The notes under the pieces: generated by a model | Told to the model about the DNA's origin: nothing | Databases searched by the model: none | The model's input: only the letters and a program-made list of their open reading frames with translations | Shown: positions 1 through 6,621 of the stretch, piece by piece | Position numbering within the stretch: the stretch's first letter is position 1 | Layout of the letters: each line of letters begins with the position of its first letter | Translations under genes and position numbers: made by a program | Source: a virus | Taxonomy: Duplodnaviria > Heunggongvirae > Uroviricota > Caudoviricetes | DNA: 6,621 nucleotides | Reading direction: 5' to 3' (one strand) | Virus record (IMG/VR): IMGVR_UViG_2563366937_000004 | Coordinates: 1-6,621 of that record

Positions 1-760
1 ATCCGAGCCTCTCGTCAAACTGCTGGAGGAAAATGCTTATCGTGAGCTTATCTGGCGTCAGCGTGTGAATGAGGCCGCACGGGCGGTGATGCTGGCCTGT
101 GCCACCGGTAATGACCTTGATGTGATTGGTGCCAATTACAACACCACACGCCTGATTATCACCCCGGCAGATGATTCGACCCTCCCGCCGACACCGGCCG
201 TGATGGAATCTGACACCGATTATCGTCTGCGTATTCAGCAGGCGTTTGAAGGTTTAAGCGTCGCCGGGTCGGTGGGAGCCTATCAGTATCATGGTCGCAG
301 TGCCGACGGGCGTGTCGCGGATATCTCTGTCACCAGTCCGTCTCCGGCCTGTGTCACTATCTCCGTGCTGTCCCGCGAAAATAACGGTGTCGCATCCGAA
401 GACCTGCTGGCGGTGGTGCGTAACGCCCTTAATGGCGAGGACGTCAGGCCGGTGGCCGACCGCGTGACCGTGCAGTCTGCCGCCATTGTTGAATACCAGA
501 TAAACGCCACGCTGTATCTTTACCCTGGTCCCGAAAGCGAACCCATTCGCGCGGCCGCCGTGAAAAAGCTGGAAGCGTACATCACGGCACAGCACCGGCT
601 GGGGCGCGACATCCGTCTGTCTGCCATTTATGCCGCTTTGCATGTGGAAGGTGTGCAGCGTGTCGAACTGGCTGCACCGCTGGCCGACATCGTGCTCAAC
701 AGTACGCAGGCGTCTTTCTGTACCGAATACCGCGTCGTGACCGGAGGCTCGGATGAGTGA
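1..760 (+). CDS. J: Baseplate assembly protein J (gpJ-like), 5'-truncated by the window edge. The reading frame is open from position 2 through the TGA at 758-760.
   Basis: The frame containing the 65..760 ORF has no stop back to position 2, so the gene starts upstream of the window. Codon usage is GC-rich and enterobacterial. It sits immediately upstream of an I-like gene with an overlapping ATGA junction and of H, G and FI in P2 order. The call rests mainly on synteny and size, not on a search. Confidence 0.8.
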   Translation, partial: SEPLVKLLEENAYRELIWRQRVNEAARAVMLACATGNDLDVIGANYNTTRLIITPADDSTLPPTPAVMESDTDYRLRIQQAFEGLSVAGSVGAYQYHGRSADGRVADISVTSPSPACVTISVLSRENNGVASEDLLAVVRNALNGEDVRPVADRVTVQSAAIVEYQINATLYLYPGPESEPIRAAAVKKLEAYITAQHRLGRDIRLSAIYAALHVEGVQRVELAAPLADIVLNSTQASFCTEYRVVTGGSDE

Positions 761-1283
761 TTCGCGACTGCTGCCGACCGGCTCATCACCGCTTGAGGTC
801 GCCGCCGCAAAAGCCTGTGCGGAAATTGAAAAGACACCGGTCAGTATTCGTGAGCTGTGGAACCCGGACACCTGCCCGGCAAATCTGCTGCCGTGGCTGG
901 CGTGGGCGTTTTCGGTCGACAGGTGGGATGAAAAGTGGCCGGAAGCAACAAAACGCGCCGTTATCCGCGATGCCTATTTCATCCACTGTCATAAAGGCAC
1001 TATCGGCGCAATCCGGCGTGTGGTGGAGCCGCTCGGCTATCTCATTAACGTAAAGGAATGGTGGGAGACAAACGACCCGGCCGGAACCTTTCGCCTTGAT
1101 ATCGGTGTGCTGGAAAGCGGTATCACAGAGGAGATGTATCTGGAAATGGAACGGCTGATTGCCGATGCCAAACCCGCAAGTCGCCACCTTATCGGCCTGA
1201 ACATTATCCAGGACATTCCCGGCTGTCTGTATACAGGCGGTGTGGTCTGTGATGGTGATGTTATTACTGTTTATCCCGGATAA
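753..1283 (+). CDS. I: Baseplate protein I (gpI-like), 176 aa.
   Basis: ATG at 753 overlaps the J stop (ATGAGTGA), with GGAGG at 743-747 as the Shine-Dalgarno. The 176-aa length matches P2 gpI as I recall it. Its position between J and H fits the P2 gene order. Confidence 0.8.
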   Translation: MSDSRLLPTGSSPLEVAAAKACAEIEKTPVSIRELWNPDTCPANLLPWLAWAFSVDRWDEKWPEATKRAVIRDAYFIHCHKGTIGAIRRVVEPLGYLINVKEWWETNDPAGTFRLDIGVLESGITEEMYLEMERLIADAKPASRHLIGLNIIQDIPGCLYTGGVVCDGDVITVYPG

Positions 1284-1293
1284 GTGAGAAACA

Positions 1294-3912
1294 ATGAGCA
1301 CGAAATTTAAAACCGTTATCACTACTGCCGGAGCCGCAAAGCTGGCAGCCGCCACTGTCCCCGGCGGGAAAAAAGTAACCCTGTCTGCAATGGCCGTGGG
1401 TGACGGTAATGGCAAATTGCCGGTGCCGGATGCCGGTCAGACGAAACTGGTGCATGAGGTCTGGCGTCACGCCCTGAATAAAGTCAGCGTGGATAATAAG
1501 AATAAAAACTATATCGTGGCTGAACTGGTTGTACCGCCCGAAGTGGGCGGCTTCTGGATGCGTGAGCTTGGCCTGTATGACGATGCCGGAACACTGATTG
1601 CGGTCGCCAACATGGCAGAAAGCTATAAGCCTGAACTCGCTGAAGGCTCCGGGCGTGCGCAGACCTGCCGCATGGTTATTATTGTCAGTAACGTGGCGTC
1701 CGTTGAGCTGAGTATTGATGCCAGCACAGTGATGGCGACGCAGGATTACGTCGATGACAAAATCGCAGAACATGAGCAGTCCCGCCGCCATCCTGACGCC
1801 ACGCTGACAGAAAAAGGCTTTACTCAGTTAAGCAGTGCAACAAACAGCACCAGTGAGTCATTGGCGGCAACGCCAAAAGCGGTCAAGGCAGCAAATGACA
1901 ACGCAAATTCACGTCTGGCGAAAAATCAGAATGGTGCAGATATCCAGGATAAATCAGCTTTTCTGGACAATGTTGGCGTTACCAGCCTGACGTTTATGAA
2001 AAACAATGGCGAAATGCCGCTTGATGCCGACCTGAATACATTTGGTCCTGTTAAGGCTTATCTGGGGATCTGGTCTAAAGCTACCTCAACTAACGCAACA
2101 CTGGAGAAAAATTTCCCGGAAGATAATGCTGTCGGTGTGCTTGAGGTTTTTGCTGCCGGCAATTTTGCAGGTACGCAACGCTTTACCACGAGAGACGGCA
2201 ATGTATACATACGCAGACTCGCCAATAAGTGGAATGGCTCTGATGGTCCGTGGGGCATATGGCGTCACACTCAATCAGCTACCCGCCCTTTGAGTACGAC
2301 TATAGACCTGAATACGCTTGGAGCCGCCGAACATCTTGGTTTATGGCGTAACAGTAGCTCGGCTATAGCTTCATATGAACGCAATTATCCAGAGGAAGGC
2401 GGCTTTGCTCAGGGGACGCTTGAGATCCTCGAAGGCGGGAATTATGGAAGAACGCAACGTTATACCACTCGCCGTGGAAATATGTATGTCCGCTGCCTTG
2501 CGGCAAGCTGGGATGCATCAAATCCGCAGTGGGAACCGTGGTTAAGAGTCGGTCATCAGTCAGAGAGTCGTTATTACGAAGGTGATTTAAATGTTCTAAC
2601 CGACCCCGGTATTTACAGTGTTACAGGAAAGGCAACAAACGGTCCGATGCTGGACACCGTTGGCGCGACACTACTTGGGATACTGGAAGTAATCAGACGT
2701 TTTGATGGTGTGTCTGTCTGGCAGCGTTACACAACCACAGGGAAATCAGAAACCACACAGGGGCGCACTTTTGAGCGCGTCTACGCCGGGAGCAAATGGA
2801 CCGAATGGCGAGAAGTATATAACTCCTTTTCGTTGCCTCTGAATCTGGGCATCGGTGGCGCAGTGGCAAAACTATCCAGTCTGGACTGGCAGACCTACGA
2901 CTTTGTGCCGGGCAGTCTGATAACCGTTCGGCTTGATAACATGACCAACATTCCCGACGGTATGGACTGGGGCGTCATTGATGGCAACCTGATAAACATC
3001 GCAGTGGGTCCGAGTGATGATTCCGGTACGGGGCGCTCAATGCATGTATGGCGCAGCACTGTAAGTAAAGCCAACTACCGCTTTTTTATGGCGCGCATTT
3101 CAGGAAATCCGGGAAGCCGCACGATTACAGCAAGACGAGTACCAATCATTGACGAAGCCCAGACATGGGGCGCGAAACAGACATTCAGCGGTGGCCTTTC
3201 AGGTGAGCTGTCCGGCAATGCTGCTACAGCAACAAAGCTGAAAACGGCAAGGACAATTAACGGCGTAAAATTTGACGGCTCGGCAAATATTGAAGCGTTT
3301 CCGCCAGGTGTTCCGCTGCCGTGGCCATCAGATACACCACCTGCAGGCTATGCAATTATGCAAGGCCAGACGTTTGATAAAGCAGCATATCCGAAACTGG
3401 CTATTGCCTATCCTTCTGGTGTTATTCCTGATATGCGCGGCTGGACAATCAAGGGCAAACCCGCCAGTGGGCGAGCCGTATTGTCACAGGAACAGGACGG
3501 GATTAAATCACATACTCACAGTGCCAGTGCGTCAAATACGGACTTAGGAACGAAAACGACCAGTTCATTTGATTACGGCACGAAGACAGTCAGTACGTTT
3601 AACTACGGAACAAAAACCACTAATACCACTGGTAACCATACACATACCATTTACAGAGGGAATGCCAATACTAATGGTGAAACCGGTAAAACAGGCTTTG
3701 ACAACCCATCGTTTAATGGCACATCAGGAGCTGCCGGGAATCATGCCCACACGGTAGATATTGGTGCACATAATCATACTGTTGGTATTGGTGCACATTC
3801 ACACACGGTTGCTATTGGCTCACACGGGCACTCTATTACCGTTAATGCTACAGGTAATACAGAAAACACCGTCAAAAACATCGCATTTAACTATATTGTG
3901 AGGCTTGCATAA
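1294..3912 (+). CDS. H: Tail fiber protein H (gpH-like), 872 aa, mosaic: P2-type N-terminal anchor, three tandem knob-like domains, and a C-terminal His-rich receptor-binding tip of T-even gp37/gp12 type.
   Basis: The N-terminus ([20 protein letters not shown] ... [37 protein letters not shown] ... [21 protein letters not shown]) matches the conserved P2 gpH N-terminal domain from memory. The C-terminus carries GTKT repeats and HxH repeats ([35 protein letters not shown]). It is the largest ORF, sits directly upstream of a Tfa-type chaperone gene, and its stop overlaps the G start. Confidence 0.9.
2029..2823 (+). repeat. Three tandem protein-level repeats of about 80 aa inside H (about aa 246-328, 338-421 and 430-510), each starting with a DLN[TV]L motif: knob-like tail fiber domains.
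   Basis: Aligning by eye, each copy shares DLNTxG ... G(I/L)W ... N(F/Y)PE ... G(V/T)LE(V/I) ... G(T/R)TQR(F/Y)TTRxGN(V/M)Y(I/V)R ... W ... W. Copies 1 and 2 are close; copy 3 is more diverged. Confidence 0.6.
3547..3618 (+). repeat. In-frame tandem 30-bp repeat, about 2.5 copies, encoding [10 protein letters not shown] / [10 protein letters not shown] / GTKTT within the H tip.
   Basis: Direct reading: ggaacgaaaacgaccagttcatttgattac / ggcacgaagacagtcagtacgtttaactac / ggaacaaaaaccact. Confidence 0.7.
3757..3837 (+). repeat. In-frame tandem 27-bp repeat, 3 copies, encoding the His-box units DIGAHNHTV / GIGAHSHTV / [10 protein letters not shown] further diverged unit GNHAHTV lies immediately upstream.
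   Basis: Direct reading: gatattggtgcacataatcatactgtt / ggtattggtgcacattcacacacggtt / gctattggctcacacgggcactctatt. Confidence 0.75.
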
Positions 3913-4490
3913 TGGCTTTCAGAATGAGTGCAGAAGCACAAACTATCCGCGTATTTAATTTACTTGATGGAACCAATGAATTTATTGGGGAAAGTGATGC
4001 GTATATTCCACCGTATACAGGTCTGCCTGCAAACAGTACAGATATTGCGCCGCCTGATATTCCTGCTGGTTATGCAGCCGTTTTCAATGCAGATGAAATG
4101 AAATGGGAACTGATGGAAGACCATCGCGGAAAGACCGTCTATGAAACGAAAACGGGAGCAGCCATTTATATTTCTGAACTTGGCGTATTACCTCCAGACG
4201 TGACAGCTATTTCCCCGGAGGGGGATTATCAGAAATGGAACGGAAATGCGTGGGTGAATGATGAGAATGCAGAGCGTGATGCACTTGTCAGAGCGGCGGA
4301 GTCTCAGAAGAAAGAGCTGATTGCATATGCAGGTGAAATTATTGCCACGCTGCAGGATGCTGTCGATTTAGATATGGCTACCGAGGAAGAAAAGTTAAGT
4401 CTGACACACTGGAAAAAATACCGTGTGCTACTGAATCGCGTTCAGCCGGAAGATGCTCCGGATATAGAATGGCCGGAAATGCCGCGATAA
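3912..4490 (+). CDS. G: Tail fiber assembly protein / chaperone (gpG, Tfa family), 192 aa.
   Basis: ATG at 3912 overlaps the H stop (TAATG). It lies immediately downstream of the tail fiber gene. The C-terminus ([26 protein letters not shown]) resembles the conserved Tfa C-terminal motif found in P2 G, lambda Tfa and Mu U-type chaperones. Confidence 0.85.
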
Positions 4491-4504
4491 ATTGTATTAG
4501 CTCG

Positions 4505-4575
4505 GATGTGAGTTTACACATCTATAGCACAGAGTAAAACCTAATCTGGCTGTCCGCTCTGTGCTAGGAGCGGAC
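4505..4575 (+). promoter_or_regulatory. Cluster of inverted repeats just downstream of G: gatgtg-N6-cacatc (4505-4522), and a 9-bp GC-rich stem tgtccgctc / gagcggaca (4551-4559 / 4568-4576) whose left arm can alternatively pair with agcacagag (4526-4534).
   Basis: Reverse-complement matches checked by hand. No U-tract follows the GC-rich stem, so it is not a canonical intrinsic terminator. It could be an operator, an RNA structure or a weak terminator or attenuator. Confidence 0.3.
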
Positions 4576-4599
4576 ATTACCAAGTAACATGCCTTAATC

Positions 4600-4746
4600 A
4601 AAAGGAAATGGTTAATATATGCCATCATTGTTTGAAAAATACGCAGTCATATATTGCTATGAACATTGTTGGTGCATTAATTTGCTTAAGAAACTACAAT
4701 TAAGCATCATAAAACACTCTTATGACTTTTAAGGCTCTACCGTATC
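4600..4746 (+). promoter_or_regulatory. AT-rich leader upstream of the cargo operon; possible own promoter. No compelling -35/-10 pair was identified.
   Basis: A roughly 250-bp non-coding AT-rich gap separates the G stop from the first cargo ORF. Candidate hexamers (TTGAAA at 4632-4637, TACAAT at 4695-4700) exist, but their spacing is not canonical. Confidence 0.2.
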
Positions 4747-5154
4747 ATGGCTAAGCGGATTCCTGGTGTTAGTAAAGAATGGTCTAACTATCTCCTTTGT
4801 TTATTATTACATATGTCTTTACCTCTCTTACCTTTGGGGTTCGAGACACTTGTGCGTTCCGATCACTTGCCATCAATACAAACATTAAATATTACAGCGG
4901 CGTTTTATGCGATCTCGATAGGGCTTTCTTCTAAGAACGTTGCTATGTTTGGTTTGGGTATATTCGTGAGCATTTGTTTCTCTGTTGTATTTGGGATTGT
5001 TTCTTCAAATCCTAATTCTGATCCTAATCTTAATTTTAATGATAACTTGTATTTTTATTCTCCAATTGCGTGTATTGTTGCTATATTTGTTATACATGCA
5101 TGTGAACGATATAACAGGCATGTTGCTGATTGTACACCATTTTTTGAGTTTTAA
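4747..5154 (+). CDS. Hypothetical small multi-pass inner-membrane protein, 135 aa, about 4 predicted TM helices.
   Basis: A 135-aa ORF in AT-rich DNA, where random ORFs are short. Hydrophobic segments: LLCLLLHMSLPLLPLGF, ITAAFYAISIGL, VAMFGLGIFVSICFSVVFGIVS, PIACIVAIFVIHAC. The N-terminus is positively charged (AKRIPGVSKEW). The Shine-Dalgarno is weak (AAGG at 4731-4734), so the exact start is uncertain; ATG 4813 is an alternative. Confidence 0.55.
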   Translation: MAKRIPGVSKEWSNYLLCLLLHMSLPLLPLGFETLVRSDHLPSIQTLNITAAFYAISIGLSSKNVAMFGLGIFVSICFSVVFGIVSSNPNSDPNLNFNDNLYFYSPIACIVAIFVIHACERYNRHVADCTPFFEF

Positions 5155-5163
5155 GGGGGTGCT

Positions 5164-5655
5164 ATGATTGATACAATTATCCCAGTAATACTATCAATTC
5201 TCCCGGCAATACTATCTATATTTAGCTTAGTAGCTGTTTTTATAGGTGCATTAGTATCTATCAGGTCTGTTAAAAAAAGACGTGAAATAGAAGTTCAGCT
5301 TTTTAATGAGATAATAAATCAACAAATTAAACAAACTAAAAGCAACCGTAAAAAGGATCTTGAAAATAGTGTTAATGAAATAGAAAATGAACTCAAGAGA
5401 AGAGTTGATATTTTGAATAAAATGCAAAAAGATCTAGAAGCAGTTTCAGAGAACAAATACTATTTTGATAAAGCAAAATTTCTTCGAAATGTCAAGTATG
5501 GAGAGTATTTATTAGAGATAAATGAAGCTGTGAATAATATTGATAATAAAAACAAACACTTACTAAATAACGCTCTTAATCAAAGCTCTGAGATTGGAAA
5601 AGTAAGATATCTTGGAAGAATAACAAAGGAAGCACTGGAAAAAACAGTAGGCTGA
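5164..5655 (+). CDS. Hypothetical membrane-anchored coiled-coil protein, 163 aa: one N-terminal TM helix followed by a charged K/E/N-rich, probably alpha-helical domain.
   Basis: Strong Shine-Dalgarno AAGGGGG (5153-5159) sits 4 nt before ATG 5164 and overlaps the upstream gene's TAA (5152-5154), indicating translational coupling. The TM segment is IIPVILSILPAILSIFSLVAVFIGALVSI, followed by RSVKKRRE (positive-inside) and then a heptad-like charged sequence. Confidence 0.65.
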   Translation: MIDTIIPVILSILPAILSIFSLVAVFIGALVSIRSVKKRREIEVQLFNEIINQQIKQTKSNRKKDLENSVNEIENELKRRVDILNKMQKDLEAVSENKYYFDKAKFLRNVKYGEYLLEINEAVNNIDNKNKHLLNNALNQSSEIGKVRYLGRITKEALEKTVG

Positions 5656-5838
5656 TCATTTTTTCCGCTCGTAATAGATAAACTCAAAGGTTCTTTTTGA
5701 GAGCCTTTGAGTTTCAATCTTACCAATATTACTCACCATTTCTTTAGCAGCAATTTGGGGACTATAACTTCTACTTCTTGCTGTGAGTTCAACCGATGGA
5801 TACAACACATTGGCTAAAACGCCCTGTGGGTGATTCAT
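5656..5838 (-). CDS. Questionable small ORF (60 aa), convergent with the cargo operon; possible small protein or remnant.
   Basis: ORF bounded by an in-frame stop 2 codons upstream of its ATG. There is no convincing Shine-Dalgarno. Its stop abuts the stop of the 5164..5655 gene within the palindrome TGATCA (5653-5658). GC content is intermediate. No recognisable motifs. Confidence 0.2.
   Translation of the reverse strand: MNHPQGVLANVLYPSVELTARSRSYSPQIAAKEMVSNIGKIETQRLSKRTFEFIYYERKK
5682..5712 (+). terminator. Hairpin (9-bp stem actcaaagg / cctttgagt, 13-nt loop) 27 nt downstream of the cargo operon stop; weak terminator candidate.
   Basis: Reverse-complement arms verified by hand. The loop is large and the downstream T-tract is poor, so confidence is low. 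Confidence 0.25.
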
Positions 5839-5898
5839 AGTCTAGCGTTTGGACTCCGTAAATTCACAGTTGGAAACTGAGCGAGTACAAATCAAGGC

Positions 5899-5926
5899 AG
5901 GCGGGCTGATTGCCCGCCTTTTCTTT
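5899..5926 (+). terminator. Rho-independent terminator: 8-bp GC-rich stem (aggcgggc / gcccgcct), 5-nt loop (tgatt), followed by a T-tract (tttctttat).
   Basis: Arms at 5899-5906 and 5912-5919 are exact reverse complements, with a T-rich run at 5919-5930. It is positioned where the tail fiber transcription unit would be expected to end, before the FI promoter. Confidence 0.6.
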
Positions 5927-6022
5927 ATCTGTTGTTTCATCCACTGGCCAGCCAGGCCAAATAGCGTCTCATGCTCTGCACAACAGAAAATAGTTGCACC
6001 CATTAACCACGGAGTTAAACGG
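5927..6022 (+). promoter_or_regulatory. Putative late promoter and leader of the tail sheath operon, with FI Shine-Dalgarno GGAG at 6011-6014. Contains inverted repeats ctgttgt (5929-5935) / acaacag (5980-5986) and tggcc (5945-5949) / ggcca (5955-5959).
   Basis: Position between a terminator and FI start. In P2, FI heads a separate late operon activated by Ogr. I could not find an exact TGT-N12-ACA Ogr-type site, so the promoter assignment is by position only. Confidence 0.3.
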
Positions 6023-6621
6023 ATGAGTGACTATCATCACGGCGTGCAGGTGCTGGAGATTAACGACGGCACCCGCGTCATTTCCACCGTATCCACTGCC
6101 ATTGTCGGCATGGTTTGCACTGCCAGCGATGCGGATGCGGAAACCTTCCCCCTCAATAAACCGGTGCTGATTACCAATGTGCAGAGCGCAATTGCAAAGG
6201 CCGGTAAAAAAGGCACGCTGGCGGCATCGTTGCAGGCCATCGCCGACCAGTCAAAACCAGTGACTGTTGTTGTGCGCGTGGAAGACGGCACCGGCGAAGA
6301 CGAAGAAACGAAACTCGCGCAGACCGTTTCCAATATCATCGGCACCACCGACGAAAACGGTCAGTATACCGGACTGAAAGCCCTGCTGGCGGCAGAGTCG
6401 GTAACCGGTGTTAAACCGCGTATTCTCGGTGTGCCGGGACTGGACACCAAAGAGGTGGCTGTTGCACTGGCATCAGTCTGCCAGAAGCTGCGCGCTTTCG
6501 GGTATATCAGCGCATGGGGCTGTAAAACCATTTCCGAGGTGAAAGCCTACCGCCAGAATTTCAGCCAGCGTGAGCTGATGGTCATCTGGCCGGATTTCCT
6601 CGCATGGGATACGGTCACCAG
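6023..6621 (+). CDS. FI: Tail sheath protein FI (gpFI-like), 3'-truncated by the window edge.
   Basis: ATG 6023 lies 8 nt after GGAG. My own translation begins [52 protein letters not shown]..., which matches the P2 tail sheath N-terminus from memory. The frame stays open to the window end. It was not in the ORF table only because it has no stop in the window. Confidence 0.9.

Follow-up and report, generated by a model that had tools for sequence, protein, structure and literature searches.

A mosaic tail fiber gene with a P2-type anchor, tandem knob-like domains and a T4/lambda-type tip in a probable P2-like Escherichia prophage

The window analyzed here, the whole 6,621-nt stretch from the virus record IMGVR_UViG_2563366937_000004, follows the gene order found at this locus in Peduovirus, J-I-H-G-(island)-FI, in which J-I-H-G lies upstream of the sheath gene FI (Table 1). 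The gene J region is 94-100% identical at the nucleotide level to those of P2, P24A7b and YpM50, and the window shows 95% nucleotide identity to P24A7b across 87% of its length. Downstream of G is an AT-rich island of identical type in the window and in P24A7b. PADLOC gave no match for this island, and an NCBIfam search with H, G and the island ORFs gave none either. Gene H, at 872 aa, exceeds P2 gpH (669 aa) by 203 aa, close to the approximately 200 aa stated in the preliminary description of this DNA. Its landmark motifs also lie where they had been placed: a ten-residue motif at aa 191-200 (nt 1864-1893), PWP at aa 676, a 19-residue motif at aa 691 and DMRGW at aa 713. ORFs on the opposite strand within H, the longest of which has 175 aa (1264-1791), give no hint of being genes.

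Table 1. Features of the J-I-H-G locus in the window (nt positions; aa positions are those of H)
Feature	Position	Strand	Evidence and remarks
Gene J as called on the source contig	2-760		
Gene J, 3' part, baseplate	65..760	+	Pfam Baseplate_J E=1e-23; gene extends past window start
gpI, tail/baseplate protein	753..1283	+	Pfam Tail_P2_I E=1.7e-54
Gene H, whole mosaic tail fiber, 872 aa	1294..3912	+	Uninterrupted ORF
N-terminal baseplate anchor, aa 1-151	1294..1746	+	Pfam PF12571 Phage_tail_fib E=1e-57, profile positions 1-150/150
Phage_fiber_2 repeat, aa 170-211	1801..1926	+	PF03406 E=5.6e-21; conserved linker containing junction J1 (nt ~1890-1900)
Knob domain 1, aa 237-327	2002..2274	+	Repeat alignment, AF2 model, Foldseek
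Knob domain 2, aa 330-421	2281..2556	+	45% identity to knob 1; AF2 model, Foldseek
Knob domain 3, aa 424-510, more diverged	2563..2823	+	Aligns with knobs 1 and 2; pLDDT ~80
D4, ~100-aa all-beta fiber domain, uncharacterized, aa 517-616	2842..3141	+	AF2 model, homolog clusters
Conserved linker (47 residues)	3142..3291	+	Contains junction J2 at nt ~3249
Collar domain, aa 667-738	3292..3507	+	Pfam PF07484 Collar E=2e-10, aa 672-719; aligns to T4 gp37 aa 811-881
Needle/stem with six HxH, aa 739-855	3508..3858	+	2XGF match
Hypervariable tip insertion, aa 786-810	3649-3723	+	Variable block flanked by HxH motifs, seven-phage alignment
Gene G, putative lambda-type tail fiber assembly chaperone, 192 aa	3912..4490	+	Pfam Caudo_TAP E=4e-41
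Junction J3, right-hand	4467..4579	+	P2/YpM50 similarity returns at G 3' end and intergenic region

The N-terminus of H is a P2-type anchor, as had been suggested, with a full-length Phage_tail_fib domain and 85% identity to P2 gpH over aa 1-207. Beyond aa 207 no similarity to P2 gpH could be detected, so membership in the P2 gpH type is restricted to the anchor. The distal part of P2 gpH matches Mu S (5YVQ_A) at E=4e-82, whereas that of the window protein does not. At the DNA level, identity to P2 stops at nt 1899, in good agreement with an earlier estimate of about nt 1890. This junction, J1, falls in the Phage_fiber_2 linker, a motif common to P2 H, Mu S (5YVQ_A, E=9e-16) and lambda orf-401. 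The sequence from nt 1 to ~1895 would thus make up a first module, the P2 backbone with the N-terminal anchor, which is predicted to dock the fiber onto the baseplate.

Three tandem knob-like domains of about 80 aa had been proposed to follow the anchor; they are present and measure about 90 aa each. Knobs 1 and 2 align with E=4e-25 over 80 aa, and all three, together with their counterparts in P24A7b and Lv5cm, align on seven invariant columns (L, G, E, Q, T, W, W). For the AF2 model of aa 237-510 (pLDDT ~80), the best Foldseek match in the PDB was the R1 pyocin fiber 6CL5_A (E=1.2e-6, prob 1.00, 21% identity over 231 columns); the global TM-score was low, 0.19, because the monomer model leaves the arrangement between domains unfixed. 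The next matches were receptor-binding proteins of staphylococcal phages, including phi11 gp45; Buth et al. (PMC6116203) list it among knob-like proteins. No Pfam model covered the knob region or the following domain, D4, in searches up to E=10, and at the sequence level H gave no match to R-type pyocin fibers.

Although the anchor, the three knobs and the tip of the original domain inventory all stand, D4 had been overlooked. In the first AF2 run, for which the alignment held 28 close homologs, the knobs were modeled and D4 had a pLDDT below 30; once the alignment was diverse, D4 reached 84.5. Its homologs, 79 representative clusters among 1.84e9 proteins, are confined to fiber-like proteins. 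A profile search of PDB sequences with D4 returned only noise (BtuB, E=0.7), and the top Foldseek matches in the PDB by probability, 6CL5_A (prob 0.96) and 6CL6_A, were weak (E=0.16-0.24, TMq 0.37-0.45). Since hhalign found no relationship between D4 and the knob profile, we do not claim four knobs. The three pyocin-type knobs and the beta domain D4 probably form the shaft of the fiber, a second module (nt ~1900-3250) of the L-413C/YpM50 type.

Over ~215 aa, the C-terminus of H is homologous to T4 gp37 aa 812-1026. Residues 653-872 match the crystal structure of the T4 gp37 tip (2XGF) with E=3e-76 in phmmer, BLASTP of the tip against T4 gp37 gives E=4e-73, and identity is 58% to T4 gp37 aa 785-1026 and 59% to lambda orf-314. 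Six HxH motifs are found, at aa 740, 782, 817, 826, 835 and 844, and none in the first 739 aa. When 20 His residues were placed at random 20,000 times, no placement reached six HxH and the maximum was 4. All six motifs are invariant in the 7/7 phages of the tip alignment. Nothing in the HxH region points to a frameshift or a pseudogene; the ORF runs through an 11-residue C-terminal sequence typical of the family, identical in T4 gp37, to its stop. The histidine-rich, T-even-like tip with multiple HxH is thus borne out. The needle of T4 gp37 contains seven Fe sites formed by HxH, and its receptor contacts have been mapped to aa 932-959 (PMC6957217, PMC6116203). By homology with 2XGF, the six HxH per chain of H are predicted to coordinate octahedral Fe(II), forming six sites on the axis of a homotrimer that would stiffen the needle.

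The variable block of the tip is flanked by the HTHT and AGNHAH motifs and corresponds in position to the T4 tip subdomain. In this insertion, equivalent to T4 aa 932-965, 4/14 aligned residues are identical to T4, compared with 71% elsewhere in the tip. The ~25-aa block may well constitute the distal receptor-binding surface. It had been proposed that comparison of fiber tips would reveal the receptor, but matching the insertion to T4, lambda and phiNP was unsuccessful; in the seven-phage tip alignment the insertion matches only P24A7b, and for this reason the receptor is not assignable by homology. The likeliest candidates are an OmpC-type porin and/or the outer-core glucose of LPS.

The start of gene G overlaps the stop of H in the sequence TAATG. 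PF02413 covers G aa 72-192, and Caudo_TAP_N is also listed for this protein. G shares 65% identity with lambda Tfa from end to end and 28% with gp38 of T4 and of Lv5cm. Its similarity to P2 G is confined to the C-terminal ~100 aa (39% identity), the N-terminal half being unrelated. In Tfa, according to PMC9608196 citing North 2019, the fiber-binding domain is N-terminal and variable and the trimerization domain C-terminal and conserved, a layout that fits here because G and P2 G are alike in the C-terminal ~100 aa only. The variable N-terminal half of G would bind this type of tip, and the conserved C-terminal half would drive trimerization.

The tip and G had been suggested to move as one host-range cassette, and this holds: nt ~3250-4467 aligns as a single piece over the H/G boundary in STYP1, phiNP, Chlobot and JL22, the cassette also matches lambda stf-tfa over the gene boundary, and the types of tip and chaperone co-vary. 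A P2/Mu-type tip pairs with a P2/Mu-type G in P2 and YpM50, and the window, P24A7b, STYP1, phiNP and lambda combine a T4/lambda-type tip with a lambda-type Tfa. The label T-even-like applies to the cassette only in part. The homology of the tip to T4 gp37 is sound, but the cassette is closer to lambdoid Stf/Tfa, because of the much higher identity of G to lambda Tfa than to T4 gp38. We therefore regard it as lambdoid-type; this third module would be a translationally coupled host-range cassette, composed of a T4 gp37/lambda Stf-type collar, needle and tip and a lambda Tfa-type chaperone. A family of ~215-aa tips with adjoining gp38/Tfa has been published from >200 phages, as the "T4- and lambda-based RBP family" (Magaziner & Salmond 2022, PMC9659904).

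The junction near nt 1890 is real, but it is not the only one, as had been assumed; at least three are present. J2 is sharp, at nt ~3250, and lies within a ~100-nt conserved linker: nt 3150-3248 is near-identical in the window, YpM50 and P24A7b, and YpM50 diverges thereafter, the sliding identity falling from 0.93 (bin 3151-3240) to 0.38 (bin 3241-3330). The J2 linker motif occurs in two copies in Lv5cm gp37. YpM50 is ~98% identical to the window over nt 1-3240, then <50% as far as ~4470. P24A7b is ~97% identical as far as nt 1890, 50-80% from there to nt 3150 and 97-100% over nt 3150-5850. Identity to P2 returns at nt 4467, and nt 4467-4579 is 83% identical to P2 and 89% to YpM50. Of 5,426 complete E. 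coli genomes, 276 have the middle module, 116 the tip cassette and 96 the H-G segment in one contiguous piece; the middle module and the tip cassette assort independently. With few genomes compared, the direction and order of recombination cannot be inferred.

The named relatives share different parts of this architecture. P24A7b gpH/Tfa (LR595887 / NC_049390) has it throughout, with a gpH of 874 aa, an anchor ~98% identical and a tip and Tfa 98-100% identical; it differs in its knob/D4 module, only ~60% identical, the window carrying the YpM50/P24E6b allele. In the Yersinia phages L-413C and vB_YpM_50, gpH has, like that of the window, 207 P2-like N-terminal residues followed by a non-P2 middle. 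Window H is 96.6% identical to YpM50 gpH over aa 1-673 and 73% identical to L-413C gpH, but the distal part of these proteins is P2/Mu S'-type and devoid of HxH, and their G is P2-type (91% identical to P2 G). L-413C gpH has been described as a P2-like mosaic H (Garcia et al. 2008, as cited in PMC7460101). The T4 gp37 tip has the collar, needle and tip with HxH in common with H, and in both the chaperone gene lies directly downstream. It differs in having seven HxH, an unrelated insertion and a place on the gp34-37 assembly, whereas the tip of H is carried on a single-gene P2-type fiber and G belongs to the lambda/phiNP/SEN5 chaperone branch, not that of T4 gp38. Lambda Stf (orf-401/orf-314) and Tfa match the window in gene order, but the lambda tip insertion is longer and adds HxH motifs, for eight altogether, and attachment at the N-terminus is siphovirus-type; neither orf-401 nor orf-314 showed similarity to the knob/D4 region of H (aa 208-657). 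R-type pyocin fibers (PDB 6CL5 / 6CL6; Buth et al. 2018, PMC6116203) also have tandem knobs, and an HxH iron site on the fiber axis. Their order is two knobs, shaft and lectin-like foot, in contrast to the three knobs, D4 and T4-type needle of H.

Taken together, H is very probably the tail fiber of a P2-like (Peduovirus) Escherichia prophage whose modules reassort by homologous recombination at short conserved linkers; every element of the proposed mosaic that was examined was upheld. Could H instead be a colinear, vertically diverged member of one fiber family? It is colinear with P24A7b gpH over the full length (80% identity, two gaps), but its identity changes abruptly at nt ~1895 and ~3250 (98% to <50% against YpM50, ~90% to none against P2), its nearest relatives differ by segment, and P2 gpH and YpM50 gpH have Mu S-type and Mu S'-type distal parts. 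The drops at the junctions relative to P2, YpM50 and P24A7b refute a non-mosaic H, to which we give next to no credence. Another origin to be considered for the tip is direct acquisition from a T-even phage (Tequatrovirus), given that the solved structure it matches is that of T4 gp37 and that gp37 of the Tequatrovirus Lv5cm aligns with H aa 226-636 (52%) and 634-872 (68%), covering knobs, D4 and tip. The chaperone speaks against such a donor, as described above, and so does the TAATG overlap, which is identical in lambda, phiNP, STYP1 and P24A7b and missing in T4, where an intergenic spacer precedes gene 38. Moreover, the cassette DNA is 71-77% identical to lambda over both genes and matches T4 in two short tip segments only, and prophages provide a far larger donor pool, with partial cassette matches in 3,587 of the 5,426 E. 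coli genomes, annotated as prophage tail-fiber/assembly genes such as tfaQ. A T-even donor is thus very unlikely.

Which part of the mosaic fiber sets host specificity is a separate matter. It could be mainly the knob/D4 array, with the T4/lambda tip acting as a generic secondary adhesin or structural cap. In R-type pyocin fibers Knob2 varies most and determines the spectrum, and the K1F endosialidase has a sugar-binding knob-like domain (PMC6116203); phages propagated on Y. pestis, whose tip is different, also have a knob/D4 module 96% identical to that of the window. However, T4 mutagenesis places the LPS and OmpC contacts in the tip subdomain (PMC6957217), PhiNP ORF6, essentially a bare tip of 282 aa, was shown to be the receptor-binding protein of that phage (PMC9659904), and variation within the tip family concentrates in the tip insertion. 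We consider the knob/D4 array an improbable main determinant. Specificity through the knobs and through the tip are not mutually exclusive, and the knob/D4 module may also contribute, since the tips of the window and P24A7b are ~100% identical and their knob/D4 modules only ~60%. A speculative extension of the modular reading, for which we hold modest expectations, is a bivalent fiber: the knob/D4 array would bind one surface receptor and the T4/lambda-type tip another, and the two, separated as they are by the ~100-nt near-identical linker, would reassort independently among Escherichia prophages to yield combinatorial host ranges. D4 would then be an unrecognized family of receptor-binding domains of phage fibers.

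For host-range engineering, the H-G locus offers a clean natural example. The junctions at nt ~1895, ~3250 and ~4467 mark natural cut-and-paste points of P2-type fibers, and the tip must be moved together with its cognate Tfa, the N-terminal half of which matches the type of tip. Conceptually, the locus adds nothing beyond established tail fiber mosaicism: the mosaicism of P2 and L-413C gpH, the T4/lambda tip family and pyocin knob domains are known biology, and H is an ordinary mosaic tail fiber of a sort already catalogued. A protein identical to window H is present in RefSeq as WP_016235181.1, "phage tail protein", and proteins 79-97% identical over the knob module carry the NCBI name "pyocin knob domain-containing protein".

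The window is the whole of contig CABMGX010000008.1 (assembly GCA_902385855.1; 6,621 bases) and carries the tail module of a P2-like phage (Peduovirus); the closest phage is Peduovirus P24A7b, with 95% nucleotide identity across 87% of the window. The gpH-type tail fibre gene H is an uninterrupted reading frame of 872 aa, compared to 669 aa for P2 gpH, and Escherichia sp. KTE31 encodes an identical protein (RefSeq WP_016235181.1, named "phage tail protein"). A preliminary description had taken H for a P2-type anchor fused to knob-like domains and a T-even-like, His-rich tip, with the tip and the adjoining chaperone gene G as one host-range cassette. Every sequence landmark it quoted was found at its position in H, and overall it had read the protein correctly.

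Genes of the window and domains of the H protein
Feature	Window (nt)	H (aa)	Remarks
J, partial	65-760		
I	753-1283		
H	1294-3912		
P2-type anchor		1-151	PF12571, E=1e-57
Phage_fiber_2 repeat		170-211	
Three knob domains		237-510	AF2 pLDDT ~80 and Foldseek
D4	2842-3141	517-616	~100-aa all-beta fibre domain
Conserved linker		617-666	
Collar		667-738	PF07484
Needle		739-855	hypervariable insertion at 786-810
C-terminus		856-872	11-residue end identical in lambda and T4
G	3912-4490		
AT-rich two-ORF island	between G and FI		
Island ORF 1	4747-5154 (+)		135 aa, with many hydrophobic stretches; phrog_22626 (unknown function)
Island ORF 2	5164-5655 (+)		163 aa, hydrophobic N-terminus
Sheath gene FI, start only	after island		

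Sliding-window DNA identity, BLAST end-points and junction alignments place three junctions in the window, at nt ~1890-1900 (J1), ~3249 (J2) and ~4467 (J3). Upstream of J1, identity to P2 is 80-99% and ends at nt 1899, and at the same junction identity to P24A7b drops from ~97% to 50-80%. J1 itself falls within the Phage_fiber_2 repeat, a sequence that Mu S and lambda orf-401 have as well; the similarity to Mu S extends past the repeat, up to H aa 233. Identity to YpM50 is ~98% over nt 1 to ~3240 and collapses after J2, and that to P24A7b is 97-100% from about nt 3150 on. Over nt 3150-3248 the window, YpM50 and P24A7b are almost identical, and such a stretch would be a ready substrate for homologous recombination. 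At J3, similarity to P2 and YpM50 returns at the 3' end of G. From these shifts it can be deduced that the window joins a YpM50/L-413C-type knob/D4 module to a P24A7b-type tip, chaperone and island segment. According to PMC7460101, Garcia et al. (2008) described the same N-terminal 207-aa boundary, with a mosaic middle behind it, in L-413C gpH. A survey of 5,426 complete E. coli genomes gave 276 with the middle module (nt ~1900-3250), 116 with the tip cassette (H tip and G, nt ~3250-4467) and 96 with the contiguous H-G segment, counted where 80% or more of nt 1294-4490 was covered; the cassette was partly matched in 3,587. These counts indicate that the modules assort independently and are common.

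That the tip and G form one cassette is borne out by nt 3250-4490. In STYP1, phiNP, Chlobot and JL22 this stretch aligns as one piece running from H into G, and the lambda alignment also spans both genes. The stop/start overlap GCATAATGG is kept in lambda, phiNP, STYP1 and P24A7b, whereas T4 has an intergenic spacer in its place. Lambda Tfa is 65% identical to G over its full length, compared to 28% for T4 gp38, while P2 G resembles it in the C-terminal ~100 aa only (39%). The distal fibre is of the Mu S type in P2 and of the Mu S' type in YpM50, and the G of both phages is of the P2/Mu type. This pairing of G and tip types matches the two-domain Tfa model as outlined in PMC9608196 (citing North et al. 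2019), in which a variable N-terminal domain binds the fibre and a conserved C-terminal domain drives trimerisation. Both the tip-plus-chaperone family and the knob domains are already published (PMC9659904; PMC6116203). The former, the "T4- and lambda-based RBP family", pairs a tip of ~215 aa with an assembly gene next to it, occurs in >200 phages and has two chaperone branches (PMC9659904); the window belongs to the lambda/phiNP/SEN5 branch. The label "T-even-like" suits the fold of the tip, which matches T4 structure 2XGF, but probably not its source; the most fitting name for the cassette is lambdoid Stf/Tfa-type.

The His-rich tip is well founded: aa 653-872 match 2XGF, the T4 gp37 tip crystal structure, in their entirety (E=3e-76). 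All six HxH motifs of H lie within aa 740-846, with none elsewhere in the protein; with 20 histidines placed at random, six were reached in 0 of 20,000 trials. The six are invariant across the window, P24A7b, STYP1, phiNP, lambda, T4 and Lv5cm; the needle of T4 has seven such motifs, and lambda orf-314 has eight. H has one fewer than T4 because T4 bears an extra HTH where the descending strand of the H needle carries an internal duplication (SSFDYGTKT / STFNYGTKT; aa 756-778; window 3508-3650). Lambda, phiNP, STYP1 and Lv5cm share this duplication. For gp37, iron is reported to be coordinated at each HxH triad, with the receptor contacts located in the tip subdomain, aa 932-959 (PMC6957217; PMC6116203). 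T4 uses OmpC and/or LPS outer-core glucose as receptors, and phiNP LPS Glc-II (PMC9659904; PMC6957217); the aa 786-810 insertion of H matches P24A7b only and so points to no particular receptor.

The tandem repeats in the shaft are real (knob 1 against knob 2, E=4e-25), and a common motif, DLNxL...G.W...G.LEV...QRYTT...W..W, aligns all three knobs with counterparts from two other phages. The best Foldseek match of the knob model is the R1 pyocin fibre (6CL5_A, E=1.2e-6, prob 1.0), followed by staphylococcal phage receptor-binding proteins, among them phi11 gp45, which Buth et al. count as knob-like (PMC6116203). Close relatives already carry the NCBI name "pyocin knob domain-containing protein".

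The preliminary description, right about knobs and tip, overlooked the domain between them, D4. This domain, with the signature LDWQxxDFxPG...NMTNxPxG...YRxYxVRxxGxxGSRTFxVRQ, occurs in 79 representative clusters (50% identity), all of fibre-like proteins; a single protein may have two or three copies, and the anchors and tips it is partnered with are many and different. There is no Pfam model for D4, and no solved relative was found, profile search included; AF2 with a diverse alignment gives a confident all-beta fold (pLDDT 84.5). Of the features described, only D4 and the island that follows G, itself unannotated, still lie outside curated resources. Gp37 of Salmonella phage Lv5cm (Tequatrovirus; locus 2189-4975) has the same knob1-3 and D4 block, which shares 52% identity with H aa 226-636 and has the J2 linker motif, SGxLxGNAxTATKL...FDG, at either end. 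T4 gp37 is without the block, which in Lv5cm looks as if inserted as a cassette.

Homologies, junctions, co-variation and conserved motifs are direct observations here; function can be sketched from what is established for T4 gp37, lambda Stf/Tfa and Mu Tfa. On that basis, the fibre would be a homotrimer anchored by aa 1-151, with a shaft of knobs and D4 that may bind saccharides. G would fold the tip, iron at the six HxH triads would stiffen the needle, and the aa 786-810 insertion would contact the receptor.

The island (window 4590-5850) has a GC content of 26-37%, compared to ~52% in the DNA on either side. Lying between G and FI, it takes the place of P2 Z/fun and is 98-100% identical to its P24A7b counterpart. 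Neither of its ORFs has a match in Pfam, NCBIfam or PADLOC; their database names are all "hypothetical protein", and their distribution is restricted to Escherichia. P2-like phages are reported to carry anti-phage genes at two variable loci (PMC9122126); the island sits at one of these, which makes it a candidate uncharacterised exclusion or lysogenic-conversion cassette. Nt 5843-6071 share 81% identity with P2, where the matching sequence lies immediately before FI. Between the island and this homologous region sits a GC-rich hairpin (5899-5919) with an 8-bp stem and T-runs on either side, resembling a bidirectional terminator.

Follow-up and report, generated by a model that had tools for sequence, protein, structure and literature searches.

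A mobile two-gene inner-membrane module in the G-FI slot of a P2-like prophage as a candidate anti-phage system

Kiwa is composed of two proteins, KwaA and KwaB, of which KwaA is a four-transmembrane (TM) protein. In Vibrio cholerae, 10-18% of the integron cassettes are anti-phage, including the two-gene membrane system Sucellos, and both genes are needed in Sucellos as well as in Rex (10.1101/2024.07.02.601686). The Z/fun locus of P2 blocks T5 and has been named as a hotspot (10.1101/2024.10.15.618418). A hotspot inside the P2 tail genes has also been reported (PMC13586616), whereas the main hotspot described by Rousset et al. 2022 is gpA-gpQ, not G-FI. Here, a two-gene cargo in the G-FI slot of a P2-like prophage is described and compared with these systems. 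The window, which is the whole stretch of DNA that was analysed, comprises 6,621 nt (positions 1 to 6,621 of IMG/VR record IMGVR_UViG_2563366937_000004) and is about 99.6% identical to Peduovirus P24A7b.

Both flanks of the cargo consist of P2 genes, with Baseplate_J, Tail_P2_I, tail fibre H domains and Caudo_TAP scoring well over the Pfam cut-offs. The tail fibre assembly gene G is located at 3912-4490 (Caudo_TAP, Pfam, 4e-41), the sheath gene FI starts at 6024 according to the record annotation, and the cargo lies between these two genes, at the location of the P2 Z/fun hotspot. A first-pass annotation of the sequence had pointed to a sharp change in base composition at this segment, and the GC content is indeed 0.337 in the cargo (4491-5842) versus 0.517 for 1-4490 and 0.544 for 5843-6621 (33.7% against 52-54% in the flanks), with a minimum of 0.26 in 300-nt windows of the base composition. 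The proposal that cargo varies at the G/FI junction was confirmed as well: in five related phages the interval shows five occupancy states between conserved flanks, being empty in STYP1 (128 nt) and holding one 184-aa gene in 569R9, the 299-aa orf44 in Wphi, two minus-strand genes in a P2 isolate, and the pair described here, genes A and B, in P24A7b. The end of the cargo, which had been placed at 5930, had to be moved. Homology to other P2-like phages restarts at 5843-5858, the right boundary is located at 5842/5843, and the stretch upstream of FI (5843..5930, no strand assigned) is conserved P2 backbone and not cargo; it is matched in about 300 E. coli genomes and includes a bidirectional terminator-like hairpin at 5899-5919. 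The cargo ends in a non-coding 3' tail (5715..5842, no strand assigned), whose first ~80 nt recur in conserved form in other module copies. A minus-strand ORF at 5656-5838 (60 aa), annotated in LR595887, was rejected as a gene, because indels break its frame in other copies and it matches no family. No attC-like site was found in the window, and by this measure the window copy is not an integron cassette.

Gene A (4747-5154, plus strand) encodes a predicted inner-membrane protein of 135 aa. The ORF for the multi-pass membrane protein of the first-pass annotation is present, and the AlphaFold2 model (mean pLDDT 91.3) has four TM helices at residues 10-36, 44-61, 65-87 and 99-127, with both termini predicted to be cytoplasmic. 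A appears in GenBank LR595887 as a truncated ORF of 69 aa; the RefSeq annotation and the family alignment argue for the 135-aa form as the correct one. Homologues of A were found in 58 clusters, with E values down to 2e-12, and the residues H22, P26, L27, P29, E33, Y54, S62, G83, H117, E120, R121, Y122, N123 and H125 are invariant in the family. The His/Glu cluster among these residues would suit an immune effector, but equally a transporter or an enzyme. A matches PHROG 22626 (E=4e-68), a family of unknown function, and matches nothing in Pfam, NCBIfam, PADLOC, PDB or BFVD; in PADLOC-DB v2.0.0 there were zero matches at E<=1, and the model has no significant structural neighbour. Weak matches of TM segments to MerC and OppC_N recur below the cut-off, and a single 'holin family' entry, at E=3.8, stands among the best BFVD rows.

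Gene B (5164-5655, plus strand) encodes a bitopic protein of 163 aa with an N-terminal TM helix at about residues 5-33, in agreement with the earlier description of a protein with one TM helix and a charged tail. A single hydrophobic N-terminal segment is followed by KKRRE as the stop-transfer motif and by a helical stalk rich in charges, and a conserved motif lies at the C-terminal end; the tail of 130 residues contains 27 K/R and 20 D/E. The family-invariant motif Q-x-S-x-x-G-R-x-x-Y-x-x-K reads L-N-Q140-S-S142-E-I-G145-K146-V-R-Y149-L-G-R152 in the window; among 150 aligned members, Q140 is conserved in all 150, S142 in 143, G145 in 134, Y149 in 140 and K/R152 in 136. Among 1.84 billion proteins, 262 cluster representatives are homologous to B (E<=0.001). 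These clusters, together with those of A, indicate that both ORFs are real genes and not chance. The stalk varies in length within the family, and some members have C-terminal extensions, one of which is TPR-like by eye. The AF2 model of B is all-helical and of low confidence (pLDDT 57), too poor for structural claims or for a structure search. B has no Pfam or NCBIfam match, its best match in PADLOC-DB v2.0.0 (E=0.17) is noise, and a search of PDB sequences with the B profile gave coiled-coil noise only. The first-pass statement that neither protein belongs to a known family holds for Pfam, NCBIfam and PADLOC, where neither the individual proteins nor the alignments of the full families reached threshold, and no paper naming the A/B family was found in the literature and supplements by accession or description.

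Part of the B family shows possible traces of a HEPN domain. The motif R-[ND]-x3-H occurs at one stalk position in 18 of 152 members (~12%), compared to 2.2 expected by chance, and five members match HEPN with E values of 3.5e-5 to 1.3e-3, all below the Pfam gathering scores and confined to the final third of the HEPN profiles. The B of the window was rejected as a HEPN protein: it has no HEPN match in Pfam and lacks R-[ND]-x3-H, and its residues 106-112 read LRNVKYG, with no His.

A and B form an obligate, co-translated pair. A B-type partner, with an N-terminal TM helix and the C-terminal motif, begins only a few bases from the stop codon of A at 23 of 25 loci, and the downstream partner is also bitopic at the other two. 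The two genes had been described as translationally coupled; an overlap is not present in the window, where nine bases lie between them, with a GGGGG Shine-Dalgarno-like run (TAAGGGGGTGCTATG), and overlaps of 1-4 nt occur in other taxa. The loci span at least eight phyla and include members of Gamma- and Betaproteobacteria, Gemmatimonadota, Chloroflexota, Planctomycetota, Verrucomicrobiota, Cyanobacteria and Ca. Stahlbacteria. The module is very rare in phages, being present on five IMG/VR contigs and in a single one of 50,697 phage records, and the family was not found among 72,556 plasmids; the A profile was used in one IMG/VR scan and one genome scan. In Luteimonas, Pseudoalteromonas, Vibrio anguillarum and a Gemmatimonadales MAG, A and B exactly fill one attC-bounded integron cassette; the Luteimonas integron has 27 attC copies in 16 kb. 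The P2 hotspot setting proposed for the pair was confirmed with regard to the slot, but the pair is not a curiosity of P2, as the module spans phyla, is mobile and resides mostly outside phages.

The A-B unit moves between these very different carriers with its own conserved upstream region and terminator. About 250 nt upstream of the genes and the hairpin downstream of them are conserved in two prophages, the P2-like one and a lambdoid one of Morganella, and in an island of E. coli, an element of Klebsiella and an ICE of Pectobacterium. At its left edge, the cargo carries a conserved boundary element of ~85 nt (4491..4580, no strand assigned; TGTATTAGCTC...GCACAGAG...CCTAATCTG...GTCCGCTCTGTGCTAGGAGCGGACATT), which includes a 7-8 bp hairpin at about 4552-4575. 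After its GGAGCGGACATT, sequences diverge immediately. This element is located upstream of A-B in five unrelated contexts and also forms the edge of different cargo in prophages, P2-like and lambdoid ones among them. Among 5426 E. coli genomes, 1504 contain it, at 1862 sites in total, and it is annotated at none of them. It was rejected as a structured RNA, as it has no Rfam match and shows neither covariation nor compensatory pairs. The leader region of the module (4581..4746, plus strand) is conserved among module copies, with ~71% mean column identity and long invariant runs among the prophage, lambdoid, island, Klebsiella and ICE copies. Candidate sigma-70 elements, TTGTTT (4628-4633) and TATATT (4650-4655) with a 16-nt spacer, are present, as well as an invariant AAACTACAAT with TACAAT at 4695-4700 and an AAGG at 4731-4734 ahead of gene A. 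As read from the sequence by us, these elements may serve as a promoter; a consensus scan gave no promoter above threshold in 4581..4746. Downstream of B, a terminator-like hairpin (5680..5714, plus strand) consists of AAACTCAAAGG, a 13-nt loop and CCTTTGAGTTT, and its stem reads as an 11-bp perfect match followed by TTTC. The terminator scan missed this hairpin because its loop limit was 8 nt. Copies from the E. coli island and from Pectobacterium have kept the hairpin; that from Klebsiella has the stem altered on both arms.

Several copies of the pair have defence-type neighbours. In one case, the pair is directly followed by Qat (KAP NTPase, QatB, QueC and TatD) and then by a CBASS system with SLATT and SMODS, and island copies in E. 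coli also adjoin the T6SS genes VasL, Hcp and TsiV. Hachiman, AbiGi and a resolvase are located directly upstream of the pair at one locus, Mrr_cat is upstream of the Klebsiella copy, an MmeI-type restriction system, a helicase and T5orf172 are upstream of the Budviciaceae copy, and a GAAD/GASH/DO-GTPase2 system lies 5 kb off at one locus. A type III restriction-modification system was among the scanned neighbours; we assign it, from sequence, to the pair of ORFs that precede A in a Stahlbacteria MAG. Resolvases and IS elements are found beside some copies, and one copy resides on an ICE. In a Saprospiraceae MAG (L026), B is replaced as the partner of A by a protein with an effector-associated domain (EAD11, E=2e-17) and a TM segment. 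No EAD was found in the B of the window or in the other partners scanned, and no STAND NTPase was found near the EAD11 locus. Several other copies are located among housekeeping or metabolic genes, with no defence gene close by. When 104 neighbours of 15 chromosomal loci were pooled, mostly housekeeping families and a handful of PADLOC matches were obtained, which is weak evidence, as the pooled scan cannot assign matches to loci.

The suggestion that the segment is a defence or exclusion module is supported in part: the defence-type neighbours, the variable slot, the integron cassettes and the EAD11 partner speak for it, and the many copies among housekeeping genes speak against it, as do the few PADLOC matches among the pooled neighbours, the near absence from phages, the absence from plasmids and the location of the main P2 hotspot at gpA-gpQ. 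Because the pair travels as one unit among phages, integrons, conjugative elements and defence islands of many bacterial phyla, it is regarded as a well-supported candidate for a new anti-phage system. From its context, the segment may be read as a self-contained, horizontally mobile two-gene inner-membrane module that protects the lysogen against phages or mobile elements, and we put the chances of this reading at about even. In the proposed mechanism, B would be anchored by its single TM helix with the tail in the cytoplasm and would act as a sensor or regulator via the coiled-coil stalk and the invariant C-terminal end; the variable stalk length and the C-terminal extensions of some members point to a sensor. 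A would form a four-helix bundle with the invariant His/Glu/Arg/Tyr/Asn cluster on its cytoplasmic face, and its EAD11 partner in the Saprospiraceae MAG suggests that it could be the effector and work as a channel or through a catalytic or metal site embedded in the membrane. The conserved patches of A and B, whose cytoplasmic position is predicted from the distribution of positive charges, may contact each other. On infection, B would release or activate A, the membrane would be compromised and the infection would abort. A bolder version, which we consider unlikely, is that A and B are an unprecedented membrane immune effector with a composite site on the cytoplasmic face (H22, E33, H117, E120, R121, Y122, N123 and H125 of A with Q140, S142, G145, R146, Y149 and K152 of B), working as a metal-dependent enzyme or a gated channel. 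Such an effector would be ancient and spread over most bacterial phyla by integrons and phages, and would descend from a membrane-tethered HEPN-like ancestor whose RNase motif is left in about a tenth of the family.

Other functions can be weighed against the same observations. A non-phage accessory membrane function is rather unlikely; the pair would then be, for example, a metal or ion transporter or channel with its regulator, a membrane-stress factor, or an immunity to a membrane-targeting bacteriocin or T6SS toxin. H22, E33, H117, E120 and H125 in the four-TM bundle resemble a metal or proton site, the MerC and OppC_N matches recur, and there are T6SS neighbours in the E. coli island and metabolic-gene neighbours elsewhere. 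These family matches are, however, sub-threshold and typical of hydrophobic bias, and the pair is also present in phyla and contexts without T6SS. Its patchy spread driven by HGT, the restriction, Hachiman, Qat and CBASS neighbours and the EAD11 partner point instead to conflict systems. An addiction or TA-like module, in which A or B is a membrane toxin restrained by its partner and stabilizes the integron array, prophage or island, seems quite improbable. The operon is compact, with two genes and tight translational coupling. In sedentary chromosomal integrons, which commonly hold TA cassettes (10.1101/2024.07.02.601686), it forms a single cassette, and other copies reside on an ICE or next to resolvases and IS elements. 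Against this stand the lack of similarity to TA families in Pfam, NCBIfam and PADLOC, the absence from plasmids, where addiction modules thrive, and the partners themselves, which are of similar size, both in the membrane and equipped with conserved polar sites, unlike small hydrophobic toxins. A TA function and defence are compatible with each other.

Superinfection exclusion, in which an A-B complex would block phage DNA entry at the inner membrane in a Sie/Imm-like manner while the cell survives, appears equally improbable. Exclusion proteins usually have a narrow range and are tied to particular phages, whereas the pair keeps catalytic-looking invariant residues in at least eight phyla, mostly outside prophages. 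Consistent with exclusion, both proteins are predicted to be in the inner membrane, and they are prophage-borne and occupy the P2 slot of the T5-blocking Z/fun; membrane defences acting at the injection stage are also known, such as SNIPE (PMC13190303) and Deva (10.1101/2024.07.02.601719). A lysis or lysis-timing pair (holin and antiholin), or another function needed by the P2-like phage, is highly improbable, even though the pair encodes small membrane proteins and is carried by a phage. The slot is located between tail operons; STYP1 has nothing in it and other P2-like phages have unrelated genes there, which makes the pair dispensable; there is no holin match in Pfam or PHROGs, and most copies are not in phages. 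A holin/antiholin pair conserved at this position, named beforehand in the first-pass annotation as evidence against defence, was not found. In the Morganella prophage with the pair, a separate cassette at another place provides holin, lysozyme and spanin.

If the pair defends, it would be a compact system, with ~0.9 kb of coding sequence and components unrelated to known systems. The module fits one integron cassette and ranges from Escherichia to Chloroflexota and Cyanobacteria, indicating that a minor hotspot in the P2 tail genes, integron cassettes and chromosomal defence islands draw on a common pool of modules. The boundary element, present at the edge of cargo in many prophages, may be a sign of how this exchange takes place, and the conserved polar residues of A and B are direct targets for mutation.

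Compared to the described systems, the pair resembles P2 Z/fun in its slot, its low GC content and its non-essential nature, but the genes are unrelated and the DNA similarity is confined to the shared flanks. As in Kiwa and further PADLOC systems with membrane effectors, a small multi-pass membrane protein is combined with a second protein in defence islands; unlike in Kiwa, A has no PADLOC match (E<=1), and B is far smaller than KwaB and membrane-anchored. The R-[ND]-x3-H motif in ~12% of the B family recalls HEPN effectors (RiboL-PSP, Swt1, HepT and AbiJ-type), whereas the family-invariant motif of B is located elsewhere and is not a HEPN feature. Although it concerns a single locus and the B of the window has no EAD, the A homologue with an EAD11-TM partner may be compared with the EAD-coupled effectors (Pfam PF19964, EAD11) of conflict systems built around an NTPase, as expected of an effector recruited by an EAD-bearing sensor. 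Identity with RexAB was rejected, as four TM helices are the sole trait shared by A and RexB: hhalign gives probabilities of 0.3% (A with RexB) and 0.2% (B with RexA), and there is no sequence relationship. RexA is a soluble 279-aa protein, whereas B proteins are 120-160 aa, membrane-anchored and helical, and the gene order differs, with the membrane protein first here. In its architecture, the pair is nonetheless like lambda RexAB and the RexAB-like Sucellos (SclAB), as a two-gene module in a prophage or integron cassette in which a four-TM protein of ~140 aa, thought to act on the membrane, is combined with a sensor or regulator.

The window belongs to a P2-like prophage. Pfam places baseplate J at 65-760, tail protein I at 753-1283, tail fibre H at 1294-3912 and tail fibre assembly protein G at 3912-4490; the tail sheath gene FI starts at 6024. 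The G-FI interval contains two plus-strand genes: A, of 135 aa, at 4747-5154, and B, of 163 aa, at 5164-5655. The nine bases between them include a GGGGG resembling a ribosome-binding site. The first-pass annotation had proposed a low-GC two-gene segment here, at 4491-5930. Both genes and the GC drop (33.7% for 4491-5842; 51.7% in the left flank and 54.4% in the right) are confirmed, and the interval holds as far as 5842, but its last 88 bases (5843-5930) are conserved P2 backbone, and approximately 300 E. coli genomes match that part only. From 3912 to 6621, the window is 96.9% identical to Peduovirus P24A7b (LR595887). For the cargo alone, identity is 99.6%, both with P24A7b and with prophages in two of 5426 complete E. 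coli genomes. The same annotation regarded the G-FI junction as a variable cargo site, which was borne out by a comparison across related phages in which five forms of occupancy were observed: an empty interval of 128 nt in Salmonella phage STYP1, one 184-aa gene in vB_EcoM-569R9, the 299-aa orf44 in Wphi, two genes on the minus strand in a P2 isolate, and A plus B in P24A7b. This slot has been named the Z/fun hotspot (10.1101/2024.10.15.618418), and a hotspot inside the P2 tail genes is mentioned in a recent survey (PMC13586616); the main hotspot of Rousset et al. 2022 is gpA-gpQ, another site than G-FI (PMC9122126). At 3450-4200 (3' end of H, start of G), the GC content is 0.41-0.47, below the rest of the tail operon, and the 3' end of H codes for His-rich G-x-H-x-H-T/S repeats; both features would fit the swapping of receptor-binding modules that has been reported at the Z/fun hotspot.

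A search for relatives of A, using one genome per species, yielded 26 loci in Gamma- and Betaproteobacteria, Gemmatimonadota, Chloroflexota, Planctomycetota, Verrucomicrobiota, Bacteroidota, Cyanobacteria and Ca. Stahlbacteria. Sequence downstream of A could be read at 25 of these loci, and 23 of those have a B-type protein whose start lies only a few bases from the A stop codon, often overlapping it. The two exceptions also have a partner: at L020 it is bitopic with a weaker motif, and in a Saprospiraceae MAG (L026, 8872-10154) it is a 246-aa protein with an N-terminal EAD11 domain (E=2e-17) followed by a central TM segment. At L026 the pair lies inserted between the genes for citrate synthase and DUF2200/EF-P, and no NTPase is encoded in the vicinity. 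Across phyla, A and B form an obligate pair.

For protein A the model is a high-confidence four-helix bundle (10-36, 44-61, 65-87 and 99-127; mean pLDDT 91.3, pTM 0.83), and the protein's N-terminal positive charges (MAKRIPGVSKEW) and even helix number suggest that both termini are cytoplasmic. An alignment of 49 homologues shows H22, P26, L27, P29, E33, Y54, S62, G83, H117, E120, R121, Y122, N123 and H125 to be invariant, and the H-x-x-E-R-Y-N-R-H run is predicted to sit at the cytoplasmic end of helix 4. An identical copy (100%) is found in Escherichia ruysiae, and the protein belongs to PHROG 22626, which has no assigned function. The GenBank record of P24A7b (LR595887; L001 5455-5664) gives gene A as a shortened 69-aa ORF; the full 135-aa form, starting MAKRIPG, is backed by RefSeq E. 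coli records and the family alignment.

Protein B has one hydrophobic N-terminal segment; a KKRRE stretch comes next, and the 130 residues after that include 27 K/R and 20 D/E. Its model is all-helical with low confidence (pLDDT 57). A search of 1.84 billion cluster representatives gave 262 for this family at E<=0.001; their median length is 127 aa, so the enterobacterial protein has a longer stalk. The C-terminal motif hardly varies across 150 aligned members (Q140 in 150, S142 in 143, G145 in 134, R/K/Q146 in 149, Y149 in 140, K/R152 in 136), and a juxtamembrane A-E pair is also kept. Some homologues continue past this motif: P0166 (273 aa) has an added repeat region, TPR-like by eye, P0137 (311 aa) appears by eye to carry GKW-type repeats and extra hydrophobic segments, and the homologue at L018 (10393-10983) has a 70-aa extension in which a domain-library scan, run on L018 only, found no domain.

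The motif R-[ND]-x3-H occurs in 18 of 152 B-family members (about 12%), against a shuffle expectation of 2.2 and a maximum of 7 in 200 shuffles. On our reading, approximately 13 of the 18 have it at one common stalk position, e.g., IRNKLVHG; at a roughly similar place the window protein reads LRNVKYG, without the His. The form R-N-x3-H-[GD] is found in P0084, P0095, P0103, P0122, P0144, P0170, P0210 and P0220 and at two loci (L012 10384-10749; L015 4245-4622). Five motif-bearing proteins matched HEPN families below threshold (E 3.5e-5 to 1.3e-3; 19-24 bits, with cut-offs of 27-28). This hints at an origin of the B family from membrane-tethered HEPN-like RNases, or at the presence of such proteins within it; we would treat it as a lead on the family's origin, not as HEPN membership.

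That neither protein can be assigned to a known family, as noted at first pass, still stands: PADLOC gave no match for A and only noise for B, Pfam and NCBIfam gave none at threshold for the window proteins or, member by member, for the family alignments, and Foldseek against PDB and viral models gave none at E<=0.001. Profile comparison with lambda RexB and RexA was negative, and no paper naming the family was found in the literature.

In five carriers, approximately 250 nt upstream of A and the hairpin downstream of B (5680-5714; an 11-bp perfect stem) are conserved. Besides the P2-like prophage, these carriers are a lambdoid prophage of Morganella, where the pair lies between Dam/DnaB and the DUF1367/NinG/Q region, a chromosomal island of E. 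coli, a Klebsiella element adjoining umuDC and a resolvase, and an ICE of Pectobacterium that has VirB-type transfer genes. After the hairpin, approximately 80 nt of conserved non-coding sequence (within 5656-5842) move with the module. The 60-aa minus-strand ORF annotated there (5656-5838; VUD39043 in LR595887) is probably not a gene, because indels break it in other copies. In the dense chromosomal integron of Luteimonas sp. MC1572 (L003 1-16405; 27 attC copies in 16 kb), A-B forms exactly one cassette of 896 nt from attC to attC, and complete attC-bounded cassettes are also present in Pseudoalteromonas, Vibrio anguillarum and a Gemmatimonadales MAG. Several cassettes of ~413 nt are duplicated in the Luteimonas integron, which also contains many small ORFs that belong to no family. 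A-B is a mobile, self-contained unit. Phages seldom carry the family (one of 50,697 phage records and five IMG/VR contigs), and it was not found among 72,556 plasmids.

An element of ~85 nt ending GTCCGCTCTGTGC.AGGAGCGGACATT lies at the edge of many unrelated cargo segments (window 4491-4580; L037, L052-L079, L005, L046 and L049), directly past which sequences diverge. It occurs after G in P2-like phages with differing cargo, in a lambdoid moron region, beside an integrase in another prophage and, in Enterobacterales, upstream of A-B wherever the pair occurs. In total, 1862 places in 1504 of the 5426 E. coli genomes carry it, never annotated. It holds one 7-bp hairpin, with no covariation and no Rfam match, and may be a shared recombination joint or insulator at moron boundaries.

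Several copies lie among conflict systems. In one E. coli assembly, Qat (KAP NTPase, QatB, QueC, TatD) directly follows A-B, and SLATT+SMODS CBASS comes next; sister assemblies have NERD-UvrD, T5orf172 and PLD-helicase nearby. Upstream genes include Hachiman (HamA and helicase), AbiGi and a resolvase directly before the pair in another genome, Mrr_cat and DUF4760 proteins in Klebsiella, and an MmeI-type enzyme, a helicase and T5orf172 in Budviciaceae. A type III restriction-modification pair appears to precede A-B in the Stahlbacteria MAG; these models came from a pooled PADLOC scan and were placed at this locus by us from the ORF sequences. In one metagenome contig, IS6/Tn3 fragments surround A-B and a GAAD/GASH/DO-GTPase2 system lies at a distance of 5 kb. 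Other copies have housekeeping neighbours only, and the defence association is therefore suggestive, not uniform. In the E. coli islands, an H-NS-family gene (L045 8186-8659, L047 8186-8656, L048 2092-2685) lies on the opposite strand ~700 nt downstream of the AT-rich pair.

A and B are real genes, dispensable for the phage and often found beside defence genes, and both products are predicted to be located in the membrane. B would sense or regulate through its cytoplasmic stalk and C-terminal motif, A would be the effector, and the invariant cytoplasmic patches of the two would meet; activation would harm the membrane and abort infection. Three observations agree with such roles: the EAD11 partner, the variability of the B stalk, and the extensions at the C terminus of some B proteins. 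A defence module of this abortive, membrane-effector form has, in our estimation, about an even chance of being correct. A membrane function outside conflict is unlikely, defence by exclusion and an addiction module are each somewhat less probable again, and a role in lysis is very improbable. As a candidate, A-B is better supported than most hotspot 'hypotheticals' and offers clear mutational handles; it is still one candidate among many.

In logic, A-B is near RexAB, its integron-borne relative Sucellos, Kiwa and the native P2 Z/fun gene, but it is unrelated to each of these in sequence or detectable fold. Small membrane-acting modules are already known as prophage and integron cargo; what is new is the A and B components.

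What the first reader, a model, noticed from the sequence alone, without database searches (positions are those of the whole stretch)
4747..5154. 135-aa four-helix membrane protein with an N/P/D-rich periplasmic-looking loop
It has four hydrophobic helices with a positive-inside N-terminus. Between TM3 and TM4 is a low-complexity loop, NPNSDPNLNFNDN, encoded by hexamer-periodic DNA. No catalytic motif is visible. Small polytopic membrane proteins encoded by prophages are often effectors or sensors of exclusion systems acting at the inner membrane. The start codon is uncertain because the Shine-Dalgarno is weak.
Basis: seen in the sequence. Interest (0 to 1): 0.55.

Follow-up and report, generated by a model that had tools for sequence, protein, structure and literature searches.

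The report
Uncharacterised mobile two-gene membrane cassette
The 135-residue membrane protein is a real, full-length gene. It is always paired with the small membrane protein encoded just downstream, and the pair moves as a unit between prophage cargo sites, integron cassettes and a small plasmid, which makes it a good untested candidate for a new anti-phage or conflict system.

Summary
Window 4747-5154 encodes a 135-aa four-helix membrane protein ("A") in an AT-rich insert of a P2-like prophage, between tail-fibre assembly gene G and tail-sheath gene FI. This is the Z/fun cargo slot.

The gene is not a fragment. Homologues align from Met1, dN/dS is 0.14, and a profile search finds 659 clusters at 50% identity across many phyla. 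It has no Pfam, NCBIfam, PADLOC or PDB relative.

The N/P/D-rich loop is a variable region with an allele-specific 18-nt insertion. The conserved core lies elsewhere: P26, P29 and E33 in helix 1, Y54, S62, G83, and an HxxERYNRH motif at the cytoplasmic end of helix 4.

In 46 of 48 loci, gene A is followed directly by a homologue of ORF 5164-5655 ("B"). B has one N-terminal membrane helix, a cytoplasmic helical domain and a conserved LxQxSxxGxxxY motif.

The pair, with its own conserved leader, sits in three different prophage cargo sites. It forms single integron cassettes in Vibrio and Luteimonas and lies on a 13.5-kb circular replicon. A few A homologues carry an N-terminal RNase H1 hybrid-binding domain.

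Best reading: a new two-component membrane conflict or defence module, Rex-like in architecture but not homologous to RexAB. Its function is untested.

The parts
4493..4746 (+). Conserved non-coding leader that travels with the cassette. Contains a candidate promoter: TTGTTT 4628-4633, 16-nt spacer, TATATT 4650-4655.
   Evidence: About 80% nucleotide identity to L040, a lambdoid prophage where the cassette lies between the Q antiterminator and the holin. The homology starts exactly at window 4493. The Morganella prophage L011 matches from window 4567. The TATATT box is kept in all three contexts. The consensus scan did not call a promoter here because the -35 hexamer matches only 3 of 6 positions, so promoter function is inferred.
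4747..5154 (+). Gene A: 135-aa four-helix inner-membrane protein (the finding).
   Evidence: ORF. Full-length match to phrog_22626. 58 close homologues and 659 clusters at 50% identity. AlphaFold2 pLDDT 90 with four helices. dN/dS 0.14. No Pfam, NCBIfam, PADLOC or PDB relative.
4822..4845 (+). Helix 1 motif P26-L-L-P29-x3-E33.
   Evidence: P26 is invariant. P29 and E33 are at least 90% conserved in 72 diverse homologues.
5008..5046 (+). N/P/D-rich loop between helices 3 and 4 (residues 88-100), built of AATYYT hexamers and containing an allele-specific 18-nt insertion.
   Evidence: This is the variable region of the family alignment. The 18 nt are absent from L040 and from the 129-aa homologues. 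It is also the lowest-confidence part of the model, with block pLDDT 65-80.
5095..5121 (+). H117-A-C-E120-R121-Y-N-R-H125 motif at the cytoplasmic end of helix 4.
   Evidence: Invariant in 35 homologues. H117, E120, R121 and H125 are at least 90% conserved in 72 diverse homologues. It was used as the search pattern that recovered relatives in 26 genomes.
5153..5159 (+). Strong Shine-Dalgarno (AAGGGGG) for gene B. It overlaps the stop codon of gene A, and the two genes are 9 nt apart.
   Evidence: Read from the sequence. The A-B spacing is -4 to +36 nt across loci, where more negative values come from over-long mechanical ORF calls for B. This is consistent with co-translation.
5164..5655 (+). 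Gene B: 163-aa protein with one N-terminal membrane helix, a KKRR stretch, then an all-helical cytoplasmic domain. Obligate partner of A.
   Evidence: ORF. A homologue lies directly downstream of gene A in 46 of 48 loci. AlphaFold2 pLDDT 77, all helical. dN/dS 0.30-0.40. No informative fold or family match.
5575..5610 (+). C-terminal motif of B: L138-x-Q140-x-S142-x2-G145-x3-Y149.
   Evidence: Invariant in 12 partners from 6 genera. Q140 and Y149 are at least 90% conserved in 27 diverse partners.
5680..5714 (.). Strong hairpin 25 nt after the stop codon of B, lying inside the part of the cassette shared with L040.
   Evidence: Minimum free energy -23.4 kcal/mol, z-score -6.8 against shuffles. 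One stem pair changes G:C to T:A in L040. No T-run follows on either strand, so its role as terminator, RNA stabiliser or recombination site is unknown.
3912..4490 (+). Left border of the cargo slot: P2 gene G (tail-fibre assembly).
   Evidence: Caudo_TAP, E = 4e-41. Annotated as tail fiber assembly in Peduovirus P24A7b.
5899..6026 (+). Right border: bidirectional G+C-rich terminator 5899-5919, the P2 late F-promoter region, and the FI (tail sheath) start codon at 6024.
   Evidence: Terminator scan. Window 5843-6030 is shared with about 1,700 E. coli P2-like prophages that carry other cargo. P2 reference annotation.

Best explanation
**What it is.** Gene A (4747-5154) is the four-helix membrane subunit of an uncharacterised two-protein inner-membrane module. 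Its partner B (5164-5655) is anchored by one N-terminal helix and puts a helical domain into the cytoplasm. Both genes, a roughly 250-nt conserved leader and a 3' hairpin form a self-contained mobile cassette of about 1.25 kb (window ~4493-5746). In this window the cassette sits in the G/FI (Z/fun) cargo slot of a P2-like prophage.

**Most likely role (inferred).** A lysogenic-conversion module that protects the host and prophage in conflicts with other phages or mobile elements.

**Most likely mechanism (inferred, Rex-like).** B senses or regulates on the cytoplasmic side. It contacts the conserved cytoplasm-facing cluster of A (S61/S62, H117, E120, R121, N123, H125). On a trigger, A compromises the membrane or the proton-motive force and aborts the infection.

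**Hint about the trigger.** Some family members carry an RNase H1-type hybrid-binding domain on the cytoplasmic N-terminus of A. This suggests the trigger or target is nucleic acid (RNA:DNA hybrid or dsRNA) at the inner face of the membrane.

**Shown here:** the gene is real and full length, the four-helix fold, the obligate A-B pairing, cassette mobility, the hotspot location, and the domain fusion.

**Inferred:** expression in the lysogen, physical A-B contact, anti-phage function, and membrane damage as the output.
For: **Real, constrained gene.** 58 close homologues, 659 clusters, dN/dS 0.14, AlphaFold2 pLDDT 90.

**Obligate pair.** A B-family gene lies directly downstream in 46 of 48 loci, spanning Proteobacteria, Gemmatimonadota, Dehalococcoidia, Verrucomicrobiia, Planctomycetota (Gemmataceae), Cyanobacteria and Ca. 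Stahlbacteria; the one Bacteroidota (Saprospiraceae) locus, L031, is an exception with a different partner. Genes overlap by up to 4 nt or lie up to 36 nt apart.

**Autonomous mobile unit.**
- The same cassette with its leader occupies three different prophage cargo sites: P2 G/FI (window); a lambdoid nin-type region in Morganella; and between Q and the holin in L040.
- The pair is exactly one integron cassette bounded by attC sites in V. cholerae, V. anguillarum and Luteimonas.
- It lies on a 13.5-kb circular replicon that also carries ParA and a reverse transcriptase.
- It sits in a Tn3/IS-rich region in L008.
- In 33 of 35 loci where the comparison is possible, its GC content is below that of its flanks.

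**Rarity.** 2 of 5,426 complete E. coli genomes, against about 1,700 that carry the same P2 flank.

**Hotspot.** P2 fun(Z) occupies the same slot and blocks T5. The locus is defence-enriched (PMC9519451).

**Links to conflict systems.**
- N-terminal Cauli_VI hybrid-binding domain in four cluster representatives, 44-54 bits against a cut-off of 21. Each is still followed by a B-like gene.
- A GmrSD restriction enzyme lies 1.4 kb away in L048.
- In L031 the partner is replaced by a protein with an EAD11 adaptor domain and a membrane helix.
- A PIN toxin pair and a GAAD-domain protein are neighbours in L007 and L008.

**Architecture.** A 4-helix membrane protein plus a partner matches RexAB-type abortive-infection systems (PMC7542560).
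Against: - There is no phenotype, expression or interaction data.
- Neither protein matches any PADLOC-DB v2 model.
- Neither is homologous to RexB or RexA (hhalign probability 1% and 0.2%).
- In a pooled scan of 147 neighbouring proteins from 21 loci, most neighbours are housekeeping genes. Only a handful match defence models, and no third gene recurs. Defence-island enrichment was therefore not demonstrated.
- Near-invariant His/Glu/Arg residues conserved across phyla are more typical of an enzyme or ligand-binding site than of a simple pore.
- Two-gene integron cassettes are often toxin-antitoxin pairs.
Confidence: 0.5

Rival explanations
1. Superinfection exclusion at the entry step. The A-B complex sits in the inner membrane and blocks genome injection or the membrane channel used by incoming phages, without killing the cell, as proposed for T4 Imm, P22 SieA or HK97 gp15.
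For: Both proteins are predicted inner-membrane proteins. The cassette sits in prophage cargo sites. Small prophage membrane proteins acting at entry are well known (background knowledge).
Against: Entry blockers are usually narrow, fast-evolving and lineage-specific. This family keeps the same polar residues across at least seven phyla, and both conserved motifs face the cytoplasm rather than the periplasm. The periplasmic loops are the variable parts. Integron and plasmid copies occur in bacteria without related prophages. No PHROG annotated as superinfection exclusion matches.
Confidence: 0.13
2. Addiction or toxin-antitoxin module. A is a membrane toxin held in check by B (or the reverse), and the pair serves to stabilise the element that carries it (integron array, plasmid, prophage) rather than to stop phages.
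For: Two-gene, tightly coupled operon. Single integron cassettes holding two genes in Vibrio and Luteimonas arrays; such cassettes are often toxin-antitoxin pairs (background knowledge). Presence on a small circular replicon. B evolves faster than A.
Against: No similarity to any toxin or antitoxin family in Pfam or PADLOC. Both components are membrane proteins, which is unusual for protein-protein toxin-antitoxin pairs. The hybrid-binding-domain and EAD11 variants are easier to explain by sensing than by addiction. Many toxin-antitoxin systems also defend against phages, so this rival overlaps with the best explanation.
Confidence: 0.15
3. A non-conflict membrane function. The pair is a small enzyme, transporter or metal- or lipid-binding complex that gives a physiological benefit (envelope homeostasis, stress tolerance) and merely hitch-hikes on mobile elements.
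For: Near-invariant H/E/R/Y/N residues at a membrane interface look like a binding or catalytic site. Several loci in non-proteobacterial phyla are flanked by housekeeping genes such as citrate synthase, EF-P or tRNA synthetases. The family is broad, with 659 clusters.
Confidence: 0.12
4. B is a membrane-anchored HEPN-type RNase and A its membrane partner, so the module would kill by RNA cleavage.
For: The Shewanella partner (L017) has an RNKLVH motif and sub-threshold hits to three HEPN families (best 24.2 bits, E = 3.5e-5). L020 (HHRNLLVH) and L034 (REQMVH) have an Rx4H motif at the same aligned place.
Confidence: 0.05
5. Not a functional gene: a chance ORF or a remnant of a larger disrupted gene.
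For: Weak Shine-Dalgarno. The phage record NC_049390 annotates only a 69-aa ORF from an internal Met.
Against: Full-length homologues of 129-145 aa in many genera, dN/dS 0.14, a confident fold, and PGAP calls the 135-aa form.
Confidence: 0.01

Closest known systems
RexAB-type prophage abortive-infection systems (lambda RexA/RexB; mycobacteriophage Sbash gp30/gp31 and Butters gp30/gp31; Gordonia phage CarolAnn)
   Same: A prophage-encoded two-gene module with a small four-pass inner-membrane protein (RexB is 144 aa) and a second protein that works with it. It is carried as non-essential cargo and proposed to act at the membrane (PMC7542560).
   Different: No sequence or profile similarity (hhalign 1% and 0.2%). 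The partner here is a small single-pass membrane protein, not a roughly 280-aa soluble RexA/DUF4747-like protein. Gene order is membrane protein first. The family extends far beyond phages, into integron cassettes and many phyla. No phenotype is known.
Cargo of the P2 G/FI (Z/fun) variable locus: P2 fun(Z), retron Ec67 in P2-EC67, and the PD systems found there by Vassallo et al. 2022
   Same: Same insertion slot between tail-fibre assembly gene G and tail-sheath gene FI. AT-rich relative to the phage backbone. Flanked by the same conserved P2 sequences.
   Different: Unrelated proteins: fun(Z) is a single 528-aa protein on the opposite strand. Neither A nor B matches any PADLOC model, a library that I understand to include the PD systems; this was not verified for every one.
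Rst_2TM_1TM_TIR of P2-like phage AC1 (Rousset et al. 2022) and other defence systems with small membrane effectors (CBASS/Pycsar/retron TM effectors)
   Same: Small multi-pass and single-pass membrane proteins encoded together in a P2-like prophage hotspot. Membrane proteins are thought to be the killing effectors (PMC9122126).
   Different: That system sits in the other P2 hotspot (old/tin) and needs a TIR signalling enzyme. Here there is no third gene and no nucleotide-signalling domain. No PADLOC match.
5:2 membrane motors (MotAB, ExbBD, TolQR, ZorAB)
   Same: A multi-pass membrane protein encoded next to a single-pass protein with an N-terminal anchor. ZorAB is an anti-phage example.

Membership tests
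RexB / RexAB-type abortive-infection system | Small four-pass inner-membrane protein | tested here: met
   Four helices: hydropathy and AlphaFold2 pLDDT 90.
RexB / RexAB-type abortive-infection system | Sequence or profile homology to RexB | tested here: not met
   hhalign of the 72-sequence family profile against lambda RexB: probability 1%, E = 0.055.
RexB / RexAB-type abortive-infection system | Adjacent soluble RexA-like (DUF4747-type) partner | tested here: not met
   The partner is a 163-aa single-pass membrane protein. hhalign against RexA gives probability 0.2%. No Pfam hit.
RexB / RexAB-type abortive-infection system | Infection-triggered membrane depolarisation and phage exclusion | not testable with these tools
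   Needs phage challenge and membrane-potential assays.
Cargo of the P2 G/FI (Z/fun) hotspot | Located between gene G and gene FI of a P2-like prophage, with the conserved P2 flanks | tested here: met
   G at 3912-4490 and the FI start at 6024. The flanks are shared with about 1,700 E. coli genomes carrying other cargo. P2 fun(Z) occupies the same slot.
Cargo of the P2 G/FI (Z/fun) hotspot | Foreign base composition relative to the phage backbone | tested here: met
   26-37% GC against about 50-60% in the flanks.
Known anti-phage defence families (PADLOC-DB v2.0.0) | Significant match of either protein to a defence-system model | tested here: not met
   A: no hit at E up to 10. B: best hit E = 0.17.
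Anti-phage defence system (generic) | Enrichment next to known defence genes | tested here: inconclusive
   A pooled scan of 147 neighbours from 21 loci gave a few hits (bSEFIR, NsnA, PD-T4-2_A, PDC-S11, PDC-S54, methyltransferases) among mostly housekeeping genes, with no background comparison. GmrSD is adjacent in L048 and a reverse transcriptase is adjacent on the Photobacterium replicon.
Integron gene cassette | Bounded on both sides by attC recombination sites | tested here: met
   Met in related loci, not in this window. VCR-type attC sites flank the pair in V. cholerae L010 and V. anguillarum L016. In Luteimonas L003 the pair lies between two consecutive copies of a 20-copy attC repeat.
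Phage holin | Small membrane protein encoded in the lysis cassette next to an endolysin | tested here: not met
   The slot lies between tail genes. In L040 the holin and endolysin are separate genes further downstream. No holin family appears in Pfam or PHROGs.
Small 4-helix membrane enzyme or transporter families (SMR/EmrE, MAPEG, CrcB, DsbB, cytochrome b561) | Match to the family profile or fold | tested here: not met
HEPN RNase (for partner B) | Rx4-6H motif and a profile match above threshold | tested here: not met
   The window's B has no such motif at the aligned place. Only L017 gives sub-threshold hits (24.2 bits against 28.4), and an Rx4H motif occurs in 3 of 27 partners.
Type II-like toxin-antitoxin pair | One component toxic alone and neutralised by the other | not testable with these tools
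   Needs expression of each gene alone and of both together.

The most novel reading that the evidence does not exclude
A and B define a new, widely distributed family of minimal two-protein membrane immune modules. The four-helix protein would be a regulated intramembrane effector (channel or lipid-directed enzyme) gated through its invariant cytoplasmic HxxERYNRH site. Nucleic-acid intermediates of invading elements (RNA:DNA hybrids or dsRNA) would be the trigger, sensed by B in most members and by a fused RNase H1-type hybrid-binding domain in some.
Probability: 0.25. Interest if true: 0.75.

Novelty: new variant of a known kind. Interest (0 to 1): 0.55.

Why it matters
**If the pair protects against phages.** It would add a very compact defence system (about 0.9 kb of coding sequence) with no recognisable domains. 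Current defence-finding tools miss it. It is nevertheless spread over many bacterial phyla, and prophages, integrons and plasmids pass it around.

**A handle on sensing.** The hybrid-binding-domain fusions offer a way to study how a membrane effector could be coupled to nucleic-acid sensing.

**Value independent of function.**
- It defines a protein family that Pfam lacks, with at least 659 clusters at 50% identity.
- It corrects a truncated annotation in the reference phage record.
- It gives clear residues to mutate.

**If the pair is a toxin-antitoxin or a physiological module.** It would still be a new class of paired membrane proteins.

Tried and rejected
**Family and fold searches that gave nothing specific**
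- Pfam, NCBIfam and PADLOC on A and B.
- Pfam on 72 A homologues and 27 B homologues: only scattered chance hits.
- Profile searches against PDB sequences.
- The afdb50 library was unavailable.

**Homology to RexAB.** Rejected.

**HEPN lead for B.** Traced to one sequence and rejected as a family feature.

**Modelling the A-B complex.** No complex model exists.

**Reaching distant loci.** The broad alignment was too diverse for the pattern-based locus search, so the narrower alignment was used.

**B family breadth.** A profile search for B in the word-indexed database returned only 18 proteins, so the size of the B family is not measured independently of A.

**RNA features.** Rfam found nothing at 4400-6100. 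A three-sequence fold of the leader showed no convincing conserved structure. Tandem Repeats Finder found no array in the loop.

**Literature.** Searches by accession, by PHROG number and by "Cauli_VI" found no paper on this family. The integron-cassette and P2/P4 hotspot papers I read do not describe it in the passages I read; supplementary tables were not checked.

**Other distribution checks.** tblastn against PLSDB plasmids gave no match.
Full report
**1. Setting**

The window is the tail region of a P2-like (Peduovirus) prophage.
- Baseplate J is at 65-760, gpI at 753-1283, tail fibre H at 1294-3912, and tail-fibre assembly G at 3912-4490.
- The tail sheath gene FI starts at 6024.
- Between G and FI the GC content drops from about 50-60% to 26-37%.
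- In phage P2 this slot holds fun(Z), a non-essential gene annotated as blocking T5.
- Vassallo et al. 2022 describe the slot as a second defence-enriched locus of P2-like phages (PMC9519451).
- About 1,700 of 5,426 complete E. coli genomes carry the same right-hand flank. Only two carry this insert, as does Peduovirus P24A7b, at 97.9% identity over 4491-6030.
- An Escherichia ruysiae genome encodes an identical protein A.

**2. The observation**

The ORF 4747-5154 encodes 135 residues.
- Hydropathy shows four membrane segments.
- An AlphaFold2 model built on 35 homologues gives four helices (10-36, 44-61, 65-87, 99-127) at mean pLDDT 90 and pTM 0.81.
- Basic residues cluster at the N-terminus (K3, R4, K10) and in the short loop between helices 2 and 3. 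The loop between helices 3 and 4 carries only acidic residues. An N-in / C-in topology is therefore the natural reading (inference).
- The loop NPNSDPNLNFNDN (nt 5008-5046) is encoded by six AATYYT-like hexamers.

**3. It is a real, complete gene**

- A word-indexed search found 58 homologues of 124-153 aa in Escherichia, Pectobacterium, Morganella, Proteus, Luteimonas, Pseudoalteromonas, Photobacterium, Vibrio and metagenomes.
- They align from Met1, and MAKRIPG is widely shared. This settles the start codon despite the weak Shine-Dalgarno.
- A profile search of 1.84 billion cluster representatives found 659 clusters at E ≤ 1e-3 and 459 at E ≤ 1e-10.
- dN/dS against two diverged prophage copies is 0.14.
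- The protein matches phrog_22626 (unknown function) over its full length.
- PGAP annotates the 135-aa form. The phage RefSeq record annotates only a 69-aa piece from an internal Met, which is an annotation error.

**4. What is conserved and what is not**

Among 35 homologues the invariant residues are H22, P26, L27, P29, E33, Y54, I58, S62, G83, H117, E120, R121, Y122, N123 and H125.

Among 72 more distant ones, P26 is invariant. P29, E33, Y54, S62, G83, H117, E120, R121 and H125 remain at least 90% conserved, while H22 does not.

The family signature therefore has two parts:
- a PLLPxxxE stretch in the outer half of helix 1;
- an HxxERYNRH stretch where helix 4 leaves the membrane on the cytoplasmic side, close to the conserved S61-S62 turn between helices 2 and 3.

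In this allele it has 18 extra nucleotides compared with the closest relatives, which are 129 aa. This is most simply explained as slippage in a short repeat. The partner gene also has an in-frame 21-nt insertion (ILSILPA) in its membrane helix.

**5. No known relatives**

- Pfam, NCBIfam and PADLOC give nothing for A. This remains true when 72 members are scanned one by one.
- A profile search finds no PDB sequence relative.
- Foldseek against viral models finds nothing.
- hhalign against lambda RexB gives 1% probability.

**6. The partner**

ORF 5164-5655 (B) starts 9 nt after the stop codon of A and has a strong AAGGGGG ribosome-binding site.

B has one N-terminal membrane helix followed by KKRR and an all-helical domain. 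AlphaFold2 gives pLDDT 77. By the positive-inside rule that domain is cytoplasmic.

Its close homologues are few, but the genomic contexts are decisive. I collected 49 sources carrying a gene A: the window plus loci from exact-protein look-ups, a scan of GTDB species genomes, and IMG/VR.
- 48 have sequence downstream of A.
- 46 of these encode a B-family protein directly after A, overlapping by up to 4 nt or up to 36 nt apart.
- The two exceptions are L031 and L038. In L031 (Saprospiraceae) the next gene encodes an EAD11 adaptor domain followed by a membrane helix. In L038 an IS21 element follows a truncated A.

B proteins share three features: the membrane helix, a basic stretch with an (A/I)ExxL motif, and a C-terminal LxQxSxxG(R)xxY motif. 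In the window these motif residues are L138, Q140, S142, G145 and Y149.

B evolves faster than A, with dN/dS of 0.30-0.40. It has no Pfam, PDB or fold relative of note and no similarity to RexA.

**7. The pair is a mobile unit**

- The nucleotide homology between this window and a lambdoid prophage (L040) covers window 4493-5746. It starts 2 nt after the stop of the upstream gene in both phages. It includes the whole 254-nt leader and a 3' hairpin.
- In L040 the cassette lies between the Q antiterminator and the holin.
- In Morganella prophages it lies in the nin-type region, between the replication/Dam genes and the DUF1367, DUF968 and Q genes. Homology there begins at window 4567.
- In V. 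cholerae and V. anguillarum the two genes are exactly one cassette between VCR-type attC sites.
- In Luteimonas they lie between two consecutive copies of a 20-copy attC repeat of a chromosomal integron.
- In Photobacterium iliopiscarium they lie on a 13.6-kb contig with an exact 127-nt terminal overlap. This indicates a circular replicon, which also carries a ParA-like gene and a reverse transcriptase.
- In a metagenomic contig they sit among Tn3 and IS fragments.
- In 33 of 35 loci where the comparison is possible, the pair has lower GC than its flanks.
- The cassette is rare in isolates: no PLSDB plasmid and one sequenced phage.

**8. Hints about function**

- Four cluster representatives of family A (P0085, P0101, P0121, P0141) carry an N-terminal Cauli_VI domain. 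This is the RNase H1 N-terminal domain that binds RNA:DNA hybrids and dsRNA. They score 44-54 bits against a cut-off of 21.
- By the predicted topology this domain is cytoplasmic. These variants keep a B-like gene downstream.
- In one of these loci (L048) a GmrSD type IV restriction enzyme lies 1.4 kb downstream of the pair.
- The EAD11 substitution in L031 links family A to the adaptor domains of NTPase-based conflict systems. That assignment rests on the Pfam description and background knowledge.
- Other neighbours include a PIN toxin pair and a GAAD-domain protein.
- Against this, a pooled scan of 147 neighbours from 21 loci is dominated by housekeeping genes, with only a few defence-model hits and three integrases. 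I cannot claim defence-island enrichment.

**9. Interpretation**

The data show a conserved, self-sufficient, horizontally mobile two-protein membrane module. The conserved sites of both subunits face the cytoplasm.

The most economical reading is a conflict or defence cassette, resting on four things: its location in three different prophage cargo sites and in integron cassettes; its own leader, which probably carries a promoter; its rarity; and the nucleic-acid-binding and adaptor-domain variants.

By architecture the closest known systems are the RexAB-type abortive-infection pairs, in which a four-pass membrane protein is controlled by a partner (PMC7542560). This pair is not a member of that family: two of three testable defining features fail.

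The strongly conserved His/Glu/Arg cluster suggests a binding or catalytic site rather than a passive pore, so I hold the "membrane depolarisation" step only loosely.

My probability estimates are:
- conflict or defence module of any mechanism: about 0.5 (Rex-like abortive mechanism within that: about 0.25-0.3);
- entry exclusion: about 0.13;
- toxin-antitoxin or addiction module: about 0.15;
- physiological membrane function: about 0.12;
- HEPN-based RNase: about 0.05.

**10. Verdict**

The finding is best described as one half of an uncharacterised, widely distributed two-gene membrane cassette. It is a new variant of the known kind [quoted passage not shown] and is worth an experimental test.

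Noticed in passing
window 5164-5655 (about nt 5185-5215): Gene B of this allele has an in-frame 21-nt insertion (ILSILPA) inside its membrane helix, compared with all other enterobacterial homologues. It looks like a tandem duplication of PVILSI / PAILSI. Both genes of this cassette copy therefore carry small slippage-type insertions.
   Followed up: partly
window 5680-5714: A very stable hairpin (-23.4 kcal/mol, z = -6.8) lies 25 nt after gene B, with no T-run on either strand. It is kept, with one compensatory pair change, in the lambdoid prophage copy L040. It could be a terminator, an RNA stabiliser or a recombination site.
   Followed up: partly
window 4493-4746: The 254-nt leader is about as conserved between unrelated prophages (~80%) as the coding sequence of gene B. 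It includes a TATATT box at 4650-4655 and 24 identical nucleotides before the ATG. There is no Rfam match and no convincing conserved fold from three sequences.
   Followed up: partly
window 5656-5838, minus strand: A 60-aa ORF is annotated as hypothetical protein gp25 in Peduovirus P24A7b, but PGAP does not call it in E. coli AR_0081. It overlaps the hairpin and only its 3' part lies in the shared cassette sequence. It is probably not a gene.
   Followed up: no
L001 3455-3664 (NC_049390 16389-16598): The RefSeq phage record annotates gene A as a 69-aa protein starting at the internal Met67. The homologues show that the 135-aa form is correct.
   Followed up: yes
window about 3650-3900 (C-terminal part of tail fibre H): There is a run of His-x-His repeats ([33 protein letters not shown]) near the C-terminus of the 872-aa tail fibre. 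GC content drops to 41-47% from about 3450 onwards, which suggests an exchanged receptor-binding tip.
   Followed up: no
L021 and L036 (Photobacterium iliopiscarium NZ_PYOO01000026): The 13,621-nt contig has an exact 127-nt terminal overlap inside gene A, so it is a circular replicon. It carries a ParA-like gene, a 397-aa reverse transcriptase about 800 nt downstream of the A-B pair, and a glyoxalase-family gene.
   Followed up: partly
L017 5384-5752, L020 4245-4625, L034 5381-5770: Three B homologues have an HEPN-like Rx4H motif (RNKLVH, RNLLVH, REQMVH) in the otherwise variable middle region. The Shewanella protein gives sub-threshold hits to three HEPN Pfam families.
   Followed up: partly
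L031 4950-6232 (Saprospiraceae MAG): Here gene A has a long insertion in its loop between helices 3 and 4. It is followed not by B but by a 246-aa protein with an N-terminal EAD11 adaptor domain and a central membrane helix. The pair is inserted between citrate synthase and the DUF2200 and EF-P genes.
   Followed up: partly
L047-L050; proteins P0085, P0101, P0121, P0141: These variants of protein A have an N-terminal RNase H1-type hybrid-binding domain (Cauli_VI). In L048 the pair sits next to an IS1595 transposase and a GmrSD type IV restriction enzyme, on a contig full of small phage-like ORFs.
   Followed up: partly
L007 6462-7229 and L023 5393-5986: Two B homologues carry extra C-terminal domains. 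L007 has a DUF1822-annotated extension, in a context with NRPS, PIN and Uma2 genes. L023 (Ca. Stahlbacteria) has an unassigned extension of about 70 aa.
   Followed up: no
L003 1-12405 (Luteimonas sp. MC1572): There are twenty copies of a ~57-nt attC-type repeat and several duplicated 300-nt and 180-nt cassettes within 12 kb. This is a dense chromosomal integron array of small unannotated genes.
   Followed up: partly

What the first reader, a model, noticed from the sequence alone, without database searches (positions are those of the whole stretch)
5164..5655. Translationally coupled single-pass membrane protein with a long coiled-coil cytoplasmic domain
This is the best-supported gene in the cassette. 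A strong Shine-Dalgarno AAGGGGG overlaps the stop codon of the upstream membrane protein gene, arguing that the two proteins are made together and probably function as a complex. The architecture (N-terminal TM anchor, a KKRRE stop-transfer, then about 130 aa of K/E/N-rich heptad-like sequence) resembles membrane-tethered sensor or scaffold proteins rather than enzymes.
Basis: seen in the sequence. Interest (0 to 1): 0.65.

Follow-up and report, generated by a model that had tools for sequence, protein, structure and literature searches.

The report
Uncharacterised two-protein membrane cassette in P2 prophage
The gene is real and encodes a membrane-anchored helical protein that always travels with a small four-helix membrane partner; the pair sits in a known anti-phage hotspot of a P2-like prophage and in defence islands of other bacteria, so it is probably an undescribed phage-exclusion module, though no function has been tested.

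Summary
The ORF at 5164-5655 (163 aa, "B") is a real gene under purifying selection (dN/dS 0.19-0.40). The ribosome-binding site UAAGGGGGU overlaps the TAA stop of the upstream gene "A" (4747-5154). B has an N-out/C-in membrane anchor followed by RSVKKRRE.

The "long coiled coil" is overstated. Only residues ~60-98 show a significant heptad register, and that stretch is an enterobacterial insertion. AlphaFold gives five short helices at low confidence (pLDDT 48).

The window is the late region of a P2-like prophage. A and B form a 1.26-kb cassette (4495-5756) between tail genes G and FI, the Z/fun defence hotspot. The same pair, always tightly coupled, occurs in:
- lambdoid and Acinetobacter prophages
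- a Pectobacterium ICE
- islands next to Qat, CBASS, DarTG, Mrr and restriction-modification systems
- at least eight phyla overall

A is a confidently predicted 4-helix membrane bundle (pLDDT 88) with invariant His/Glu residues. B evolves 2-3 times faster.

Neither protein matches Pfam, NCBIfam, PADLOC, PDB, RexA or RexB.

Best reading: a new two-component inner-membrane phage-exclusion module, with A as effector and B as cytoplasm-facing sensor or regulator. The function is inferred, not shown.

The parts
4495..5756 (+). Mobile two-gene cassette (regulatory region, gene A, gene B, terminator hairpin) inserted between P2 tail genes G (ends 4490) and FI (starts 6024), at the Z/fun variable locus
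   Evidence: 87% DNA identity over exactly 4495-5756 to copies in unrelated E. coli chromosomal islands (L009-L011). Shorter 76-78% matches to Morganella, Pectobacterium and Klebsiella copies. GC is 29-36% against 52-56% in the flanking tail genes. Flanking genes were identified.
4552..4575 (+). GC-rich 9-bp hairpin at the left edge of the cassette. It may insulate or terminate transcription coming from H-G.
   Evidence: Folding energy -16.9 kcal/mol, z -3.5. The stem is retained in other copies of the cassette. Its function is inferred.
4628..4655 (+). Candidate sigma-70 promoter of the cassette: TTGTTT, 16-nt spacer, TATATT
   Evidence: Read from the sequence and partly conserved in the alignment of upstream regions. 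The consensus scanner did not call it. This is inference only.
4747..5154 (+). Gene A: a 135-aa four-helix inner-membrane protein and the obligate partner of the finding. Invariant residues are H22, P26, P29, E33, Y54, S62, G83, H117, E120, R121, Y122, N123 and H125. The HxxERYN(R/K)H motif lies at nt 5095-5121.
   Evidence: phrog_22626, E 4e-68, function unknown. 58 homologue clusters. Alignment A2. AlphaFold2 pLDDT 88, pTM 0.80, helices 10-36, 44-60, 65-87 and 99-127. dN/dS 0.09-0.14.
5152..5160 (+). Shine-Dalgarno UAAGGGGGU for gene B, overlapping the TAA stop of gene A (5152-5154)
   Evidence: Read from the sequence. Conserved in all enterobacterial copies. Not sequestered in RNA structure (z -0.05).
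5164..5655 (+). Gene B (the finding): a 163-aa single-pass N-out/C-in membrane protein with an all-helical cytoplasmic domain
5173..5262 (+). Transmembrane helix of B (residues 4-33). It contains a 7-aa tandem duplication, PVILSIL/PAILSIF (nt 5182-5223), found only in the P2-borne allele.
   Evidence: Hydropathy. The helix is 30 aa here against 23 aa in the other enterobacterial copies (19-28 aa across the other family members).
5263..5286 (+). Basic stop-transfer segment RSVKKRRE (residues 34-41), leading into the conserved juxtamembrane (R/K)xxAExxL segment
5341..5457 (+). The only segment with a significant heptad register (residues ~60-98). It lies within a K/E/N-rich insertion specific to enterobacterial B proteins.
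   Evidence: Heptad scan against shuffles. The insertion is seen in alignment A3.
5572..5634 (+). Family-defining C-terminal motif of B: ALNQSSEIGKVRYLGRITKEA (residues 137-157); consensus ALxQxSxxG(R/K)xRYLxKL
   Evidence: Q140 is nearly invariant across 26 sequences from several phyla. The motif was located in 28 sequences.
5671..5723 (+). Long hairpin followed by UUUCAAUCUU: the probable terminator of the A-B operon, inside the conserved cassette
   Evidence: Inverted repeat I2. Folding energy -23.9 kcal/mol, z -7.0.
5899..5919 (.). Bidirectional intrinsic terminator in the conserved P2 backbone upstream of FI. It is not part of the cassette.
   Evidence: The region 5843-6023 is shared with many P2-like phages and overlaps the 'right inverted repeat' of the P2-EC67 Z region.

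Best explanation
Gene B encodes the membrane-anchored, cytoplasm-facing subunit of a conserved two-protein inner-membrane module. Its obligate partner is the four-helix membrane protein A, encoded immediately upstream and translationally coupled to it.

The pair is a self-contained 1.26-kb accessory cassette with its own upstream region and terminator. It moves between cargo slots of mobile elements. Here it sits in the Z/fun anti-phage hotspot of a P2-like prophage.

The most likely function is protection of the lysogen against other phages by an abortive-infection-like mechanism, in these steps:
1. A is the effector. It is slow-evolving and carries invariant His/Glu/Arg/Tyr/Asn residues in mid-membrane and at the cytoplasmic face. 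It would act as a gated ion or proton leak, or as some other membrane-perturbing activity.
2. B is the regulator or sensor and evolves 2-3 times faster. It would pack its single helix against A.
3. B would hold A in check, or activate it, through its juxtamembrane segment and its C-terminal QxSxxGRxRY motif.
4. The trigger would be a phage-derived cue in the cytoplasm.

Shown: gene reality, coupling, topology signal, obligate pairing, mobility, and hotspot or defence-island context.

Inferred: physical complex, the division of labour between A and B, the anti-phage role, and the membrane-leak mechanism.
For: **Pairing and coupling**
- The junction is conserved.
- A is followed by a B-type protein in 19 of 22 informative loci across many phyla, with a gap of -19 to +15 nt in 18 of them (the frameshifted L048 copy has +36).
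- Distant B homologues found by profile search also have the 129-aa partner upstream.

**Accessory and mobile nature**
- The cassette has discrete boundaries and low GC.
- It is present in 2 of 5,426 complete E. coli genomes, 1 of 50,697 phage records and 0 of 72,556 plasmids.
- It was found in 26 loci among representative genomes of 185,579 species, spread over at least eight phyla.

**Context**
- The P2 locus between G and FI is a described second defence hotspot that holds fun and three validated systems (PMC9519451).
- Morganella lambdoid prophage, nin region.
- A lambdoid viral contig, between Q and the holin.
- Acinetobacter prophage early region, next to ParE.
- Pectobacterium ICE.
- Islands next to QatABCD plus CBASS, and next to NERD-UvrD.
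- Next to Mrr.
- Next to DarT/DarG and an integrase.
- Next to type I restriction-modification in one strain, or RT plus GmrSD plus HEPN in a sister strain.

**Effector and sensor asymmetry**
- dN/dS is 0.09-0.14 for A against 0.19-0.40 for B.
- A stays at or above 35% identity across phyla, while B falls to ~16%.
- A is a confident 4-TM bundle.

**Topology of B**
- The positive-inside signal is very strong.
Against: - No phenotype is known for any member.
- Neither protein hits any of 5,027 PADLOC models, Pfam or NCBIfam.
- In the non-enterobacterial loci most neighbours are housekeeping genes, and defence or mobile-element genes are only occasional. The defence-island association therefore rests mainly on the enterobacterial, Acinetobacter and Duganella copies.
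- B alone gives no confident fold.
- A-B contact could not be modelled.
- A has no significant structural neighbour, so "channel" is a guess from invariant polar residues.
- Expression in the lysogen is not shown, and the promoter call is weak.
Confidence: 0.45

Rival explanations
1. Passive superinfection exclusion. The A-B membrane complex sits in the inner membrane of the lysogen and blocks genome entry of incoming phages, in the manner of T4 Imm, P22 SieA or HK97 gp15. There would be no sensing step and no cell death.
For: The cassette encodes prophage-borne small inner-membrane proteins in several different prophage moron slots. The same P2 locus carries fun, an exclusion gene (PMC9519451). 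No enzymatic or nucleotide-binding domain is present.
Against: Entry blockers usually bind lineage-specific phage or host proteins. A keeps the same invariant polar residues from Chloroflexota to Enterobacterales, which suggests a universal substrate. Many copies lie in non-phage chromosomal islands. B's large cytoplasmic domain with a conserved motif is hard to explain for a periplasm-side block.
Confidence: 0.2
2. Addiction or toxin-antitoxin-like module. A is a membrane toxin and B its co-translated antidote. The pair would stabilise the mobile element that carries it, with no primary anti-phage role.
For: The pair is tightly coupled, is found on prophages, an ICE, integrase islands and a possible small Rop plasmid, and has a patchy distribution. 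The Acinetobacter copy is next to ParE.
Against: The putative toxin gene precedes the putative antidote and is the more conserved of the two. No labile-antitoxin feature is evident. Many copies sit among housekeeping genes with no mobile element nearby. This reading also overlaps with the abortive-infection reading, since many toxin-antitoxin systems are defence systems.
Confidence: 0.1
3. Immunity against membrane-targeting toxins such as pore-forming colicins or T6SS and CDI effectors. Small 3-4 TM inner-membrane proteins are the usual immunity proteins for such toxins.
For: The E. coli island copies lie beside T6SS genes (VasL, ImpA/VasJ, TsiV, gp25-like). The Pectobacterium copy lies beside an orphan Hcp. 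A has the size and topology of colicin immunity proteins.
Against: No cognate toxin gene is adjacent in any locus examined. The same islands hold bona fide anti-phage systems. Immunity proteins do not normally need a second, cytoplasm-facing subunit. The distribution reaches phyla and contexts without T6SS.
Confidence: 0.08
4. Lysis accessory. A would be a holin-like protein and B an antiholin or spanin-like protein that tunes lysis timing.
For: B's layout (N-terminal anchor plus helical domain, ~150 aa) superficially resembles the i-spanin Rz. The best, though non-significant, structural neighbour of A among viral models is a Gordonia phage holin (E 0.49, TM 0.51). One lambdoid copy lies between Q and the holin.
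Against: B's topology signal is the reverse of Rz, with the helical domain cytoplasmic. There is no lipoprotein o-spanin partner. In P2 the cassette lies between tail genes, not in the lysis cluster. Most copies are outside phages. There is no PHROG lysis hit.
Confidence: 0.05
5. Ordinary physiological membrane function: a small ion or metal transporter or stress module with an accessory subunit, carried by mobile elements only by chance.
For: Invariant His/Glu residues could bind a metal or proton. Four A homologues give weak MerC hits (E >= 0.0011). Foldseek lists zinc transporters among its hits (E 2.8 and 7.2-8.4). Many distant copies have housekeeping neighbours.
Against: All those matches are far below significance. 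The family is extremely sparse for a housekeeping function. It sits in prophage, ICE and defence hotspots in every well-sampled lineage.
Confidence: 0.07

Closest known systems
Lambda RexAB exclusion system
   Same: It is a prophage-borne two-protein system. One subunit, RexB, is a ~140-aa four-helix inner-membrane protein (144 aa in lambda), thought to be an ion channel. The other subunit faces the cytoplasm and controls it. Both are accessory cargo expressed for the benefit of the lysogen.
   Different: No sequence relationship was found. hhalign gave probability 0.2% for A against RexB and 0.2% for B against RexA, and there is no Pfam or PADLOC Rex hit. The gene order is reversed: the membrane protein comes first here. 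B has its own membrane anchor and is about half the size of RexA. The resemblance is one of architecture only.
Cargo of the P2 Z/fun hotspot (fun, and the PD systems of Vassallo et al. 2022)
   Same: The chromosomal slot is identical, between tail-fibre assembly gene G and sheath gene FI. That slot is reported as a second defence-enriched locus of P2-like phages (PMC9519451). The conserved flanking repeat region is shared with P2-EC67.
   Different: The proteins are unrelated to any PADLOC model, including the PD-T4, PD-T7 and PD-lambda systems. This cassette is rare: it was found in 2 of 5,426 complete E. coli genomes, whereas 1,054 of them matched part of the query, mostly its flanking P2 backbone.
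Membrane-effector defence pairs (Kiwa KwaAB, Zorya ZorAB, mycobacteriophage Butters gp30/gp31)
   Same: Each is a small operon that combines a multi-pass membrane protein with a partner. Each is found in defence islands or prophages. This comparison rests on my own knowledge of these systems.
   Different: No hit to KwaA/B or to ZorA/B models was found. The only trace is a meaningless ZorA_3 match at E 0.43. Both proteins here are much smaller, and neither carries a known domain.
i-spanin Rz
   Same: It has an N-terminal membrane anchor followed by a ~130-aa helical, partly coiled-coil domain, and it is phage-encoded.
   Different: The predicted topology is opposite: the helical domain here is cytoplasmic. 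There is no o-spanin partner and the gene is not in a lysis cassette. There is no homology.

Membership tests
Lambda RexAB | Membrane subunit homologous to RexB | tested here: not met
   hhalign of alignment A2 against lambda RexB gave probability 0.2%. No Pfam or PADLOC hit for A or its 33 aligned homologues.
Lambda RexAB | Cytoplasmic sensor subunit homologous to RexA | tested here: not met
   hhalign of alignment A3 against lambda RexA gave probability 0.2%.
Lambda RexAB | A ~140-aa four-helix inner-membrane protein encoded beside its regulator in a prophage | tested here: met
   A is 135 aa with four predicted membrane helices at pLDDT 88. It lies in a P2-like prophage.
Lambda RexAB | Membrane depolarisation and abortive infection on phage attack | not testable with these tools
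   This needs infection and membrane-potential assays.
P2 Z/fun hotspot cargo | Non-essential, variable insert between G (tail-fibre assembly) and FI (sheath), flanked by conserved P2 sequence | tested here: met
   G was identified by Caudo_TAP, E 4e-41. FI starts at 6024. 1,054 E. coli genomes share only the flanks. The locus is described in PMC9519451 and in the AJ512685 annotation.
Known anti-phage defence systems (PADLOC-DB v2.0.0) | Significant match of either protein to a defence-system model | tested here: not met
   The best E-value for B was 0.17, and there was no hit for A. Defence catalogues newer than 2023 (for example current DefenseFinder models) could not be searched.
Coiled-coil protein | A continuous heptad register over most of the cytoplasmic domain | tested here: not met
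   Only residues ~60-98 exceed the shuffle threshold. AlphaFold2 breaks the domain into five helices. The scan was home-made. MARCOIL and DeepCoil were not available.
i-spanin (Rz-like) | N-in/C-out topology with a periplasmic helical domain | tested here: not met
   Charge distribution around the helix is 1 K/R at the N-flank against 117 at the C-flank over 22 sequences. This is a prediction, not an experiment.
i-spanin (Rz-like) | An adjacent or embedded o-spanin lipoprotein gene within a lysis cassette | tested here: not met
   The neighbours are gene A and tail genes.
HEPN ribonuclease | An Rx4-6H catalytic motif in a four-helix domain | tested here: not met
   The window protein has a single His (H132, in NKHLL), which is not part of an Rx4-6H motif. 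RNxxxH occurs in only 2-3 distant homologues. The one Pfam hit is below threshold, at 24.2 against 28.4 bits.
Holin | A membrane protein of a lysis cassette with holin homology or fold | tested here: inconclusive
   The best BFVD neighbour of A is a Gordonia phage holin, but at E 0.49 and TM 0.51. There is no PHROG or Pfam holin hit. The location is not a lysis cassette.

The most novel reading that the evidence does not exclude
A and B define a previously unnamed, phylum-spanning family of two-component inner-membrane immune modules. The effector would be a new type of gated 4-helix channel built around invariant H22/E33/H117/E120/H125. B would be a fast-evolving membrane-tethered sensor that reads a phage cue in the cytoplasm. 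The RNxxxH motif kept by a few distant B proteins may be a relic of an ancestral membrane-anchored HEPN RNase. The family currently has no Pfam, NCBIfam or PADLOC entry.
Probability: 0.3. Interest if true: 0.7.

Novelty: new variant of a known kind. Interest (0 to 1): 0.55.

Why it matters
Prophage hotspots are the richest source of new bacterial immune systems. Cassettes made only of small membrane proteins are systematically missed, because they carry no recognisable domains.

This pair is compact (1.26 kb) and conserved as a unit from Enterobacterales to Chloroflexota. It is absent from every family database searched. It also sits in a validated defence hotspot, so it is cheap to test.

If it protects against phage, it would:
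- add a new membrane effector fold to bacterial immunity;
- give a second, independent example of the RexAB-like design (a four-helix membrane protein plus a cytoplasm-facing controller), whose mechanism has been debated for decades.

If it does not protect, it is simply one more uncharacterised moron.

Tried and rejected
**Structure prediction and fold search**
- AlphaFold2 of B with 14 close homologues gave pLDDT 48. That is too poor for fold searching, so B was not searched against structure libraries.
- The AFDB50 fold library was unavailable.

**Homology searches**
- A profile search for B against 1.84 billion representatives found only 9 proteins.
- An alignment-seeded word search added five more. 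B diverges too fast for sequence searches, so most distant B proteins were found through their partner A.
- PDB sequence searches with both profiles found nothing meaningful.
- RexA/RexB homology was rejected.

**Ideas considered and dropped**
- HEPN was considered after a sub-threshold hit in one Shewanella homologue. It was rejected for the window protein because the motif is absent there and the domain is too short.
- A LuxR/sigma-r4-like reading of the C-terminal motif was considered by eye. It was dropped because the segment is about 20 aa too short for that fold.
- Stop-codon read-through fusion (A and B share a frame here) was rejected because the spacer is 8 nt in the Klebsiella and Pectobacterium copies.

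**Other checks**
- Rfam found no RNA family in 4400-6100.
- The minus-strand ORFs 5656-5838 and 5842-6003 were judged not to be cassette genes.
- Literature searches by accession and by keywords found no description of the pair.
Full report
**What the window is**

The 6.6-kb window is the late-gene region of a P2-like (Peduovirus) prophage. Its layout is as follows:
- baseplate J, partial (65-760);
- I (753-1283);
- tail fibre H (1294-3912);
- tail-fibre assembly G (3912-4490; Caudo_TAP, E 4e-41);
- a 1.5-kb AT-rich insert;
- the tail sheath gene FI, from 6024.

The insert has 29-36% GC against 52-56% in the tail genes. It occupies the slot called the Z/fun region in P2. That slot is annotated as a variable region bounded by inverted repeats in P2-EC67. 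Vassallo et al. 2022 describe it as a second defence-enriched locus of P2-like phages, holding fun and three of their validated systems (PMC9519451).

**Checking the observation**

The ORF at 5164-5655 is as described: 163 aa, with an ATG start. The upstream ORF "A" (4747-5154, 135 aa) ends with TAA at 5152-5154. The sequence UAAGGGGGU (5152-5160) is an 8-of-9 match to the consensus Shine-Dalgarno, and the ATG follows 4 nt later. The site is not buried in RNA structure.

Residues 4-33 form a strongly hydrophobic helix, followed by RSVKKRRE.

The gene is under purifying selection, with dN/dS of 0.19-0.40 in seven comparisons.

The one part that does not hold is the "~130 aa heptad-like" coiled coil:
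- A 28-residue heptad scan exceeds the 95th percentile of shuffles only for windows within residues ~60-98.
- AlphaFold2 splits the domain into five helices at low confidence, pLDDT 48.
- The heptad-like stretch lies in a ~35-aa K/E/N-rich insertion peculiar to enterobacterial members.

**The partner, and the pair as a unit**

The upstream gene A matches phrog_22626 (E 4e-68, function unknown) and nothing else. It has 58 homologue clusters.

Thirteen residues are invariant across 34 aligned sequences: H22, P26, P29, E33, Y54, S62, G83, H117, E120, R121, Y122, N123 and H125. These include a PLLPL kink in helix 1 and an HxxERYN(R/K)H motif at the cytoplasmic end of helix 4.

AlphaFold2 models A confidently as a four-helix membrane bundle: pLDDT 88, pTM 0.80. 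With a basic N-terminus and four helices, both termini should be cytoplasmic. This topology is inferred.

B has only 13 close clusters, all in Enterobacterales, and 9 representatives in a 1.84-billion-protein profile search.

Looking downstream of A homologues in representative genomes found a B-type protein in 19 of 22 informative loci. A B-type protein has an N-terminal helix, a basic stop-transfer, an AExxL segment, a variable helical middle, and the C-terminal motif ALxQxSxxG(R/K)xRYLxKL. The loci come from:
- Gamma- and Betaproteobacteria;
- Gemmatimonadota;
- Chloroflexota;
- Planctomycetota;
- Cyanobacteria;
- a candidate phylum.

The two genes overlap by 4 nt (ATGA/GTGA), by 1 nt, or lie no more than 15 nt apart. 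The exact stop/SD/start junction of the window is conserved in all enterobacterial copies. Distant B proteins found independently by profile search also have the 129-aa partner upstream.

A evolves 2-3 times more slowly than B: dN/dS is 0.09-0.14 against 0.19-0.40. Obligate, translationally coupled co-occurrence across such distances is strong evidence that the proteins work together, most simply as a membrane complex.

**The cassette is mobile cargo**

DNA homology with E. coli chromosomal-island copies runs exactly from 4495 to 5756 at 87% identity. This unit contains:
- ~250 bp of partly conserved upstream sequence, with a GC hairpin at 4552-4575 and a weak candidate promoter at 4628-4655;
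- gene A and gene B;
- a 17-bp hairpin at 5671-5723, which is a plausible terminator.

The cassette is rare:

| Collection searched | Copies found |
|---|---|
| 5,426 complete E. coli genomes | 2 |
| 50,697 phage records | 1 phage (P24A7b, two records of the same genome) |
| 72,556 plasmids | 0 |
| 2.9 million IMG/VR contigs | 5 |
| Representative genomes of 185,579 species | 26 loci |

The last count comes from a pattern-based scan, so it is an undercount.

Where it occurs in well-sampled lineages, it sits in cargo slots:
- the nin region of a Morganella lambdoid prophage;
- between Q and the holin of another lambdoid element, and beside the integrase of a 45-kb viral contig;
- the early region of an Acinetobacter prophage, next to ParE;
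- a Pectobacterium ICE beside its type IV secretion genes;
- E. coli islands directly next to QatABCD plus CBASS, or next to NERD-UvrD;
- next to Mrr in Klebsiella;
- an integrase island with DarT/DarG in Pectobacterium;
- an integrase-bounded Duganella site whose other content is type I restriction-modification in one strain and RT plus GmrSD plus HEPN in a sister strain.

One caveat applies. In 18 more distant loci the neighbours are mostly housekeeping genes, with only occasional integrases, methyltransferases, AbiEi or candidate-defence hits.

**What it is not**

- Neither protein, nor any of 26 B or 34 A homologues, reaches threshold for any Pfam family.
- Neither hits NCBIfam, June 2026 release, or any of 5,027 PADLOC models.
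- Neither hits PDB sequences.
- hhalign rejects homology to lambda RexB and RexA, at probability 0.2% each.
- B is not an i-spanin. Its predicted topology is inverted, there is no lipoprotein partner, and it is not in a lysis cassette.
- A sub-threshold HEPN_RiboL-PSP hit (24.2 against 28.4 bits) in the Shewanella homologue reflects an RNxxxH motif. That motif is also seen in a Gemmatimonadales homologue and loosely in a third, but the window protein lacks it.
- Literature searches by accession and by topic found no description of the pair.

**Most likely mechanism**

I take the pair to be a two-component inner-membrane phage-exclusion module. This is inferred, not shown.

A would be the effector. 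It is strongly constrained from Chloroflexota to E. coli and has invariant polar residues in mid-membrane (H22, Y54) and at the cytoplasmic face (S62, H117, E120-H125). That pattern suits an activity on a universal target such as the membrane potential or an ion gradient.

B would be the regulator or sensor. It is anchored beside A by its single helix and is made in fixed proportion through translational coupling. It presents to the cytoplasm a fast-evolving helical domain and a conserved C-terminal motif that probably contacts A. The enterobacterial heptad insertion may add oligomerisation.

This is the design attributed to lambda RexAB: a 144-aa four-helix RexB plus a cytoplasmic RexA. It appears to have been reached independently.

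Confidence is about 0.45 that the cassette is an anti-phage Abi-like module working this way. It is considerably higher, roughly 0.85, that A and B act as a pair.

The rivals, in order of likelihood, are:
1. a passive entry block;
2. an addiction or toxin-antitoxin module;
3. immunity to membrane-targeting toxins, suggested by T6SS genes nearby;
4. a small transporter;
5. a lysis accessory.

**Novelty and verdict**

The gene and its coupling are real. The coiled-coil description is overstated. The interesting object is the A-B pair rather than B alone.

The kind of thing (accessory membrane cargo in a prophage defence hotspot, RexAB-like in layout) is known. The protein families themselves are unnamed and unrelated to any characterised system, so I rate it a new variant of a known kind.

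Interest is moderate, at 0.55. It is a cheap, well-delimited candidate for a new membrane-based defence system with unusually broad phylogenetic reach. There is no functional evidence yet, and the defence-island signal outside the well-sampled lineages is only partial.

Noticed in passing
window 5182-5223 and 5011-5040 (approx.): The P2-borne allele differs from all other copies in two ways. A 7-aa tandem duplication inside B's membrane helix (PVILSIL/PAILSIF) makes the helix 30 aa instead of 23. A 6-aa insertion (NSDPNL) lies in A's predicted periplasmic loop between helices 3 and 4. Two matched changes in the membrane-proximal parts of both partners might be co-adaptation.
   Followed up: partly
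window 4552-4575: A GC-rich 9-bp hairpin (GTCCGCTCT...AGGAGCGGAC; -16.9 kcal/mol, z -3.5) marks the left edge of the cassette. It is retained in copies from other genera. It may act as an insulator or terminator against read-through from the H-G late operon.
   Followed up: partly
window 5656-5838 (- strand): This 60-aa ORF is annotated as a hypothetical protein (gp25) in Peduovirus P24A7b but was not called by PGAP in E. coli AR_0081. It contains the 17-bp terminator-like hairpin, straddles the cassette boundary at 5756, and has no family hit. It is probably not a gene.
   Followed up: partly
window 5842-6003 (- strand): This 53-aa ORF matches only the N-terminal 35 residues of phrog_11095 (E 6e-18), and the bidirectional terminator 5899-5919 lies inside it. 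It looks like a truncated remnant in the conserved P2 sequence upstream of FI.
   Followed up: no
L028 (Shewanella), L031 (Gemmatimonadales), L045 (gammaproteobacterial MAG): B homologues: A HEPN-like RNxxxH or Rx4H motif (IRNKLVHG, HRNLLVHA, REQMVHG) sits in the variable middle of a few distant B proteins. One of them gives a sub-threshold HEPN_RiboL-PSP hit. The motif is absent from the window protein. It may be a relic of an ancestral activity, or chance.
   Followed up: partly
window 5152-5166: Genes A and B are in the same reading frame, separated by TAA GGG GGT GCT. Stop-codon read-through would therefore give an A-GGA-B fusion. The 9-nt spacer is shared by several copies, but Klebsiella and Pectobacterium island copies have 8 nt, so this is probably incidental.
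   Followed up: yes
L019 (5.9-kb metagenomic contig), L020, L021: A diverged copy of the cassette (B 38% identical) lies on a short contig that also encodes a Rop protein. This suggests a small ColE1-type plasmid as yet another carrier. An unrelated 129-aa gene recurs upstream of it.
   Followed up: no
window 1294-3912 (tail fibre H): The 872-aa tail fibre contains three ~100-aa internal repeats (…[16 protein letters not shown]…, …[16 protein letters not shown]…, …[22 protein letters not shown]…). It also has a C-terminal His-rich HxH repeat region (GNHTHT…[24 protein letters not shown]).
   Followed up: no
L053 vs L054 (two Duganella strains): The same integrase-adjacent site carries the A-B pair in both strains, but the neighbouring block is swapped. 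One strain has type I restriction-modification with a NucS-like gene. The other has a reverse transcriptase, GmrSD and a HEPN protein. This looks like a live defence-island hotspot.
   Followed up: no
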